This document shows, one piece after another, positions 1 to 64,000 of a stretch of DNA of 64,000 nucleotides. The stretch comes from an uncultured Chloroflexia bacterium (GTDB lineage Bacteria; Chloroflexota; Limnocylindria; Limnocylindrales; CSP1-4). Where the stretch lies: NCBI GenBank assembly GCA_963752475.1, contig CAVVYR010000032.1, positions 1 to 64,000 on the forward strand, read 5' to 3'. The notes beneath the pieces were generated by a model. That model did not search any database. It was not told the DNA's origin and worked only from the letters and a program-made list of their open reading frames with translations. Each line of letters opens with the position of its first letter. Within the stretch, counting starts at the first letter, position 1. A program made the translations under genes and the position numbers.

Positions 1-308
1 TCGATGGTCAGCCGATGCACGTCCGCTACGAGATGACCGACGACGGGCACGTCCGCTCGGTCGTCTTCGACCGCTGGGGCGACCCTGACGGCACCGGCAG
101 CTGGGGCCTGTGGCCGTTCGGGGGCGAGTTCACCGGCCACGCCTCGTTCGACGGCGTCACGATCCCCGGCGCCGGTCGAATGGGATGGCACTACGGCACC
201 GACCGCTGGGTCGACGGCGAGTTCTTCCGTTACCGGACTCGACCTGTCGCTCCATCGGGGATGACCGGCTTCCCGATGTGCCATCTGCCCGCGGGGCTCC
301 CGTGCTGA
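1..308 (+). CDS. Hypothetical protein, C-terminal part (DUF6544/DUF6920-like), probably truncated by window edge
   Basis: ORF 15..308 has RWGDPD...PFGGEF...FDGVTIP...GWHYG..EFFR, resembling DUF6544-type C-termini; family recalled, not searched. Confidence 0.5.
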   Translation, partial: DGQPMHVRYEMTDDGHVRSVVFDRWGDPDGTGSWGLWPFGGEFTGHASFDGVTIPGAGRMGWHYGTDRWVDGEFFRYRTRPVAPSGMTGFPMCHLPAGLPC

Positions 309-1526
309 GTCGCATCTCGCCGGTGAGCTTCATCGGTGTCGCCGGGTACACCGTCCTGCTGGCGGCCGGCTACGCCTACAACCTGACGTTCGTCCAGCTG
401 GGGCTGTCAGCCCTGGCCGCTGGCCCGGTCGGCCTCACCGAGCACGAGGTGGCGGTGGCGATGGCGGGTCTGAGCTCCTGACCTGTCTCAGTGCGATCGC
501 TGCGGGTCTGCGCCTTCGGGGCGCGACCTTCCGCACGAAGCTTCGGGTCACGGCATTGGTCGTCGCGGTGCAGACGTGCTGACGGCATTCGTGCCGGCCA
601 TCGACGGACCGGGGGCGTTCTGGCCCTGGCTCTTACTGGCCGCCGTCATCCTCGGAGTCGGCGTCCCCGCGACGTTCGGGCTGGCCACCGACCTGGTACC
701 GGTGCGATGGCGCGGGCTGACGGCGGCGGCGATCTCGGCGCTCGCCTACGGCGGTGCCATCGCGTTCCTGGGGGAGTGGGACGCTCGCGTCCTGGCCGAG
801 CGACTCCTCCCGCTGATGGCGCTAGGCACCGTCGGACTGGCGGCGCTGGCCCTCGAGCCCGGTCCACTGCGGCAGGTGACGGATCGCCTATCCGGACAGG
901 CCGCCTTGGCCGGATTCGGGCGAGGTCGGTTCGCGGGACCGGGTGCGGAACGGCGACTCCTCGTCGCCGCCGGCCTGCTCTTCGCGGTGTTCTTCGTGGA
1001 CAGCCTGGGATTCGTGCGACTGATCGAGAGTCCCTTCGTGACCACCTCGTGGCAGTCGTCCGAGCTGCTGGATCGGGGCACGCTCATCGGCGCGCACGTC
1101 GTCGGGGCATTGGTCGGTGGCATCCTCTACTCGACGTTCGACGAGCGCTTCCTGTGGCCCTGGATTTTCGGCATCTTCGGGCTCGTGGCCATGATCTACG
1201 TGCTCGACGTCCGTCTGGGGATGTTCTCGCAGGCGCTCGCCATGCCCGTCCTCTACGCCGTGGCGGTGAGCCTCTATACGGTGATCGCGTTCGCCCTCTG
1301 GCCGGACCTCTCGACCCCTGACACCGTCACCCGCAACGTCGCCGTGGGCGTAGCCATCTCGGGCTGGGCGGCGACCTTCGCCTCGACCGCGCTGGCGCTC
1401 GTGTGGCGCTCCTCGGGCATGGACTTCGATCGGCACCTCTCGCTGGTCGCCGCCGTCTCTCTCTTGGCGATCGCGGCGTTCGGCACACGGGCGCTCTTCC
1501 GCACCGACCGGAGGTCGAACGCGTGA
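302..1526 (+). CDS. MFS-like multi-pass membrane protein, frameshifted at about 480-575
   Basis: Hydrophobic N-terminus from GTG 302 (VSFIGVAGYTVLLAAGYAYNL) stops at 481; multi-TM ORF 576..1526 continues it. Confidence 0.6.
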
Positions 1527-2394
1527 GGCGCCTGTTCCTCTGGTTGGTCATCACGACCAGCGTCCTCGCTGGCTGCAGCAGCGAGGGCATCGCGGGGGTC
1601 ACCGTGGTCACCTCGGGTGAGCACGACGTCGGACCCGTACGACTCCTCGGAGACATGGTCGTCCTTGACGGCACGCTCGAGCTGGACGAAGGGGGCACGG
1701 TCACGGGCTCCGTCCATGTCCTCGGTGGTCTCGCCCTGATCGCGGGCGACGTCGATGGCGATGTCACGGTCATCAGTGGCCGGGTACGGCTCGAGCCCAG
1801 CGCGGTGGTCCACGGAGATGTCTCGGTCAGCGCCGGAGGCGTCCTGGATGTGGATGAAGGCGCCACGATCGGCGGGTCTCTCACCCAAGGCCTGACCGTG
1901 GATGCAGGCGCGGGATCCGACTGGCTCGACCCCTTCGCGTTCCTGTTGCGGACGACGCTCCTGGCACTCGCCATCGCTGCGGTCCGCCAGCTCGCGCCGC
2001 GGCGGACCCACATGATCGGGGGCTGGGCTGGCCGACTACCGGCAGCCAGCGGCGCCTATGGGGTCCTAGTCGGCCTCGTGGGCCTCTCGCTCGCGGTGTT
2101 CATGGCCTTCACGATCGTCCTGGCACCGGTCGCGCTCATCGTGCTTGCCCTGTTGGGTCTGGGTGCGTTGGTCGGCCTCGCCGGGGTCGCCGCCGCGATC
2201 GACGATCGCGTCCGTGGCGAGCGGGGCTGGCGTGGCGTGGGCACGATTCCTGTGCCCTCGCGCTGAACCTGGCACCAGCGGTACCGGTCGTGGGACTGCT
2301 GGCCACGCTCTTCGTCGTCGCCATTGCGCTCGGCGCGACCGGGCTCTCTTTCCAGCGGGGGGGGGTGGGCCTCACCGCTCGCGAGGAGTCGTAA
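1523..2394 (+). CDS. Lipoprotein with bactofilin-like beta-helix repeats plus membrane domain; 3' end probably frameshifted
   Basis: Lipobox VLAGC; G-D/S-V-x-V-x-G-G repeats followed by TM helices; ORF stops at 2266 but hydrophobic coding appears to continue to about TAA 2394. Confidence 0.6.
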
Positions 2395-2630
2395 TGGAGG
2401 AACTGCAGAGCGACTGCGCAATGCCGAGGGCGGACCTCGGCAGCCGGTCGGACGGGGTCCTTGCTGACCGAGGCACCAGGTCCGGAGGGCGGAACCCACA
2501 TGGCTTTGATGAGGCGCCCGGGTGCCGGTGAGCCGGCGCGCGGCCTCCAGTCCCAAACCCGGCGGCGTCGGCCGCCGACTGGCGCGAACCGGATCACGGG
2601 CACCGGAGAGGAGGCGCCAGACGAGGGGGA

Positions 2631-2654
2631 CGAACCTACCCGCAGATAGGCGAC
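2631..2654. promoter_or_regulatory. Candidate LuxR-type operator, copy 1 (CGAA-CCTACC-N4-GATAGG-CGAC)
   Basis: Near-palindrome repeated with identical flanks at 5673-5696. Confidence 0.6.
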
Positions 2655-2705
2655 ACCGGACGGTCGAGACGGCCTACTTGCACGTACAAGCAATGAGGTA
2701 CGCCA

Positions 2706-2957
2706 GTGGCCAACGCAAATCGACGAGCGGGAGGCCGGTACGAGATCGTGCTCCAGACCCGGCTCGGTGCGCGGTCCGCCCGGTGGTTCGAGGGTTTCGA
2801 GCAGCAGGGCATCCCGGCCGGCGGCGTCATCCTGCGGGGTTTCATCGAGGACCAGGCCGCGCTGCACGGCGTGCTCGGCCGGATCCGGGACCTCGGTATC
2901 TCGCTTGTCTCGGTCCGCCTGCTGGACGGGGACGACGAACCATCATCCGGAGCATGA
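2706..2957 (+). CDS. Small hypothetical protein (Y-E-I...WF.G...DQAALHG.L..IRDLG motif)
   Basis: 83 aa ORF convergent with the MalT-like gene, downstream of an operator copy. Confidence 0.7.
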   Translation: MANANRRAGGRYEIVLQTRLGARSARWFEGFEQQGIPAGGVILRGFIEDQAALHGVLGRIRDLGISLVSVRLLDGDDEPSSGA

Positions 2958-2972
2958 TCCAAGGCGGGGCGT

Positions 2973-5606
2973 TCACGCGAGGCCCAGTTCGTGGGCCCGA
3001 GCCACGAGCGTGACGCGATTGCGGGCTCCGAGCTTGGCGATGACGTTGTGCACGTGCCACTTCGCCGTCCCGCTGGTCACGAACAGCTCGCTGCCGATCT
3101 CGTCGTTGGACAGTCCGGCGACGACGAGGCGCAGGACCTCGAGCTCCCGCACGGTGAGTGGCTCCACGAGCCGGTCGCTCGCGGTGGTCTCCTCGCCCGG
3201 ATCCCGTGAACCGCCGAGCGGTCCGGTCGCTGGCCCGCCCGGTCGCAGCGAATCCACGAAGGCCGGGGCGATGTGCCGGGCGCGACGCAGCAGGTCGCCG
3301 AGCGGAAGCACGGGGTCGAGGAAGGCCCGGCGGTATCCCTCACCGGCGGCGAGCAGGAGCGCTTCTTCGAGGGCCGCGGCCGCATCGCCCGCGTGGCCGA
3401 GCGACCGATGCGCCCACGCCGTGGCCGTCAAGGTGGCGAGGAGGCGCCCGTTGCGCGAACCTCTGCGCTGGTCGTCCGCTAGCGGACCGAGCACGCGAAG
3501 CAAATCACCGGGACGCCCACGCGCGGCGAGGACGCGAGCGCGGGCCAGCCGCTGGCGATCGCGTACCGTGCCGAGCACCGACGGCGAGACCGACGGCAGC
3601 GTCTCGAGCCGTTCATCCGCGCCGACTGGATCGCCTTCGAGCAGGAGCAGCTCGGCGCCAAGCATGGTCATCGCCATGGCCACCCGCTCGATGCCTGCCC
3701 GCGATGCGTCCCGTTGGATCTCTTCCAGCCGCTGCCATGCCCGCGACGGCTCGCCGAGCAGGTGCAGGCCGAGGACCTCGTACCACTCCGAGGCTCCGAG
3801 CATCGTGATCCGCAGGCCGGCACGTTCGCACAGCTCCTGGCCGGTGACGATGTGCTGGCGCGCCGAGACCAGCTGGTCGGCCTCGAACATCGCCACCCCG
3901 AGCACGAGGTGCACCATCCCCATCCACGAGGGGGTGTGGCCTCCACGTCCGCCGAGCTCATCAAGCATCCCGCGGCTGAGAGCCTCCGCGGCGCCACGTC
4001 GGCCCCCCACGACATAGGTGCTCGCGAGCGAGTACACCGTGCCCGCCAGCAGCGCCGTCGGTTCACCCTCGGCCACGAACCGGTGGGCCCGCTCGAACGC
4101 CTCGAGGGCGGCGTTCACATCCCGATGGACGAGGCATTCACCGAGGGTCGTATAGGCAAGGCTCCCGAACACGCCATCCGACTTCGGGATCTGGTCGATG
4201 GCGTGCCGTGCGAGGGCTTCTGCGTCGGGCCGATCGCGGCGGTTGGCGAACCATGCCTCGAGACACGCTCGCCGGGCGCGGGCCAGCCCATCTGGCAGGT
4301 CTTCGCCGTCGAGAGCCGCGATCGCGGTCTCTGCCGCGGCGATGTCGCCCAGGAAGAACAGGACCCAGGCGCGCCCGACGAGCAGCGCGGGGTGCGAGGC
4401 CAGCACCTGGGGAGGCAGGGCCTCGCACCAGCCGAGGATCGTGCGAAGCTCGCCGTGGGCCAACCTCGATTCGAGCGCCGACTCGATCTGGATCGCCGCC
4501 ATCTCGGGATCGCCTGCAGCGAACGCATGGCGGATCGCGTCCTGTGGGAACCCGTGTGCCGCGAACCATGTCGTGGCGCGCCGGTGGAGCTCGGACCTCC
4601 GGTCCGCAGGCAGGGCCGACATCACGAGATCGGCGAACAGCCGGTGGTACCGGAACCACTCGCCACGCGCGTCGATCCGTGCCAAGAAGACGTTGGCTTC
4701 GCTCAATGCCGCGAGCATCGACGCGCCGTCACTCCCGCCCGTGACCACGTCGCACAGAGGCCCGGTGAGGCGGTCCAGCACGCATGTCGCCTCGAGGAAC
4801 CGCCGGGTAGCCGGGGCCTGGCTCGCGAGCGCCTCATCCATGAGGTAGTCGAAGATGTAGCGGTCGGTCGCGCCGAACGCCTCGACGAACGCATCGATGT
4901 CCGTCGTCGCGCGAAGGGACAGGGCCGCAAGCTGGAGACCAGCGATCCAGCCCTCGGTGCGGTCGGTCAGCTGAGCGATCGCAGCATCTGACACGTCGAC
5001 CCGCATCGATCCCGTCATGAACGTGGCGGCCTCCTGCGCAGAGAAGCGGAGGTCCTCGGCGCGAACCTCGGTCAGCTGGCCACGCAGCCGCAGGCGGGCC
5101 AGCGGCAACGGCGGGTCCTGGCGTGTGACGATCACGACCCGGACGGTCGGGGGTAGGTGCCGGACGAGGTAGGCCGTGAACCCATGGGCCGCTGGGCTGG
5201 TGACGAGGTGGTAATCGTCGAGCACGAGGACCGGCGGAACGTCCAGCGAGGCGAGCGCGTTCACGAGTGGCGCGAGCGACGCTGGATCGGCGGTGCCCGC
5301 GAGGACGCGGTCAAGGCCGTCGGGCAATCCTGGGACCGCACGCCGGACCGCGGCCACGAGATACGCGACGAAGACCGCGGGGTCGTCATCCGACTCGTCG
5401 ACGGTCAGCCAGGCGCTCGGTAGCTGCTCCCCGTCGAGCCAGCTCGAGACGAGCGTCGACTTGCCGTAGCCGGGCGGCGCGGAGACGAGCACCAAGCCAC
5501 GGGACGCCTTGAGGCGTTCGATGAGGGCGGCTCGCCCGACGACGTCATGGGCCGGGTCCGGCGGACGCGTCGACTTGGTCTGGAGAAGCTGGACGGCGTC
5601 GGGAAT
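2973..5606 (-). CDS. MalT-family (LAL) ATP-dependent LuxR transcriptional regulator
   Basis: Walker A APPGYGKST, Walker B LVLDDYH, TEGW, FRYHRLF, C-terminal LuxR HTH (LTVRELEVL..GLSNDEIG); start uncertain (ATT 5606 or GTG 5720). Confidence 0.92.
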   Translation of the reverse strand: MPDAVQLLQTKSTRPPDPAHDVVGRAALIERLKASRGLVLVSAPPGYGKSTLVSSWLDGEQLPSAWLTVDESDDDPAVFVAYLVAAVRRAVPGLPDGLDRVLAGTADPASLAPLVNALASLDVPPVLVLDDYHLVTSPAAHGFTAYLVRHLPPTVRVVIVTRQDPPLPLARLRLRGQLTEVRAEDLRFSAQEAATFMTGSMRVDVSDAAIAQLTDRTEGWIAGLQLAALSLRATTDIDAFVEAFGATDRYIFDYLMDEALASQAPATRRFLEATCVLDRLTGPLCDVVTGGSDGASMLAALSEANVFLARIDARGEWFRYHRLFADLVMSALPADRRSELHRRATTWFAAHGFPQDAIRHAFAAGDPEMAAIQIESALESRLAHGELRTILGWCEALPPQVLASHPALLVGRAWVLFFLGDIAAAETAIAALDGEDLPDGLARARRACLEAWFANRRDRPDAEALARHAIDQIPKSDGVFGSLAYTTLGECLVHRDVNAALEAFERAHRFVAEGEPTALLAGTVYSLASTYVVGGRRGAAEALSRGMLDELGGRGGHTPSWMGMVHLVLGVAMFEADQLVSARQHIVTGQELCERAGLRITMLGASEWYEVLGLHLLGEPSRAWQRLEEIQRDASRAGIERVAMAMTMLGAELLLLEGDPVGADERLETLPSVSPSVLGTVRDRQRLARARVLAARGRPGDLLRVLGPLADDQRRGSRNGRLLATLTATAWAHRSLGHAGDAAAALEEALLLAAGEGYRRAFLDPVLPLGDLLRRARHIAPAFVDSLRPGGPATGPLGGSRDPGEETTASDRLVEPLTVRELEVLRLVVAGLSNDEIGSELFVTSGTAKWHVHNVIAKLGARNRVTLVARAHELGLA

Positions 5607-5672
5607 GTGATCGGTCTCCGGCTCTAGTGGACGCGTATCCAGTGTGCACCACGAACAGCGATCCGAGGGTCC

Positions 5673-5696
5673 CGAACCTACCTGAGGGTAGGCGAC
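5673..5696. promoter_or_regulatory. Candidate LuxR-type operator, copy 2 (CGAA-CCTACC-TGAG-GGTAGG-CGAC)
   Basis: Perfect 6-4-6 inverted repeat in the divergent intergenic region. Confidence 0.65.
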
Positions 5697-5797
5697 GAGC
5701 CTACCCTCCCGCCGCTTCACTGGGTGGCATCGATGGGTGCCCCGAGATCGAGACGCGATCGGCGCGTCCCCACCCGTCCGAAGGAGATCCGACCGCC

Positions 5798-6714
5798 ATG
5801 ACCGTCATGACTTACCCCTCCGCCGCGGGCCCGGGCACCCGGGCCTATGGGGGCTTCGGGATCCGCCTGCTCGCCTTCGTGGTCGACGGGCTGGTGATCG
5901 GCGCCCTTGTCGCCATCGCATCTCTCATCGGGTTCGGCCGGGCGCCGACGCAGACATGGCTGCCCACGCTCGAGACGGCCGTCGGGTTCGTGTATCTCAC
6001 GACCTGCTGGTCGTACCTGGGCGGTGGCGCCACGCTCGGGATGCGCCTCTTCGGGCTGCGGGTAGTCGGCGTCGACGGGGCGCCCGTCGGACTCGCTGCG
6101 GCCATCGTCCGCTGGGTCGGCATCGTGATCTCGGCAGCGCTGCTGCTGCTCGGGCTAGCCTGGATCGCACTCGATCCACGCAAGCAAGGGTGGCACGACA
6201 AGCTCGCCGGCACGGTCGTCGTACGTGATACACCTGACGGCGATGTGGGCGAGTCGGCAGGTGCGCCCGCCTCGATGGCCGAGGGCGTGGCCCACTCGAG
6301 CGCGCGGATCGTGGCCGTCGCCTTGGGCATCCTAGGCACTGCGCTCGCCGCGGGCGGCGCCCTCCTCGCGCTCCAGGGTGACGCGGTACTTCGGTCGGAC
6401 AGCACGGTGATCCTGGTCGCCGGCGTCGCGGCCACCACCTTCGTCAGCGTGCTCCTGGCCTGGTTCCGGCCGGGCATCTCGGCCATCCTGTTCGTCGGTG
6501 CCACGGTGGCCCTCCTGCTCGTGGTCGGGCCGCTCGTCGGCCCCTGGTATGACGGCCTGCTCGCATCCACAGCAGCCGGTCCGGTCGCCGAGAACGCCTA
6601 CTGGTTCTCGGCTCCTGCGGTCGCGATCCTGCTCCTCTCGGGGATGACACTGATCCTCGCCGCTGTCGCATCAGTCGTCGGCAACGGCGGCCACGAAGAA
6701 GGATCACGGGATGA
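5798..6714 (+). CDS. RDD-family membrane protein with extra TM domain; stop probably displaced by a 1-nt indel
   Basis: YGGFGIRLLAFVVD...TLGMRLFGLRVV...KQGWHDKLAGT; SD AAGGAG before ATG 5798; frame runs into the next gene, with an ATGA overlap at 6711-6714 one base off. Confidence 0.8.
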
Positions 6715-8261
6715 GCACGTCGACACGGTCACTCGCCCGAATCGGCCCCCGCTACACCATCGAGCTCGCCCACGCGCTGGCACCGGTGACATCCTTCGTG
6801 CTCGGAGCGGCGCTGGCGCTCATCAGCAGCGTGCCCATGCCACGCGGTCCGGTGACCGATGGACAGGGGCTCGTGGTCATCGCCAGCTCCCTCGTCGTCG
6901 GCCTTGCGGCCGGGTACCTCATGCGCTCGCGGTGGGCCATGCTCATCGTGCCGCTGGCCTACATCGTCACGTACGAGCTCGCCCGCCTGGGCATCGAGGG
7001 CGCCAGCCTGGAGGGCTTCCGCTTCGACTCCCCGTACGGGATCGTCGCGCTCGTCGTGGGTCGCGGGTTCCACGGCCTCCTGGCGCTGGTGCCGATGGCG
7101 GCAGCAGCCGGCATCGGTGCCGCAATCGCCAAGCGGGGCGCGTCCTCCCGGTCGACACCGAGGCGACTGCTGGCGAACCTCCCGACAGCGCTGCTGCTGC
7201 TCGTGACGCTGAGCCTGGCCGTACTCCTGGCGCTCCCCGCCGCGACCCCGCCCATCCTCGGAGCCGACGGCCGACCCATCGCCGGCAGCGTGGCGGAGCT
7301 CACCCGTGTCGAGCTGGGGGGCACCGAGCAAACCATCTCGATCCGAGCCGCCGACCCCAAGAAGCCGGTCCTGCTCTATCTGTCTGGCGGCCCGGGGCAG
7401 AGCGACCTGGCCTTCGCCCGTGTCCTGCTCGAACCGCTCGAGCAAGACTTCGTCGTGGTGGCCTGGGATCAGCGGGGCACGGGCCGCTCCTACGGCGCGC
7501 TCGACCCCACGGCCGATCTCACCCTCGAGCAGGCCGTGGCCGACACGATCGAGCTGACCGAGTACCTGCGGGCCCGCTTCGACGAACAGGCGATCTACCT
7601 GCTGGGCGAGTCCTGGGGCACGACCCTCGGGGTGCTCGCGGTCCAGCAGCGACCGGACCTTTACCACGCGTACATCGGCTCCGGTCAGATGGTGAGCCAG
7701 CGCGAGACGGACCGCATCATCTGGCGCGACCTGCTGGCCTGGGCCGACGAGCACGACGAATGGGCGCTGTATGACCAGGTGCTGACCCTCGGCGAACCAC
7801 CCTACCGCGACACCCCCTGGGCCAACAGCTTCGTCATGGGCTACTACGGTGCCCTCGAGACCTCGTATGAGCCGCCCGCGTCGTACATGGAGCGCGGCGA
7901 GTCCTCGGGCATCGGCCCCTACGGCGTGCTCGGGAGCGAGTACGGGTTGGTCGACAAGGCCAACGTCATCCGCGGGCTCATCGACATGTTCTCGCTCATG
8001 TACCCGCAGCTCCAGGAGATCGACTTCCGCCAGGACGTCCTCAGCCTCGACGTGCCCGTGATCGTCCTCGACGGGGCCCACGAGCTGCGGGGGCGACGAT
8101 CCCTGGCCATGGAGTGGTTCGAGGCACTGGAGGCGCCGTACAAGCGACTCGTCACCTACGAGGACGCGGGCCACTCCGTCGTCTTCGAGCAAGCCGACGC
8201 CTTCCGGGCGCTGATGGCCGAGGAGATCGTGCCGCTGACCTACGATGGAGAGGAGGCCTGA
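6711..8261 (+). CDS. Membrane-anchored alpha/beta hydrolase (proline iminopeptidase-like)
   Basis: N-terminal TM helices, SGGPG, WDQRGTGRS, nucleophile GESWG, catalytic AGH. Confidence 0.88.
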   Translation: MSTSTRSLARIGPRYTIELAHALAPVTSFVLGAALALISSVPMPRGPVTDGQGLVVIASSLVVGLAAGYLMRSRWAMLIVPLAYIVTYELARLGIEGASLEGFRFDSPYGIVALVVGRGFHGLLALVPMAAAAGIGAAIAKRGASSRSTPRRLLANLPTALLLLVTLSLAVLLALPAATPPILGADGRPIAGSVAELTRVELGGTEQTISIRAADPKKPVLLYLSGGPGQSDLAFARVLLEPLEQDFVVVAWDQRGTGRSYGALDPTADLTLEQAVADTIELTEYLRARFDEQAIYLLGESWGTTLGVLAVQQRPDLYHAYIGSGQMVSQRETDRIIWRDLLAWADEHDEWALYDQVLTLGEPPYRDTPWANSFVMGYYGALETSYEPPASYMERGESSGIGPYGVLGSEYGLVDKANVIRGLIDMFSLMYPQLQEIDFRQDVLSLDVPVIVLDGAHELRGRRSLAMEWFEALEAPYKRLVTYEDAGHSVVFEQADAFRALMAEEIVPLTYDGEEA

Positions 8262-8263
8262 CG

Positions 8264-8956
8264 GTGGCCGAGAGCAACCAGCTGCTGGCGCTGTTCGAGC
8301 GTTACAACCCCGACGTCTGGCCGTTGCCCGTGATCGGCTACCTCGTGGCCGGCATCGCGCTGGGCCTCATCGCCCTGCGACCGGGCCGGTCGACCGATCG
8401 ACTCGTGACCGCAATGCTCGCCCTCGCCTGGCTCTGGCTGGGCGTAGTCTTCCAGGGCATCTACGTCCGACAGGTCAACGCCGTCCTCGGCATCGTCGGT
8501 GCCCTCGTCTTCGTCTCCGGGGCGGTGTTGCTGTTCCGTGCCGGTGTGGCGCGAGATGATCTGCGCTTCCGCTTCGCAGGGGAGCCGCTTCCCGTCTTGG
8601 GAGTAGCGGCCCTGGCCTATGCGATCGTCGTGTATCCGCTCATCGGGATCGTGCTGGGCCATGGCTATCCCCATGCCCCATTGCTCGGGGCCGCACCATG
8701 CCCGACGGCCATCGCCACGTTCGGGCTGCTCCTCATCGCTCGACCCCCCTTGCCGGCCCACCTCCTCGCGATGCCCATGGTCTGGGCCGTCCTCGGTCCG
8801 CTCGGGGCGGTGCCGCAGGGTGTCGTCGAGGACGTCGCGCTGTTCGTCGTCGGCGTCGCCGCCAGTACCCTCGTCCTCCTGCGAGACTGGCCGTGGCAAG
8901 GGCGTGCCGGCAAGGGAACCGGGCACGCCGCGCCGATAGCTCAAGGAGGCAGGTGA
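8264..8956 (+). CDS. Membrane protein (DUF6064-like)
   Basis: LFERYN..VWP, multiple TM helices, G.APCPT..ATFGLL. Confidence 0.7.
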   Translation: MAESNQLLALFERYNPDVWPLPVIGYLVAGIALGLIALRPGRSTDRLVTAMLALAWLWLGVVFQGIYVRQVNAVLGIVGALVFVSGAVLLFRAGVARDDLRFRFAGEPLPVLGVAALAYAIVVYPLIGIVLGHGYPHAPLLGAAPCPTAIATFGLLLIARPPLPAHLLAMPMVWAVLGPLGAVPQGVVEDVALFVVGVAASTLVLLRDWPWQGRAGKGTGHAAPIAQGGR

Positions 8957-8962
8957 CCACCG

Positions 8963-9994
8963 ATGGAGCATCTCGCTGACCGACGACCCGTTCCCGGTAG
9001 CATCTCCGAGAAGCTGTTCGTGGAGATCAACGGTGCTCGGCAGGGCCTGTTCCTCAAGGGAGTGGACCGGCGCAATCCCGTCCTGCTCTTCCTCCACGGG
9101 GGTATCCCTGTCACGTTCCTCACCGCGGATCATCCGACCGGCCTCGAAGACCTGTTCACGGTCGCGTGGTGGGAGCAACGCGGGTCTGGGCTGTCGTTCG
9201 ACCCGGCCGCCGGCCCTGACGTGCTCACGACCGAGCTGCTGATCGCCGACACGCTCGCGGTCACTGACTACCTGCGCCGCCGCTTCGGGCATGACCGCGT
9301 GTACCTCATGGCGCACTCGGGCGGCACCTTCATCGGCCCACGAGTCGTGGCCCGGGCCCCGGAGCGCTATCACGCCTACATCGGCGTCGCCCAGATGGTG
9401 GACCAGCTCGAGTCGGAGCGGCTGGCCTATGAGTTCATGCTTGCCCACTTCCGCCAACTGGACGACCGGGCGATGGTGCGACGGCTGGAGGCGGCACCGG
9501 TCACCTCCAGCGGGACGCCTCCCGGCTACCTGGCCCTGCGCGACACAGCCATGCACCGGCTCGGGATCGGCACGACCCATGAGATGCGATCGATCGTGAC
9601 CGGGCTCTTGCTGCCATCGCTCAGGTTCTCCGAGTACACCCTGCGCGAGAAGATCGATCTCTGGCGAGCCAAGCGGCGCGCAGGGGTGAGCCCCTTCTGG
9701 GCTGAGATGCTCGCGACCGATCTGACAGACGTCGTGCCCTCGCTCCCCGTCCCCGCGTACTTCTTCCATGGGCGCCACGACTACACCTGCTCCTACGAGC
9801 TCGCGAGTCGGTACGTCTCCGCGCTCGAGGCACCGGTGAAGGGCTTCTACACGTTCGAGCGGTCGGCCCACAGTCCGATCCTCGAGGAACCGGCGCGCAG
9901 CCTGGACATCCTGAGCCGGGACGTGCTTCGCGCGAGGGCCGACCTTGCGGATACCAGCGAAGCGTCACGCCAGGCCGAGCGGCCCTCCAGGTAG
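8963..9994 (+). CDS. Alpha/beta hydrolase
   Basis: LFLHGG, WEQRGSGLS, AHSGG nucleophile elbow, GRHD, SAHSP. Confidence 0.88.
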   Translation: MEHLADRRPVPGSISEKLFVEINGARQGLFLKGVDRRNPVLLFLHGGIPVTFLTADHPTGLEDLFTVAWWEQRGSGLSFDPAAGPDVLTTELLIADTLAVTDYLRRRFGHDRVYLMAHSGGTFIGPRVVARAPERYHAYIGVAQMVDQLESERLAYEFMLAHFRQLDDRAMVRRLEAAPVTSSGTPPGYLALRDTAMHRLGIGTTHEMRSIVTGLLLPSLRFSEYTLREKIDLWRAKRRAGVSPFWAEMLATDLTDVVPSLPVPAYFFHGRHDYTCSYELASRYVSALEAPVKGFYTFERSAHSPILEEPARSLDILSRDVLRARADLADTSEASRQAERPSR

Positions 9995-10075
9995 GGCCTG
10001 CAGCGCCGGGTTGATGCCCGACCGGTAGCCCGTAGACCAAGGGCGTGCACGGACGTCCTCCCCTCCTCCACTCGC

Positions 10076-10110
10076 GTCGGGCCGGGCGGGTCCACCACGC
10101 CCGGCCGACG
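10076..10110. terminator. GC-rich stem-loop after the hydrolase operon
   Basis: CGTCGGGCCGGGCG...CGCCCGGCCGACG inverted repeat; no U-tract. Confidence 0.35.
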
Positions 10111-10140
10111 CACCCTCGCCGATGAGCCCAGGCGCCCACG

Positions 10141-10371
10141 GGCGCTGTCGACGGTGCCGTCGTGGACGAAGCGGCTGTATGGGGCGGTGGAGATGACGCG
10201 GATGTCATCGCCCTCGCTCTCGACCGCGAGCCCGTCGTGGAGCCGCCCGGTCCGATAGGCCTGCTCGCGGACGATAGCCCGGGCATCGTCGAGGACGGCT
10301 TCGTCGAGCTGGGCCTCGATCCGTCGGCCGACCGCGCGGATGACGCGTTCGTCGAGCGTGAGGGTGCTCAT
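10141..10371 (-). pseudogene. HK97 gp10-like neck protein, N-terminal part (inverted)
   Basis: MSTLTLDE...YRTGRLHDGL...TAPYSRFVHDGT matches the gp10 RTG.L...Y..FV..GT pattern. Confidence 0.7.
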
Positions 10372-10375
10372 GGCG

Positions 10376-10823
10376 TCACCCGGTCGCTGATGCGCACCGG
10401 CACGCTCGTCGAGCCCGTCTGCGGCTGGAGGTCGCGAAGCGGCGGAGGAGCGGCGGCGGGGCGTCGCGCAGGTAGCGGCGGAGGAGCGCGCGGCCGGTGT
10501 CGACGGCGGCGCCCGCCTGGCTCCGTCCATCGCCGATGCCGCGCTCGCTGTCGGGCACGAGCGCACGGCGGACGGCCTCGATGAGATACCGCTTGACGGC
10601 CGCGGTGTCGTCGGGCGTGGACGTGATGGCGACGACGTCGCCCCAGGGGCCCGCGACCCGCTCGACCGAGCCGCCAGGGCGGCCACGGCCGTCGGCGATC
10701 AGGCGCACGTCGCCTGCTGCGAGCGCGACGCCGTCGCTCGTGACCGTGACCGTCGTGGCGAAGCGTCGGAGCGTGAGCGGTCCGTCGTGGCCAGCGGGAT
10801 ACAGCGTGTCGGTCGCCGAAGCC
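10376..10823 (-). pseudogene. Head-tail connector-like protein fragment (inverted, start missing)
   Basis: Open frame directly upstream of gp10-like gene (LRRFATTVTVTSDG...VAITST); assignment mainly positional. Confidence 0.45.
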
Positions 10824-10882
10824 GTGCCCTTCCTCCGTCAGGCGGCGACCCGCATCGGGTCACGCGCAGAGGAGGTCGTCCG

Positions 10883-11329
10883 ATGATCGACCTCACGGGC
10901 TCGGTCCTCGTGCGCACCCGCGACCACGCGCCGATCGCCGCGCTCTGTGCCAGCCGCGTGGGCACAGAGGACCGCGGCAAGGCCTGGCGCGCGCCGATGG
11001 TCATCTGCGTCGACGAGGGCGCCAGCCGCTCGCCCGGCGCGGGTCGTGCAGCCAACGCGCGCATCGGCCTGCAGGTCCACACGTTCGCCTTCCGCTGCTA
11101 CGGCCAGGACCGCGCGCAGGCAGCGCAGCTCGCACGGCTCGTCTCGGACCTCTGGCACGAGTGCGGCGTCGTCGAGGGCACCGGCGACCCGCCGGTCCTC
11201 ATCCGCAACGGCTGGGCCGACCTTGTCGCCAAGCCCATCGAGGACCCGGGGCTCAAGCGGCCCTATGCCACCTGCTACGTCGACGTCCTCGGGGGTGCCG
11301 AGCCCAAGGGCGTGATGCCGATGACCTGA
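10883..11329 (+). CDS. Phage tail terminator/completion-like protein
   Basis: About 148 aa, FRCYGQDRAQAAQLARLV; directly precedes the tail tube. Confidence 0.6.
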   Translation: MIDLTGSVLVRTRDHAPIAALCASRVGTEDRGKAWRAPMVICVDEGASRSPGAGRAANARIGLQVHTFAFRCYGQDRAQAAQLARLVSDLWHECGVVEGTGDPPVLIRNGWADLVAKPIEDPGLKRPYATCYVDVLGGAEPKGVMPMT

Positions 11330-11417
11330 CCCCTCCCCCTGCGTCACGGCTCCGGCCATGACGCCACCAGCCCTGCGCGGGCCACCCGAGGACCCGCCGT
11401 AGCGAAAGGAGCATCAC

Positions 11418-11957
11418 ATGCCTGCCATCCCGGTCGACTCCTGGTACATCGGTGCCGGCGACATCTACCTCGATGCCGTCAAGATCGGCGCGACCCGCGA
11501 GAACAACGTCTTCCGCATCAGTCGCGAGCTCGACGCGGGCATCATGAACGGCATCGGCGGCAAGCTCGCGCGCACCGACTACTACATCCGTCGCCCGTAT
11601 CCTGTGCTCGAGTTCAGCTTCGCCGAGTTCAGCGCCACGAGCTTCCCGCTCATCGTGCCCGGCGCCATCGCGGCACCAGATGGGTCGGTACCCGACGACA
11701 TCATCATCAGCCCGCCGGCGGTCCGTCGGCTCGGGGCCGACGCCTATCACGAGTGGGAGCTACGGGTCCCTGGTGTGGACGGCAAGGACGTCGCGCTCGT
11801 CGTCCCACTCGGCATCAACGTCAACGACGCCGAGTTCACCGCCGCCGATACCGCCGACCCGACGGTCGTGCGCATGATGATCGAGGGCCGCTTCGACCCC
11901 GACGACGACACCGCCCCCGCCTGGACCATCCGCCTCGTCGGCGCGGCCGCCTCCTGA
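11418..11957 (+). CDS. Major tail (tube) protein
   Basis: IGAGDIYLD..KIGATR N-terminus typical of siphovirus tube proteins; SD AAAGGAG; position in the module. Confidence 0.75.
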   Translation: MPAIPVDSWYIGAGDIYLDAVKIGATRENNVFRISRELDAGIMNGIGGKLARTDYYIRRPYPVLEFSFAEFSATSFPLIVPGAIAAPDGSVPDDIIISPPAVRRLGADAYHEWELRVPGVDGKDVALVVPLGINVNDAEFTAADTADPTVVRMMIEGRFDPDDDTAPAWTIRLVGAAAS

Positions 11958-12556
11958 TGTCCGAGGAGCGGACCGAGGCCGAGGCCCTACGGCAGGTCCT
12001 CACGGTCAGCGTCGGCGGCGAGCCCGTCGCGCTGCGCACGCTCACCATCGACGAGTCCGACGCCTGGCTGCGCCGGCTCACCGGAGCCGTCGATGTCGAG
12101 CTCGGCGAGGCCGAGGGCGATGCCGACACGCTCGCGCGGATGCTCGCCCTGCCCGCCCAGGCGGCCCTTGACCTGGTCGCCGCATACGACCTTGACGGTG
12201 CCCTCGGCGATGCAGACAGCCTCCGCACCCGGATGACGAAGCGCGAGCTCCACGACGCGCTGGAGGCGATGGCGGATGCCGAGGACCCTTTCGGGGAGGG
12301 CGCCGCCCGTTTGGCGGCCGAGGTGTTTGGGGCACCGTCGCGCTTCCTCGCGGCGATGACGAGCCTCGTGCTCGACGGGCTGGCGTCACCGACGGCGCCA
12401 TCGCCGAATGGTGCCTCCACGCCTGGGGCCTCGACTGGAGCCGCGACATCCGACCCCGCTGGAGCCGCGAGCGCTTCCTCGTCTGCTGGACGTACGGCCA
12501 CGAGCGGGAGCGAGCGGAAGCGGCGGAGCGGCGCGAAGCGATCGCGGACGGGGTGA
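11957..12556 (+). CDS. Tail assembly chaperone (gpG-like)
   Basis: TGATG coupling to the tube gene; slippery heptamer C CCT TTC at 12286-12292. Confidence 0.7.
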   Translation: MSEERTEAEALRQVLTVSVGGEPVALRTLTIDESDAWLRRLTGAVDVELGEAEGDADTLARMLALPAQAALDLVAAYDLDGALGDADSLRTRMTKRELHDALEAMADAEDPFGEGAARLAAEVFGAPSRFLAAMTSLVLDGLASPTAPSPNGASTPGASTGAATSDPAGAASASSSAGRTATSGSERKRRSGAKRSRTG

Positions 12557-12730
12557 GGGAGGGCTACGCCGAGGTGCACGTCGATGCGGGGCTCTGGTCG
12601 GGCCATCCCCGCCGCTGGTGGCGGGATACCGATGCTGCTCCCGAACGCCAGGGGCTCAGCGGCCAAGCGCTCGTGGACTGGGTGACTGCCATGGCCGCGA
12701 AGTACCCCGACAACGTGCGGGTCGAGCTAG
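12286..12730 (+). CDS. gpT-like -1 frameshift extension of the tail chaperone
   Basis: -1 frame is open from the slippery site through EWCLHAWGLDW...GVREGYAEV...MAAKYPDNVRV. As written it runs to 12921, but the duplicate at 14955 suggests the original stop was TAG 12728-12730. Confidence 0.65.
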
Positions 12731-12800
12731 ATGGGCCTCCTGCATCTGTCGATGGCAGACCGTTCAGAGCGCCGCGGGCGGTCGAGGCGGCGCGATGGGG

Positions 12801-13355
12801 TTACTCGGCTGGTGGCATGACCCACTCGGGCGGCTGCCAGGAGCCGGAACACCACGCCCGTCGCCTCCCAGACATGCCCCGGTCGCGCTCCATCCACAGC
12901 ATCGCAGACAGACCTTCATAGCCGCCCTCACCGGAGAAGAAGTTCACGTAGTAGTTCCCGATGAAGGCGCGGGGACGGGCGTGAAGCCACGGAACTCTGC
13001 GCTCCAGGAGCCGTCGTCGTTTGGACAGGACCCCCCGGCCGGTCCGGGCCCGTCGAGTGTCGACGTCCTGGTGGTACTGGTTCGTCCATAGGCCGCTCAA
13101 TCGTGGGTCATCCACGTCCACGGTCAAGGTCCAGCCGTAGTTCAGTGTGACCGCACGACCGGCGGCACACCACGTGTCACGGTCGAAGGGCTGGTTCGGA
13201 GTCCCCACCCTGACGATGCCGGAGACGCTCGCTGGTGCCCGCATGTCGACCTCGGAGGTCGCCCCGTCGTCCTGCGCCGTCATAGCCGCCCCAGCCAGGA
13301 CGGATGCGAGCACTGCGATAGAGACGCCCGCCAACGACATCCTCAACGTTCGCAT
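12801..13355 (-). CDS. Cassette 1: secreted protein (DPRLSG / GxGxYEG family), possibly with compensating internal frameshifts
   Basis: Signal peptide MRTLRMSLAG...AMTAQ, DDPRLSG, GEGGYEG; SD GGGAGG. Confidence 0.75.
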   Translation of the reverse strand: MRTLRMSLAGVSIAVLASVLAGAAMTAQDDGATSEVDMRAPASVSGIVRVGTPNQPFDRDTWCAAGRAVTLNYGWTLTVDVDDPRLSGLWTNQYHQDVDTRRARTGRGVLSKRRRLLERRVPWLHARPRAFIGNYYVNFFSGEGGYEGLSAMLWMERDRGMSGRRRAWCSGSWQPPEWVMPPAE

Positions 13356-13374
13356 GACATCCCCTCCCACATGC

Positions 13375-13450
13375 GCGGGCCTGGTTCGCCAGTGGCTCGG
13401 CGCGGCCCAGGCGGCCATGCTCAGCAGGCCGCGCGTCGTGGCCTCCCGCT
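13375..13450 (-). ncRNA. c-di-GMP-II-like riboswitch, copy 1
   Basis: GCGGG-AGGC-CACGAC-GCGCGGCC-loop(CGCC)-GGCCGCGC-CGAGCC-ACTGGCG-AACCAGG-CCCGC fits P1, P2, kink-turn, P3 and pseudoknot. Confidence 0.8.
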
Positions 13451-13538
13451 ACCGATGATTCTCTCGCGGGCGTCCAGCGATGGCGGGCCCCGCGATCGAC
13501 GCCTGACCCGGCAGGCTAGCCCAGGCGGCGCGATGGGG

Positions 13539-14098
13539 CTACTCCGTGGGTGCCTCGAGCTCCGGTCCCATCAGGGGCGGGCCCCCGTAGATGGCGCCAT
13601 GGAAGCTCGTTCCGTCATCGAACGTCCCGCTGGTGTGCTGAAAGACGAGGTCGGCCCCTTGAGCCCCCCGTGCCGGGGCATGTGCCGATGATGAGGAAGC
13701 CATCGTGCTCCACCGCGGAAGTCGTCTGGTCGATCCGTGTGCAGTCCCAGCGCGCCATCCGGGACCATCGAGGCACGGGTCCCGCGGAGGATGCAGAACG
13801 CCTGCTCCGCGCCCATCCGTAGCAGTCCTCGTCGTAGGATGGTTCTGCCAACTCCCGCCGACGCGGGCATCGCTCATACGTGTTCTCGCACGGGCGACGG
13901 GCGTCACGGGAGAAGGCGCCCCAGTCCTGTCGGTCCACAGAGGACAGCGTGCGCGCGCCACGCGGTCTCGTGCCCGGTGAGGAGGGTCACCCCGGCCGGC
14001 GCTTCTTCCACGGCCTCCTGCGCCAGGGCTGGAACTCCACCGAGTGCCAGGCACATCACCATGACCGTCCCTGCCAGGGACACCCGCAACGTCCTCAT
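13539..14098 (-). pseudogene. Cassette 2: secreted paralog, frameshifted
   Basis: MRTLRVSLAGTV...ALAQE in one frame; MSDARVGG and GAIYGGPPLMGPELEAPTE in another. Confidence 0.75.
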
Positions 14099-14118
14099 GA
14101 GCGACCCTCCTTGCATCG

Positions 14119-14194
14119 GCGGGTCGGGTTCGCCAGTGGCTCGGCGCGGTCCAGGCGGCCATCGTCAGCAGGCCGCACGTCATCGCCTCCCGCT
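14119..14194 (-). ncRNA. c-di-GMP-II-like riboswitch, copy 2
   Basis: GCGGGAGGCGATGACGTGCGGCC...GGACCGCGCCGAGCCACTGGCGAACCCGACCCGC. Confidence 0.8.
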
Positions 14195-14291
14195 ACCGAT
14201 GATTCTCGCGCGGGCGTCCACCGCTGAGGCGCATCGCGACGGTGAAGAAAGGCGCGTGAGCGCCGCAGGCAGCCGAGGCAGCGCAGTGAAG

Positions 14292-14825
14292 TCAGTCGGC
14301 GGCAGTGAGCGGCAAGGTCGTGCCCCACGGCGGCGGCGGACCCTCGTAGAGGATACCCGCGGCTTTCCCCGACGGGTCCATGAAGTCAGGGACGTGGAAC
14401 CAGTACGTCCAACCCTCGTATTGCCCAGTGCCCTCCATGACGCCCCACCCGGGCAGACCGGTCCGGGCCTCATCTGCCACCGAGCCATAGGTGCCGACCC
14501 ACGTGCCATCCGGTCCATCGATCTCGGTGGCACCCCAGAGCATGCAGATGTGGCCCCCTGGATCCTTCAGGCAGAACTGCTCGGTCTCGCTCTTGGCGGC
14601 GCCGCTGAGCCGTGGGTCGCTCATCACGCTCACGCACTGGGCGGAGAAGAGGTGGAGTTCGACGGCATCGTCTTCCTGCACGGTGCGCCCTGGGGCTTCA
14701 TCACACTGGATCGTGCCGGTGACGTATACGCCGCCAGGTGCCTCCTGCGCCAGCACCACGCTCCCGACTCCGCCGAGCAACACCAGGATGACCGTCCCGA
14801 CCAGGGACAGCCGCAACGTACGCAT
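14292..14825 (-). CDS. Cassette 3: secreted paralog, intact
   Basis: MRTLRLSLVGTV...VLAQE, SDPRLSG, GPDGTWVG, GTGQYEG, GILYEGPPPPW. Confidence 0.85.
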   Translation of the reverse strand: MRTLRLSLVGTVILVLLGGVGSVVLAQEAPGGVYVTGTIQCDEAPGRTVQEDDAVELHLFSAQCVSVMSDPRLSGAAKSETEQFCLKDPGGHICMLWGATEIDGPDGTWVGTYGSVADEARTGLPGWGVMEGTGQYEGWTYWFHVPDFMDPSGKAAGILYEGPPPPWGTTLPLTAAD

Positions 14826-14847
14826 GAGCGTTCCCCCCTTCGCATGT

Positions 14848-14923
14848 GCGGGTCGGGTTCGCCAGTGGTTCGGCGCGGCCCAGGCGGCCATCGTCAGCAG
14901 GCCGCGCGTCGTCGCCTCCCGCT
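14848..14923 (-). ncRNA. c-di-GMP-II-like riboswitch, copy 3
   Basis: GCGGGAGGCGACGACGCGCGGCC...GGGCCGCGCCGAACCACTGGCGAACCCGACCCGC. Confidence 0.8.
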
Positions 14924-14954
14924 ACCGAAGATTCTCTCGCGGTCGTCCAGCGCG

Positions 14955-15065
14955 ATGGCCGCCAAGTACCCCGACAACGTGCGGGTGAGCTAGATGCGCT
15001 CCGTGCGCACGTCGATGACAGACCGATCGGGCCCTGTAGGCAGCCGGAGCTCCGCGAGGGCGCTA
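14955..15065 (+). repeat. Diverged duplicate of the gpT 3' end and spacer (first copy at 12691-12803)
   Basis: ATGGCCGC(G/C)AAGTACCCCGACAACGTGCGGGT(C)GAGCTAGATG...GTCGATG(G/A)CAGACCG present at both sites. Confidence 0.9.
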
Positions 15066-15602
15066 CTCGGCGGGAGTGAGCGGCAGTGTCTTCCCCCACG
15101 GTGGCGGCGGACCTTGATAGAGGATGCCCGCCTCCGGGGAGGATGGGGCCATCAGGTCGGGGATGTGGTACCAGTACGTCCAGCCTTCGTATGCCCCGGT
15201 GCCCTCCACGACCCCCCAGCTGGGCAGCCCGGTCCGGGATGGCTCATCCACGTAGCCAAAGGTACCGACCCAAGTGCCATCCGGTCCGGTGATTTCGACC
15301 GTACCCCAGCCCAGGCAGCCGTGGCCCGCGTCCTCCTTGAGGCAGCGACCCAACTGCTGGGCGTCGTAGACACCGGTGCCGCTGAGCCGTGGGTCGCTGC
15401 TCGTGAGCGTGCATTCATTGCGGATGAGATGGAGTTCGACGGCATCGTCCACCTGCACGGTGCGCCCGGGGGCTTCATTGCAGAGGCCGGTGCCGGTGAC
15501 GTAAGTATCACCAGGAGCCTCCTGAGCCGTGACCGCGAGGCCCGCTCCACCGAGCAGCATCAGGGTGACCGTCCCGACCAGGAACAGCCGCAACGTACGC
15601 AT
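15063..15602 (-). CDS. Cassette 4: secreted paralog, intact
   Basis: MRTLRLFLVGTV...VTAQE, SDPRLSG, GPDGTWVG, GTGAYEG, GILYQGPPPPW; close paralog of cassette 3. Confidence 0.85.
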   Translation of the reverse strand: MRTLRLFLVGTVTLMLLGGAGLAVTAQEAPGDTYVTGTGLCNEAPGRTVQVDDAVELHLIRNECTLTSSDPRLSGTGVYDAQQLGRCLKEDAGHGCLGWGTVEITGPDGTWVGTFGYVDEPSRTGLPSWGVVEGTGAYEGWTYWYHIPDLMAPSSPEAGILYQGPPPPWGKTLPLTPAE

Positions 15603-15624
15603 GGAATGTTCCCCCTTCACCAGC

Positions 15625-15700
15625 GCGGGCCGGTTCCGCCAGTGGCTCGGCGCGGTCCAGGCGGCCATCGTCAGCAGACCGCGCGTCATCGCCTCCCGCT
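15625..15700 (-). ncRNA. c-di-GMP-II-like riboswitch, copy 4
   Basis: P3 GCGCGGTC/GACCGCGC is a compensatory variant of GCGCGGCC/GGCCGCGC in copies 1 and 3. Confidence 0.82.
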
Positions 15701-15751
15701 ACCGATGATTCTCTCGCGGGCGTCCAGCAGCTTCCGCGGGAGGGGCTGCTG

Positions 15752-16079
15752 ATGGCCGCCTCGCTCGTCGGCCAGCTCGCCCTCGCGGTCAAAGGCGACC
15801 TCGAACGCTTCCGCGCCGACCTGCGCTCCCAGGCCCCGCGCATCGGCGACGAGGTGGGCACGACGCTCGGTGCCCGCATCAAGGCGCGGCTGTCGGCGGC
15901 GAACATCGGCACGGCGGTGGGCGCCACGCTCGGTGGGCTCGGCGTCGGGGCCCTGCGTATCGCCGACGACTACAAGGCCGCGGTCGACGCCATCCGCGTC
16001 GGCACCGGTGCCACGGGCGAGGCGCTCGAGGGTCTGGAGGCGAGCTTCGGGCGCGTGGCCGGGCGGGTGCGCGAGGACC

Positions 16080-16080
<1 letters not shown>
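15752..16080 (+). pseudogene. Tape measure protein, N-terminal fragment
   Basis: MAASLVGQLALAVKGD...IRVGTGATGEALEGLEASF resembles TMP N-termini; follows the chaperone; abruptly truncated. Confidence 0.75.
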
Positions 16081-16461
<381 letters not shown>

Positions 16462-16503
16462 ACAGAAGGACAAACACGACGAAGCACGCCGCGTGGAATG
16501 GGG

Positions 16504-16509
16504 ATTATA
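16504..16509 (-). promoter_or_regulatory. -10 box (TATAAT) for tRNA-Pro
   Basis: Consensus TATAAT about 40 nt upstream of the tRNA in GC-rich DNA. Confidence 0.65.
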
Positions 16510-16733
16510 GGCCACCTCGCACAAGCTTTCCCACGAGGTCGCCTCGACCGCCGTGGCTCGACCGGGATGCCGCGCCGGCGGAGCCATCGGTGAAACGTAG
16601 GCGATGACGGATGCGCGCCTGCTCGAAGCCGACCGGCTACTCTGAGACGAGCGCGTCGTGCTCTGCCCCCGCAGGCATGGCGAGCACAGCTCGGCGGCTT
16701 CAGGAACGGGAATCGGACCCCACGTGGGGAGGA

Positions 16734-18041
16734 ATGGACGAAACGATGACGCACGGCTCAACGGGCACCACGGAACGCCTCCTTGGAGGTGTCTCCTCGA
16801 CGTTCCGCATCAATCCCTACACCGGCGGCTTCCTGGAGGTGGCAGATGCCCACGGTGCACGATTGCGCACCAGCGACGGGCGTGAGTTCATCGACATGTT
16901 CATGGCGCACGGCAGCACCGTGCTCGGCCACGGGCACCCGGCCGTGGTGGCAGCGGTCAAGTCCGCACTCGACGCTGGTGTGGTCATCGGCTATGAGACC
17001 GGCGAGGGAGAGGCTGTCGCCCGGCGGCTAGCCACGTTCGTGCCCACCGCCGAGGCGGTGCGCTTCGTGGCCTCAGGCAGCGAGGCCGTGACCACGGCAC
17101 TGCGGGTGGCCCGCGCATACACCGGACGAGAGTTGGTCATCAAGATCGACGGCCACTACAACGGCGCCAGCGACTACGCCCTCGTGAACTCCCTGGCCGC
17201 CAACACCGATGCGCAGAACCCCGGCGGGGAGATCTCACACCGCATCCCTTCATGCGCAGGCATCCCACAGGCGACACTCGACACCGTCATCCCGGTCCCC
17301 TGGAACGACCTCGATGCACTCGACGCCGCCTTCGCGACCTACGGCGACCGCATCGCCGCGGTGTTGATGGTGCCGCTCGACTTCAACAACGGCTGCATCA
17401 CGCCGAGCGAGGGGTACCTGCAGGCGGCCATCGAGCGGACCCATCAGTCCGGCGCGCTGATGGTCTTCGATGAGGTGCTCTCCGGCCTCAAGGTGCGCGG
17501 TGGTACCGCGCAGGCGCTCTATGGCGTGACGCCGGACCTGACGACGGTCTCCAAGGCCATCAGCAGCGGCGTTCCTCTCGCGGCCGTGGTGGGCCTGCGC
17601 GAACCGATGGAGACGATCATGCGGCCGACCGAGCAGGGGGCCATCCAGGGCGGCACCTTCGCCGGCAGCGCGCTGGGATTGGCCGCCGCGACGGCGACGC
17701 TCGGACTGCTCGCCGACACGCCGGTGCATGACGAGCTGCTCGCTCGCGCGGAGCGGTTCTTCGCCCAGCTGCAGGCCGTCTTCGACCGCTCCTCGTTGCC
17801 GGCCCGTGTCCAGAGCGTGGGCAGCATGTTCACCATCTACGTCGGCACGCGGGAGCCGGTGAGGAGCTACGCCGACATGAACGCGCTCGATCGCGACCTC
17901 GCTCGTCGCTTCTTCACGCGCTGCATCGACGCGGGCATGTACTTCCACACCGACTTCTGCATCTCTGCGGCCCACGACGACGCGATCCTCGACGACGTCC
18001 TTGGGCGGATGGAGGCGATCGCCTCACAGCCCGACTGGTAG
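16734..18041 (+). CDS. Class III PLP aminotransferase (GSA aminomutase-like)
   Basis: SGSEA, GHYNG, FDEV, SKAISSG, GGTFAG motifs. Confidence 0.88.
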   Translation: MDETMTHGSTGTTERLLGGVSSTFRINPYTGGFLEVADAHGARLRTSDGREFIDMFMAHGSTVLGHGHPAVVAAVKSALDAGVVIGYETGEGEAVARRLATFVPTAEAVRFVASGSEAVTTALRVARAYTGRELVIKIDGHYNGASDYALVNSLAANTDAQNPGGEISHRIPSCAGIPQATLDTVIPVPWNDLDALDAAFATYGDRIAAVLMVPLDFNNGCITPSEGYLQAAIERTHQSGALMVFDEVLSGLKVRGGTAQALYGVTPDLTTVSKAISSGVPLAAVVGLREPMETIMRPTEQGAIQGGTFAGSALGLAAATATLGLLADTPVHDELLARAERFFAQLQAVFDRSSLPARVQSVGSMFTIYVGTREPVRSYADMNALDRDLARRFFTRCIDAGMYFHTDFCISAAHDDAILDDVLGRMEAIASQPDW

Positions 18042-18066
18042 CACGCGTCCGGGGGCGTCGGAACGG

Positions 18067-19023
18067 TCAGTCCTGACGAGCCAGCCGCAGGCCAAGGTCG
18101 GCGGCTCCGGCGAGGACGCTCTCCTGCCCCAGGGCCGCGGGCACGACCCGGAGCGAAGCACCGTTCTCGCGCATCACGCGCTTGCGCGCGAGGGAGGCGG
18201 CGCGGCGGATGAGACGGGGCTGACCGAGCCCGATCGAGCCACCGACCACGACCACGGCCGGCTCCACCACCGAGGCCATCGCCGCGAGCGAGACCGAGAG
18301 CGCCACGGCCGCGTCGTCCACGAGCCGACGAGCGGTAGGGTCGCCCTCGCGGGCGGCGCGGAAGACCTCTTCGGGAGTCCTCGGTGCCGGCGAAGCGCCC
18401 GTCGCGGTGCGACGCGGCCAGGCTTGCTTGGCACGACGTGCGAGCGAGCTGCCGCCGGCGAATGACTCGACGTCACCGCGTCGCCCGCAGGCACATCGTG
18501 GGCCATCAGGATCGACCTGGAGGTGGCCCACTTCGCCGGCGTTGCCATTGGCGCCGCGCACGACCTGACCGCCGACCACGATGCCACCGCCGATGCCGCT
18601 GCTGACCGTCAGGTAGCCCATGGGATCGGCACCCGCACCGGCACCGAAGTGCCATTCACCGAGGGCCGCAGTGTTGGCGTCATCTTCGAGGGCCACGGGC
18701 ACATCCAACCGTTCACCGAGCATGGCCGCGATGGGCACATCGGCCCAGCCCAGGTTCGAGCTGCGCGTGATGACGCCGTTCGACGCATCGAGCGGTCCCG
18801 GAGCTGCGACGCCGACCGCAAGGACCCGGCCCCCGCCTCGCTCGATCGACTGTCCGACCTCCCCGGCGACCCAGTCCACCAGGTCTGCGGGTCGGCCATG
18901 GCTATCGGTGCGCACGACCTCACCGTCGGGCCGCCAGCCGGATGCGAGCTCATCGACGGCGCGGACCGACAGCAGCGTCTTGGTGGCGCCGATGTCGAGG
19001 GCCACCACGAGCGCGGTACTCAT
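18067..19023 (-). CDS. ROK family sugar kinase
   Basis: ALDIGATK, EDDANTAALGE, GEVGH, CACGRRG. Confidence 0.9.
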   Translation of the reverse strand: MSTALVVALDIGATKTLLSVRAVDELASGWRPDGEVVRTDSHGRPADLVDWVAGEVGQSIERGGGRVLAVGVAAPGPLDASNGVITRSSNLGWADVPIAAMLGERLDVPVALEDDANTAALGEWHFGAGAGADPMGYLTVSSGIGGGIVVGGQVVRGANGNAGEVGHLQVDPDGPRCACGRRGDVESFAGGSSLARRAKQAWPRRTATGASPAPRTPEEVFRAAREGDPTARRLVDDAAVALSVSLAAMASVVEPAVVVVGGSIGLGQPRLIRRAASLARKRVMRENGASLRVVPAALGQESVLAGAADLGLRLARQD

Positions 19024-19027
19024 GCGG

Positions 19028-20246
19028 CTACCCGGGGGAGCCCGTCTCGACCTCTTGGACGAGGGCGACGGCCTGGTCGTAGCTCGACACCATGGGGTTC
19101 GCCAGCATGGCCCGGAGCCGATCGTCGTGCGAAGCGCCAGGCTCGGTCGCCGCCGCCGCCATGGCCTCGTAGGCGGCGTGCTCTGCGAGGAGCTGTGCCG
19201 GCAGGGGCGGCAGGGGCGGTACGGGCACGGCCTCTGCCTGGCGAGGCCTGGGGAAGCGGACCGGACCTTCCGTGATGACCGCATCCGGCAGCCCGGGGAT
19301 GCGTCCGTCGTTGCGCATGCCCAGGAGCAGCACATCGTCGGACCCGTTGGACCAGGCATCGACGAGCGGCAGCACGGCCTTGCGGTACCACACGGCCCCC
19401 CGGCTAGGGCAGGTCCACCTGTCCGTCAGCGTAGCCCTGCAGCAACTCCGCTTCCAGCCGCTGGAGCTGCTGCGCTCTCGTTTCGCTCGCGGCCTGCTGG
19501 GTGGTGAGGATGCGATCGGGGTTCAGGTAGTAGCGCACGTATGGCGCCCCCACCGCACCCTGCATTCGGACCGCGTCGGGGTCCTGGCCGGTGACGAGGT
19601 CCAACGTCGCCTCCAGAGCCTCGTCATCGGCGGGAGTCCACCAACCCATGTGGTTCATACCCTGATAGCGCAGACGCACGTCGGCCGGCGAGATCCCCAG
19701 CCGCTCCGCGATGGCGTCGCAGAAGACCAGCGGTGAGTCGCAGACGGAGTAGACGGGGGCGCCGTAGGCCTCCTGCAGGGCTGCGACCACGATGCCCGAC
19801 GGGTTGGTCAGGTTGATATGCAGTGCGTCGGGCGCGACCTCCCGCACGGTCTCCCAGTAGCGACGCACGACCGGCACCGTTCGCAGCGCGTTGGCCAGGC
19901 CACCGGGACCCATGGTCTCCTCGCCCGGGCAGTCGTGTCGCTGCGGGTACGACTCATCGAACACGCGCGCGGCGAGACCGCCGATGCGCACCGCGTTGAG
20001 GACCACCTCCGCCCCCTCGAGGGCAGCCGCCAGATCGGTCTCGGTCCGCACCTCCACCGAAGTCCCCTCGAGTCCGGCAGCACGGCGCCGCATCTCGGCG
20101 GCGACGAGTTCGAGACGCTCGGGCGAACGGCCGTGCAGGATCAACTCCAGCGGGGGTCGGCGATCCTCGCCGCCCGGCCAGTCGGCGAGCGCATCGGCCA
20201 GCTCGGGTGTGGCGGAGGCCGATCCGCCCAGGATCACGAAGCGCAT
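19028..20246 (-). CDS. GH4 NAD-dependent (phospho)glycosidase, 1-nt frameshift at about 19406
   Basis: ILGGSA, GEETMGPGG, NLTNPSG, VCDSP, GMNH; removing one C in CCCTAG joins the two ORFs (..LPSRGAVWY..). Confidence 0.88.
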
Positions 20247-20249
20247 GGT

Positions 20250-21404
20250 TCAGCCCTCGGCGTAGAAGTCGTTGATGGCGGCCGCGACGCGATCGACCTC
20301 GCCATCGGTCAGCTCAGCGAACATCGGCAGGCAGAGCACGCGTCCGTAGAGCGACCGTGCCACGGCCATGTCATCGGCGGCCCGCCACGGCTGTTCCTGG
20401 TAGGCCCCCTGGTCGGGCACCGCCTTGGGATACATGATCTGGGTGCGCACGCCACGACCCTCGAGGTAGGCCATGAGCTCTTCGCGCCGCGGGGCCAGCA
20501 CCGTGTACTGGTAGTAGGCGTGTCGACCGGTGGCATCACGCACGGGCAGCTGCAGCGGCGTGTCCGCGAGCAGCTCGTCGTAGCGAGCGGCCACCCGCCG
20601 GCGTCCGGCGAGCTGGTCCTCCATCCCGCGCAGCTTGATGCGCAGGAACGCGGCCTGCATCTCATCGAGCCGTTCCTGGAACCCGAGGATGAGGTGCTCG
20701 TGCTTGGTGCCGGCCTGGCCCATGTAGCGCAGCTGGCGCACTCGTGCGGCGAGGTCATCGTCCGAGGTCGTGATGAAGCCGCCGTCGCCGAGGGCCCCGA
20801 GGAGCTTGGCCGGGTAGAAGCTGAAGGCCGCGATGTCGCCCAGGCTCCCGGCCTTGCGATCTCCGAGGGTGGCACCGTGCGCATGGGCCGCATCCTCGAG
20901 GATGGGCACGCCCGGCGCTGCCTCGCGCACGGCATCGACGTCGACGCAGCCACCGTACATGTGGACCGGCACGATGGCCTTGGTGCGGTCGCTCAGCGCA
21001 CCCTTCACGCGCGCGGGGTCCATGTTGTAGGTCAGCGGGTCGACGTCCACGAAGACGGGCGTGGCACCGGTGTAGCTGATGGCGAAGACCGTGGCGATGT
21101 AGGTGTTGGGTACGGTGATGACCTCGTCGCCAGGACCGACGCCCAGCGCGCGCAGCGCGAGGTGGAGCGCGGCAGTGCCGCTACTGATGCCGACGCCGTG
21201 GCTGCTGTCGCTGTAGGCCGCGAACTCCTCCTCGAAGGCCGCCAGGTGCTTGCCCAGCGTGTACTTGCCCACGGGCAGGCAATCCTCGAAGGCCGCGCGC
21301 AGCTCGTCGGCGATAGCGGCGTGCCAACGCGTCAGGTTCTCGGGCGGGATGACCGGCAGGTCGACATCCGCGTCGGCTTCGGTGGGCGTGGCTGGCGTGG
21401 TCAT
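20250..21404 (-). CDS. DegT/DnrJ/EryC1/StrS sugar aminotransferase
   Basis: SSGTAALHLAL, EDAAHAHG, FSFYPAKLLGALGDGG. Confidence 0.92.
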   Translation of the reverse strand: MTTPATPTEADADVDLPVIPPENLTRWHAAIADELRAAFEDCLPVGKYTLGKHLAAFEEEFAAYSDSSHGVGISSGTAALHLALRALGVGPGDEVITVPNTYIATVFAISYTGATPVFVDVDPLTYNMDPARVKGALSDRTKAIVPVHMYGGCVDVDAVREAAPGVPILEDAAHAHGATLGDRKAGSLGDIAAFSFYPAKLLGALGDGGFITTSDDDLAARVRQLRYMGQAGTKHEHLILGFQERLDEMQAAFLRIKLRGMEDQLAGRRRVAARYDELLADTPLQLPVRDATGRHAYYQYTVLAPRREELMAYLEGRGVRTQIMYPKAVPDQGAYQEQPWRAADDMAVARSLYGRVLCLPMFAELTDGEVDRVAAAINDFYAEG

Positions 21405-21450
21405 CGGTGTCCTCCTGCTGGGAACGGCGGGTGAGGGTGAGGTCGGTCGG

Positions 21451-22470
21451 TCATGGGAGGGTGTCGAGCAGTGCCGCGACACGATCGGCATCGATGGTCG
21501 TCTCGTCGACGATGGAGTGCGGCAGGCCGGCGGCTCTGACGAAGCGCGGCAGGTCCAGCAACACGGCTTCGAGGGTGGCGTGGTCGAGACCCAGCTGCCC
21601 GGGACGCCACTCCACCCCACAGCGGTCGAGGAAGGCGGCGGCACGCGCCTGGTCATGGTCCTGCAGGCCGGACATCAAGACGGTCCCCAGGCCGATGAGC
21701 TCCCCGTGCACGAACGATCGGCCCGTGTGGGCCTCGGCGGCGTAGCCGAAGTAGTGCTCCGAGCCCTCCTCCGGTCCGCTGTGGCCGACGGTCAGCAGTA
21801 GCGCGTTGACCTCGACGTAGGCGCGGATGATGAACTCGAGGGCTCCGTGCGTGACAGCCGCGACGGCATCGGCCTGGTCATAGAGCCGTTCGAGGACCGC
21901 GGCGGCGGCGGCATCGACCTCGTCATCGAAGTCGATCTTGCCCGACTTGGCGCCCAGGGCCCAGTCGAAGCGGCCGGTCTGGATCGATAGCAGGTCTCCC
22001 ACACCGGCTCGGTTGAGCCGTGGGGGTGCGGTGGCGATGAGCTCGAGGTCCGCGATGATGGGATCGGCCACGACGAAGCCGTCGTACTCCACGGTGCCCT
22101 TGCGCCTGACGGCCACGGTGTTGGTGACCGACGCATCGACGCTGATGATACTGGGGGCGAGGACGAGTGGCGTCTCGCTCCGCCAGGCCAGGTACTTGGC
22201 CGTGTCCATGACCACACCACCCCCCAGACCGACGATGTGGTCCACCGTGGCAAGGTCCGCGACCAGGCGCTCCAGGTCTGCTTCGTCGAGCGAACTGTTG
22301 AGGATCGTGGTAGCGGCGCCATCGGTGACGGAGGCCGGCACGTTGGCCAGCGGTTCCGCCTGTGTCACCAGCGCGTATGACCCGCCAAGAGCTGCGATCT
22401 GAGGGGCGAGGTTCCCGCGACCCACGCGCAGGTCCGGCCGCTTGGCACGTTCGAGCAGTTCCTGATCCAT
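21451..22470 (-). CDS. Glycerol-1-phosphate dehydrogenase-like (AraM/EgsA family) enzyme
   Basis: GLGGGVVMDTAKY, SVDA, AGVGD, GSEH, HGE. Confidence 0.8.
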   Translation of the reverse strand: MDQELLERAKRPDLRVGRGNLAPQIAALGGSYALVTQAEPLANVPASVTDGAATTILNSSLDEADLERLVADLATVDHIVGLGGGVVMDTAKYLAWRSETPLVLAPSIISVDASVTNTVAVRRKGTVEYDGFVVADPIIADLELIATAPPRLNRAGVGDLLSIQTGRFDWALGAKSGKIDFDDEVDAAAAAVLERLYDQADAVAAVTHGALEFIIRAYVEVNALLLTVGHSGPEEGSEHYFGYAAEAHTGRSFVHGELIGLGTVLMSGLQDHDQARAAAFLDRCGVEWRPGQLGLDHATLEAVLLDLPRFVRAAGLPHSIVDETTIDADRVAALLDTLP

Positions 22471-22510
22471 GCCTGCAGGATACCAGTCCGGTCACCAGAC
22501 ACGCACATCT

Positions 22511-22552
22511 CAGTCACGAATTGTCCCTATTGTGCGCGAACTGAGCACGAAT
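22511..22552. promoter_or_regulatory. Candidate DeoR operator (direct repeats with CACGAA/CGCGAA core)
   Basis: CAGTCACGAAT, TGTGCGCGAAC, TGAGCACGAAT in the divergent promoter region. Confidence 0.45.
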
Positions 22553-22589
22553 GATTGACACTTCGATACTAGCGGGGCACAATCGAGGC

Positions 22590-23354
22590 ATGGCAGCGAC
22601 GGCTCGCGACGAGGTGGTCATGGACACGCTACGGACGTCCGGAACCGTCAGCGTGACCGACCTCGCGGCCTCCCTGGACGTGACGGAGGCCACCGTGCGA
22701 CGCACCCTCCAGCGGCTCGCCCGCGACGGGAGGGTCATCCGCACCTACGGTGGTGCGACCGTCGCGCATGCCGGCACGGTGCCGGCCTCGGAGCGCGATG
22801 ATCCCGAGATCGAGTACAAGCGGGCCGTCGGCGCGGCCGCTGCCGGGCTGGTCGAGGACGGCTCCACCATCGCGCTCTCCAGCGGCACCACCGTGCTGGA
22901 GATGGCTCGGCGCTTGCGCGGACGGGACCTGACCGTCATCACCAACGCGCTCGATGTGGCCAACGCGCTCCTGGACGCGCCCGGGGTGGAGCTCATCGTC
23001 GTGGGTGGCGTGGTGCTCGGCGGCGTGCACAGCATGCGCGGCCACCTCACCGAGGAGGCACTGCGCGACCTGCGCGCGGACACCGTCTTCATGGGCGTCT
23101 CGGCCATCGATCTCGACACCGGCTTCATGACGGAGCAGGTGCGGGAGATCGCCGTGGACCGAGCCTTGCGCGAGATCGCGCGCGAGGCCGTCATCCTCGC
23201 CGATGCCAGCAAGTTCCACCGCGTCGCGCCCGGCTTCATGTTCGGGTTCAGCAAGGTGCGCACCGTCGTCACCGACGAGCGCGTCGACGAAGCGACCCGC
23301 GAAGCCTTGGAGGGTCGCGCGGTGCGTACGGTCGTCGGCGTCGACGAGCGGTAG
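22590..23354 (+). CDS. DeoR/GlpR transcriptional regulator
   Basis: VTEATVRRTL..RTYGGA, SSGTT, TNA, DASKF. Confidence 0.92.
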   Translation: MAATARDEVVMDTLRTSGTVSVTDLAASLDVTEATVRRTLQRLARDGRVIRTYGGATVAHAGTVPASERDDPEIEYKRAVGAAAAGLVEDGSTIALSSGTTVLEMARRLRGRDLTVITNALDVANALLDAPGVELIVVGGVVLGGVHSMRGHLTEEALRDLRADTVFMGVSAIDLDTGFMTEQVREIAVDRALREIAREAVILADASKFHRVAPGFMFGFSKVRTVVTDERVDEATREALEGRAVRTVVGVDER

Positions 23355-23544
23355 CCGGCCAGATCATGCGCGTAGCCAGCGACGACGGAGCCTGCCATCC
23401 CCAAGGTCCTGGGCGCAGCCGCTGCCCAAGAGGGCCGGTGATCGATCAAGAAGTGAGGCGGAGGCCTCGACGGAGCACGGAGGTGAGTTGACTGGACGAC
23501 GCAGGACGAACGCATCCATCAGGCGAAGAGGAGGTTCCACACAC

Positions 23545-24903
23545 ATGGACAAGCGATCGATGAAGGTGACCGCCGGAGCGGCCACGATGGCTCTCGCAGT
23601 ATCGACGATGTCGGTCGGCGCGGCCACAGCGCAGGATTTCGATTGGCGCGCCCACGAGGGCGAGTCGGTCGTGTTCCTCGCGAACCAGCATCCCTGGACT
23701 GACGGCATGACGTCGCTCCTGGACCAGTTCACGGCCGACACGGGCATCGAAGTCGACGTACAGGCCTTCTCGGAGAGCCTCTACTTCGACAAGATGGAGC
23801 AGACCGTCCGCGCCGCCGAGGGCGAAGCCGACGTCTACTTCCTGCCCATGGATTCCACGGCCTTCACGCAGTACAGCGCCGACGCGGTCGAGCCGCTGTC
23901 ACCGTACCTGGACGACCCCAGCAAGACGTCCCCGGACTACGACTTCGCGGACTTCCCCGATGGCTTCCTGGGTGGCGTGATGTATCCGCCCGGCGCCGAG
24001 GATGCGGAGGCCTACGGCATCCCCATCGCCTTCGAGGCCTACACGCTCTTCTACAACCAGGACCACGTCGACAAGTACCTCGACGGTGTGGTGCCTACCA
24101 CCATGGACGAGCTCATCGCGGCCGCGGCTACGGTCAACGAGGCCGGCGCAGCGGACGGCGTGGCTGGCGCCGTGATGCGCGGTATCCGGTCCGACACCAT
24201 CATGGACACGCTCACCGGTGTCGTGCTCAACGCCGTCGGTGACATGGAGTCCCCGACCCCGTACAACATCTGGTTCGATGGCTCGTGGGACAACCCGCGA
24301 CTCGACGATCCGGCCGTGTGCAAGGGTCTGGCCGACTACGCCGACATGCTGGCTGCCGGCCCGGCCAACAAGTTCGCCATCGACTGGCCGGACGCCAACA
24401 CGCTGTTCCAGCAGGGTCGCGCCGCGTTCTTCATCGATGCCAGCCTCTTCGGTCCCGGCTATGAGGACCCTGAGATGTCCATCGTCGCCGGCAAGACCGG
24501 CTACATGGCGCTGCCTCCGCAGGAGGCCAGTGGCAACTCGCAGACCGGTCACTGGCTGTGGGGCTTGGGCATCCCCAAGAACGCTGCCAACAAGGACGCT
24601 GCCTGGTACTTCTTGCAGTACATGACCAACCCCGCCAACACCGCGGAGATCGGCCAGTTCACCGGTGGCGCTCCGCGCCTGTCGGCCTATGAGGACGCCG
24701 GCTACGTGGACTCGCTGGTGCCGGAGTACGCCGCGACCGTGAACGATGCGATGTCCGACTCGCGCACGACCGTGGTCCTCAAGGAGGGCTGGAAGGACGG
24801 CGCGCTGGCCATCGTCGACACCATGCTGGCGATCGCCGACGGCGAGGACCCCGAGGCCGCCTGCGCGGCCGGCAACGAGGCACTGCTCGCCGCCGTCAAC
24901 TAG
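23545..24903 (+). CDS. CUT1 sugar ABC transporter substrate-binding protein
   Basis: Signal peptide ending ATAQ, LFYN, PTTMDEL, NKDAAWYFLQY; followed by two permeases. Confidence 0.9.
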   Translation: MDKRSMKVTAGAATMALAVSTMSVGAATAQDFDWRAHEGESVVFLANQHPWTDGMTSLLDQFTADTGIEVDVQAFSESLYFDKMEQTVRAAEGEADVYFLPMDSTAFTQYSADAVEPLSPYLDDPSKTSPDYDFADFPDGFLGGVMYPPGAEDAEAYGIPIAFEAYTLFYNQDHVDKYLDGVVPTTMDELIAAAATVNEAGAADGVAGAVMRGIRSDTIMDTLTGVVLNAVGDMESPTPYNIWFDGSWDNPRLDDPAVCKGLADYADMLAAGPANKFAIDWPDANTLFQQGRAAFFIDASLFGPGYEDPEMSIVAGKTGYMALPPQEASGNSQTGHWLWGLGIPKNAANKDAAWYFLQYMTNPANTAEIGQFTGGAPRLSAYEDAGYVDSLVPEYAATVNDAMSDSRTTVVLKEGWKDGALAIVDTMLAIADGEDPEAACAAGNEALLAAVN

Positions 24904-24957
24904 CTTCAGACGAGAACAGTCGTCCGCTCGCCGGCCTGAGTCGGTGAACGGCCTGAG

Positions 24958-24988
24958 CGCTCTGTCCGGGCCCAGCCCGGACAGAGCG
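24958..24988 (+). terminator. Intercistronic stem-loop after the binding-protein gene
   Basis: CGCTCTGTCCGGGC-CCA-GCCCGGACAGAGCG perfect 14-bp stem. Confidence 0.65.
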
Positions 24989-25043
24989 TCATCCATGAAG
25001 GGGACCGCAAGCTGTCCACGCTAGCCACCGGGAACGCCATTCG

Positions 25044-25925
25044 ATGAACCGCGATCGATCGGGAGCGCGCGCTGATCGCGGGACGCGATTCCTCATCCCG
25101 CTGGTGGTGGTGCTGGGCCTGACCTCGCTGTACCCCACGTTGTACTCGCTCTACATGAGCGCGTTCGACTGGAACTGGGGTCAACGCTTCAACTTCGTCG
25201 GCATCGACAACTACATCGAACTCCTCACCAGCGAGCGCTTCCAGATCTCGCTCTGGAACACCTTCGTCTTCACCTTCGGGGCGGTCGCGGTGGAGCTGGT
25301 CCTGGGCATCGGGCTGGCGCTCGTGGTCAATCGCCTGGGCCGCGGTGCCGCCGTCGTACGCACGCTGCTGCTGGTGCCGCTGATGGTCTCGGGCATCATC
25401 GTCGCGCTCATCTGGAAGATCATCCTCGATCCGACCATCGGCCCCGTGAACCTGGTGATCCGACAACTGGGTATCCCGCCACTGGGCTTCCTGGGCGACC
25501 CGGCGATGGGCATGGCTTCGATCATCCTCATCGACACGTGGTGGCAGACCGCCTTCGTCTTCATCGTCTTCTCCGCCGGGTTGCAGGCCCTCCCGCGCGA
25601 ACCGCTGGAGGCGGCCGAAGTGGACGGGGCCGGGTTCTGGGCTCGTCTGCGCTACGTGATCCTGCCCATGCTGAAGCCGATCATCCTGGTCATCCTGCTG
25701 TTCCGCACGATCGACTGCATGAAGGTGTTCGCCCTCATCTTCGGCACTACCGGCGGAGGTCCGTTGACCACCACCGAGTCGGTGCAGGTGCTGGCCTACC
25801 GCATCGCCTTCAAACAGCAAGGCATGAGCCTGTCCATGACCGCCATGGTCATCTTCGCGGTCGTGGTCCTGACGTTGGTCATGGTCATCCGCCGCGCGAG
25901 CCGTGAGCAGCAGGCGCTCGGATGA
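25044..25925 (+). CDS. Sugar ABC permease
   Basis: FVGIDNY, EAAEVDGA motif. Confidence 0.93.
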   Translation: MNRDRSGARADRGTRFLIPLVVVLGLTSLYPTLYSLYMSAFDWNWGQRFNFVGIDNYIELLTSERFQISLWNTFVFTFGAVAVELVLGIGLALVVNRLGRGAAVVRTLLLVPLMVSGIIVALIWKIILDPTIGPVNLVIRQLGIPPLGFLGDPAMGMASIILIDTWWQTAFVFIVFSAGLQALPREPLEAAEVDGAGFWARLRYVILPMLKPIILVILLFRTIDCMKVFALIFGTTGGGPLTTTESVQVLAYRIAFKQQGMSLSMTAMVIFAVVVLTLVMVIRRASREQQALG

Positions 25926-26770
25926 GCAACTCGAACCGCTTGACGCGCGCGACCCGCCGGCGACTGGAGCTCTCCGGGGCCTGGATCGTAGCTATCGGCG
26001 CCATCGGCCTCACGCTCTTCCCGCTGTACTGGCTCTTCCTCATCTCGACCAAGAAGCCGGTCGACGCCTTCAAGACGCCGCCAGACCTCATCTACATCCC
26101 CGACTTCAGCAAATACGCCGAGATCTGGCAGCAGGGCGACTTCGCTGCGGCCTTCTTCAACAGCGTCATCGTGGTGGGGGTCGGCGTCGTGCTGGCGCTC
26201 GTCATCGCGGCGCCGGCGGCCTATGCCATCGTGCGCTTCAGGATCCGGGCCGGCCGCTGGCTGGCGCTGTGGCTGCTGCTGGCCTACGCCCTGCCGGAGT
26301 TCCTCTTCGTCATCCCCATGTACGTGCTGTACCAGCAGATCGGACTCTTCGACACGCAGATCGGCCTGGCCCTCATCTACCAGGTCTTCGCGGTGCCCTT
26401 CGCCGTCTGGCTCATCCAGGCCTTCTTCAGCGAGGTCCCACACGACCTGGGCGACGCCGCACGCGTGGACGGTTGTACCGAGCTGCAGTCGCTGTTGCGG
26501 GTGTACCTGCCGTTGGCCGCGCCGGGCATCGCGGCCACGGGCATCCTCGTGGGCATCGTGATGTGGAACGAGGTCACCATCGCGCTGTCCCTCACGTTCG
26601 ATGAATCGAGGACCGTGACCATCGCCGTCGCCGGCTACCGCGGGTACGCCGCCATGCGCTGGCAGGAGATGGCCGCCGCCTCGATGACCGCCATCGTCCC
26701 CATGCTCTTCTTCGCCCTCGTGGCACAGCGCTATCTCGTCAAGGGCCTCACATTCGGAGCAGTGAAATGA
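25922..26770 (+). CDS. Sugar ABC permease
   Basis: DAARVDGC (EAA-like), WNE. Confidence 0.93.
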   Translation: MSNSNRLTRATRRRLELSGAWIVAIGAIGLTLFPLYWLFLISTKKPVDAFKTPPDLIYIPDFSKYAEIWQQGDFAAAFFNSVIVVGVGVVLALVIAAPAAYAIVRFRIRAGRWLALWLLLAYALPEFLFVIPMYVLYQQIGLFDTQIGLALIYQVFAVPFAVWLIQAFFSEVPHDLGDAARVDGCTELQSLLRVYLPLAAPGIAATGILVGIVMWNEVTIALSLTFDESRTVTIAVAGYRGYAAMRWQEMAAASMTAIVPMLFFALVAQRYLVKGLTFGAVK

Positions 26771-27561
26771 CTGAATCCCAAGCATTGGTGGGCCGTCGCG
26801 CCCTCGTCACCGGCGCGGGCCGGGGCATCGGCCGGGCCATCGCGGTCCGCCTCGCGCAAGACGGCGCCGCTGTCGTCGTCAACGACGTCAACGACGAGAC
26901 CGCGACCGCGACCGCGGAGGCCATCCGCAGCGCCGGCGGCCGAGCCAAGACAGCCGTGGGCGACCTGGCTGCGACCGCTGGCGTCCACGCTGTGTGCGAT
27001 GCCGCGGTCGAGCACCTCGGCGGCATCGACATCCTCGTCAACAACGCCGGCATCTCGCTCTATCGCGCCATCGTCGATTGCAGCGAGGATGATTGGGACG
27101 CCCATCTCGACATCATGGCCAAGGCCACGTTCCTCTCGATGCGCCGGCTGGCGCCGGCGATGATGGAACGCGGTTGGGGCCGCATCGTCAACCTGGGCTC
27201 GTACGTGGCCCAGTTCAACTGCACCACCAAGTACTTCGGCCCCTACTGCGCGGCCAAGTTCGCCATCGTCGGACTGACCCAGGTCGCGGCCCAGGAGTTC
27301 GCACCCGCGGTCACCGTCAACGCTATCGGACCCGGGGACGTGGAGACCGAGATGATGGAGATCGAGTGGGTGCAGGAGGGCGAGCGCCGCGGCATCACCC
27401 CGGCAGAGGTCAAGGAGGAGTACCGGCAGCGGCTCATCATGGAGCGCCTGGAGGGGCCCGACGACATCGCCGGTGCGGTGGCCTTCCTGTGCACCCCAGC
27501 CGCCAACCAGATCACCGCCAGCCACCTCATCGTCAGCGGCGGCCTCCCCTACCACCACTGA
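26767..27561 (+). CDS. SDR oxidoreductase
   Basis: TGAGRGIG, NNAG, YCAAK. Confidence 0.92.
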   Translation: MTESQALVGRRALVTGAGRGIGRAIAVRLAQDGAAVVVNDVNDETATATAEAIRSAGGRAKTAVGDLAATAGVHAVCDAAVEHLGGIDILVNNAGISLYRAIVDCSEDDWDAHLDIMAKATFLSMRRLAPAMMERGWGRIVNLGSYVAQFNCTTKYFGPYCAAKFAIVGLTQVAAQEFAPAVTVNAIGPGDVETEMMEIEWVQEGERRGITPAEVKEEYRQRLIMERLEGPDDIAGAVAFLCTPAANQITASHLIVSGGLPYHH

Positions 27562-27579
27562 CCGAGACGAGCGCTGGGA

Positions 27580-29034
27580 TCAGGCGCGGCCCTCGACCTC
27601 CCTGAGCGCCGGGTAGAGGGCGCGGTAACGCGCGTAGCCGGAGTCATAGGCGGCGTGAGGCCGGGGCTCGATGATGTCGCCCGGCTCGACGAAGCGCTCG
27701 ATGTCCGACCAGGCCTCGAAGGCGCCGACGCCGATGCCGGCCACGAAGGCCACGCCCAGGGCCGAGCCCGGATGTGAGCGCAGCGTCTCGAGCGGCAGAC
27801 CCATGACGTCGGCGGTGACCTGTGGCCAGAGCGCGGAGCGGGCACCACCGTTGGTGACGCGCACGCGCCGCGGCTGCAGGCCCAGCTCGGCGAAGACGTC
27901 GAGGTGGTGCCGGAAGCCGTAGGCGATCGACTCCAGCACGGCGCGGAACAGGTCGCCGCGCCGGTGTGACAGGGAGAGGCCGGAGAAGACACCGCGGGCC
28001 TCAGGGTCGTTGAGCGGGGTCTTCTCTCCCAGCATGTAGGGCAGGGCCACGACGCCACCCGCGCCCGGTCCCGCCGCGTCAGCCTCGGCATCGAGCACGT
28101 CGAGTGCCTCACCGCCGGCCAGCTCACGCTGGAACCAGCGGATGAAGCTGCCCGAGGAGGCCATGCAACCGTTGGGCAGGTACAGGCCCGGCGAGAGGTG
28201 CATATCCAGGTAGAGCCGCTCATCGGTCACCGGTACCGACGTCGTGAGCAGGATGTCGCCGGCCCCGCCCAGCTTCACCAGCAGGTCGCCCTCGCGCACG
28301 AGCCCGGCGGCGAAGGCCGAGGCCACGTGGTCGGCGCTGCCGGCGACGACGGGCGTTCCTTCTCGCAGTCCGGTCAACGCTGCTGCCGAGGCGGTCACCT
28401 GCCCCACCACGTCATGCGGGCGTCGGACCGGCGGCAGGAGGTCGGCGTCCAACCCGGCGGCGGCCACGACATCAGGTGCCCAGGCCGCGCTGTCGAGGTC
28501 ATACAGTCCGCTCTCGACGGCCCAGTTGAGCTCGACCGAGCGCTCCCCGGTCAGGCGGCCGACCATGGCGTCGTACGAGCCGCAGACCGTGGCCGCTCCG
28601 TCCAGCGCGGCCGGTTCGTGACGTGCCAGCCAGCGGATGGTCGGGGCCACCGACTGCTGCGTGATGGGCGACCCGGTCCGCCGCAGGATGTCTGCTCCCG
28701 CGAGTCCTGCCTGGAGCTCCGCGATCTCGCTCGTCGCGCGTGCGTCGTTCTGCTGGATGGATCGGCGAAGCGGTCGACCATCAGGATCGAGCAGCACGAC
28801 GCAGGGAACCATGCCGCTGACGCCGACCGCGTCGGGCTGGCGCTCGGCCGTCAGGCCGCGAGTCAGGGCGGCCAGGTTGGCCCACCACTCCTCCACCTCC
28901 TCCTCGGCCCAGCCGGGATGGTCGGAGTGGAGCGTGGTCGGCTGCTGGGCTTCGGCCAGAAGGCCGCGTCGGTCGTCGAGCAGGACCGCCTTGGTGGCGG
29001 TGGTGCCGATGTCGACCCCGAGGAACACACTCAC
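27580..29034 (-). CDS. FGGY carbohydrate kinase (xylulokinase-like)
   Basis: GVDIGTTATK, GSADH, PYMLGEKTP, NGGARS. Confidence 0.9.
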   Translation of the reverse strand: MSVFLGVDIGTTATKAVLLDDRRGLLAEAQQPTTLHSDHPGWAEEEVEEWWANLAALTRGLTAERQPDAVGVSGMVPCVVLLDPDGRPLRRSIQQNDARATSEIAELQAGLAGADILRRTGSPITQQSVAPTIRWLARHEPAALDGAATVCGSYDAMVGRLTGERSVELNWAVESGLYDLDSAAWAPDVVAAAGLDADLLPPVRRPHDVVGQVTASAAALTGLREGTPVVAGSADHVASAFAAGLVREGDLLVKLGGAGDILLTTSVPVTDERLYLDMHLSPGLYLPNGCMASSGSFIRWFQRELAGGEALDVLDAEADAAGPGAGGVVALPYMLGEKTPLNDPEARGVFSGLSLSHRRGDLFRAVLESIAYGFRHHLDVFAELGLQPRRVRVTNGGARSALWPQVTADVMGLPLETLRSHPGSALGVAFVAGIGVGAFEAWSDIERFVEPGDIIEPRPHAAYDSGYARYRALYPALREVEGRA

Positions 29035-29089
29035 GACGCCAGCATAGGCTCGCGCGGACGATGGCGGGCGACTCCGCGCCCTCGGTCGT

Positions 29090-30232
29090 TCAGGCCTTGC
29101 GCCGGAAGCGCGGGTTGGTCTCCGCGACCGGCACGCGCGTCACCAGCAAGCCAGCCGCGACCGAGGCGATCACGAAGAGCCAGAAGGCTCCATCGATGCC
29201 CACGAGATCGGAGCTGGTGCCGATGATGGCCGGGCTGAGCATGAAGGCGAAGGTCAGGGCGGTGAACACCGCGGTCAGGGAGGGACCAGCGGGTGGGATG
29301 CGCCCGGCCGCGCCGAAGATCTGGGGGATCGGGTTGGCCAGGCCGATGCCGGCCACGAAGAGCCCGAGCAGGGCGATGGCAGGCTCGGCCACGATGAGGA
29401 AGGCGGCGATGGCGGCGGCCGCGAGGTACATGCCCCACTCGGTCAGCCTGATCGAACCGAAGCGGTCCTTGGCCCAGTCGCCGCCGATGCGCCCGAAGAA
29501 GAGTCCGGCCGACAGAGCCGCGTAGGCCAGGGCAGCGAACGATGCGCTGGCGGCGATGCCCTCGTCGAGATAGACGCCGCTCCAGTCGGTCAGGCCGCCC
29601 TCCACGAAGGCGACGAGCGCGATGAGGGCGGCCAGGGGCAGCACAGCGCGCGAGGGCTTGTGGAGCCCGGTCGCCCCCACGGTCCTGATCGAACCGATGC
29701 CCAGCGACCTGGCCGCCAGCAGTGCCACCAGCCACAGTGCGACAGCGGCCACGACCGCCTCGACGACCGGCTCGACCCCGGCGGCGAGGGCCAGCGCGAT
29801 GCCCACCGCGCCGACGACACCACCCAGCGACCAGCCGGCATGCAGTCGGGACATGATGGACGTCCCCCCGCTGTCTTCAAGGGCCACGCCGTGCGCATTC
29901 ATGGACACATCCATGGTGCTGTTGACGTAGCCGAAGACGAAGAGGGCGGCTGCCAACAGCGGCAGGCTCGGCGCTGCCAGCGGCAGGATGACCAGCCACG
30001 GGAAGATGAGCGAGGACGCCGTGAGGATGCGCCGGCTGGACACCCGCACGAGCAGCTGGCCGGTCACCTGCTGCGAGATCAGGGCCCCCAAGGGTGCGAA
30101 CAACAGCGCCAGGCCGAACTCGCCGCCGCTGGCACCGAGTCCGTCCTTCACCGTTGGGATCGTCGCCACCCACGTGCCCATGACGACACCGTGGACGAGG
30201 AAGGCGAGGAAGGTGGCCACGCGTGGGCTCAT
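29090..30232 (-). CDS. MFS transporter
   Basis: Multi-TM; DVSMNAHG...HAGWSLG, EGGLTDWS. Confidence 0.88.
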   Translation of the reverse strand: MSPRVATFLAFLVHGVVMGTWVATIPTVKDGLGASGGEFGLALLFAPLGALISQQVTGQLLVRVSSRRILTASSLIFPWLVILPLAAPSLPLLAAALFVFGYVNSTMDVSMNAHGVALEDSGGTSIMSRLHAGWSLGGVVGAVGIALALAAGVEPVVEAVVAAVALWLVALLAARSLGIGSIRTVGATGLHKPSRAVLPLAALIALVAFVEGGLTDWSGVYLDEGIAASASFAALAYAALSAGLFFGRIGGDWAKDRFGSIRLTEWGMYLAAAAIAAFLIVAEPAIALLGLFVAGIGLANPIPQIFGAAGRIPPAGPSLTAVFTALTFAFMLSPAIIGTSSDLVGIDGAFWLFVIASVAAGLLVTRVPVAETNPRFRRKA

Positions 30233-30278
30233 CCGGCGGAGGTCCGTCGCGCGGGGGCTGCGCCGTATCGGCGCGGGG

Positions 30279-30758
30279 TCACTTGCCAGCCTTGAACGGG
30301 TAGAGCACCCAGTCGTTGGTCTCGACGATGAAATGGTCGGGCACGATGTCCACTCGCGACTTGCCCGGCTTGTAGTGCAGTACCGCCGTCACCGGCGTGC
30401 CACCAGCGGCGCGGATGCGCTTGGAGACCGCGGCGATGGTCGTGCCACTGTCCCAGACCTCATCGATGACGAGCACGGTCCTGCCCACGATCTGGTCATC
30501 GGAGGGGAACTGCAGGAAGTCGGCCTTGCCTCGGAACCCGCTCTCGTCGTCATAGGCCACCACGGCCGCGAGCAGCATGTCGCGCCAACCCATGCGATAG
30601 CCGAGCATGCCCGCGGGTACCAGACCGCCACGCGAGATGGCCAGCACCACGTCCGGCTCGGGGGCCGCTCGGAGGCGCACGGCGAGCTCGGCCACGAGTC
30701 GGTCGAGGTCAGCCCAGGTGACGTTGATCTTGACGGGTTCGACGGAGGTTTCGGGCAT
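30279..30758 (-). CDS. Purine (xanthine/guanine-like) phosphoribosyltransferase
   Basis: AISRGGLVP, PRPP loop VLVIDEVWDSGTT, WVLYPF. Confidence 0.88.
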   Translation of the reverse strand: MPETSVEPVKINVTWADLDRLVAELAVRLRAAPEPDVVLAISRGGLVPAGMLGYRMGWRDMLLAAVVAYDDESGFRGKADFLQFPSDDQIVGRTVLVIDEVWDSGTTIAAVSKRIRAAGGTPVTAVLHYKPGKSRVDIVPDHFIVETNDWVLYPFKAGK

Positions 30759-30839
30759 GTCGGCAGCGTACACGTCGGTGCCCTCGCCCGTGGACGCCAA
30801 GAGGGAGATTGAGCCCTATCGAAGAGGGGGCTGAGTGAG

Positions 30840-31325
30840 ATGACCTCGCGTATCGCTCCGCTCCGAGGGTCACGCCTGACACGGAGCCTCCTGGCCGCAA
30901 TGTCACTCTCACTGGTGGCATCCGTGACGATGGCACCCGGGCCGGCCACGGATGAGTTCGAGGGCGCCCTGCGCATCGCGGCCTCCTACCACCGCGAGCT
31001 GTCCGGCCTGCCGGCCAGGTACATCGACCAGCCCGAGACGGCGACAGACGAGTTCGAACGCCTGACGGCGGCGGCGACGGAAGCGCAGTACGAGGTCGCC
31101 ATCGAGCCCTGCTTCGCGCGCTGGTGGGCCTACGAGTACATGGGTCTCGAGCTTGCGGCGCTCTCGCTCGAGCTGCGTCGGACCCACGAGGGGTACGCCG
31201 AGACGGCCGACACCCTCGAGCGGCTGGGGGCGCGGATGTGGAGCGACGCCATGAGCCTGCTGCCCGACGCGGCCTCCGCCTGCGGTCTCGAGCAGCGCCC
31301 ATCACTCCGGCTCAGCTTGCCCTAG
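30840..31325 (+). CDS. Hypothetical exported protein
   Basis: Signal-like N-terminus, helical body; no family recognised. Confidence 0.5.
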   Translation: MTSRIAPLRGSRLTRSLLAAMSLSLVASVTMAPGPATDEFEGALRIAASYHRELSGLPARYIDQPETATDEFERLTAAATEAQYEVAIEPCFARWWAYEYMGLELAALSLELRRTHEGYAETADTLERLGARMWSDAMSLLPDAASACGLEQRPSLRLSLP

Positions 31326-31450
31326 AACGGGTCCATCGTTCCCCACCGGGGACCCTGCTCTACCATGAGCCCGACACCGGTTCCGGTGGCGACCGCTGCG
31401 GCGCGCCGTGGCCCCGACCTTGAGATTGCGTACGCCTGAGGAGGCATGAC

Positions 31451-31978
31451 ATGGCATTCGGACCGCTTCAGATCTTCACCTTCGGCTTTGATGACACCTC
31501 CCGCTTCGAAGGCCGCATCGCCGAGGAGCTCATCAAGCTCAGCGATGCCGGCACCATCCGCATCATCGACGCCCTCGCGGTCGTGGCCGAGGGCGATGAG
31601 GTCGAGATCCTCCGCGTCTCCGATCTCGACGACGAGCAGCGCACCGAGCTGGGCATGGAGATGGGCGCGCTCATGGGGCTCGGCATGGCCGGTCTCGAGG
31701 GCATGATCGAGGGTGCTGCGGCCGGCGCGGCGATCGTCGAAGAAGGCGGACTCGGCGTGGTCGAGGCCATCGGTGAGGAGTTCATCGAGAACCTGCCCGA
31801 TGGCGCAGCCGCGCTGCTGTTGATCATCGAGCACGCCTGGGCCGTGCCGCTTCGTGAGGCGGTCGCCGACGCCGGCGGCCTGCTCCTCGGCAACCAGTGG
31901 ATCGGCGCGCAGGACCTCGTCGAGCTGGGCCTGGCGCTGGGCATCGCGGCCGAGCAGGAAGCGGAGTCGAAGGACTAG
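31451..31978 (+). CDS. DUF6325/DUF1269-like protein
   Basis: GPLQI...GTIRIID...EHAWA; SD GAGGAGG. Confidence 0.75.
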   Translation: MAFGPLQIFTFGFDDTSRFEGRIAEELIKLSDAGTIRIIDALAVVAEGDEVEILRVSDLDDEQRTELGMEMGALMGLGMAGLEGMIEGAAAGAAIVEEGGLGVVEAIGEEFIENLPDGAAALLLIIEHAWAVPLREAVADAGGLLLGNQWIGAQDLVELGLALGIAAEQEAESKD

Positions 31979-32105
31979 CCGCTCACATCCGGCCGGAACG
32001 CCCGGACCCTCCGGGCAGCGGACCGAGTTGTCGTCTCGCGCACGGGATCGACGCCTCGGTCCGACCGCATCTGCGACGCCGGTACACTCCGGCGAGGAGG
32101 TGACG

Positions 32106-32951
32106 ATGTCCTTGAAGTGGGACGGAAGAGAGTGCTGGGCCGTCGTGCTCGGCGCAAGCAGCGGCTTCGGTGCCGCGGCCGCCAAGGCCTGGGCCAGGGC
32201 CGGTTTCGGGGTCATCGGCGTCCATCTCGACATGCGCGCGACCAGAGCCGATGCGGAAGCTGTGCGCGACGAGATCGCCGCGCTCGGTGTGCCGGTCCAC
32301 TTCTTCAACACCAACGCCGCCGACGACGGCAAGCGCGAGAAGACCATCGCCGCACTGAGCGAGGTCTTCGATGAGCGACGAGCAGCCGGAGAGCAGCCGA
32401 TGGTGGGCGCGATGCTCCACTCGCTGGCCTTCGGGGCGACCCTCCACTACATCACCGACGATGAGGACCGCAAGGAGCTGTCGCGCAAGCAGATGGAGAT
32501 GACGCTCGACGTCATGGCCCATTCCTTGCTCTACTGGACGCGCGACCTCTATCACGCGGACATGCTGCAGCGTGGCTCTCGCGTCTACGCCATGTCCAGC
32601 GAGGGCGCCATCCTGGCCGTGCCCACGTACGGCGCGGTGAGCACTGCCAAGGCCGCTCTCGAGGCCCACGTCCGGCAGCTGGCCCTCGAACTGGCGCAGG
32701 CCGGCATCACCGTCAACGCCATCCGCGCTGGGGTCACCGACACGCCTGCGCTGCGACGCATCCCCGGCTGGCGACAGCTCGTGGAAGCGGCCGAAGCGCG
32801 CAATCCCAACGGTCGCCTGACCACGCCTGAGGACGTGGCCGACGCCTTGACGGTGCTGGCCACGCCGCAGACGCACTGGATGACGGGCAACGTCATCGGC
32901 GTCGACGGCGGCGAGGTCATGGGCACCAGGGAGTCGGCCGACATCCCGTAA
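32106..32951 (+). CDS. Enoyl-ACP reductase-like SDR (FabL-like)
   Basis: LGASSGFG, HSLAFG, SSEG..YGAVSTAKAALE, GVTDTPAL. Confidence 0.8.
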   Translation: MSLKWDGRECWAVVLGASSGFGAAAAKAWARAGFGVIGVHLDMRATRADAEAVRDEIAALGVPVHFFNTNAADDGKREKTIAALSEVFDERRAAGEQPMVGAMLHSLAFGATLHYITDDEDRKELSRKQMEMTLDVMAHSLLYWTRDLYHADMLQRGSRVYAMSSEGAILAVPTYGAVSTAKAALEAHVRQLALELAQAGITVNAIRAGVTDTPALRRIPGWRQLVEAAEARNPNGRLTTPEDVADALTVLATPQTHWMTGNVIGVDGGEVMGTRESADIP

Positions 32952-32963
32952 GGGGGCGAACGA

Positions 32964-35774
32964 GTGAGCGAAGAGCAGGCAGCGCGCAGCACCAGGTCCG
33001 AGCGGGTCAATCCGGCCGTGGAGGCGGAACCGGCCGGCATCGGCTCGTCGAGCGCGCCCAATTCGCTTTCGCGCGAGGTCCGGCTGCTGGGCTCGCTGCT
33101 GGGTCAGGTCATCGCCGAGCAGGCCGGCGAGGAGATCCTCGAGATCGTCGAGCGGGTGCGCAAGCTGACCATCGACATCCGCAAGAACCCCTCCGCCACG
33201 CGGAAGCTGGGCTTGCGACAGATCATCGAAGAGCTCCCGCAGGAGCAGCTCGAGCCGGTCATCAAGTCGTTCAGCCTCTATTTCCACCTCACCAACCTGG
33301 CCGAGGAGAAGCACCGGGTCCGGCGGGTGCGCAAGCGCGCCCGCACGACCCCTGGCGGCCAGGAGGGCTCGATCGAGGCGGCCGTGCGCAAGATGCTCGA
33401 CGAGGATGAGCCTGACGACATCCGCGAGTTGCTCGACTCGCTCTCGATCGGCCTGGTGCTGACGGCACACCCGACGGAGGCTCGGCGGCGAACGGTACTG
33501 GTGGCACTGCGCCGGACGTTCGACCTCATCGACCGCCTCGATGACCCGCGGCTCACGCCGAACGAGGACTTCGAGATCCGGCGGCGACTGCGCGAGGAGA
33601 TCTCGTTGCTTTGGCGAACGAGCTTCCTGCGCACCGAGCGGCCGAGGGTCATGGACGAGGTCCGAACGGCCCTGCTCTTCTTCGACGAGACGCTGTTCCG
33701 GGTCACGCCGTACGTCTATCGCACGGTCGACCGCGTGCTGGACCTCGCGCCCTGGACGGGCGAGGGCGCTGCCGAGAATGGCTCCGGGCCGGCTTCGGAT
33801 ACCGGACACACGGGTACGCGCCCACCAGCCATCAGGCCCTTCCTGCACTGGGGCTCATGGGTCGGGGCGGATCGCGACGGCCACCCGCGCGTGACTGCGG
33901 CCATCACCCGGGAGGCCGCGGCCACCGGCGCCGATCACGTCCTTCGCGGGTTGGAGGCTGTGGCCACACGCCTGCTGCACACGGTCACACCGACCCACCT
34001 GGTCGACGACGTCTCGCCCTACATCAACTCGCGGCTCGAGCTGGACCGCGATGAGCTGGGCAACGCCTTCGATGACCTCGTCGAGCACTATCCCGGAGAG
34101 CCCTATCGCCAGCGCTTCGGCTCGATCGCCGAGCGGCTGCGACAGACGCGCCACCACCTGGTCAACGGCCGTGGCCTGGGCGCCGGCTACGACTCCCCGG
34201 ATGACCTCCTGACCGAGATCGACGAGCTGCAGAGGGCGCTCATCGAGGACGATATGGCGCGCGTGGCCTACGGCGAGGTCCAGAACTTCCGCTGGCAGGT
34301 GGAGACGTTCGGGTTCCACGCGTTCTCGCTGGAAGTGCGTCAGCACAGCGAGGTGCACGAAGCCACGCTCGAGGCGTTGCGCGATGGCGTCGTGCTCGGT
34401 GAGCGGGAAGTCACCAACGGCGTGACCGCGGCGGAGGTCCTCGAGACCTACCGCGCCATCGCCGACATCCAGGAGCGCTTCGGCCCCCAGGCGTGCCACC
34501 GGCACGTCATCAGCTTCACGCGCCAGGCGCAGGACGTCTACAACGTGCTCGAGCTGGCCGACTACGCCGGACTCGCGCGCGACGCCATCGACGTCGTGCC
34601 CCTGCTCGAAACGGCAGACGCGCTCGACGGCGCCGACAGGCTGCTCGACGATATCCTTAGCGATGCTACCTATCGTGAGCACGTGCGCGCGCGTGGCGAT
34701 CACCAGGAGGTCATGCTCGGCTACTCCGACTCGACCAAGGAGTCGGGCGCGATGGCCGCAGCTTGGCTGCTGCACAACGCAGAGACCAAGCTCGTGGCCG
34801 CGGCCAAACGGCACGGCATCCGCCTGACGCTGTTCCACGGCCGTGGCGGGGCCATCGGTCGCGGCGGCGGCCCGATGAACCGGGCCATCATGTCCAGTGC
34901 CCCGCACTCGCTCGATGGCACGCTCAAGATCACCGAGCAGGGCGAAGTCGTGGCTGACCGCTACGCCAACTTCGATATCGCCATGCGCCACCTGGCGCAG
35001 TTGACGAATGCCGTGCTCATCGCCTCGTCGCCGGGGCACGAGCAAGAGGCAGAGGAGGCACAGGCGCGGGGTAAGACGATCTTCGCCGAGCTGGCCGAAC
35101 GCTCGGCGCAGGTGTACCAGTCGCTCGTCTGGCAGGACCCCACGTTCGAGGCCTACTACGTGGCGGCGACACCCATCGGCGAACTCTCACGGCTGGCCAT
35201 GGGCTCGCGGCCAGCCGCACGCGGCGGTGGTGCCGTGTCGCTGGACAAGCTGCGCGCGATCCCGTGGGTCTTCTCGTGGGCACAAGCACGTCTGTTCCTG
35301 CCGGCCTGGTACGGCATGGGCACCGCGGTCGAGGCCTTCGAAGCGGAGCAAGGTGCCGGCGCGACCGGATCGCTGCAGGCCCTCTATCGCGAATCGCCCT
35401 TCCTCACGGGCGTCATCGACGTCATGGAGATGGCGCTGGCCAAGGTCGATCTCTCGGTGGCCGAACGCTACGCCGGCCTGGCCCCCAAGCCCGATGCCGA
35501 CCGCATCTGGGAGATGATCCGATCCGAGTACGAGCGCACCGTGGCTGCGGTCCTGCGCATCTGCGGCCGCGAGAGGCTGCTCGATGCCGCACCCGCGTTG
35601 CAGCGCTCGATCCAGCTACGCAACCCGTACGTCGACTCGCTGTCCGAGCTGCAAGTGATGCTGCTCGGCCGCCTGCGCGCGATGCCGGAGGATGACCCTG
35701 GCCGCGAAGAGCTGCGGCGCCTCGTACAGCTCACCGTCAGCGGCGTGGCCGCCGGCCTGCAGAACACCGGCTAG
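32964..35774 (+). CDS. ppc: Phosphoenolpyruvate carboxylase
   Basis: VLTAHPTE, QEVMLGYSDS, FHGRGGAIGRGGG, LRAIPWVF, C-terminal LQNTG. Confidence 0.97.
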   Translation: MSEEQAARSTRSERVNPAVEAEPAGIGSSSAPNSLSREVRLLGSLLGQVIAEQAGEEILEIVERVRKLTIDIRKNPSATRKLGLRQIIEELPQEQLEPVIKSFSLYFHLTNLAEEKHRVRRVRKRARTTPGGQEGSIEAAVRKMLDEDEPDDIRELLDSLSIGLVLTAHPTEARRRTVLVALRRTFDLIDRLDDPRLTPNEDFEIRRRLREEISLLWRTSFLRTERPRVMDEVRTALLFFDETLFRVTPYVYRTVDRVLDLAPWTGEGAAENGSGPASDTGHTGTRPPAIRPFLHWGSWVGADRDGHPRVTAAITREAAATGADHVLRGLEAVATRLLHTVTPTHLVDDVSPYINSRLELDRDELGNAFDDLVEHYPGEPYRQRFGSIAERLRQTRHHLVNGRGLGAGYDSPDDLLTEIDELQRALIEDDMARVAYGEVQNFRWQVETFGFHAFSLEVRQHSEVHEATLEALRDGVVLGEREVTNGVTAAEVLETYRAIADIQERFGPQACHRHVISFTRQAQDVYNVLELADYAGLARDAIDVVPLLETADALDGADRLLDDILSDATYREHVRARGDHQEVMLGYSDSTKESGAMAAAWLLHNAETKLVAAAKRHGIRLTLFHGRGGAIGRGGGPMNRAIMSSAPHSLDGTLKITEQGEVVADRYANFDIAMRHLAQLTNAVLIASSPGHEQEAEEAQARGKTIFAELAERSAQVYQSLVWQDPTFEAYYVAATPIGELSRLAMGSRPAARGGGAVSLDKLRAIPWVFSWAQARLFLPAWYGMGTAVEAFEAEQGAGATGSLQALYRESPFLTGVIDVMEMALAKVDLSVAERYAGLAPKPDADRIWEMIRSEYERTVAAVLRICGRERLLDAAPALQRSIQLRNPYVDSLSELQVMLLGRLRAMPEDDPGREELRRLVQLTVSGVAAGLQNTG

Positions 35775-35964
35775 CGACGAGCCGCTGCTGATCGACCCTC
35801 GCCGGCATCTGTCCCCTCGCCGGCGTGTATCCCCTTGGGGAGGCTCCATCGACCGTGGAGGTGGCCGCCTGGGAGGCACAACGAGCAGGGCATGGCCGGC
35901 GCCGAAGTAGCTGTAAGGCCCTGATCGGCAGTGCCCTCTGGCCTGTTCGGGCGTTTGCAGCGGT

Positions 35965-36010
35965 TGCTATAGTAGGCAGGCACTAGAAAGTAAACGTAAG
36001 CACTCGCAAG
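35965..36010 (+). promoter_or_regulatory. Extended -10 promoter followed by three 10-bp-period repeats (candidate DeoR operator)
   Basis: TGC-TATAGT, then CACTAGAAAG / TAAACGTAAG / CACTCGCAAG. Confidence 0.55.
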
Positions 36011-36052
36011 TCCCCAGTGAGTGCCGGCGGCCTTGGGAGGAGAGCGACCCGC

Positions 36053-37259
36053 ATGGCGGCGACAGGCCCGCGACTGACCTTCAACACGCACTTGCACGTG
36101 CCCCCGAACTTCTCGGCCTTCACCACCGTGGAAGATGCCGTGGAGACCTCGGCGCGGGAAGGCGTGAAGGTCATCGGCACATCCAACTTCCACAGCTTCG
36201 GCGTCTACGACCGCTTCGATGCGGCCGCGCGTGCCAACGGCCTCAAGGCCCTCTTCGGCCTCGAGTTCATCTCCGTCATGGACGAAGCCATGCGCGCGGA
36301 CATGACCGTCAACGACCCGGCCAACCCCGGCCGCGCCTACATCTGCGGCAAGGGCATCCCCGACCCGTCCGATCCCGGCGCCGCAGCCGTTTCCTTCATG
36401 GCCGAGGCCAAGGTCGCCAACGAAGGCCGCCACACGAAGATGGTCGACCTCACGCGCGAGCTGTACGCCCAGGCCGGCCTCGAGGTCGACGTCACCTACG
36501 AGTCGATCGTGGCCCTCGTCTGCGAGCGCGCCAAGGTCCCCGCGGATTGGGTCATCCTGCAGGAACGCCACGTCGCCCTCGGTTTCCAGGAGGCCCTCTT
36601 CGGGGCGCTCCCGGCCGAAGAGCGCCCCGCCTTCCTCGAGCGGCTCTACGGCCAGCCGGCCAAGGCCGCCCCTGACGATGTCGTCGGCACCCAGGGCGAG
36701 CTGCGCTCCAAGCTGATGAAGGCCGGCTGCCCCGCCTTCGTGGACGAAACGCCGGTCCCGTTCGAGGACGCGGTCGACTTCATCCGCGGCACCGGCGCCA
36801 TCGTCATCTACCCCACCGTCGCCGACGGCGCCGAACCCCATCTGCGGCTACGAGGATCCCGTCGGTGACCTCGTGACCCGGCTCGGCGAGCGCCACATCT
36901 ACGGCGCCGAGCTGGTCACGGTGCGCAACACGCCCGAGTGCGTCGACCGCTACGTCAAGGCCTGGCGCGACGCGGGCATCTTCGTCACCGCCGGCACCGA
37001 GCACAACACGCTCGACCGCATCCCGGTCGACCCCACCTGCGTCAACGACATCCCCATCAGCGAAGCCTCGCGCGACATCTTCTGGGAGGGCGTCTGCGTC
37101 GTCGCCGCCCACCAGCACCTGAAGCAGCAGGGCGAGGCCGGCTACGTCGACGAGGCCGGCGCGCTCAACCCTGGCTTCCCCGACGCCGAGACCCGCATCC
37201 GCTACTTCGCCGAGATGGGCGCCGAGCTCATCTACGAAGCCACAGGAACCGCCCGATGA
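36053..37259 (+). CDS. PHP-domain metallo-phosphoesterase-like protein, frameshift at about 36838
   Basis: NTHLHVPPNFS, TSNFH, GLEFI, RHVA, AGTEHNT; removing one C in CCCC joins 36017..36868 with 36873..37259. Confidence 0.8.
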
Positions 37260-39335
37260 CCGACCTCGCGACCCTCCGGGTCCTCCCGCTCGACCACCAG
37301 CTGCTGACGCGATGCGGTCGAGATGTCCCAGCGCTTCGGGCGCGACCCCGAGTACACCCGCGGTGGCGGTGGCAACTCGTCGGTCAAGGCCGATGGCATC
37401 GTCTACATCAAGCCCAGCGGCGTCTCGCTCGCGGCCATCGAAGCCGAGGACCTGGTCCCGCTCGCGACCGCTCCCCTCCTCGACCTGCTGCTCAACGGTG
37501 GTGCCGAGGACGATGAGGCCCGCATCCCAGGCGCCCCCGATCCCGTCATGCGCGCCGCGGCCAAGGTACGCATGGGTGAGGCCAAGGGCCGGCGCCCGTC
37601 CGTGGAGCTGATGTTCCACTCGCTGCTGCCCGAGACGTTCGTGCTGCACACGCACGCCATCGTGCCCAACGCCGTCACCTGCAACCTGCAGGGCGAGGCC
37701 GTCATGACCGATCTCTTCGGTGACGAGGCCCTGTGGGTGCCCTACACCGATCCGGGCCTTCCCCTGGCACGCACGATCCACGAGCTGCGCGAGGCGCACG
37801 TGGCCCGCACCGGCGGCCCTGCCCCGCGCATCACCTTCATGGGCGACCACGGCATCATCGTCTCGGCCGACACGATCGCCGAGATCGCCGAGCTCAACGA
37901 ACACATCATGGGCACGGTCTCGGGCGCTCTCGAACGTGCCGGGGTCACCGTCGGCAGCAGCGGCCGCGCTGCCGCTCGCATCGCCGCCGACGAAGCCAAG
38001 GCCGCGGAGCTGACCCAGACCATCGCGCCCACGCTGCGCGGCCTGCTCTCCGACGCCGGCGAACCACTCAAACTCGTGACCTACGACCCCGCTCCCGCCG
38101 CGGCCGAGTATCTCGAGTCCGAAGATGGCCGATCGGCCGTCCTCGGCGGCGCCATGACGCCCGACCAGATCGTCTACTCCGGCTCCTTCCCGCTGCTCTT
38201 CGACCCACCCGCGGATGTCGAGCCCGAAGCGGCACCGGAGCTCCTCGAAGAAGCGCTCGAGACACACGTGGAGCAGCACGGCACCAAGCCCATCGTCACG
38301 GTCGTGCCCGGCCTGGGCATCTTCGCTGCCGGCGACTCGTGGAAGGGCGTGGACACCGCCCGCGACGTCTACCTCGACTGTCTGCGCGTGTACGAGGGTG
38401 CCGACGCACTCGGACGCGTGCGCGCGCTGAACGACGAGGAGCGTGGCTTCATCGAGCATTGGGAAGTCGAGTCGTACCGCAAGAACGCGGCCGCCCTCCA
38501 GGGCGCTCAGGGTCGCTTCGCGGGCAAGGTCGCGCTGGTCACCGGCGCGGCGCAGGGCTTCGGCCTCGGTATCGCCCAGGGGCTCGCGCGCGAGGGCGGC
38601 ACGGTCGTCCTGGCCGACCTCCAGGCCGAGCAGGCAGCTACCGAAGCCGCGGCCATCGAGACCGAGCACGGCCCCGGCCGAGCCTGGTCAGTGGCCGTCA
38701 ACGTGACCGACGAGGATTCGGTCAAGGACGCCGTGGCCCAGGTCGTCGAGCGCTACGGCGGGCTCGACCTCTTCGTCAGCAACGCGGGTGTGCTCCGCGC
38801 CGGCGGTGTGACCGAGCAGCCCGTGGCCGACTTCGACTTCGTGACCTCGGTCAACTACCGCGGCTACTTCCTCGGCGTCCGCGCCGTGGCCCCGGTCCTG
38901 GCGGCCCAGCACGCGGCCCGGCCGGACATCCTGTGCGACATCGTCGAGATCAACTCCAAGTCCGGTCTCGTGGGCAGCAAGCGCAACTTCGCCTACGCCG
39001 GCTCCAAGTTCGGCGGCGTGGGCCTGACCCAGTCGTTCGCGCTCGAGCTGGTCGAGGACGGCATCAAGGTCAACGCCGTCTGCCCCGGCAACTACTACGA
39101 GGGCCCGCTGTGGTCCGATCCCGAGAACGGGCTCTTCGTGCAGTACCTGCGGGAAGGCAAGATCCCCGGCGCCACGTCCATCGACGAGGTCCGCGCCGCC
39201 TACGAAGCCAAGGTCCCGATGGGACGCGGCTGCACCCCCGATGACGTGGTCGAGGCCATCCTCTACCTCGTCTCCCAGCGATACGAGACCGGGCAGGCAC
39301 TGCCGGTCACCGGAGGCCAGGTGATGCTGTCATGA
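37256..39335 (+). CDS. Class II aldolase-SDR fusion (SDR half SrlD-like); 5' frameshift at about 37305
   Basis: GGGGNSSVK, PSVE..FH, HTH, DHG; TGAAQGFG, INSKSG, YAGSKFGG; likely ATGA-coupled start at 37256. Confidence 0.88.
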
Positions 39336-41011
39336 GCGAGATCCCCCAGACCCAGGTCGCATTCCAGTTCATCGGTGCCGACGAAACGCGGCTGAGCACC
39401 GACAAGCCGGTGCCCAAGCTGGGCCCGACCCAGATCCTGTGCAAGATCGAAGCCACCGGCATCTGCTTCAGCGACACCAAGCTGCTGCACGCCTTCACCG
39501 CTCACCCGCGCAAGAGCGAGGTCCTGACCTTCCTCAGCGCGGACGAGCTGGCGGGCATCCCGAGCTACGTGCCCGGCGAGACGCCGACCGTGCCTGGGCA
39601 CGAGGCCTGCGCCCGCGTCGTGGCCGTCGGCTCCGAGGTCAAGCACCACCAGATCGGCGACCGAGCCCTCGTGCAGACCGACTACCGGCACATGCTCACG
39701 GCTGGCTCCAACGCCTCCTTCGGCTACAACTTCGAGGGCGCGCTGCAGCAGTACACGCTCATGGACGAGCGCGTGATCATCGACCCCGAGACGCAGGAGC
39801 GTTTCCTCATCCCCGTGAGTGAGGAGCCCGGCGCATCGGCCGTGGGGCTGCTCGAGCCGTGGGCCTGCGTCGAGCGCGCCTACGCCACCGAGGAGCGCGG
39901 CACGCTCAAGTCCGAGGGTAAGCTGCTGGTCGTCGCCGACGCCGGCCACGTCATCGAGGGTGTGGCCGAGCTCATCACCAGCTCCGCGCCCGCCTCGATC
40001 ACCACGGTCGTGGCGGAGAGCGCCCAGGAAGCGGCCATGGAGGCGCTGGGCACGGCCTTCGTCGACTCGATCGACGGCCTCGAAGCCGGCACCTACGACG
40101 ACATCATCTACTTCGGCTCCGACCCCGACCGCGTCGAGGCGCTGCAGCCGCTGCTGACGCTCAAGGGCGTCATCGACATCGTGCTCGGCGGCGAGACGCT
40201 GGGCCGACCGGTGAACGTCGACGTCGGGCGCGTGCATTACGACCTCACCCGCTGGGTCGGCACGACCGGCTCATCGGCCGCCGAGGGCTACAGCTGGGTG
40301 CCCGCCACCGGCGAGCTGCGCTCGGGCGAGAAGGTCGGCGTCATCGGCGCTGCCGGCCCCATGGGCTTCATGCACGTGGTGCGGGCGTTGACCGCCGGTC
40401 TGCCGGGTGTCGCCGTCGATGCCATCGATATCGACGAGGAGCGCCTGGCCCACCTCGCGAGCGTCGCCGCTCCCCTCGCCGAGGCCCGCAGCCTGACCTT
40501 CGCCGCCATCGACAGCAAGTCCCAGGAGCCGGCTGGTGGCTATACCCGTATCGGCTGCATGGTCCCGGTCCCGCCGCTGGCCGCCGGCACCGTCGACCTT
40601 GCCGCCGAGGGCGCCATCATCGACTTCTTCGCCGGTTTCGCCGTTGGCACCACGGCCCCGTTGGACCTCGATGCGATGTTGCGGAAGCGCATCTACATCC
40701 TGGGCACCAGCGGCTCGATGATCAGCGACATGAAGGCCGTGCTCGGCCGCCTGGAGGCCGGCACGCTCGATACGAACATCAGCGTCTACGCCGTCAGCGG
40801 CATGCAGGGCGTCGACGATGCCCTTGGCGCGGTCATGGCCCGCACCAGTGGCGGCAAGATCGTCATCTACCCGCAGCTGACCGAGATGGGCATGGTCACG
40901 CTGGCCCAGATGCCCGAGCGCCTGCCGGAGGTCGCTGCCGCACTCAACGACGGCCGCTGGACCAAGGCCGCCGAAGAGATCCTGCTGCAGACGGCCGGGG
41001 ACGCCGTGTGA
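39332..41011 (+). CDS. Extended Zn-dependent MDR dehydrogenase (sorbose-1-phosphate reductase-like)
   Basis: GICFSDTK, PGHE, LLEPWACV, GAAGPMG, GTSGS; 559 aa. Confidence 0.8.
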   Translation: MSEIPQTQVAFQFIGADETRLSTDKPVPKLGPTQILCKIEATGICFSDTKLLHAFTAHPRKSEVLTFLSADELAGIPSYVPGETPTVPGHEACARVVAVGSEVKHHQIGDRALVQTDYRHMLTAGSNASFGYNFEGALQQYTLMDERVIIDPETQERFLIPVSEEPGASAVGLLEPWACVERAYATEERGTLKSEGKLLVVADAGHVIEGVAELITSSAPASITTVVAESAQEAAMEALGTAFVDSIDGLEAGTYDDIIYFGSDPDRVEALQPLLTLKGVIDIVLGGETLGRPVNVDVGRVHYDLTRWVGTTGSSAAEGYSWVPATGELRSGEKVGVIGAAGPMGFMHVVRALTAGLPGVAVDAIDIDEERLAHLASVAAPLAEARSLTFAAIDSKSQEPAGGYTRIGCMVPVPPLAAGTVDLAAEGAIIDFFAGFAVGTTAPLDLDAMLRKRIYILGTSGSMISDMKAVLGRLEAGTLDTNISVYAVSGMQGVDDALGAVMARTSGGKIVIYPQLTEMGMVTLAQMPERLPEVAAALNDGRWTKAAEEILLQTAGDAV

Positions 41012-41817
41012 TGACGGCGGCCATGAGCGAGGAGACCCGGGCCGCCTTCGCCGACGAGCGGCAGGCGGAGATCGCGCGCCTCGTGGAGGAGCGTGGCCGT
41101 GCCCGGGTGACCGAGCTGGCCGAGGTCTTCGGCGTCTCCTCGGTGACCATCCGCAAGGACCTTGACACCCTCACCGACCAGGGACGCATCATCCGCACCC
41201 ACGGTGGCGCCATCGCGCCACGCGTCCGCGGGCAGGACCTGGCCTACGACGTGCGTGACCGCATGCAGCAGCCGGAGAAGGCGGCCATCGGGCGCTTGGC
41301 TGCCACCCGCGTCAACGACGGCGAGTCGATCATCGTCGACGCCAGCACGACCAGCCTCTATCTCGCCCGTGAGCTGCTGAAGCGGACGCCGGGCCAGAGC
41401 CTGACCATCGTCACCAACAGCATCCGCCTGGCCATGGAGTCTGCGGTTCGCCCCGACATCAGCGTGCTGCTCATGGGCGGCCGCGTGCGCGGTCGATCGC
41501 TCTCGCTGGTGGGCCAGCTCGGCGACGGCGTCCTGCGTCGCGTCAACGTGCAGAAGGCGTTCGTAGGCGCGGCCGGCTTCACGGCCGACGAAGGCCTCAC
41601 CGAGACGACCGAGGAAGAGGCGCAGATCAAGCGGGCCATGGTGGCTGCCGCACGCGAGGTCTACGCGCTCGTCGACAACAGCAAGTGGGGGCGCGTGGCC
41701 TCGGCCACGTTCTGCCGCCCCGAAGAAGTGACCGGCGTGTTCACCGACGCCGGCGCCCCCGAGGAGATGCTCGAGGGGCTGCAAGGGATGGGGATCGAGG
41801 TGCAGCAGCATGCCTGA
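41008..41817 (+). CDS. DeoR regulator
   Basis: VSSVTIRKDL..RTHGGA, DASTT, DNSKW. Confidence 0.92.
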   Translation: MMTAAMSEETRAAFADERQAEIARLVEERGRARVTELAEVFGVSSVTIRKDLDTLTDQGRIIRTHGGAIAPRVRGQDLAYDVRDRMQQPEKAAIGRLAATRVNDGESIIVDASTTSLYLARELLKRTPGQSLTIVTNSIRLAMESAVRPDISVLLMGGRVRGRSLSLVGQLGDGVLRRVNVQKAFVGAAGFTADEGLTETTEEEAQIKRAMVAAAREVYALVDNSKWGRVASATFCRPEEVTGVFTDAGAPEEMLEGLQGMGIEVQQHA

Positions 41818-43291
41818 CAAGGGGCGACGCTACGTCGCGCTCGACTTCGGGGCCGAAAGCGGCCGAACGATCGTCGGCACCATCGCTGACGACAAGCTCA
41901 CGGTGGAGCCGGTCCACCGCTATCCGAACGTGCCCGTGAGGATGGGTGGCACGCTCTACTGGGACTTCCCGCGGATGTTCGGCGACATGCTCGACGGCAT
42001 GCGCAAGGCCGCGGCGGATGGGCCGGTGCACTCGGTGTCGGTCGATACCTGGGGCGTCGACTACGGCTATCTCGACGCGCAGGGCCGGCTCATCGGCAAC
42101 CCCATCCACTACCGCGACACGCGCCACGAGACGATGCTCGAGGAGGCCTTCAAGGTCATCCCGCGGGACGAGCTGTACATGGCCACGGGCATCCAGTTCA
42201 TGTCCATCAACACGATCTTCCAGATGCTCAGCGAGGTGAAGGCGAAGGACCCCATCCTCGAGCAGGCCGACAAGCTGCTGATGATGCCGGACCTCTTCAA
42301 TCACTTCCTCTGCGGGGTCGACGTCTGCGAGTACACCGAGGCCACCACCGGGCAGACGGTCGATCCGTGGACCAGGGACTGGGCACGGCCCGTGCTCGAG
42401 CGCCTCGACATCCCGACGCACTTCCTGCCCGAGATCGTCCAGCCCGGCACCGAGCTGGGCACGCTGCTCAACGAGGTCGCGGACGCCACCGGATGCAAGG
42501 GCGCGACGGTGGTGGCCGGGGCCTCGCACGACACGCCGTCGGCCGTGGCCGGGGCGCCATTGGCGAGCTCGTCGACGGCCTACATCTCGTCGGGCACCTG
42601 GTCGCTCGTGGGCCTCGAGGTCACCGAGCCGGTGGTCACCGCCGCGGCCCTGGAGGCCAACGTCACCAACGAGGGTGGCTACGCCGACACCATCACGCTG
42701 CTCAAGAACTGCATGGGTCTGTGGCCGGTGCAGCAGTCGCGCAAGGCCCTCTGGCCCGGCGATGGAGCGCCCTCCTACGAGGAGATCTGCAAGCTGGCCG
42801 AGGAGGGCCCGCAGTGGACGGCCTTCGTCGACCCCGACGACCCGCGCTTCCTGTGGCCCGGCGACATGCCCACGCGCATCCGCGAGTACTGCGAGGAGAC
42901 CGGGCAGCCGGTCCCGCTCGAGACGGCCACCCTGTTCCGGGTCATCTTCGAGTCGCTCGCGCTCAAGTACACCTGGGTCGTCGAGAAGCTCAGCGCGGTC
43001 ACCGGTACCGAGATCGATCGCATCCACATCGTCGGCGGCGGCTCGCAGAACGAGCTGCTGTGCCAGATGACGGCCAACGCCAGCAAGCGCGAGGTCGTGG
43101 CCGGCCCTGTGGAGGCCACGGCCATCGGCAACATCAGCATCCAGGCCATCACATCGGGCGAACTCAGCGACCTGAGCCAGGCTCGCGAGCTCATCGCCCG
43201 CTCGTTCCCGATGAAGACCTACGAGCCCAAGGGCTTCTTCTGGCGCGAGGCCAGGGAGCGCTTCGAGGCACTCATGACCAAGGACGCCTAG
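41810..43291 (+). CDS. Rhamnulokinase-family kinase (RhaB-like)
   Basis: ALDFGAESGR, DTWGVDY, HYRD, SHDT, SSGTWSLVG, TNEGG, VAGPVEAT. Confidence 0.9.
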   Translation: MPDKGRRYVALDFGAESGRTIVGTIADDKLTVEPVHRYPNVPVRMGGTLYWDFPRMFGDMLDGMRKAAADGPVHSVSVDTWGVDYGYLDAQGRLIGNPIHYRDTRHETMLEEAFKVIPRDELYMATGIQFMSINTIFQMLSEVKAKDPILEQADKLLMMPDLFNHFLCGVDVCEYTEATTGQTVDPWTRDWARPVLERLDIPTHFLPEIVQPGTELGTLLNEVADATGCKGATVVAGASHDTPSAVAGAPLASSSTAYISSGTWSLVGLEVTEPVVTAAALEANVTNEGGYADTITLLKNCMGLWPVQQSRKALWPGDGAPSYEEICKLAEEGPQWTAFVDPDDPRFLWPGDMPTRIREYCEETGQPVPLETATLFRVIFESLALKYTWVVEKLSAVTGTEIDRIHIVGGGSQNELLCQMTANASKREVVAGPVEATAIGNISIQAITSGELSDLSQARELIARSFPMKTYEPKGFFWREARERFEALMTKDA

Positions 43292-43341
43292 CCACAAGAG
43301 AAGGAGGCCTCAGAAGGAGGCCTCGGGGAAGGGAGACGGAC

Positions 43342-44205
43342 ATGAACAAGTTCGGAGTCCACGGTCTCGTATGGAGCGGCACCTGGGGCGCGAAGGAGTG
43401 CGCCTATACCGTCGAGAGCAGCAAGGAGGCCGGCTTCGACCTCGTCGAGTTCCCGGTCTTCAGCCCCGACGAGATGGACATCCCGACCATCATCTCGTCG
43501 CTCGAGGCCAACGATATGGAGGCCACCTGCTCGCTGGGCCTCGGCTTCGACAACGACATCAACAGCGAAGACGCAGACAGCGTGGCACGCGGTGAGGAGA
43601 CGCTGATGGAGGCGCTCACCCTCGCCCAGGACATCGGTGCCAAGTACCTCGGTGGCGTCATCTTCAGCGCCCTCGGTCCGTACGGCCACGCACCTACACC
43701 CAGGAGCCGCGAGAATAGCCAGCGCGTCATCAGCAAGCTGGCCGAGAAGGCCAAGGCGGCCGGCATCACCATCGGACTCGAGTTCGTCAACCGCTATGAG
43801 TCGAACCTGCTCAACACCTCGGCGCAGACGGTCGAGTACATCAAGGAGTGCACCTCGGACAACCTCGTGGTCCACCTCGACTCGTATCACATGAACATCG
43901 AGGAGAACGACTTCCGGCAGCCCGTCTTCGACGCCGGCGACCGCCTGGGCTACGTCCACATCGGCGAGAACCACCGTGGCTACCTGGGCCAGGGCCACAT
44001 CGACTTCCCCCAGCTCTTCAAGGCTCTCGTCGATGCCGAGTACGACGGCATCATCACCTTCGAGTCATTCAGCTCGAAGGTCGTCGACGAGGACCTCACG
44101 ACCACGCTGCGCATCTGGCGGAACATGTGGGAGAACTCCATGGATCTCGCCGTCCAGGCTCGTCGCTACATGGGCGAGGAGATGGCCAAGGCAGGTGCGA
44201 AGTAG
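43342..44205 (+). CDS. Ketose 3-epimerase (D-psicose/D-tagatose 3-epimerase family)
   Basis: EFVNRYE, HLDSYHMNIEE, HIGENHRG, FESF. Confidence 0.88.
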   Translation: MNKFGVHGLVWSGTWGAKECAYTVESSKEAGFDLVEFPVFSPDEMDIPTIISSLEANDMEATCSLGLGFDNDINSEDADSVARGEETLMEALTLAQDIGAKYLGGVIFSALGPYGHAPTPRSRENSQRVISKLAEKAKAAGITIGLEFVNRYESNLLNTSAQTVEYIKECTSDNLVVHLDSYHMNIEENDFRQPVFDAGDRLGYVHIGENHRGYLGQGHIDFPQLFKALVDAEYDGIITFESFSSKVVDEDLTTTLRIWRNMWENSMDLAVQARRYMGEEMAKAGAK

Positions 44206-44337
44206 GCCATATGGACCGTCAGCCGGTGCAGGTGGTGCGCTATCCTGCAAACGATTTCATCCGAATCGGCACGCTCGCATGCAATGGCTGCCGGTCTGCC
44301 TCCGAAGTAGCAAGCCCGCAGTAGGAACCAGCACGGC

Positions 44338-45879
44338 ATGACAGCGCTGCTCGAGCTGAGCAACATCACCAAATCGTTCCCAGGGGTCAAAGCCCTCGAG
44401 GACGTCCACTTCTCCACCGATGCGGGGCAGGTCCACGCGCTCGTGGGCGAGAACGGAGCCGGGAAGTCGACCCTCATCAAGGTCATCTCCGGTGTCCATC
44501 CCGCCGACAGCGGCACCATCCGCATGAATGGCGAGGAGGTCAAGTTCGACAGCCCTCACGCCGCCCAGGACGCCGGCATCGCCACGATGTATCAGGAGCT
44601 GAGCCTCTACCCGGAGCTGACCGTGGCAGAGAACATCTTCATGGGCCACGCGCCCATGCGGAAAGCCGGTCCCACCCAGGTCATCGACTGGGGTGAGATG
44701 AACCGGCGCGCGGAAGAGATCCTGACCTCGCTCGAGATCCATGACCTCGACGTCAAGCGCAAGGTGGGCACGCTCAACGTGGGTAACCGCCAGCGTGTGG
44801 AGATCGCCAAGGCGCTCTCGCTCGACGCCAAGGTCCTGATCATGGACGAGCCTTCGGCCGCTCTCACCGAGTCCGACGTGGAGCGCCTATTCCGCATCGT
44901 GCGCCTGCTCAAGGAGCGCGGCGTGGCCATCATCTACATCAGCCATCGCCTCATCGAGGTCTTCCAGCTCGCGGACAAGGTCACGGTCCTGCGCGACGGC
45001 AAGTTCGTCGACAGCAAGCCCGTGAGCGAGACGGACGAGGACGATCTCATCAAGATGATGGTCGGCCGCACCATCACGGACCTCTTCCCCAAGCTGCCCA
45101 GCGAGGTCGGCGATCCCGTCCTGGAGGTGAAGTCGCTGAACCGCCATCCGCAGACGGAAGACGTCAGCTTCACCGTGCGCAGCGGCGAGATCGTGGGTAT
45201 GGCCGGCCTCGTAGGCTCGGGCCGCAGCGAGACGGCCCAGTGCATCTTCGGCATCCTCAAGCCGGACAGTGGCGAGATCATCGTCGAAGGCCAGGTCGCC
45301 AAGATCGGCTCGCCTCGCCGGGCCATGAAGCTGGGGATCGCCTACATCCCCGAGGACCGCGGCACCCAGGGGCTGGTGCGCGAGATGAAGATCCGCGAGA
45401 ACCTCTCGATGGCCATCCTCGACACCTTCACCCGGCTCGGCTTCGTGAGCAAGCGCGAGGAGCGCAAGTCGGGCGATGCTCTCATCGAGCAGCTCAACAT
45501 CATCGCTACCAGCGGCGAGCAGGTCGTGAACAAGCTCTCTGGCGGAAACCAGCAGAAGGTCGTGGTCGGGAAGTGGCTGGCCAGCAAACCCAGGATGCTG
45601 ATCGTGGATGAGCCTACCCGCGGCGTGGACGTCGGCGCCAAGGCGGAGATCCACCGCCTGCTCAGCGAGCTGGCACAGCAGGGCCTGGGCATCCTCATGA
45701 TCTCCAGCGAGCTGCCCGAGGTCCTGGGCATGAGCGACCGCATCCTGGTCATGCGCAACAGTCGCCTGGTGGGGGAGTTCACGCGCGCCGAGGCGACCCA
45801 GGAGAACGTGGGCGCGGCCATGATGAGCGACGCCATCGCAGCTGACGACGCGGCCGTCGCCGTAGGCGGTGCCGCATGA
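44338..45879 (+). CDS. CUT2 sugar ABC ATP-binding protein
   Basis: [29 protein letters not shown]. Confidence 0.95.
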   Translation: MTALLELSNITKSFPGVKALEDVHFSTDAGQVHALVGENGAGKSTLIKVISGVHPADSGTIRMNGEEVKFDSPHAAQDAGIATMYQELSLYPELTVAENIFMGHAPMRKAGPTQVIDWGEMNRRAEEILTSLEIHDLDVKRKVGTLNVGNRQRVEIAKALSLDAKVLIMDEPSAALTESDVERLFRIVRLLKERGVAIIYISHRLIEVFQLADKVTVLRDGKFVDSKPVSETDEDDLIKMMVGRTITDLFPKLPSEVGDPVLEVKSLNRHPQTEDVSFTVRSGEIVGMAGLVGSGRSETAQCIFGILKPDSGEIIVEGQVAKIGSPRRAMKLGIAYIPEDRGTQGLVREMKIRENLSMAILDTFTRLGFVSKREERKSGDALIEQLNIIATSGEQVVNKLSGGNQQKVVVGKWLASKPRMLIVDEPTRGVDVGAKAEIHRLLSELAQQGLGILMISSELPEVLGMSDRILVMRNSRLVGEFTRAEATQENVGAAMMSDAIAADDAAVAVGGAA

Positions 45880-46883
45880 CCGCAGCCGCCAACGCTCGCA
45901 GCAATCGCTACCTCGAGGGCGTCCGCCGTGTCCTCGGCAGCCAGGAAGGCATCCTCCTGCTGATCCTCGTGGTGCTCATCATCGGCGTCGGTCTGTACAA
46001 CCCGCGCTTCCTCAACGAGCGCAACCTGACCGACGTCTTCAACGCCAACGCCTACGTCGCCGTCGCGGCCATCGGCATCTCGATGATCATCATCACCGGC
46101 AACATCGACATCTCTTGTGGCGCCGCCATCGCCGTGCTCTGGTCGCTGTCCGGCACCATCGCCGAGGTACTCGGGACTTCAGGCTGGCCCACGGCGGTGG
46201 TCCTCGCACTCGCATGGATCGTGCCCATCTTCGCGGGCATGCTCATCAGTGCCGTCAACGGCTTCTTCGTGGCCTATCTCGGGATACCTGCCATCGTGGT
46301 CACGTTGGGCACCTTCAGTATCCTGCGTGGCGGCCTCATCTTCGTGGCCGGCGGCAACACCATCACTCAGCTGCCTGACGGCTACGGCATCGCGCAGCAG
46401 AGCATCGGCCCCTTGTCGGTGTCGATCATCATCATGATCATCCTGACGTTCGTCGCGTTCGCCTGGATGCGCTGGAGCCGTCTGGGCCGCTCGCAGTACG
46501 CCATCGGCGGTAACAAGGAGGCCGCTCGCCTCTCCGGCATCGACGTCCGCAGCTCGCTGATGAAGACGTTCATCATCGCCGGCGCCTTCTACGGCGTAGC
46601 TGGGGTGATGTACGCCACGCAGTTCAACACCATCCAGACGGTGGTCCCCGCGGGTCTCGAACTCTCGATCATCACGGCGTCGGTCGTGGGTGGCGTGTCC
46701 ATCCTCGGGGGCGTGGGGACCGTCATCGGCTCTACGTTGGCGGCCATCCTCATCCGTACCATCGGAGCCTCGCTCATCTTCGTTGACATCTCGCCGTTCT
46801 GGCTCAAGGCCATCCTCGGCGTGCTCATCCTGGTGACCGTGCTGCTGGACGTCGTCCGCAGACGGCGTCAGGAGAGGATGTAG
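45876..46883 (+). CDS. CUT2 sugar ABC permease
   Basis: GNIDIS, YAIGGNKEAARLSG. Confidence 0.93.
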   Translation: MTAAANARSNRYLEGVRRVLGSQEGILLLILVVLIIGVGLYNPRFLNERNLTDVFNANAYVAVAAIGISMIIITGNIDISCGAAIAVLWSLSGTIAEVLGTSGWPTAVVLALAWIVPIFAGMLISAVNGFFVAYLGIPAIVVTLGTFSILRGGLIFVAGGNTITQLPDGYGIAQQSIGPLSVSIIIMIILTFVAFAWMRWSRLGRSQYAIGGNKEAARLSGIDVRSSLMKTFIIAGAFYGVAGVMYATQFNTIQTVVPAGLELSIITASVVGGVSILGGVGTVIGSTLAAILIRTIGASLIFVDISPFWLKAILGVLILVTVLLDVVRRRRQERM

Positions 46884-46898
46884 AGGGGAGGTGCTGAG

Positions 46899-47930
46899 AT
46901 GACGACCGCCAACCCCACCGCCAACGGCACGACCATGAATGACCGCCTCCGCGCCATCCTCTTCCGCCAGGAGACGATCCTCTTCGTCATCCTCGTGGTC
47001 GGCGTGCTCCTGATGTCGACGCTTTCGGACGTCTTCCTGACGCCGGAGAACCTGCTCAACCAGGGCCGGTTGGCCACAGAGATCGCGTTGATCGCCCTGC
47101 CCATGACGCTGATCATCATCACCGGCGGCATCGACCTCTCGGTCGGCTCCATCGCCGGGCTCACGGCCATCATGCTGGGCGTGGCCTGGAACAGCTGGGG
47201 GCTGCCTCTCGAGGTAGCTGTCGCGGTGGCGCTCATCATCGCCACCGCCTGCGGTGCCTTCAACGCCTTCTTCATCGTGAAGGTCGGGCTACCACCACTG
47301 ATCACCACCCTCGCCACGCTGGCCCTGTTCCGCGGTCTCGCGGAGGGCATCGCTCAGGGACGGTCCGTGCGCGGCTATCCCGATTGGTTCTTCATCCTGG
47401 GCCAGAAGGACTTCGACCTCTTCGGCCTCGCCAGTATCCCCAACCAGCTCTTCCTGGTGGTCATCAGCATCACCATCATCGGCGCCGCGCTGGCGTGGAC
47501 GCCGTTCGGGCGCTCGCTCTACGCCATCGGCAACAACGAGACGGGCGCTCGCTTCAGCGGCATGCCCGTATTCCGCAACAAGTTCATCATCTACACGTTG
47601 TCGGGCTTCATGTCGGGCCTCGCCGGCTGGGTCTTCGTCTCGCGCGTGAGCACCACGCGCCAGGACATGGGCACCGGCTGGGAGCTGACCGCCATCACCG
47701 CAGTGGTCGTGGGTGGCACCAGCATCTTCGGCGGCAGTGGCACTATCGTTGGCACCGTCCTGGGCCTGGTGCTGATCCAGCTGATGCGCAACGGACTCGC
47801 GCTGGCGGGCGCCAAGGGCGACGCCACCACCATCGTCGTCGGCCTCGTGCTCATCGGCGCAGTGCTCATCAACACGTTCATAACCAATCCGCCCGAACGG
47901 ATCAAGCGACTCCTACCGTCACGCAGCTAG
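46899..47930 (+). CDS. CUT2 sugar ABC permease
   Basis: GGIDLSVG, YAIGNN..ARFSG, GGTSIFGG. Confidence 0.93.
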   Translation: MTTANPTANGTTMNDRLRAILFRQETILFVILVVGVLLMSTLSDVFLTPENLLNQGRLATEIALIALPMTLIIITGGIDLSVGSIAGLTAIMLGVAWNSWGLPLEVAVAVALIIATACGAFNAFFIVKVGLPPLITTLATLALFRGLAEGIAQGRSVRGYPDWFFILGQKDFDLFGLASIPNQLFLVVISITIIGAALAWTPFGRSLYAIGNNETGARFSGMPVFRNKFIIYTLSGFMSGLAGWVFVSRVSTTRQDMGTGWELTAITAVVVGGTSIFGGSGTIVGTVLGLVLIQLMRNGLALAGAKGDATTIVVGLVLIGAVLINTFITNPPERIKRLLPSRS

Positions 47931-48043
47931 AGCTCATGGGCTCATTCGAGAGGAGGTGCCGACCAGCCACAGCCCAGCCAGGTCCATAAGAGGGACCGCT
48001 GATCGTCCAACTTCGATCACATCTGGAGGAGATGTACCGCAAC

Positions 48044-49156
48044 ATGCGAAAGCCAATCGTTCTTCTGACCACGATGGCCCTGACCCTGGGGTCCGTTGGC
48101 GCCGTCGGCGCTGCCTGGGATGGTGGCGACGACCTGCCGACCAGCCCGCTCAACTGCCCGGGCGAGGATCCGCCCGCAGCGCCACCCGCCGGCGACTACG
48201 ACGGCGGCATGGTCCAGAACCCGGTCGCCCAGCCCGGTGACGACCTGACCCTGGTCGACATCCCCAAGCTCATCGGCATCGGCTACTTCAACGCCACCGC
48301 GCAGGGCATGCAGGAAGCTGCAGTCGAGCTCGGCAACGTCGAGGTCATCAACGACGGCCCGACCCAGGCCAACATCGATGAGCAGATCACCTTCATCGAC
48401 AACTACATCACCCAGGGCGTGGACGGCGTGCTCTTCGCCGCCAACGACCCCGTGGCCATCGGCCCGGTGCTGCAGAAGGCCCTTGAGAACGGCGTGCGCG
48501 TCGTCGGTTACGACGCCAACTCCGTGCCCGAGGCTCGCGAGTGGTTCATCAACCAGGCGCCGTTCGCCCCGATCGCCAAGACCATGATCGACAGCCTCGT
48601 GGCCGAGCAGGGCGAGGAAGCCTCCTTCGGCATCGTCACCTCGACCTTCACCACGCCCAACCAGGCGCGCTGGATCGCCGAGATGGAAGCCTATGCCTCC
48701 AAGTGCTATCCGAACATGACCTGGCTCGAGACGCTCGAGGCCCAGGAGGACTACCCGCTCTCCTTCAGCCAGGCCCAGACGCTCATCAACAAGTACGGCG
48801 ACGACATGAACGGCATCTTCGGTATGACGTCGGTGGCCACGCCGGCCGCTGCCGATGCGGTCACCCAGGCTGACGCCTGTGGCTCGGTCTCCGTCGTCGG
48901 TCTGGCCACCCCCAACGAGATGCGCCCGTTCGTCGAGAGCGGCTGCGTCGAGTCGGTCGTGCTCTGGAACCCGGTCGACCTTGGCTACGCCTCGGTCTAC
49001 GTCACCCGCGCCATCGTCGACGGCGAGTTCGGCCCTGGCGACACCAGCGTCAGCGCTGGCAGGCTCGGTGACCTCGTGGTCGTGAACGGCTCCGAGGTCC
49101 TCCTCGGCGACCCGTTCGTGTTCACCCCCGAGAACATCGGCGACTTCGACTTCTAG
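48044..49156 (+). CDS. RhaS/LsrB-like sugar-binding protein
   Basis: Signal peptide; PKLIGIGYF, PNQARW, GLATPN, LWNPVDLGY. Confidence 0.88.
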   Translation: MRKPIVLLTTMALTLGSVGAVGAAWDGGDDLPTSPLNCPGEDPPAAPPAGDYDGGMVQNPVAQPGDDLTLVDIPKLIGIGYFNATAQGMQEAAVELGNVEVINDGPTQANIDEQITFIDNYITQGVDGVLFAANDPVAIGPVLQKALENGVRVVGYDANSVPEAREWFINQAPFAPIAKTMIDSLVAEQGEEASFGIVTSTFTTPNQARWIAEMEAYASKCYPNMTWLETLEAQEDYPLSFSQAQTLINKYGDDMNGIFGMTSVATPAAADAVTQADACGSVSVVGLATPNEMRPFVESGCVESVVLWNPVDLGYASVYVTRAIVDGEFGPGDTSVSAGRLGDLVVVNGSEVLLGDPFVFTPENIGDFDF

Positions 49157-49196
49157 TCCTGCCGGCGGGTCTCCCGCCACGGTCTAGTCACCAACG

Positions 49197-49230
49197 ACGC
49201 CGGGGTGCCGCAGAGGCGCCCCGGCGTTTT
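49197..49230 (+). terminator. Intrinsic terminator
   Basis: ACGCCGGGGTGCC-GCAGA-GGCGCCCCGGCGT followed by T-run. Confidence 0.8.
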
Positions 49231-49631
49231 CGTATGCCCTTGCCTGACTCGGCCGCCTGAGGGTGCCTGCGCCGCGCCGGCCCACGCTGTGTCCGATCAC
49301 GCTGGGTCGCGAACAACTGGTCGGATGTTGCGAACAATTGGCCAGATGTTCCCTGGGGCGGCCTTGGCCAGGAGAACGACACGCGCCGCGCGATCCGAAT
49401 GCATCGTCATGCGCTCCAAGCCCATCGACGGGGCCGACATGCACGTCGTCTGCATCGACATGCACCATGGCCCGGTATGGCAGCACCACTGTCTGGCCTA
49501 AGGCCACCTGGGGTGCCATTCGACCAGGAAGTCGGAGAGCCTCGGCTCCGATGACTGGACTCGGCGCCCAGGTAGCCTCGCCACGCGCGTGCCGACGCTG
49601 AATCGTTCCTCACGTACCCGCCGCGCGGGGG

Positions 49632-50693
49632 ATGATAGGCACGACCGGAGCAGGGGGTACGACATGGACCCGACCATCAAGGCGGCCGTTGGGTCGCAGC
49701 GGTGTGGAGGTGACGCTGCTCGGGCTCGGCGGCGCCACCTACGGCTCGATCTACCGCGAGGTCAGCGAGCGCGAAGCGCTCGACGCCATCGATGCTGCCT
49801 GGGACGCGGGCATCCGCTACTTCGACACCTCGCCCTGGTACGGCTGTGGCCTCTCGGAGCTGCGCACCGGCGCCGGCCTGCGCCACCGGCCACGCGACGA
49901 GTTCGTCCTTTCGTCCAAGGTGGGCCGCTGCATGGACGCGCGCGAACCCGGGTCCACCCGCAACCTCTCGCCGTGGGTCGCGCCGGCACCCTTCGATCAC
50001 TACCACGACTACTCCTACGACGGCATCATGCGCAGCTACGAGCAGTCCCAGCTGCGCCTGGGCATGACCCACTACGACGTCGGCGTCATCCACGATCTCG
50101 ACTTCTGGACGCACCAGACCGAGGAGCGGGTGCAAGGCCACCTCGAGGCGCTGGAGTCGAGCGGCTGGCGAGCGCTCGAGGAGCTGCGTCGAGACGGTCT
50201 GCTCAAGGCCATCGGGGCGGGCATCAACGAGCTGGGCTTGATGGAGCGCTTCCTGGCCTTCTGCGAGCCCGACTTCTGGCTCGTGGCCATGCCCTATACG
50301 CTGCTCCGCCAGGAGATGCTCGACGGTGAGTTCGACATCTGCGCCCGCCACGGCATCAGCGTCATCATCGGTGCGCCGTACCAGTCGGGCATCCTGGCCA
50401 CCGGCGCCGTGCCCGGTGCACGCTGCGACTACCGCCCAGCCACGGAGGATGAGCTGTCCGCGGTGCGCCGGATCGAGGACGTCTGCGCTCGACACGAGGT
50501 GCCCCTGCCGGCGGCAGCGCTGCAGTTCGTGGTGGGCCATCCGGTCGTCGCCTCGGTCATCCCGGGAGCCGCGTCCGCGGCACAGGTCGAGCGCAACGTG
50601 GCTACCTTCCGCCACCCCATCCCGGCGGACCTATGGGCCGAGCTGAAGACGGAGGGCCTGCTGCGGGAAGATGCGCCGGTCCCTGCTTCGTGA
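49632..50693 (+). CDS. Aldo/keto reductase (aldose 1-dehydrogenase-like)
   Basis: GIRYFDTSPWYG, SSKVGR, DYSYDG, IHD. Confidence 0.88.
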   Translation: MIGTTGAGGTTWTRPSRRPLGRSGVEVTLLGLGGATYGSIYREVSEREALDAIDAAWDAGIRYFDTSPWYGCGLSELRTGAGLRHRPRDEFVLSSKVGRCMDAREPGSTRNLSPWVAPAPFDHYHDYSYDGIMRSYEQSQLRLGMTHYDVGVIHDLDFWTHQTEERVQGHLEALESSGWRALEELRRDGLLKAIGAGINELGLMERFLAFCEPDFWLVAMPYTLLRQEMLDGEFDICARHGISVIIGAPYQSGILATGAVPGARCDYRPATEDELSAVRRIEDVCARHEVPLPAAALQFVVGHPVVASVIPGAASAAQVERNVATFRHPIPADLWAELKTEGLLREDAPVPAS

Positions 50694-50701
50694 AGGGGAC
50701 C

Positions 50702-51532
50702 ATGAACGACCGCGACGGCGCCTTGCGGCAAACGGCCGCGGAGCTGCGCGGGAACATCCTGACGATGATCCACAGCGCCGGTTCTGGTCATCCTGGTTCG
50801 GCCCTCTCGTCTGCCGACCTGTTCACGGTCCTGTACTGGGACGAGCTGAACGTCGACCCCGCGAACCCGCGCTGGCCGGACCGCGACCGGCTGCTGCTGT
50901 CCAAGGGGCACGCCTGCCCAGTGCTCTACGCGTCGCTGGCGATGAAGGGCTACTTCGGCCTGGAGCACCTCGGCCGACTGCGGCAGATCGACGGCATCCT
51001 GCAGGGCCACCCGGACATGAACAAGACCCCTGGGGTCGATTACACCACCGGTTCGCTGGGACACGGCCTTTCGATCGGCCTGGGCATGGCGCTCGCGGCC
51101 CGGCTGGACGAGCGAGCGTATCGGACGTACGTCGTGATCGGCAGCGGCGAGCTGCAGGAGGGCCTGGTGTGGGAGGCGGCCATGGCCGCGGCCAAGTGGG
51201 ACTCGGACAACCTCTGCGCCATCGTGGACTACAACGGCCTGCAGCTCGACGGTCGCAACGACGAGGTCATGCCGCTGGGCGATATCGCGGCCAAGTGGCA
51301 CGCGTTCGACTGGCACGTCATCGAGTGCGACGGGCACGACATGGCGGCGATCCGCGGGGCTTTCGACCAAGCGCGACAGACGAGCGGCTGCCCGTCGGTC
51401 ATCATCGCCCGCACGACCAAGGGCAAGGGCGTCTCGTTCATGGAGCATCAGGTCGGCTGGCACGGTCGGGTCCCCGACGACGAGCAGTTCCGCCAGGCCA
51501 TGGCCGAGATCACCGGATCCACGGATGACTAG
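50702..51532 (+). CDS. Transketolase N-terminal subunit
   Basis: GSGHPG, SKGHA, LQGHP, TGSLGHG, GSGELQEG. Confidence 0.92.
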   Translation: MNDRDGALRQTAAELRGNILTMIHSAGSGHPGSALSSADLFTVLYWDELNVDPANPRWPDRDRLLLSKGHACPVLYASLAMKGYFGLEHLGRLRQIDGILQGHPDMNKTPGVDYTTGSLGHGLSIGLGMALAARLDERAYRTYVVIGSGELQEGLVWEAAMAAAKWDSDNLCAIVDYNGLQLDGRNDEVMPLGDIAAKWHAFDWHVIECDGHDMAAIRGAFDQARQTSGCPSVIIARTTKGKGVSFMEHQVGWHGRVPDDEQFRQAMAEITGSTDD

Positions 51533-52481
51533 GTACGCCATGGGGGACGTCCTGCCCACGCGCGTGGCCTACGGCGAGGCCCTGCGCGACCTCGGCGAGG
51601 TGGACGAGCGGGTCGTGGTGCTGGAAGCGGACATCGGCAAGTCCACACACAGCGCCCTCTTCGGCGCCGCCCACCCGGAGCGCTACTTCAACGTGGGCAT
51701 CGCCGAGCAGAACGAGATGGGCGTGGCCGCCGGGCTGGCGAGCTGTGGCAAGGTCGCCTTCGTCTCCACCTACGCCGTCTTCGCCAGCATGCGCGCCTGC
51801 GAGCAGATCCGGACCTTCGTGGCCTACCCGCGAGCCAACGTCAAGGTCTGCCCCAGCCACGGGGGCCTCACCCCCGGCAACGACGGCCCCACACACCAGG
51901 CCACCGAGGACCTCGGCATCATGCGTACGATCCCCAACATGACGGTGTGCATGCCGACCGATGCGGTGATGGCGTACAAGGCCGTCTTCGCGGCGGCGGA
52001 GCTCGAGGGCCCGCTCTATCTGCGCCTCACGCGTGACCCGGTGCCGGTGGTCTACGACGACGAACTCGACTTCGCCTTCGGTAAGGCCATCGTGCTGCGG
52101 ACCGGGACCGAGGCCACGATCGTGGCCAACGGCGACATGGTCGTCCAGGCCCTCCAGGCAGCAGAGCGTCTGGCCGCGGACGGCATCGACGTCACGGTCA
52201 TCGACATGCACACGATCAAGCCGCTCGACGAGGCCTGCCTCCTCGAGCACTGCACGGGCAAGCGGTTCGTCGTCAGTGCCGAGGACCACCAGATCAACGG
52301 CGGTCTCGGCAGCGCTGTCGCCGAGTTCCTCGCCGAGCGTTGCCAGGTGCCCATGAAGCGCATCGGCCTACGCGACACGTTCGCTGAGTCCGGGCCGTAC
52401 CTCGAGCTGCTCAGGAAGTACGGACTGGACGCGGGCGCCATCGAGCGTGCCGTGCGCGACGGACTGGCGGGCACGAGATGA
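51525..52481 (+). CDS. Transketolase C-terminal subunit
   Basis: GIAEQN, DGPTHQ, TIKPLD, EDH..GGLG. Confidence 0.92.
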   Translation: MTRYAMGDVLPTRVAYGEALRDLGEVDERVVVLEADIGKSTHSALFGAAHPERYFNVGIAEQNEMGVAAGLASCGKVAFVSTYAVFASMRACEQIRTFVAYPRANVKVCPSHGGLTPGNDGPTHQATEDLGIMRTIPNMTVCMPTDAVMAYKAVFAAAELEGPLYLRLTRDPVPVVYDDELDFAFGKAIVLRTGTEATIVANGDMVVQALQAAERLAADGIDVTVIDMHTIKPLDEACLLEHCTGKRFVVSAEDHQINGGLGSAVAEFLAERCQVPMKRIGLRDTFAESGPYLELLRKYGLDAGAIERAVRDGLAGTR

Positions 52482-53240
52482 TGCGGTCGTCGGCGAGCTT
52501 CAGCGGCCAGGCCGTGCTCGTGACCGGCGCCGGCAGCGGCATCGGCGCGACCATCGCGCGGGTGTTCGCGGAGCGTGGGGCCCACGTCGCCATCAACGAT
52601 GTCGACGCTGAGGCTGCAGAGCGGGTGGCTGACCGAGCTGCTCGAGCGCGGCCTGAGCGCGGCGCCGTTCGTGGCGGACGTGACGCTCGAGCCGGCGGTG
52701 CGGGCGATGTGCGACGAGGTCGTCGAGACCTTCGGTTCGCTGGACATCCTGGTCAACAACGCCGGCGTCCTGGGCCTCACGCCGACCGAAGAGCTGGAGG
52801 TCGATGCCTGGGCTCGCACGCTGGCGGTCAACCTCACCGGGGCCTTCATCTGCTGCCGGGCCGTGTTGCCACCGATGCGTCGGCAGGGCCGCGGCCGGAT
52901 CGTCAACATCTCGTCGCTGGCCGGAGAGTCCGGCGGCATCGCGGCCGGCGCAGACTACGCCGCCTCCAAGGGCGGCCTGCTCACGCTCACCCGTAAGCTG
53001 GCGCTGGAAGTCGCAGCGCATGGCATCACCGTCAACGCCATCGCACCGGGCACCACGCGGACGCCCATGATCGAAGCCCTGTCACCGGTCGACCGGGACA
53101 TGCTGCGGGCGAAGATCCCCGTCGGGCGCTTGGGGGAGCCTGAGGATGTCGCCTACGCCGTCTGCTTCCTGGCGAGTGACGAGGCGTCCTTCATCACCGG
53201 CGCCACCCTGGACGTGAACGGCGGGCTCCTGATGCGATGA
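52478..53240 (+). CDS. SDR oxidoreductase, frameshift at about 52630
   Basis: TGAGSGIG in one frame; NNAG and YAASKGG in the other. Confidence 0.85.
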
Positions 53241-53268
53241 GGTGCTGAACGAAGGTGGAGGGATCTCG

Positions 53269-54030
53269 ATGACAGGACGGCTCGAGGGCAAGGCCATCAT
53301 CGTCACCGGCAGCTCGAGAGGGATCGGTCGCAGCTGCGCCCTTCGCTGCGCCGAAGCCGGAGCGCGCGTGGTGGTGCACGGGCGGACCGCCAGTGACGAG
53401 CTCGAGGCCAGCGTCTCGCAGATCCGCGAACGGGGCGGGGTGGCCGTCGGCGTCAGTGGCGACGTCTCGATCCGGGCGGACGTCGAGCGCATCGTGGCCG
53501 AGAGCACGGCCGCGCTGGGCCCGCTCGATGGCCTCGTCAACAACGCCGGCATCAGCTACTTCATCGACTTCCTGGAGGTCACCGACGAGCAATGGGAGGC
53601 GCTGATGGCCGTCAATGCCAAGGGTCCCTTCCTCATGACGCAGGCGGTCGCGCGGACGATGATCGAGGCCGGACGGCCGGGTCGGATCTGCAACGTGACC
53701 TCGATCTCCGGCCAGAAGGCGACGAACCCGCAGCAGGTGCCCTACTGCACGTCCAAGGGCGCGGCCAACATGTTCACCAAGGTCGCGGCGGTGGCCCTCG
53801 GTCCGCACGGCATCACCGTCAATGCCGTGCTGCCCGGCACCATCGAGACCGACATCAACCGCGAGGTCCTCGCCGCCGAAGGCACGGTCGAGGCCATCAC
53901 CGAGGCCACGCCGCTGGGGCGCCTGGGCGACGTCGAGGACGTGGGGCAGGCCGTGGTCTACCTCATGTCGGACGAGGCCCGCTGGGTCACCGGTGCCCTG
54001 CTCGCGGTGGACGGCGGCTTCATCGCCTGA
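53269..54030 (+). CDS. SDR oxidoreductase (L-rhamnose 1-dehydrogenase-like)
   Basis: TGSSRGIG, NNAG, YCTSK, NAVLPGTIETDIN. Confidence 0.88.
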   Translation: MTGRLEGKAIIVTGSSRGIGRSCALRCAEAGARVVVHGRTASDELEASVSQIRERGGVAVGVSGDVSIRADVERIVAESTAALGPLDGLVNNAGISYFIDFLEVTDEQWEALMAVNAKGPFLMTQAVARTMIEAGRPGRICNVTSISGQKATNPQQVPYCTSKGAANMFTKVAAVALGPHGITVNAVLPGTIETDINREVLAAEGTVEAITEATPLGRLGDVEDVGQAVVYLMSDEARWVTGALLAVDGGFIA

Positions 54031-54218
54031 CGTCCGCCGTCTGTCGGACGCGACCGCGCCTGATCATCGCTGCCCGACCCGCTTCTCCATGGTCGGGCTC
54101 GAGACCGCCCTGTCCCGGACCTGATCGGATCGTCCGTGCGTTGGGTGATAATGCCGATGGTCGCTCGCGGGGCTCGACCCCAGGCTGAGCGCTAGACAAC
54201 GATGTCACTGGAGGCGAC

Positions 54219-54413
54219 ATGCAGATCACAGCAGACCGGGAAACGTGCACGGCGGCCGGACAGTGCGCGAGCGTAGCGGCGGCGCTCTTCGACCAGGACG
54301 ACGATGGCGTCGTGGTGCTCCTCAAGGAGGAACCGAGTGAGGCCGAGGAGCCCCTGGCGCGCCGGGCGGCCAGCCTCTGCCCGGCGCGCGCGATCACCAT
54401 CGTCGAAGACTAG
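54219..54413 (+). CDS. 3Fe-4S ferredoxin
   Basis: CTAAGQC...CPARAI; SD GGAGG. Confidence 0.9.
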   Translation: MQITADRETCTAAGQCASVAAALFDQDDDGVVVLLKEEPSEAEEPLARRAASLCPARAITIVED

Positions 54414-55607
54414 GTGCCGATCGACGCGTCGGCCCGCGTCGTCATCGTGGGTGCATCCGTCGGCGGCCTGACCACGGCGGAGGCACTGCGCCACGAAGGG
54501 TTCAAGGGGCCCATCACGCTGGTCGGCGATGAGGCTCGACTGCCCTACCGCCGACCGCCGCTCTCCAAGCAGGTACTGACGGGCGAGTGGCCGCCTGAGC
54601 GCACGTACCTCCTCGATGCGGGCGGGTTGGACGACCTCGATCTGCGGATGATGCTGGGCAGCCGCGCAAGCGAGCTGGACGTCACTGCTCACACATTGGT
54701 GGTCGACGGCGAGCGAGTCCCGTACGACACCCTCGTGGTCGCGACTGGCGTCAAGGCTCGTCAGCTCCCAGGCGTGGGTGACGCCCGGGGCATCCACACG
54801 CTGCGAACGCTCGACGATGTCGATGCCATCCGTACCCGCCTGGAGACGGCGGCTCGAGTCGCCGTGGTCGGCGCCGGCGTGCTGGGATCCGAGATCGCCT
54901 CGGCGGCGCGTCACCTCGGCCTCCAGGTCGTCCTCATCGGCCGCACGAAGAGCATGCGCATGGGACAGGTCGGCGACCACCTGTCCGAGCTCATCAAGGA
55001 GCTGCACCGGGCCAACGAGGTAGACGTCCGAACCGGTGTGGGCGTGGTCGACGTCTCCGGGTCGGGCCATCAGCAGGTGGTAGAGCTGTCGAGCGGCGAG
55101 GTCGTGGAGGCGGATCTCGTGATCGTCGCGATCGGCGGGATCCCGTCGACCGACTGGCTCTCCGGCTGCGGCCTCGACCTCTCCGATGGCGTGGTCTGTG
55201 ATGCCTCTGGACTCGCAGCACCGGACGTGTATGCCGTCGGCGACGTGGCCCAATGGCGCCGACAGGCCGGAACCCCGGTGCCCCGCGCCGAACACCATCT
55301 CAATGCGGTCGAGCAGGCGCTGGCCGTCGCCCACCTGCTCGTGACCGGAGAGCCACCGGGCGCCGTCGTACCCTTCTTCTGGTCCGAACTCCACGACACG
55401 CGGATCCAGGCCTACGGCCGTTTCGCCGCTGACTCGCCGCTCGAGGCCATCGCGGGCGACATGGGCGATCGACGGTTCGTCGCAGCGTCGCGCGACGGCG
55501 ACCGGACCACCGGCGTGGTGGGCTGGAACATGCCTCGAGACTTCCGCGACGCCCGCGCCCTCGTCGATGCCTCCACTCCCCCACCGCACCAAGGAGTCCC
55601 GTCGTGA
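54414..55607 (+). CDS. Ferredoxin reductase
   Basis: GASVGG, PYRRPPLSK, ATG, GAGVLGSE, VGD, PFFWS. Confidence 0.92.
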   Translation: MPIDASARVVIVGASVGGLTTAEALRHEGFKGPITLVGDEARLPYRRPPLSKQVLTGEWPPERTYLLDAGGLDDLDLRMMLGSRASELDVTAHTLVVDGERVPYDTLVVATGVKARQLPGVGDARGIHTLRTLDDVDAIRTRLETAARVAVVGAGVLGSEIASAARHLGLQVVLIGRTKSMRMGQVGDHLSELIKELHRANEVDVRTGVGVVDVSGSGHQQVVELSSGEVVEADLVIVAIGGIPSTDWLSGCGLDLSDGVVCDASGLAAPDVYAVGDVAQWRRQAGTPVPRAEHHLNAVEQALAVAHLLVTGEPPGAVVPFFWSELHDTRIQAYGRFAADSPLEAIAGDMGDRRFVAASRDGDRTTGVVGWNMPRDFRDARALVDASTPPPHQGVPS

Positions 55608-56845
55608 CCGACAAGAAGACCGAGCCCATCGATGACACGCCGAAGTGCCCGATCCCCTACGAACCACCGGTTTCGGTTCCCGTCGACGGGACCCCGCTGA
55701 CACCATCGCCCTGCCTCGCGGCGTACCGGGACGTGGCCGCGGCCGTGCCGCTTCGCTATGCCGATGGCCACGAGGGCCTGTTGACCACCACCGCGGACTT
55801 CGCGATGGCGGTCCTGACCGATCCGCGCTTCAGCCTCAAGCAGTGGCGCTTCCCGCTCGAGGCGCAGGCTGGCGCTGCCCACAGCCAGGTCGAGGACGAC
55901 CCCATCGACGCTGCCGCGGAAGAGGCACTCGAGGCCTGCAACCTGCTGAAGATGGACGCCCCCGAGCACAGCCGGCTGCGCAAGGCGATCACCGGTCGCC
56001 TGTCCGTGCGCGCCGTGCGCAACTACGAGGACCGAGTACGCGAGATCGTCGCACGCCAGCTCGCCCGCTTCATGGCGCTCGGCTCGCCGGCCAACCTGAC
56101 CACCGAGTACGCCGACCCGATCAGCGCCCACGACCACTGCCACGCGCTGGGCGTCCCGGACGACCTGGTCCCCGGCTTCTTCGACACGTTCGTTCGGCTG
56201 AGCCCAAGGCAGCAGAAGCACGACTACGTGCGGGAGGTGGTAGGGGCCAAGCGCGACGACCTCGGCGAGGACATCATCAGCGACCTCATCCGCAGCGACC
56301 TGACGGACGCGGAGATCGAAGGACAGCTCGTGCTGCTCATGAACGCCGGCCGGGACACCGTGGCCTACATGATCGCGACAGGCGCGAACATGCTCCTGAA
56401 GAACCCGGAGCAGCTGGACGCCCTGCGCGACGAGCCTGAGCTCATCGAGACGGGCGTGGAGGAGATCCTGCGCTACGGCGCCATGTTCGTGACGCTGTTC
56501 CCGCGTACCGCCACTGAGGATGTCGAGATCGACGGGGTGAGGATCCCGAAGGGCACCACGGTCTCCGCCTCGCCGGTGGCCGCTAACCGCGACCCGCACC
56601 GCTGGGAACACCCAGATGAGCTCGACCTGCGACGCGATGCCTTCGGGCACCTCTCGTTCGGCTCCGGCCAGCATGGCTGCGTGGGCCAGCAGTTCGCCCG
56701 GCTCCAGGTGAAGGAGGCGCTCAGGCAGCTCATCGCCGCGATGCCCGACCTGCGCTTGGTCAAGGCCCAGCAGGACGAGCCCATCCGACCGTTCCCCTCG
56801 GAGTTGCCGACCTATCACGCCGGCGACGTCATCGTGGCCTGGTAG
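55604..56845 (+). CDS. Cytochrome P450
   Basis: DAPEH..LR, I-helix AGRDT, EEILR, heme motif FGSGQHGCVG. Confidence 0.95.
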   Translation: MTDKKTEPIDDTPKCPIPYEPPVSVPVDGTPLTPSPCLAAYRDVAAAVPLRYADGHEGLLTTTADFAMAVLTDPRFSLKQWRFPLEAQAGAAHSQVEDDPIDAAAEEALEACNLLKMDAPEHSRLRKAITGRLSVRAVRNYEDRVREIVARQLARFMALGSPANLTTEYADPISAHDHCHALGVPDDLVPGFFDTFVRLSPRQQKHDYVREVVGAKRDDLGEDIISDLIRSDLTDAEIEGQLVLLMNAGRDTVAYMIATGANMLLKNPEQLDALRDEPELIETGVEEILRYGAMFVTLFPRTATEDVEIDGVRIPKGTTVSASPVAANRDPHRWEHPDELDLRRDAFGHLSFGSGQHGCVGQQFARLQVKEALRQLIAAMPDLRLVKAQQDEPIRPFPSELPTYHAGDVIVAW

Positions 56846-56854
56846 GAGCGAGAG

Positions 56855-57829
56855 ATGCAGTACCGCACGTTCGGCCGCACGGGCTGGCAGGTGAGTGAGA
56901 TCGGGTTCGGGGCGTGGCAGCTCGGCGGCCAGTGGGGCGAGGTCGACGACGACGCCTCCGTGGCCGCGCTCCTGCACGCCTACGAGCTGGGTGTCAACTT
57001 CGTCGACACCGCGCAGATGTATGGCACGGGCCACAGCGAGGAGGTCGTCGGGCGCTCGCTGCGCGAATGGCGTGGGGGCAAGATCTACGTCGCCACCAAG
57101 ATCCAGCCTCTCAAGTGGCCCGACCCCGACGACCCCGACCCGGACATGCGAGGTCGCTACCCCGGATGGCATCTGCGCGAGGGCACCGAGGCCGCGCTCA
57201 GCCGTCTCGGCCTCGAGCGGATCGACCTCATGCAGCTCCATTGCTGGCTCGAAGACGGGCTCACCTCGCTGGACTGGCTGGAGGTCCTCGACGACCTCCG
57301 GAACGAAGGCAAGATCGACCACATCGGTGTGTCCATCCGCGACTACAAGCCGCACGAGGGGGTCCGGCTGGCCCGCTACGGGCTCGTGGATTCGCAGCAG
57401 GTCATCTACAACATCTTCGAGCAGCGGGCCCAGGAGGAACTCTTCCCGGCCGGCGAGACGACCGGGACGGCGATGATCGCGCGGGTCCCGCTCGATTCCG
57501 GTGCGCTGTCGGGCGCATGGACGCCCGAAACCTACGCGAGCTGGCAGCCAGGCAGCCAGCAGCATTCGATGTTCCGCGGCGAGCGGTTCGGCGAGACGCT
57601 GGCCCGGGTCGAGGCCCTCAAGGCGGTCTGCGCTCCGTACTACCCGACGCTCGCCGAGGCCGCCACCCGCTTCGCCCTGAGCGAGCCTGGCGTCTCGACC
57701 ATCATCCCCGGCATGCGCTCGCGTGGACGCGTGGACGAGAACGTCGCGTACAGCGACGGCCAGCCCTTCCCGGCCGAGCTGAAGGCCGCACTCGGAGCGC
57801 ACGGATGGATCCGCGACTACTACCGATGA
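56855..57829 (+). CDS. Aldo/keto reductase
   Basis: GFGAW, DTAQMYG, ATK, IDLMQLH. Confidence 0.92.
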   Translation: MQYRTFGRTGWQVSEIGFGAWQLGGQWGEVDDDASVAALLHAYELGVNFVDTAQMYGTGHSEEVVGRSLREWRGGKIYVATKIQPLKWPDPDDPDPDMRGRYPGWHLREGTEAALSRLGLERIDLMQLHCWLEDGLTSLDWLEVLDDLRNEGKIDHIGVSIRDYKPHEGVRLARYGLVDSQQVIYNIFEQRAQEELFPAGETTGTAMIARVPLDSGALSGAWTPETYASWQPGSQQHSMFRGERFGETLARVEALKAVCAPYYPTLAEAATRFALSEPGVSTIIPGMRSRGRVDENVAYSDGQPFPAELKAALGAHGWIRDYYR

Positions 57830-58566
57830 ACGACCCGCGTCCCGAGGACCTCGACCGGCATCGTCTCCAGCTCCTGCGCCCCCACGAGATCGCGGCGCGA
57901 CTCGACGAGCGCTCCGTGGTGTTCCTGCCCATGGGCACGCTCGAGTGGCACTCGCGACACCTGCCGGTCGGCCTTGACGCCCTCAACGCCGAGGGCGTCT
58001 GCCTGCGTGCGGCCGCTACGCGCGGCGGGATCGTCTACCCCACCCTCTACTACGGCACCGGGGGCTCGCATCGGTCATTCCCGTGGTCGATGATGATGCC
58101 GTCGGGCACAGAGATCGAGGCACTCCTGGCGTACTCGCTCGAGCGCCTCGACGAGATGGGTGTCGAGCTGGCGGTCATGTTCACCGGCCACTTCGCTCCC
58201 GAGCAGGTGGCAGTCGTCACGCAGGCAGCCGAGCGGTGGAACGGTCGGGACCGCCGGATGCGCGCCCTTGGCCTGTCGGTGGATGGCGCGACCGGCCTCG
58301 CCATCGCACCCGACCACGCTGGCCGTTTCGAGACGACCCTGCTGCACGCCCACCGTCCGGAGGTCGTGAGCCCGGAGCTCATCCCGGAGCAGCCAGACGA
58401 CGAGGCGGGTGAGGATCCGTGGGGCCAGCAGCGATACGACCCCACACACTCGCTCTGGGGTGTGGTCGGCCCCGACCCGCGCGACTTCGATCCCGCGGAC
58501 GCCCCGGCGCTATTGGACGGCTGTGTTCGGTGGGTCCTGGCCCAGATCGACGAGGCGGCGAGGTAG
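57826..58566 (+). CDS. Creatininase-family amidohydrolase
   Basis: PMGTLEWHSRHLPVGLD, TGH, DHAGRFET. Confidence 0.88.
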   Translation: MNDPRPEDLDRHRLQLLRPHEIAARLDERSVVFLPMGTLEWHSRHLPVGLDALNAEGVCLRAAATRGGIVYPTLYYGTGGSHRSFPWSMMMPSGTEIEALLAYSLERLDEMGVELAVMFTGHFAPEQVAVVTQAAERWNGRDRRMRALGLSVDGATGLAIAPDHAGRFETTLLHAHRPEVVSPELIPEQPDDEAGEDPWGQQRYDPTHSLWGVVGPDPRDFDPADAPALLDGCVRWVLAQIDEAAR

Positions 58567-58574
58567 TCGCTCGA

Positions 58575-59444
58575 TCAGATGCGGAAGAAGCGCTCGGCGT
58601 TGCCGCTGAACATGGCCGCCTGCTCGGCCTGGCTGAGGTCGGCGATGATGGCCGCATAGGCGTCGATGACGTCGGGGTAGGACGAGAACAGCCGGTCGAC
58701 CGGCCAGTTGGTGCCGAAGATCGTGCGCTCGACCCCGAACGACTCGATCGCATGGAGCACCAGCGGGCGCATCGAGTCGACCGTCCAGTGAGGGTCACCC
58801 ATGCCCAGGGCCGAGATCTTGACGATGACGTTGGGCGCTTCCGCGAGGGACGTCATCCCGGCGCGCCAGAAGGCCAGGTAGTCGTCGTCCCGACGTAGCG
58901 GGAACCCGGCGTGGTCGAGCGAGATGGTGGTGTCGGGGAAGGCCAGCGCGAGGTCCTTGATCTGGGCCAGCGTCTCCGGCCGTGGATCGACGCAGTAGAC
59001 GAGGTCGTGCTCGCGCAAGGAGGCGAAGCCGCGTCGCCACGCGGGGTCGACGAGGTACTCGCCCTCGCCGAAGTCGCGTACGCCGCGCATGTTGGGGAAG
59101 TCGAGGTGCCGGGCGATGACATCGTTCGCATCAGGTTGCGCGAGGTGCACCTCGGCCACGATGCCGTGCGGATGACCCAGCCGGTCGGCGAAGGCCTGCA
59201 ACCAGCGCGTCTCCTCGACGGGATCCGGGGTGCCCACGGCGCACTCGACGTGGATCGACTTGACCACGTTGCTGAAGCGTGACTCGGCGATCCAGTCATC
59301 GGCCCAGTAGCGCTGCGCCTGGATCGGCTCCACGGCCTCGAGGATGTGGTGCTTGACGCCCGGCCGTAGCCAACCGTATTCGAGCGTGGGGTGCTGCAGA
59401 TCGTAGAAGTGGAGGTGCGTGTCGATGAACGGGATCGCGGCCAC
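58575..59444 (-). CDS. Amidohydrolase-2 family, sugar lactonase-like
   Basis: IDTHLH, LDHAG, VKIS, FGTNWP; GTG start after GAGGAGGA. Confidence 0.85.
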
Positions 59445-59565
59445 GATCCTCCTCGGCTGCGGACGTGTCACCCATCGTAGTCCGCCGATGCAGAGGGCTG
59501 CTGGGCCCGCTAGGGCGGGTCATTCGGCCACTTGCGTTTCCTATCGAACGGTTACTATCTGGTTC

Positions 59566-61173
59566 ATGTCCGAAACGGAGGAAGAGGGCGTGAGGACGCC
59601 TGAAGGACTGAGGGACGACGCGGCTGAGGCCAGCCCTGTGTCGGATCCGGCTGCCCTCGCGCCGGTGATCGAGATGCGCGACGTCTCCAAGCGCTACGGC
59701 GAGATCCAGGCCCTCGATGACGTCTCGCTCGAGCTCTACCCCGGCGAGATCCACGCCCTCCTGGGCGAGAACGGCGCGGGCAAGTCCACGCTCATCAAGG
59801 TCATGACCGGCGTGGTCCAGCCGGACATCGGCGACATCCTCATCGATGGTGAGAAGGTCCACATCGGCAGCGCCTTCGACGCGCAGACGTACGCCGTCGC
59901 GGCCATCTACCAGGAGCCCATGATCTTCCCGGACCTGACGGTGGCGGAGAACATCTTCATCGGCCATCGCGATCGCGGCCGTATCGTCAACAAGGGCAAG
60001 ATGCGCGATGAAGCCGCGGCCGTGCTCGCCCGCCTGGACGTCCACCTCGATGTGCAGGCCCCGGCCTCGACGCTGACGCTGGCGCAACAGCAGACGGTGG
60101 AGATCGCCAAGGCGCTCTCGCTCAACACGCGCGTGCTCATCATGGACGAGCCCACCGCCTCGCTCTCGGCGCACGAGGTCGCACAGCTCTTCGTCATCAT
60201 CGGGCGGCTCAAGGCTGAAGGCGTGGCCATCCTCTTCATCTCCCACCGCCTTGAAGAGGTCTTCGAGCAGGCCGACCGCATCACGGTCATGCGTGACGGC
60301 GCCTGGATCTCCACCACGCTGCGCGCGGACATGACCATCGACGAGGCCATCCGCCAGATGGTCGGCCGCGAGGTCGTGGAGTTCTACACACGCACCCAGT
60401 CGAACCCCGGCGAGGTCATCCTGCAGGTCGAGGACCTGGGCGTGGAGGGCGCGTTCGAGGGCGTCAACTTCGAGTTGCGCAAGGGCGAGGTGCTGGGCTT
60501 CGCCGGCCTTGTCGGAGCGCGGCGCACAGACGTCGGCCTGGCGCTCTTCGGCATCCATCCCGCCGATACCGGGCGCATCCTGCTCGACGGCCAGGAAGTG
60601 CACATCAAGAGTTCCAAGGACGCGCTGGACCTGGGTATCGCCTACACCACCGAGGACCGGCGCGGGCACGGGCTCATCTTCAACCAGTCCATCGCGGCCA
60701 ACATCACGCTGCCCTCGCTCGACCGCTATCTCAACAAGCTGCGCCTCATCCGCACACAGCTGGAGCGAGCGACGGCGCTGGACTTCCGCGAGCGCCTGTC
60801 GATCCGTGCCCCCGGCGTGGATACGCCCGCGTCGTCGCTCTCGGGCGGCAACCAGCAGAAGGTCGTGCTCAGCAAGTGGCTCGACACCAAGCCTCGCATC
60901 CTCATCCTCGATGAGCCCACGCGCGGCATCGACGTGGGCGCCAAGGTGGAGGTCCACCATCTCGTCGACGAGCTGGTCAGGGAAGGCATCGCCATCATCC
61001 TCATCAGCTCGGACCTGCCTGAGCTGCTGCCCATGAGCGACCGCATCCTGGTCATGCGTGAAGGCCGCCAGATGGACCTCATCGATGGTGCTGACGCGAC
61101 ATCGGAGCAGGTGCTCACCCTGGCCATGGGCCAGGCCGAGACGGTGCCCGCTGACGAAGGGGCCGGGGCATGA
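59566..61173 (+). CDS. CUT2 sugar ABC ATP-binding protein
   Basis: [29 protein letters not shown]. Confidence 0.94.
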
Positions 61174-62237
61174 TCGACTCCGTGCTGCGGCGACTGCGCC
61201 CGAGCCAGGTGCGTGAGGTCATCACGCTCCTGATCATCGTCGGCATCGTCATCTTCTTCTCGACCCAGATCGACAACTACCTGACCGGCCGGACGTTCAA
61301 CCGCGTCACCACCGAGTTCCCCATCATCGCGGTCGTGGCCGTGGGCCAGCTGCTGGTGGTGCTGACACGCAACCTCGACCTGTCGGTCGGCTCACAGGTG
61401 GCCCTCGTGGCCTGGTCCACCGGCTTCATCGCCACCGAGTTCAACGGCATCAACCCCGTCGTGCTCGTGGTCCTGGGCATGGGCATGGGCGTGATCATGG
61501 GCGGCATCAACGGCCTCATCGTGGCCTTCGGCCGCGTGCCGGCCATCATCACCACGCTGGCCACTCTGGCCATCTATCGCTCGTTCCTCATCACCATGGC
61601 CAGCGCGCAGACGATCGAGACGCGCGGCCTGCCCGGCTGGATCGTCAGCTTCCCGGGCACCACCCTGTTCGAGTTCGGCAAGGCCGACGTCCGACTCATC
61701 TTCCTTGTCGCGCTCATCGTGGTGGCGGTGGTGCAGCTGATGCTCACATTCCTGCCCTACGGTCGTCGGCTCTACGCCATCGGCTCCAACCCTGGTGCGG
61801 CCAGCATGGTCGGTCTACCCAAGCAGCGCGATGTGTTCCTGGCCTACCTCGGTTGTGGCGCGCTCGCAGGTCTGGGTGGCTTCCTCCAGATGGCCAAGTT
61901 CGGGACCATCACCGTGGACTCCGCACGCGGCCTGGAGATGGCCGTCATCGCAGCGGTCGTCGTGGGCGGAGCGAACATCTTCGGTGGATCAGGTTCTGCC
62001 ATCGGTGTGATGCTGGGCGCGATCCTCATCGCCGTACTCGACCTCTCGCTGGCCCGCTGGATCGGGATCAGCGACTTCACCCGTGACTTCCTGCTGGGCA
62101 TGCTCATCCTGCTGGCAGTCGCCGGCGACGTGGTCATCAACAAGCGCCTGCAGAAGGTCTGGATGCGAGCCCGCCGCCGGGACGAGGCCAGAGCCGGCCC
62201 TTCCGCCGGCGCCCAGGCGGGAGGCCCCGATGGATAG
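61170..62237 (+). CDS. CUT2 sugar ABC permease
   Basis: [24 protein letters not shown]. Confidence 0.93.
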
Positions 62238-63330
62238 CGCCCCGACCATGGTCCAGCGGATCACGTCCCGCCTACGCTCATGGGAAGGCCTGTTGCTGGC
62301 CATCCTCATCCTCGTGATCGCACTGAACACGTTCCTGGCACCCAACTACCTCTTCGGCGACCTGGGCAGCCAGAACCAGGTCAACCTGTGGTGGATCAGC
62401 ATCGAGAAAGCCATCGTCGTGCTGGCCATGGCCTTCGTCATCATCAATGGCGAGATCGACCTCTCGGTGGCCTCGGTCATGGGTCTGTCGGCGGTCGTGG
62501 TGGCCGTGCTCTGGGAACAGGGCGTGGGCATCGAGATCGGCATCCTCGTGGCCCTGCTGGTAGGCCTGGCCGTGGGCCTCTTCAATGGCTTCTGGGTGGC
62601 GGTCGTGGGCCTGCCCTCGCTGGTGGTGACGCTGGCCGGCTTGATCGGCATCCGCGGCCTGGCCTTCATGCTCATCGAGGGCCGGTCCATCGGCAACCAG
62701 GAAACGGCCTTCCCCACCTGGTTCGAGGACATGGGCCAGCAGCCGGTGAGCGAGCTCATCGGGGTGCTCGACGCGATCCCGGTCATCGATCGCGTGCCCT
62801 TCGCGATGTTCGCCTACTTCGGCCTGCTCATCCTGGCCGGGATCGTATTGGGCAAGTCCGGGTTCGGCCGGCGCACGTACGTCATCGGCAGCAACAAGGA
62901 CGTGGCTCAGTACTCGGGCGTGAATGTGCGACGACACAAGTTCCTGATCATGATGATCAGCGCGGTGACGGCCGCCCTCGCGGGTGTGCTCCTGGCCTCG
63001 CACCTGGGCGCGGTGCGTGGCAGCACGGCCTTCGGCTGGGAGTTGGACATCATCACCATCGTGCTGCTGGGCGGGGTCAGTATCTTCGGTGGCTCCGGCA
63101 CCATGCTCGGCGTCTTCCTCTCCACCATGCTCGTGCTCAACATCCGCAACGGCCTTGGCCTCAACAACGTGCCCGGCCACACCCAGACCGGCGTCGTGGG
63201 CGCCTTGCTCATCCTCTCGGTGCTGCTACCCAACATGATCGAGTCCTACCAGGGCTGGGCCCGTCGCCGCTCGCTTGCCCGCGCTGCCCGTGCTTCCCGC
63301 GCTTCGCCGGACCGTGGCGAGCAGACATGA
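62230..63330 (+). CDS. CUT2 sugar ABC permease
   Basis: GEIDLSVAS, GWELDIITIVLLGGVSIFGG. Confidence 0.93.
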   Translation: MDSAPTMVQRITSRLRSWEGLLLAILILVIALNTFLAPNYLFGDLGSQNQVNLWWISIEKAIVVLAMAFVIINGEIDLSVASVMGLSAVVVAVLWEQGVGIEIGILVALLVGLAVGLFNGFWVAVVGLPSLVVTLAGLIGIRGLAFMLIEGRSIGNQETAFPTWFEDMGQQPVSELIGVLDAIPVIDRVPFAMFAYFGLLILAGIVLGKSGFGRRTYVIGSNKDVAQYSGVNVRRHKFLIMMISAVTAALAGVLLASHLGAVRGSTAFGWELDIITIVLLGGVSIFGGSGTMLGVFLSTMLVLNIRNGLGLNNVPGHTQTGVVGALLILSVLLPNMIESYQGWARRRSLARAARASRASPDRGEQT

Positions 63331-63437
63331 TGTAGCCGATCGGACAGCGGACTGGCGCTGGCCTACCCAGCGCCGTAGGATGGCCCTAGAAGTCGGGCAC
63401 TAGCCCGAGGGGAAACCAACTTCAGGAGGAGGACTTC

Positions 63438-64000
63438 ATGCGCAGAACCATTGCTGTCGCGGCCGCAGCCGCCCTGACCGTCTCGGCGTTCGCCGCTCCG
63501 GTCACCGCGCAGGATGCGGTCATGGCAGAACCTGGCGAAGACGTCAACATGCTCTTGCTGCCCAAGTTCCTGGGCATCATCGTGTTCGACCAGGCCAACG
63601 AGGGTGCACAGGAAGCCGCCACCGAGCTGGGCATTCCGACCGCTCCCACCTTCACCGGCCCAACGGCCGAGAACAGCGTCGCGGGCCAGATCGAGCAGGT
63701 CACCAACGCCCCCACCCAGGGCTTCGACGTGGTCATGCTCTCGAACAACGCTGGCGACCAGATCGCTCCGGTGGCTGCCGCGGCCCAGGAAGCCGGCACC
63801 AAGATCGTGACCTGGGACTCGCCCATCCCGTCCGCCGAGGGCGAGGACGTCTTCGTCGCCCAGGTCGACTTCAACGACATGGGCAAGACCATGGCCGACA
63901 TGTCCCTCTCGCTGGTGGGCGAGGACGGCGGCCAGGTCGGTATCCTCTCGGCATCGCCTGACGCGGCCAACCAGAACGCCTGGATCGCGGCCTACGAGGA
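63438..64000 (+). CDS. RhaS-like sugar-binding protein (partial, runs off window)
   Basis: SD AGGAGG; [25 protein letters not shown]...LLPKFLG...[12 protein letters not shown]. Confidence 0.88.

Follow-up and report, generated by a model that had tools for sequence, protein, structure and literature searches.

Structure of the array

Do four small genes for secreted proteins, each led by a structured RNA and lying antisense between two tail genes of a phage, belong to the phage or to its host, and are they still in use? The locus is part of the window, the whole stretch of 64,000 nt analysed here, from a 4.25-Mb metagenome-assembled genome (MAG) of a Limnocylindria-like Chloroflexota with an estimated contamination of 5.8%. 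The evidence presented below makes it probable that the array represents a local offshoot of a regulon of the host lineage, set in the gap between the GT chaperone and tape measure genes of a dead HK97-like siphophage, and that it consists of autonomous cassettes, with units 3 and 4 functional.

The array consists of four head-to-tail units of 729-777 bp each on the minus strand, at about 12731-15751 (Table 1). A preliminary description of the locus had proposed a four-unit repeat antisense to the phage genes, and most of its elements were recovered: a 126-nt leader block occurs four times with spacings of 744, 729 and 777 nt, four full-length aptamers match Rfam models at the gathering threshold, and the units lie opposite the plus-strand phage genes, between a G/GT chaperone-like pair and a tape measure N-terminus. 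The GAGAAT block lies, as noted there, in every unit, within TGGACG.CCGCG.GAGAAT and 7 nt before the aptamer. The proposed Shine-Dalgarno site is a G-rich one, followed by ATG 13-16 nt past the aptamer; all four genes begin with MRTLR, and the conserved 3' flank is an element of about 40 nt past the stop codon in each unit. The structured RNA is present in each leader but measures 87 nt, not 76, and the leaders, described as nearly identical, share pairwise identities of 80-85%. The view of the units as self-contained cassettes, each led by a riboswitch aptamer of the c-di-GMP-II clan, was also borne out.

Table 1. Features of the phage remnant and of the array, in window coordinates
Feature	Position	Strand	Observations
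Inverted phage fragment	10143..10814	-	GC3 frames; matches related phage contig L042 3379-4018 reversed, 79%
HK97 gp10-like neck gene, truncated	10149-10347	-	phrog_5, E 5.5e-7; L042 homologue matches PF04883
Tail terminator-like gene	10787..11329	+	phrog_123, E 1.1e-5; GC3 frame; collinear with L042, 86%
Major tail protein gene (candidate)	11418..11957	+	Position only; GC3 frame; no family match; 13 unannotated homologues
G/GT-like tail assembly chaperone pair	11957..12730	+	G start 11957; -1 frame to about 12730, ending ...AMAAKYPDNVRV
Slippery CCCTTTC	12286-12292	+	GC3 frame switch near 12320-12380
X	12688..12727	+	3' end of chaperone T frame; parent or copy of X'
Unit 1	12731..13495	-	3' element 12767-12809; aptamer 13369-13455 (59.5 bits, GCG model); GAGAAT block 13458-13476
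Unit 1 ORF	12801-13355	-	184 aa; frameshifted relative to family
Unit 2	13496..14239	-	3' element 13505-13547; aptamer 14113-14199 (64.5 bits, GCG model); block 14202-14220
Unit 2 broken gene	13904-14098	-	Signal peptide frame; remainder weakly family-like, in another frame
Unit 3	14240..14968	-	3' element 14258-14300; aptamer 14842-14928 (61.8 bits, GCG model); block 14931-14949
Unit 3 terminator-like hairpin	14251-14264		
Unit 3 intact gene	14292-14825	-	177 aa
X'	14952..14991	+	Duplicated chaperone 3' end, ...AMAAKYPDNVRVS then stop; between units 3 and 4
Unit 4	14992..15751	-	3' element 15029-15071; aptamer 15619-15705 (65.3 bits, GAG model); block 15708-15726
Unit 4 intact gene	15063-15602	-	179 aa
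Tape measure gene, truncated	15752..16060	+	N-terminal ~100 codons; phrog_991, E 1.5e-5; phrog_1272, E 2.6e-4; GC3 frame ends ~16050
C-terminal gene fragment	16047..16406	+	GC3 frame; other frame, joined to tape measure stub
tRNA-Pro (CGG)	16385..16461	-	Edge of phage remnant

The surrounding phage remnant

The predicted G/GT chaperone pair lies between the major-tail-like gene and the tape measure gene and consists of frames that appear to overlap at the slippery heptamer. Metagenome contig L041 (88% nucleotide identity) conserves the heptamer as well as both frames. The related contig L042 carries an HK97 capsid gene (PF05065, 1.3e-20) and a gp10-like gene upstream of the matching tail genes. 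To judge from its gene content, the remnant is a decayed HK97-like siphophage prophage. Searches of 50,697 phage records by tblastn returned no match for the tail protein, the stub of the tape measure gene or the fragment at 16110-16403, and the major-tail-like gene was found in none of 48 genus genomes and none of 100 family genomes. A search for an att-like repeat of the tRNA end found none. The fragment at 16047-16406 was considered as a serine recombinase C-terminus, a candidate that Pfam, NCBIfam and phage tblastn searches did not support.

Class and ligand of the aptamers

The aptamers were found on the minus strand with E-values of 2.5e-8 to 9.2e-11, and the matches are therefore not due to chance. 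Those of units 1 to 3 matched the c-di-GMP-II-GCG model (RF03170; gathering score 47.9 bits) and that of unit 4 the c-di-GMP-II-GAG model (RF03169; 40 bits), all four end to end (model positions 1-85/86). Like the c-di-GMP-II riboswitch and its GCG and GAG variants, they lie in 5' leaders with a Shine-Dalgarno site directly after them. They differ from the canonical class (RF01786; 53.5 bits), on which they scored 51.0, 46.0, 41.4 and 40.3 bits, all below its cut-off; genome-wide, this cut-off was reached by one of 32 matches. The gating by c-di-GMP put forward in the preliminary description is thus upheld as to the clan of the aptamer, but only the variant models match and the canonical cut-off is missed, so gating by c-di-GMP itself is unproven. 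In 2017, Weinberg et al. reportedly set the variants apart because the ligand-contacting bases differ, and left the ligand open. In the literature that we found, the GCG and GAG variants are riboswitch candidates for which no ligand is named or proven. The ligand of the array may be c-di-GMP or a related nucleotide signal; the genome has seven GGDEF and three EAL matches, so c-di-GMP could be made. The c-di-GMP-I model had no match in the genome and was equally silent in control genomes, hence this search is uninformative.

In tandem riboswitches, as described by Sherlock et al. 2022 (PMC9481103), a single leader and a single gene are shared by two or three aptamers; the array resembles these in having several aptamers of the same class close together on one strand, but each of its aptamers comes with a promoter-like block, a gene and a 3' hairpin of its own. 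We found no description of arrays of this kind in the literature; the supplements of the variant-class survey may list such gene associations.

Expression signals

The interval between the aptamer end and the AUG holds no terminator-like site; as there is no room for a terminator before the start codon, we infer that the switch must act on translation initiation. A script located the motif GA[GC]AAT in 28 of the genome's 35 leaders, at a distance of 6-9 nt ahead of the aptamer, and two more were recognized by eye in the alignment; a sigma-70 consensus scan of the array returned no promoter. The terminator scan of the array yielded one site, after unit 3, and a G+C-rich hairpin lies downstream of the stop codon in the cassette. 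The promoter, the terminator role of the hairpin and the direction of switching are putative. An ON switch is slightly favoured. With P1 open, the bases just after it (often GCAUG) would in this model form a duplex with the start region (CAUGCG). The corresponding duplexes had a mean of -8.4 kcal/mol, compared with -6.3 kcal/mol for shuffled sequences. Partner-specific covariation of the start pairing was not detected (cognate -8.39 versus non-cognate -8.28 kcal/mol), and no alternative structure recurred consistently when the leaders were folded to their minimum free energy. A putative hairpin was also seen in codons 6-12 (GTCCC/GGGAC).

The payload protein

The AF2 model of the payload (pLDDT 83.4) is an eight-stranded barrel. 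Its structural matches were 2q03 (Z 14.0; rmsd 2.5 Å over 123 residues), 2ooj (Z 12.8) and PodA 5k21 (Z 11.9), followed by 8of7 (Z 11.1), 1z8k (Z 9.9) and 5lal (Z 9.6), and the best Foldseek matches were AbyU and AOC. As modeled, the payload is a secreted eight-stranded barrel of the DUF3224/allene-oxide-cyclase type, with a predicted fold common to DUF3224 proteins, PodA, AbyU-type Diels-Alderases, allene oxide cyclases and dirigent proteins. It differs from DUF3224/AOC-type barrels in sequence (9-16% identity and no Pfam match), in being secreted, in its four conserved cysteines and in its DPRLSG motif, and the shared fold does not show the function. No Pfam family was found for units 1-4 at E ≤ 0.01 and no NCBIfam family for unit 4 at E ≤ 1, and the payload family, with 3032 representatives at E ≤ 1e-3, is very large and without a curated model.

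Relatives of the cassette in the host lineage

The architecture is not peculiar to the prophage: the genome contains 35 such aptamers (33 above the cut-off), 29 of them in same-strand clusters that include an 11-unit chromosomal array on contig C8, and the relatives carry up to 31. The aptamer was found in 23 of 24 other genomes of the genus, with 1-31 copies each, and in 62 of 100 other genomes of the family (61 of 99 without the unpublished genome G082). The other arrays are surrounded by ordinary chromosomal genes, IS elements and ECF sigma genes. Unit 4 has orthologues in two other MAGs (L031 and L032), which share 84-86% of its nucleotides, possess their own aptamer and a matching 3' element, and lie in non-phage contexts. 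The G+C content of the array is 68.4%, equal to that of the genome, compared with 72.0% and 71.6% for the phage flanks and 68.5% for the 64-kb window. The cassettes belong to a family of the host bacterium rather than to the phage.

The proposed order of a cassette begins with the -10-like GAGAAT and a transcript that would start at the 87-nt GCG/GAG variant aptamer, continues with the 13-16 nt that carry the Shine-Dalgarno site, the AUG and a predicted Sec-type signal peptide (MRTLRLSL...AQ), and would end with a barrel of about 150 residues of the DUF3224/allene-oxide-cyclase/Diels-Alderase kind, the stop codon and the G+C-rich hairpin. Unit 4, the best preserved unit, adjoins the start codon of the tape measure gene, and its ancestor may have been the single cassette that first entered the chaperone/tape-measure gap, before or after integration of the phage. 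A tandem duplication would then have taken along 40 nt of the chaperone end (X and X'), and recombination between paralogues may have brought in members of other subfamilies, such as unit 1. X and X' (repeat D9) are 94% identical over 35 nt and occur on the contig of the array only; the recurrence of these 40 nt of chaperone sequence between units 3 and 4 shows that the array grew in place, in line with the earlier notion of an expandable array. This pair is a datable scar of the spread and multiplication of the cassette.

Comparison with morons and integron cassettes

Morons are autonomous transcription units between phage morphogenesis genes. The moron-like placement pointed out in the preliminary description was found here: the array sits exactly between two normally adjacent tail genes, antisense, every unit comes with a leader and a 3' hairpin of its own, and the G+C content is host-like within a phage of higher G+C. 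All this would suit a true phage moron array, in which cassettes acquired by a phage of this genus from an earlier host became lysogenic-conversion cargo and expanded since a secreted repertoire benefits the lysogen. Three contigs from run X4 connect the stop codon of the chaperone to the tape measure start with no cassette in between (14991 to 15753, separated by 4 nt). They suggest cassette-free relatives, weakly because the shorter side spans no more than 28 nt. The 24 unique nt that precede the start of the tape measure gene are also present in an X2 contig that diverges by 6% from the window. However, none of the related phage contigs found has a cassette, the metagenome contigs ending before the junction (L041 by 13 nt), and Viral_contigs contained neither a relative of the tail protein nor an exact match to the 23-nt X motif. 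Moreover, the same cassettes form larger arrays in the ordinary chromosome, and as assembled two of the four units have broken genes. Here, unlike in morons, the cargo is a multi-copy unit of a host regulon, tandem and antisense, and the phage is a remnant. We regard such a moron array as unlikely; the landing of a cassette inside a phage operon is nevertheless one way in which morons may arise.

Integron cassettes are promoterless and end in attC sites with a GTTRRRY core. The array resembles integron cassette arrays in its same-strand, one-gene units of about 0.75 kb with a conserved structured element after each gene. An integron array was rejected, as each unit has its own leader and the 3' element lacks the GTTRRRY core (the reverse strand reads GTTACTC).

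A wider reading, which we consider rather improbable, is that the variant aptamer responds to some signal besides c-di-GMP, and that the secreted small-molecule-binding barrels form a fast-expanding regulon under its control throughout the family. The module would comprise everything from the leader and the MRTLR signal peptide to the 3' hairpin, grafted onto unrelated payloads (barrels, an esterase and SRPBCC proteins), and would move between loci by recombination at its conserved ends, which would make it available to phages as signal-gated cargo.

With its 35 copies, in a family in which most genera carry the aptamer, the genome offers a defined regulon (secreted DUF3224/AOC-type barrels, SRPBCC proteins and the esterase) for guessing and testing the ligand. 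If the ligand is plain c-di-GMP and the array is decaying, the locus represents ordinary paralogue expansion.

State of the units

The genes of units 3 and 4 are intact. Both units retain full-length frames, every family motif and high GC3, and look functional from their sequence; their proteins are 66% identical. Units 1 and 2 look to be decaying, as assembled: unit 1, which belongs to a different subfamily (nearest copy C8:579568-580255, 67% nucleotide identity), is frameshifted, and the frame of unit 2 meets a stop after 64 codons. The earlier claim that the array was retained while the phage decayed thus fits units 3 and 4, but not units 1 and 2.

It could also be that the cassettes recombined into a dead prophage and that none is regulated or useful, units 3 and 4 being merely the youngest. 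Besides the frameshifts in units 1 and 2 and the inverted and truncated phage around them, the aptamers agree with this, since all four depart from columns conserved in at least 90% of copies. The aptamers of units 1 (C to A) and 3 (G to A) are altered at columns in which all 31 other copies agree. In units 2 and 4 the deviations are confined to columns with 94-97% conservation, and the P2 pair of unit 2 is weakened; the changes at invariant positions and the weak P2 pair mean that the whole array may be under relaxed constraint. The dN/dS of 0.52 between units 3 and 4 (dS 0.47) likewise indicates only mild constraint. Yet at this dS an unconstrained frame of 540 nt is expected to gain stops or indels, which units 3 and 4 have not, and unit 4 combines conserved orthologues with an aptamer of 65.3 bits, so we hold complete loss of use to be distinctly improbable. 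A dN/dS against the L032 orthologue was unusable because that copy is frameshifted.

Support for the assembly

One piece of an X1 contig (12605-12912) runs from the chaperone end into unit 1, and another (14839-15187) spans the unit 3 aptamer, X' and the 3' end of unit 4 with one mismatch; among the contig pieces listed, none crosses from the unit 4 leader into the tape measure gene with 31 nt on each side of the junction. An assembly chimera, in which cassettes of other loci were collapsed or wrongly joined to a phage contig of the MAG, is extremely improbable: cassettes are repeats that break short-read contigs, several arrays lie at contig ends (C14, C31), the right junction lacks a formal bridge and the MAG has some contamination, but the X1 pieces span the left junction and the join of units 3 and 4, and a mis-join would not yield X', a diverged copy of phage sequence inside the array. 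Outside X1, parts of unit 2 are hardly covered. Most joints are cross-matches between paralogues. Compared with the window, the X1 pieces differ by 10-12 gap positions in unit 1 and by 0-1 letters in units 3 and 4, and the frameshifts of units 1 and 2 could be assembly indels.

Architecture of the array and of its phage surroundings

The window belongs to a metagenome-assembled genome (MAG) of 4.25 Mb in 38 contigs (88.8% complete, 5.8% estimated contamination, 68% G+C); its proteins have homologues annotated as Candidatus Limnocylindrales, and records of related MAGs carry the label uncultured Chloroflexia. Repeat analysis revealed a 126-nt block present four times on the minus strand within 12731-15751, with spacings of 744, 729 and 777 nt, and an Rfam search at the gathering threshold placed a full-length aptamer in each unit. 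The sequence TGGACG.CCGCG.GAGAAT lies upstream of every array aptamer and ends 7 nt before it, a G-rich Shine-Dalgarno site and an ATG are found 13-16 nt downstream, all four genes begin with MRTLR followed by a hydrophobic stretch ending in A-Q, and a conserved element of ~40 nt lies directly 3' of the stop codon. These analyses confirmed the four-unit array of the preliminary description in all its parts, except that the structured RNA is 87 nt rather than 76 nt long, and that the leaders, described as nearly identical, share 80-85% identity. Long plus-strand ORFs in 12408-15752, such as 13737-14993 (418 aa), were rejected as antisense artefacts of high G+C with a non-coding GC3 pattern.

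Features of the array and of the phage remnant (positions in the window)
Feature	Position	Strand	Evidence
HK97 gp10-like gene stub	10149-10347	minus	GC3 / PHROG
Tail terminator-like gene	10787-11329		GC3 / PHROG
Major-tail-position gene, 179 codons	11418-11957		GC3
Chaperone-like gene	from 11957		GC3 / PHROG
Aptamer, unit 1	13369-13455	minus	RF03170, 59.5 bits
Aptamer, unit 2	14113-14199	minus	RF03170, 64.5 bits
Aptamer, unit 3	14842-14928	minus	RF03170, 61.8 bits
Aptamer, unit 4	15619-15705	minus	RF03169, 65.3 bits
Tape-measure N-terminus	15752 to ~16060		GC3 / PHROG
Fragment in another frame	reaching tRNA-Pro (16385-16461)

The phage map was built from GC3 frame analysis and PHROG matches. 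In the chaperone-like gene, a CCCTTTC heptamer (12286-12292) is followed by a switch into the -1 frame, which extends as far as ~12730; the heptamer and both frames are kept in a related metagenome contig (L041, 88% identical). In a second contig (L042, 86% identical), the corresponding tail genes are preceded by genes for an HK97-type capsid (PF05065, 1.3e-20) and a gp10-like protein, and window positions 10143-10814 are inverted relative to this contig. The map, the likeness to these contigs and the inversion together show a genuine HK97-like siphophage, of which a 6-kb wreck is left. Neither the family (100 other genomes) nor the genus (48 others) yielded a copy of the major-tail-like gene, and tblastn of phage records found none.

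The cassettes as a probable host regulon

Searching the whole genome gave 35 RF03170 matches, 33 of them above the cut-off. Same-strand clusters hold 29 of the 35 aptamers: 11 on contig C8 within 21.6 kb, four on C14, four in the window (C32), and pairs on C1, C7 (two pairs), C29 and C31. GA[GC]AAT was detected 6-9 nt upstream of the aptamer by script in 28 of the 35 leaders, and by eye in the alignment in two more; the gene start is ATGCG in 26 of the 35 riboswitch-led genes. Most of these genes encode secreted proteins with a common MRTLRLSL-type N-terminus, which is also present on a BD-FAE esterase, and many of the proteins are one- or two-domain paralogues of the window payload; two genes for SRPBCC proteins likewise stand behind the aptamer. 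Searching with a profile built from the four 3' flanks gave ~25 copies at E < 0.5, nearly all within riboswitch arrays. The core of this element is CGAGTA(A/G)CCCCATCGCGCCGCCTCGGCTGCC, and its hairpin takes two forms set by the downstream bases (GCGCCGC/GCGGCGC or CGCCGCC/GGCGGCG), so the hairpin is conserved rather than one fixed sequence. The element presumably acts as a terminator or stabiliser; a T-rich tail follows only the unit 3 copy.

The other arrays of this genome are located among ordinary genes, with a DDE transposase within the C8 array and an IS110 transposase adjoining that on C31. Among other genomes, 23 of 24 in the genus contain the aptamer (1-31 copies each), as do 62 of 100 in the family (61 of 99 without the unpublished genome G082), and 36 of 49 family genera are represented; none was found in 16 genomes of a second family, whose genomes are small. 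The genome under study has the most copies among those examined. The 35 copies, the arrays among ordinary genes and the occurrence of the aptamer across the family speak against a phage device: the cassette most probably belongs to a regulon of the host family and came to occupy a phage wreck, rather than being a phage invention. The window clearly illustrates how modular cassettes, sharing a conserved leader, signal peptide and 3' hairpin, spread and duplicate, on one occasion into a moron-like position.

No sigma-70 spacing matches the conserved TGGAC...GAGAAT block, which may therefore be read by a dedicated sigma factor. ECF-type sigma factor genes directly adjoin the C14 and C29 arrays (C14:5616-6461 in locus L036, C29:236688-237479 in locus L039). 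Many leaders, among them those at C8:566000-600000 (e.g. 578298, 579384, 587973, 590872 and 593035) and C29:239412, are preceded at a distance of 35-60 nt by a second conserved spacer, GGCGACGACCAGACCAAACCCGCTATTCATGGCGATT. The cassettes C7:511452-512120 and C7:514253-514921 encode proteins of 98.5% identity, each beside an RTX-repeat gene, which points to a recent duplication of ~2.8 kb and to a family that is still expanding.

Entry, growth and assembly of the array

The array extends from the end of the chaperone -1 frame to the start codon of the tape measure gene, and its G+C content (68.4%) is at genome level, against 72% in the phage parts. Unit 4 orthologues (84-86% nucleotide identity) with their own aptamers and the 3' element downstream are present in two other MAGs (loci L031 and L032), in unrelated, non-phage surroundings. 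In the loci of these relatives we also noted a c-di-AMP riboswitch adjoining a five-tRNA-gene cluster and, close to the cassettes, an ALIL pseudoknot, an IS3 frameshift element (L032 19704-19838, L031 17431-17544).

A 40-nt sequence that closes the chaperone frame (X, 12688-12727) has a copy between units 3 and 4 (X', 14952-14991). The 37 nt and the 3' element that follow X' resemble the stretch below unit 1 too; in full the match amounts to 76.8% over 125 nt, and no further copy of X was found in the genome. The position of X' inside the array is explained by insertion of a first cassette and later tandem duplication of X together with a cassette. The closest relative of unit 1 is a C8 cassette, not unit 3 or 4, from which we conclude that recombination with other family members also contributed. 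The first cassette may have entered either the free phage, as a true moron, or a resident prophage. Three contigs of run X4 join 14991 straight to 15753 with 4 nt between, the shorter side being only 28 nt; such joins would be expected of a cassette-free phage and are taken as a hint.

An assembly chimera, raised in the preliminary description, was checked against contig pieces matching the window, and only part of the array was spanned. Pieces from run X1 cover 12605-12912 and 14839-15187 and support the left junction and the X' junction, and a diverged internal phage copy such as X' is hard to obtain by a mis-join. At the junction between the unit 4 leader and the tape measure gene, cover reaches only 24 unique nt before the start codon (a run X2 piece starting at 15728) and no piece bridges it by 31 nt on both sides; since the repeated leader interrupts short-read contigs, this does not count against the junction.

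State of the four units

Retention of the array during phage decay, as proposed earlier, fits units 3 and 4, which are intact (dN 0.243, dS 0.467, dN/dS 0.52 between them), and not units 1 and 2; half of the array looks broken. The unit 1 frame is open for 184 codons; compared with an intact C8 paralogue (67% nucleotide identity) it has indels of 5, 8, 2, 2 and 3 nt, and the conserved NDGGSW..GFTP motif is found in another frame. In unit 2, the signal peptide frame ends after 64 codons, and the remainder shows weak family likeness in another frame and a blurred GC3 signal. These breaks may be real decay or assembly indels: run X1 pieces show 10-12 gap positions against the window over unit 1, and 0-1 differing letters over units 3, 4 and the tape measure gene. 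The unit 4 orthologue at L032 (10001-10560) is frameshifted after ~120 codons, the L031 orthologue being intact; this may be an assembly indel as well, which bears on the trust placed in the unit 1 and 2 frameshifts.

Aptamer class and putative switch

The canonical c-di-GMP-II model scored the four array aptamers at 51.0, 46.0, 41.4 and 40.3 bits, all below its 53.5-bit cut-off, and their model matches place them in the GCG/GAG variant families of c-di-GMP-II. The earlier assignment to c-di-GMP riboswitches therefore stands as a match to the variants and fails for the canonical class, which leaves gating by c-di-GMP putative. Weinberg et al. (2017), who defined the variants, reportedly proposed that they might sense a different signalling molecule. 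In the parts of the searched literature available to us, the variants appear only as model-list entries and no ligand is named, and the array sensor belongs to an orphan variant class. c-di-GMP is still a candidate, because the genome has seven GGDEF and three EAL matches; the 35-copy regulon offers a route to the ligand. One GGDEF gene (C32:76118-76585) lies outside the window on the same contig as the array, and GGDEF and EAL genes on C1 (C1:143523-143969 / C1:149795-150487) lie 3-9 kb from the riboswitch-led gene C1:140450.

Single aptamers deviate from the alignment. Units 1 and 3 carry C to A and G to A, respectively, at different columns, each invariant in the other 31 copies; a P2 C-G pair is U-G in unit 2; and the deviation of unit 4 falls within GGCG(G/A)A(A/C)CC, a stretch that is not the same in the GAG and GCG consensus lines.

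The 13-16 nt between aptamer and AUG leave no room for a terminator stem, and we infer that control is exerted through ribosome access or RNA stability. The sequence that follows P1 is GCAUG in many leaders, complementary to CAUGCG around the start codon. The mean energy of this duplex was -8.4 kcal/mol (32 leaders), compared with -6.3 (sd 2.8) for a shuffled segment; swapped partners gave -8.3 kcal/mol, owing to the near-constant start region, and the pairing thus shows no true covariation. Ligand binding would close P1 and release the start, giving an ON switch; we lean slightly towards this arrangement, which would also account for the retention of ATGCG by genes with unrelated payloads.

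The predicted secreted barrel payload

Units 3 and 4 match a 68-member family profile end to end (243 and 230 bits). Curated models gave no match for units 1-4 in Pfam, for units 1, 3 and 4 in PHROG, or for unit 4 in NCBIfam. At E <= 1e-3 a profile search reached 3032 cluster representatives, 1763 of them at <= 1e-10; they have either one domain or two and bring to notice a large uncurated family of secreted barrels. Its invariant residues are D70, R72, W111, G134 and G140, and a DPRLSG motif and four cysteines are also kept. In the AlphaFold model of the unit 4 protein (pLDDT 83.4, pTM 0.74), an N-terminal helix precedes a barrel of strands. The VIA-align neighbours of this model, with which the Foldseek result agrees, are DUF3224 proteins (2q03, Z 14.0, 2.5 A over 123 residues; 2ooj, Z 12.8), a pyocyanin demethylase (5k21, Z 11.9), Diels-Alderases (8of7, Z 11.1; 7dvi, Z 10.8), an allene oxide cyclase (1z8k, Z 9.9) and a dirigent protein (5lal, Z 9.6). 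The fold common to these structures does not give the payload function; the most that can be said is a predicted secreted, disulfide-bonded barrel binding or converting small molecules.

The signal peptide codons for LSLVGTV (codons 6-12 of units 3 and 4; 14790-14810 and 15565-15585) could form a hairpin, CUGUCCC-UGGUC-GGGACGG, which may reflect an RNA-level constraint or only codon conservation. At the same position, the leaders at C7:512036 and C7:514838 carry GCCCC...GGGGC, which looks compensatory.

Follow-up and report, generated by a model that had tools for sequence, protein, structure and literature searches.

Tandem copies of one structured RNA element on the minus strand of a stretch of Chloroflexota DNA raise three questions, namely to which RNA family they belong, which signal they may read, and how that signal would act on the genes behind them. 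The whole stretch analysed, 64,000 nucleotides long, is called the window throughout. Four riboswitches had been proposed at 13375..15700, as members of the GAG variant of c-di-GMP-II (the original prediction).

Family and structure of the four aptamers

When the whole window was compared with Rfam by cmscan at gathering thresholds (47.9 bits for the GCG model, RF03170, and 40 bits for the GAG model, RF03169), exactly four riboswitch matches were returned, all on the minus strand and with spans matching those proposed, at 59.5–65.3 bits (E 2.5e-8 to 9.2e-11), which exceeds the thresholds by 11–25 bits. The GAG identity held for copy 4 only, the GCG model being the best one for copies 1–3. One lower-scoring clan match per aptamer (4 in all), presumably from the sister GAG/GCG model, was set aside at gathering, and at E ≤ 1 nine clan matches for the same region, tRNA included, were set aside. 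Read from these counts, in which its own score is not displayed, the canonical RF01786 model apparently stays below its gathering score; the 192-kb plasmid pSOL1 of C. acetobutylicum, scanned as a canonical class-II example, gave 0 Rfam matches. No fifth copy was found in the window by a covariance model built in this analysis. By their model matches, the aptamers are new members of a catalogued RNA family, the GAG/GCG type of the c-di-GMP-II clan, and not a new kind of element. To our knowledge, these variants are orphans in Rfam, without a validated ligand; in the literature passages found, the names of the two models are merely listed, and no paper combining Limnocylindr- with c-di-GMP was found.

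The aptamers belong to four tandem cassettes of ~730–780 nt each. The explanation that fits best as a whole, to which we give a probability of about 0.7, is that these cassettes are independently promoted, each with a 19-nt motif, an aptamer, a Shine-Dalgarno (SD) sequence and a gene for a secreted beta-barrel protein of ~180 aa. In the order of transcription, the features are as follows.

15708..15726, minus strand: upstream motif of unit 4, TGGACG-N7-GAGAAT, with its end 2 nt 5' of where the Rfam aptamer match starts; may be a promoter or operator
15619..15705, minus strand: aptamer copy 4; best model c-di-GMP-II-GAG (RF03169), 65.3 bits, E 9.2e-11; 3' junction GAACCGG; inferred triple A-A-G; U-A at P3 column 28/51
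15603..15618, minus strand: linker of unit 4 with the SD G-run GGGGG, preceding the ATG at 15602
15063..15602, minus strand: gene 4, for a secreted protein of 179 aa; leader MRTLRLFLVG; motifs SDPRLSG, GPDGTWVG and YQGPPPPW; predicted 8-strand beta barrel
14931..14949, minus strand: upstream motif of unit 3, TGGACGACCGCGAGAGAAT, from the motif search
14842..14928, minus strand: aptamer copy 3; best model c-di-GMP-II-GCG (RF03170), 61.8 bits; junction AACCCGA; inferred triple A-C-G; C.A mismatch in P2
14292..14825, minus strand: gene 3, 177 aa, a paralogue of gene 4 (67% identity by sequence comparison)
14251..14264, minus strand: hairpin resembling a terminator, its tail rich in T, in the interval from gene 3 to unit 2; weak, with 1 found against 0.7 expected by chance
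14202..14220, minus strand: upstream motif of unit 2, TGGACGCCCGCGCGAGAAT, from the motif search
14113..14199, minus strand: aptamer copy 2; best model GCG (RF03170), 64.5 bits; junction AACCCGA; inferred triple A-C-G; C.A at P3 column 28/51
13539..14098, minus strand: gene 2, broken; 64-codon ORF from the ATG at 14098, with C-terminal family similarity resuming in another frame
13458..13476, minus strand: upstream motif of unit 1, from the motif search
13369..13455, minus strand: aptamer copy 1; best model GCG (RF03170), 59.5 bits; junction AACCAGG; inferred triple A-C-G
12801..13355, minus strand: gene 1, an intact ORF of 184 aa whose product represents a divergent subfamily within the secreted-protein family, ~30% identical to genes 3 and 4

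All four copies share one build: P1 has 5 bp, P2 has 3 bp and P3 has 8 bp, a k-turn-like G.A/A.G motif is present, and CGCC and GGCG would form a pseudoknot. The letters proposed for these elements were recovered in every copy. P1 reads GCGGG/CCCGC and P2 reads GGC/GCC, apart from a G-to-A change on the 3' side in copy 3 that gives the C.A mismatch already claimed; the kink-turn-like GA pairs carry the signature GAUGA ... CGAG, and the loop CGCC is matched by a later GGCG. The 3' junctions are likewise letter for letter those described (AACCAGG, AACCCGA, AACCCGA and GAACCGG). Compared with RF03170 and RF03169 (clan CL00127), the likeness is a full-length match over P2, the k-turn-like GA motif, P3, CGCC/GGCG and the 13–14-nt 3' junction, whereas the model P1 has 11 bp against 5 bp in the lineage of the window.

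Pairwise identity among the four aptamers is 87–93%. The copies are products of recent tandem duplication, the duplication units showing up in a self-BLAST of the window. The claimed C-G to U-A change in P3 was confirmed, since column 28/51 is C-G in copies 1 and 3, C.A in copy 2 and U-A in copy 4, the C.A of copy 2 being the half-way state. It is one P3 pair among recent duplicates, and because these are so similar, the four copies alone give almost no covariation, so that the claim of internal covariation stood for this pair and became real covariation only after relatives had been added. A search seeded with an alignment of 13 closer homologous sequences led to 12 Chloroflexota metagenome-assembled genome (MAG) loci with 19 further Rfam matches; by our own covariance model they hold 24 further aptamers, and window and loci together hold 28, of which 27 are complete and one is cut by a locus end. 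These relatives are uncultured freshwater and soil Chloroflexota.

Covariation was assessed in an alignment of 23 sequences (window copies plus related loci), with partner-sliding and 500 shuffles as controls. Overall, 78.6% of cells are paired, against 32–40% with partners slid; six of the eight P3 pairs have changed on both sides, the covariation score was reached by 0/500 shuffles, and RNAalifold independently recovers the 5-bp P1, P2 and P3. P2 pairs in 97% of cells and the inner P1 in nearly all, both being invariant; the pseudoknot strands are complementary in 97.8% of cells, with two of the four pairs never varying and none changing on both sides. The pseudoknot, P2 and inner P1 are consequently without covariation support, as they never vary on both sides. 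Conservation is highest at the columns of the pocket, the putative pseudoknot and the k-turn. These are genuine, conserved aptamers of the c-di-GMP-II clan, with P1, P2 and P3 and a predicted pseudoknot.

Pocket junction and candidate ligands

The letters G-A-G at the P1-P2 junction, which are present in all four copies, had been taken as the feature that defines the GAG variant. This does not hold, as both Rfam consensus lines read GGAgGC there. The consensus cores of RF03169 and RF03170 differ by one 3'-junction letter instead (GGCGAG-A-CCG vs GGCGAG-C-CCG), and the differing letter with its flanking G's gives G-A-G and G-C-G. Judging by the consensus lines and the spacing from the invariant A after P2, the variant names probably refer to three positions (columns 73, 74 and 77) that correspond to A69, A70 and G73 in structure 3Q3Z, residues whose roles there are described (PMC13715770). 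Before the model-separating A or C, the Rfam consensus has a conserved G where the window copies have A, and the triple is A-C-G in copies 1–3 and A-A-G in copy 4. Under this mapping, no window copy would read GAG or GCG, and copy 4 would carry the canonical c-di-GMP-II triple. G-A-G occurs at these columns in one locus only (L012) among the 23 sequences; A-A-G, A-C-G, G-A-G and U-C-G junctions all occur among the aptamers of the lineage, and members of one gene family follow both A-A-G and A-C-G aptamers, which are neighbours in the window.

In canonical c-di-GMP-II, P1, P2 and the pseudoknot are arranged around a three-way junction bridged by P3 (PMC13715770). The architecture here is like that of RF01786 and 3Q3Z, and the equivalents of the floor A13, the ceiling A61, A69 and G73 are kept; the A70 equivalent is kept in copy 4 and is C in copies 1–3, and the A14-U60 pair of the canonical RNA is replaced by G-C as the first P2 pair in 23/23 sequences. 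If equal spacing with the solved RNA is assumed, 5 of the 6 canonical pocket positions (A13, A14-U60, A61, A69, A70 and G73) are kept in copy 4, the exception being the A-U pair turned to G-C, and 4 of the 6 in copies 1–3. Across the alignment, the pocket equivalents are A12 in 22/23 sequences, A65 in 23/23, A at column 73 in 21/23 and G at column 77 in 22/23, and the equivalent of the intercalating A70 is C in 19/23.

The ligand would be a cyclic dinucleotide read through the conserved A69 and G73 equivalents. Retention of these readers of the two guanines argues for a ligand close to c-di-GMP, which is the first candidate, at roughly even odds; another cyclic dinucleotide ranks second and is a good deal less probable. 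Binding of c-di-GMP would not be assured, given the C at most A70 equivalents and the G-C pair in place of A14-U60. The 64-kb window holds no genes for GGDEF/EAL or CD-NTase enzymes.

Weinberg et al. 2017 (PNAS) reportedly defined the GAG and GCG variants and proposed changed ligands for them. Applied to this lineage, an altered specificity would mean that the A-C-G type, perhaps even all aptamers with G-C at P2, senses a cGAMP isomer, c-di-AMP, a linear dinucleotide or another nucleotide signal, copy 4 maybe reading another ligand than its neighbours. Such a reading draws on the fact that the GAG/GCG variants, rather than the canonical family, supply the best Rfam models, on the C at the intercalating-adenine equivalent, and on the invariant G-C pair, since the same A-U to G-C change shifted cGAMP binding in an engineered c-di-GMP-II derivative, the Kd going from 460 to 139 nM for 2',3'-cGAMP (tighter) and from 11.1 to 33.4 nM for 3',3'-cGAMP (weaker) (PMC13715770). 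That RNA, c-di-GMP-II-Bh A9G/U55C, has its G-C first P2 pair beside the ligand backbone, as in all aptamers here, but it is a laboratory construct from the Bacillus halodurans riboswitch that also carries a one-nucleotide deletion, so its data may not transfer (PMC13715770). Moreover, the base-reading A69 and G73 equivalents are kept in nearly all sequences, and the A-A-G, A-C-G and G-A-G types occur within one lineage, which one ligand explains more easily. Altered specificity is regarded as doubtful. As the A-C-G and A-A-G types stand in front of one and the same gene family, their junction differences more probably reflect tuned affinity or neutral drift than separate ligands. In a bolder form, the Limnocylindrales-type aptamers (A-C-G triple plus an obligatory G-C first P2 pair) might constitute a specificity class of their own for a nucleotide messenger other than c-di-GMP, e.g., a cGAMP linkage isomer, driving, across the lineage, a regulon made up of secreted barrels that bind small molecules and of esterases, via a portable module of promoter, aptamer and signal peptide. 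This we hold to be improbable; if true, copy 4 beside the A-C-G copies would imply two-signal control of paralogues. We know of no natural riboswitch of the c-di-GMP-II fold for a cGAMP linkage isomer.

It is very improbable that no ligand is sensed at all, the block being just a leader common to the copies of a duplicating cassette (with promoter, structured 5' UTR and signal peptide), or a protein-binding site, descended from a decayed aptamer. In favour of this, identity between units is 81–85% from the upstream motif to about codon 15 even where self-BLAST detects no DNA similarity between the coding bodies, and this leader also occurs fused to a BD-FAE esterase, an unrelated protein. Against it stand the pocket, pseudoknot and k-turn columns, which are the most conserved of all, the P3 pairing kept through changes on both sides, the scores so far above gathering, and aptamers that precede genes having no such leader (L004:3601, L007:801 and L010:1128).

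The locus and its relatives form a natural test panel of near-identical aptamers that differ almost solely at the pocket junction (A-A-G, A-C-G, G-A-G, U-C-G) and could tell whether the junction letters change the ligand or the affinity only; a handful of RNAs could therefore be enough for binding assays. They also tie the GAG/GCG family to a concrete regulon in uncultured Chloroflexota, a lead on what the signal controls. Should the ligand be plain c-di-GMP, the annotation would be routine.

Upstream motif and direction of control

Where 0.85 matches to the motif TGGACG-N7-GAGAAT would be expected, the window has five, of which four lie directly 5' of the aptamers; in the related loci, 11 exact matches each end 2–3 nt 5' of an aptamer. 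Reading it as a standard -35/-10 sigma-70 promoter was rejected, as the 7-nt spacer does not fit, and a sigma-70 promoter scan of 12700–15900 gave 0 sites. An upstream CCCGC was considered as an anti-P1 strand and dismissed, its pairing being lost in L008b, L008a and L006a, which have other spacers and keep both hexamers. Because the pairing is lost while the hexamers stay, the motif is read as a DNA-level rather than an RNA-level signal, and it is a candidate promoter or operator. A -10-like box ends ~8 nt before P1. The transcript would start within a few nucleotides of P1, and such a start would explain the absence of the outer six pairs of the Rfam model P1, which do not form in this lineage.

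The setting is that of translational control, as originally suggested. The SD lies directly after the aptamer, its G-run starting ~8–11 nt 3' of the last P1 pair, and a sequence scan between aptamers and genes found neither a sigma-70-type promoter nor a terminator before the start codon. The distance from the end of P1 to the start codon is 17–24 nt in 22 sequences (19–22 nt in the four window copies), that from the aptamer end is 11–20 nt in the 22 units whose start codon was assigned, and this short fixed distance recurs in at least 11 related Chloroflexota (Limnocylindrales-type) MAGs. On these grounds, the aptamers likely control translation, each governing in cis how translation of the gene behind it is initiated.

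As to direction, we lean slightly, and without holding to it firmly, towards ligand binding turning translation on. Imposing the aptamer fold makes the start codon more accessible on average, its mean unpaired probability going from 0.44 to 0.58 while the units scatter widely, and this modelled rise is a weak hint of an ON switch; SD accessibility is 0.43 in the free and 0.47 in the aptamer-constrained ensemble, again with large scatter. The ensemble comparison found no consistent alternative fold across units. Two pairings that had appeared in several MFE folds were rejected, as they are no better than dinucleotide shuffles in 22 units: a long-range OFF helix joining the junction/P1 3' strand to codons 9–11 (CCCGACC/GGUCGGG; mean z +0.33) and pairing of the SD with UCCCU near the coding start (mean z -0.41).

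A switch of opposite sign, or one acting on stability, is a lesser possibility. In it, a ligand-stabilised P1 would stack on, or cooperate with, a helix that hides the start codon, formed by GCGCAUG directly 3' of P1 and CAUGCGU in the start codon region, or else the closed P1 would alter 5'-end-dependent decay. The helix adjoins P1 with zero spacer and has on average 4.77 of 7 pairs, compared with 0.9–4.0 in slid registers, at least six of the seven forming in 10/22 units; for the stability variant, the -10-like box would put the aptamer right at the 5' terminus of the mRNA. However, the helix lacks compensatory change, for where one strand differs the other does not follow (L002, L008c, L010d, L007 and L004b), the likeness among units is largely by descent, and the idea depends on an assumed transcription start.

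Regulated proteins and related arrays

The regulated proteins, to which neither Pfam nor PHROGs nor the protein atlas assigned a family, are predicted to be secreted, allene-oxide-cyclase-like beta barrels of ~180 aa. The gene 4 product has 87 homologues, all uncharacterised; its structure prediction (pLDDT 80.6, pTM 0.71) is best matched by allene oxide cyclase 4h69 (E 6.4e-4, TM 0.50, 14% identity), and the predicted fold is like the 8-strand barrels of the allene oxide cyclase, DUF3224 and AbyU types (E 6.4e-4 to 1e-2, TM 0.42–0.52). DUF3224 is carried by 11% of the members of one protein-atlas cluster at feature score 0.86. Unlike these, the window proteins are secreted and have a PPPPW tail, and four Cys are conserved within the close subfamily.

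In related MAGs, the aptamers recur as arrays before secreted-protein genes. The regulon of the locus and its relatives comprises secreted barrels of the allene-oxide-cyclase-like kind together with an esterase and an SRPBCC protein. Among the tandem c-di-GMP-II riboswitches of Paraclostridium, several class-II-type aptamers likewise lie close together at genes for surface or secreted proteins, but two or three aptamers stand in series before one gene (PMC9481103), whereas whole cassettes are repeated here, each with its own motif, SD and gene. Gene 2 is either a pseudogene or the product of an assembly indel, its N-terminus matching by tblastn in frame -2 (14098–13964) and its C-terminus in frame -1 (13661–13575). 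Gene 1 has full-length, single-frame tblastn matches to P0084, P0066 and P0062.

Aptamer copies and their structure

A scan of the whole window with Rfam models at gathering thresholds (47.9 bits for RF03170, 40 bits for RF03169) returned exactly four riboswitch matches, all on the minus strand, with E-values from 2.5e-8 to 9.2e-11. The original prediction of four c-di-GMP-II-type riboswitches across 13375-15700 is borne out in number and position, and all four copies exceed the gathering scores. No fifth copy was found in the window, and a covariance model built from relatives recovers the same four. They are genuine new members of an already catalogued orphan riboswitch family.

Aptamer copies and the 19-nt motif upstream of each
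13369-13455, minus strand: copy 1, best match RF03170 (c-di-GMP-II-GCG), 59.5 bits
13458-13476, minus strand: motif of copy 1
14113-14199, minus strand: copy 2, best match RF03170 (c-di-GMP-II-GCG), 64.5 bits
14202-14220, minus strand: motif of copy 2
14842-14928, minus strand: copy 3, best match RF03170 (c-di-GMP-II-GCG), 61.8 bits
14931-14949, minus strand: motif of copy 3
15619-15705, minus strand: copy 4, best match RF03169 (c-di-GMP-II-GAG), 65.3 bits
15708-15726, minus strand: motif of copy 4

With the Rfam labels split three GCG to one GAG, the predicted GAG label fits copy 4 and not copies 1-3; the structural reading was accurate and the variant label imprecise. The variants were reportedly defined by Weinberg et al. 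in PNAS in 2017.

Structural elements were checked on alignments of the four copies and then of 23 family members. The predicted P1 (GCGGG/CCCGC) and P2 (GGC/GCC) are seen in the aligned copies, the substitution in copy 3 being G-to-A on the 3' side of P2; both strands of the predicted pseudoknot, CGCC in the loop and GGCG downstream, are there, and the junction heptamers read AACCAGG, AACCCGA, AACCCGA and GAACCGG in copies 1-4. The kink-turn-like GA pairs appear as a GAUGA...CGAG signature with tandem G.A/A.G pairs, compatible with the kink-turn of the canonical c-di-GMP-II class. The compensatory change in P3 of copy 4 is real: the pair at columns 28/51 is C-G in copies 1 and 3 and U-A in copy 4, with C.A in copy 2 as the intermediate. 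Of the internal covariation originally claimed, this change stands, while four copies of 87-93% pairwise identity, which are recent duplicates, hold almost no independent covariation.

The protein downstream of copy 4 has 87 homologues in a large protein set, all unnamed or 'hypothetical', and the named sources are only Candidatus Limnocylindrales MAGs. Scanning one genome per species yielded 12 related loci (L001-L012) in uncultured Chloroflexia/Limnocylindrales MAGs, in which Rfam detects 19 further GAG/GCG aptamers; the relatives-built model gives 28 including those of the window, 27 complete and one clipped by a locus end. Cassettes (motif, aptamer, Shine-Dalgarno site and gene) form arrays of 3-5 in L006, L008 and L010.

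Covariation was tested by mapping the Rfam structure, with the pseudoknot added, onto the alignment of 23 sequences. Paired cells amount to 78.6%, a share that falls to 32-40% once partners are shifted by 1-3 columns, and none of 500 shuffles reached the covariation score; six of eight P3 pairs have changed on both sides. The inner 5-bp P1, P2 and the pseudoknot are nearly always paired in these sequences but show no covariation, which thus neither supports nor contradicts them. Unguided RNAalifold gives the same 5-bp P1, P2 and P3, and the outer six pairs of the 11-bp Rfam P1 are absent from this lineage.

Binding pocket and candidate ligand

The G-A-G noted at the P1-P2 junction is present and unlike the canonical class, in which A13 is followed by the A14-U60 pair (PMC13715770). 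It is not the feature that names the variant, because both Rfam consensus lines read GGAgGC there. Their conserved cores differ at a single letter in the 3' junction: RF03169 has GGCGAG-A-CCG and RF03170 has GGCGAG-C-CCG. Counting from the invariant A after P2, the equivalent of ceiling residue A61, position +8 is the G before the differing letter, +9 that letter and +12 the G three nucleotides on. We infer from this register that the three are equivalents of A69, A70 and G73, spelling G-A-G and G-C-G; in the canonical RNA the upper guanine is read by A69 and the lower one by G73, with A70 intercalating (PMC13715770).

The triple is A-C-G in copies 1-3 and A-A-G in copy 4, the latter shared with canonical c-di-GMP-II. 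Across the 23 sequences it is A-C-G in 17, A-A-G in three, and G-A-G, U-C-G and A-C-A in one each, so the A69 equivalent is retained in 21 and that of G73 in 22; all 23 have the ceiling A and 22 the floor A. This natural series of pocket variants upstream of one gene family is the most useful new point.

These sequences favour one guanine-containing cyclic dinucleotide, with c-di-GMP as first candidate, since both base-reading positions are conserved and since A-A-G and A-C-G types precede one gene family within one array. An altered ligand, other than c-di-GMP, is a less favoured alternative, to which the same two observations run counter. It would accord with the C at the intercalating position and with the obligatory first P2 pair, G-C in 23/23 sequences where canonical RNA has A-U; an engineered A9G/U55C RNA shifted its preference between cGAMP isomers (PMC13715770). 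It would also accord with the seeming failure of the canonical model, which appears to match weakly as judged indirectly from counts of suppressed matches: at gathering thresholds, suppression removed four overlapping clan matches over the four aptamers, and at E<=1 it removed nine in the same region, tRNA included. A scan of plasmid pSOL1 for the canonical consensus gave no matches.

Unit layout and possible switching

The motif, TGGACG-N7-GAGAAT, stops 2 nt short of each aptamer in all four copies; the window holds five matches against 0.85 expected, the fifth mismatched and elsewhere. Eleven exact matches occur in the loci (L003, L004, L006, L008, L010), each 2-3 nt before an aptamer, and the broader consensus is TRGACR-N7-GASAAT. 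Because variants of the spacer keep both hexamers and lose complementarity to P1, the motif is read as a putative DNA signal. GAGAAT resembles a -10 box, which would place the RNA start a few nucleotides before P1 and account for the absence of the outer P1. The hexamers are promoter-like, but their 7-nt spacing fits no standard sigma-70 promoter, and a simple scan found none in the array region. Units of L001, L005 and L007 carry an ACTCATC-like sequence in the motif's place.

Self-BLAST gives repeat units of about 730-780 nt, in which the stretch running from the motif to roughly codon 15 is 81-85% identical even where the remainders of the genes lack detectable DNA similarity. A 125-nt repeat of 77% identity (12688-12812 and 14952-15074) follows the stop codons of genes 1 and 4, so the 3' flank belongs to the duplicated unit; an overlapping plus-strand ORF (12553-12921) is unlikely to be a gene.

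A spacer of about 8-11 nt separates P1 from a G-run Shine-Dalgarno site, which the start codon follows, and no terminator was found between aptamer and start codon; a terminator-like hairpin at 14251-14264 lies downstream of gene 3, and such hairpins are no more numerous than chance. The economical reading is that the aptamer would control translation in cis. The predicted translational control agrees with the layout, while folding tests did not establish the switch itself. Minimum-free-energy folds pointed to the junction/P1 3' strand and the Shine-Dalgarno site each pairing with the conserved coding start; shuffled sequences give duplexes just as good. Imposing the aptamer fold leaves Shine-Dalgarno accessibility unchanged (0.43 vs 0.47) and raises mean start-codon accessibility from 0.44 to 0.58, with wide scatter. 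A helix between GCGCAUG, right after P1, and CAUGCGU at the start codon averages 4.77 of its 7 pairs, where shifted registers reach 0.9-4.0, and forms at least six of seven in 10/22 units, with no compensatory change among the 22; as it overlaps P1 by two nucleotides, it could serve an ON or an OFF design. Class-II c-di-GMP riboswitches upstream of surface proteins are known as ON switches, and this behaviour together with the small accessibility gain weakly suggests an ON switch here.

Two relatives depart from the common form. The L009 aptamer (L009:6164-6268) has a 19-nt insertion forming an additional hairpin in the P3 loop region and no obvious gene start downstream. The L012 aptamer (L012:1982-2065, minus strand), the sole true G-A-G, carries an additional perfect hairpin (GCCGUGC/GCACGGC) before the Shine-Dalgarno site, so its expression platform differs.

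Downstream genes and genomic surroundings

Genes 1, 3 and 4, behind the correspondingly numbered copies, form one family with a signal peptide starting MRTLRLSL and motifs SDPRLSG, GPDGTWVG and GTGxYEG; a PPPPW motif marks a close subfamily. Genes 3 and 4 (177 and 179 aa) share 67% identity; the intact gene 1 (184 aa) belongs to a divergent subfamily at about 30% identity. Gene 2 (13539-14098, minus strand) is broken by a stop after 64 codons, with C-terminal similarity in another frame, and may be a pseudogene or a MAG assembly indel error. Similar breaks in L003 (by one start), L004a and L006a-c fit long-read MAG errors.

No Pfam or PHROG family matched these proteins. AlphaFold2 with 30 sequences predicts an 8-strand barrel (pLDDT 80.6, pTM 0.71), for which the top Foldseek match in the PDB is allene oxide cyclase 4h69 (E 6.4e-4, TM 0.50), other leading matches being AbyU-type Diels-Alderases, DUF3224 and pyocyanin demethylase; the predicted fold is of a small-molecule-binding barrel type, with modest similarity. 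In relatives the aptamer also precedes a two-barrel protein, a BD-FAE-type esterase, an SRPBCC protein and a 64-aa protein.

The signal peptides begin with MRTLRLSL(V/A)GTV almost without change, at the DNA level too (15545-15602, 14770-14825, 14040-14098 and 13300-13355, minus strand), while mature parts are only about 30% identical, and this start retains the rare codons CGU and UUG in a genome of about 87% GC3. As the leader is also fused to the unrelated BD-FAE esterase (L010:4501-5397), a portable promoter-aptamer-leader module, or a constraint at the RNA level, is suggested. A 9-bp hairpin is predicted in codons 6-13 (CUGUCCCUGGUCGGGACGG), about 15 nt past the start codon (about 15560-15585 and 14785-14810, minus strand), and at the same place in L002, L003, L004 and L006. 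It appears in aptamer-constrained folds of window units 4 and 3 and of L006a, L004a, L002, L003 and L006b, and may be a by-product of the peptide sequence.

The window has a G+C content of 68%. Its remaining genes are ordinary ones for sugar and central metabolism, transport and regulation, and no cyclic-dinucleotide enzymes were found in the 64 kb. A large MalT/LuxR-type regulator (AAA_16, TPR_MalT, GerE; 2973-5720, minus strand) is followed by two secreted alpha/beta-hydrolase genes (6711-8261, 8963-9994), ordinary genes that nothing in the window links to the riboswitches.

Features flanking the cassette array
10391-11329, plus strand: tail-terminator-like ORF, weak phage-like remnant (E 2.5e-5)
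15752-16177, plus strand: tape-measure-like fragment, weak phage-like remnant (E 1.5e-5)
16385-16461, minus strand: tRNA-Pro(CGG), adjoining the array

The array is flanked by both weak phage-tail remnants, and the region resembles a decayed prophage next to a tRNA, with the cassettes having expanded within it or alongside. A tRNA lies upstream of the cassette in L001 as well.
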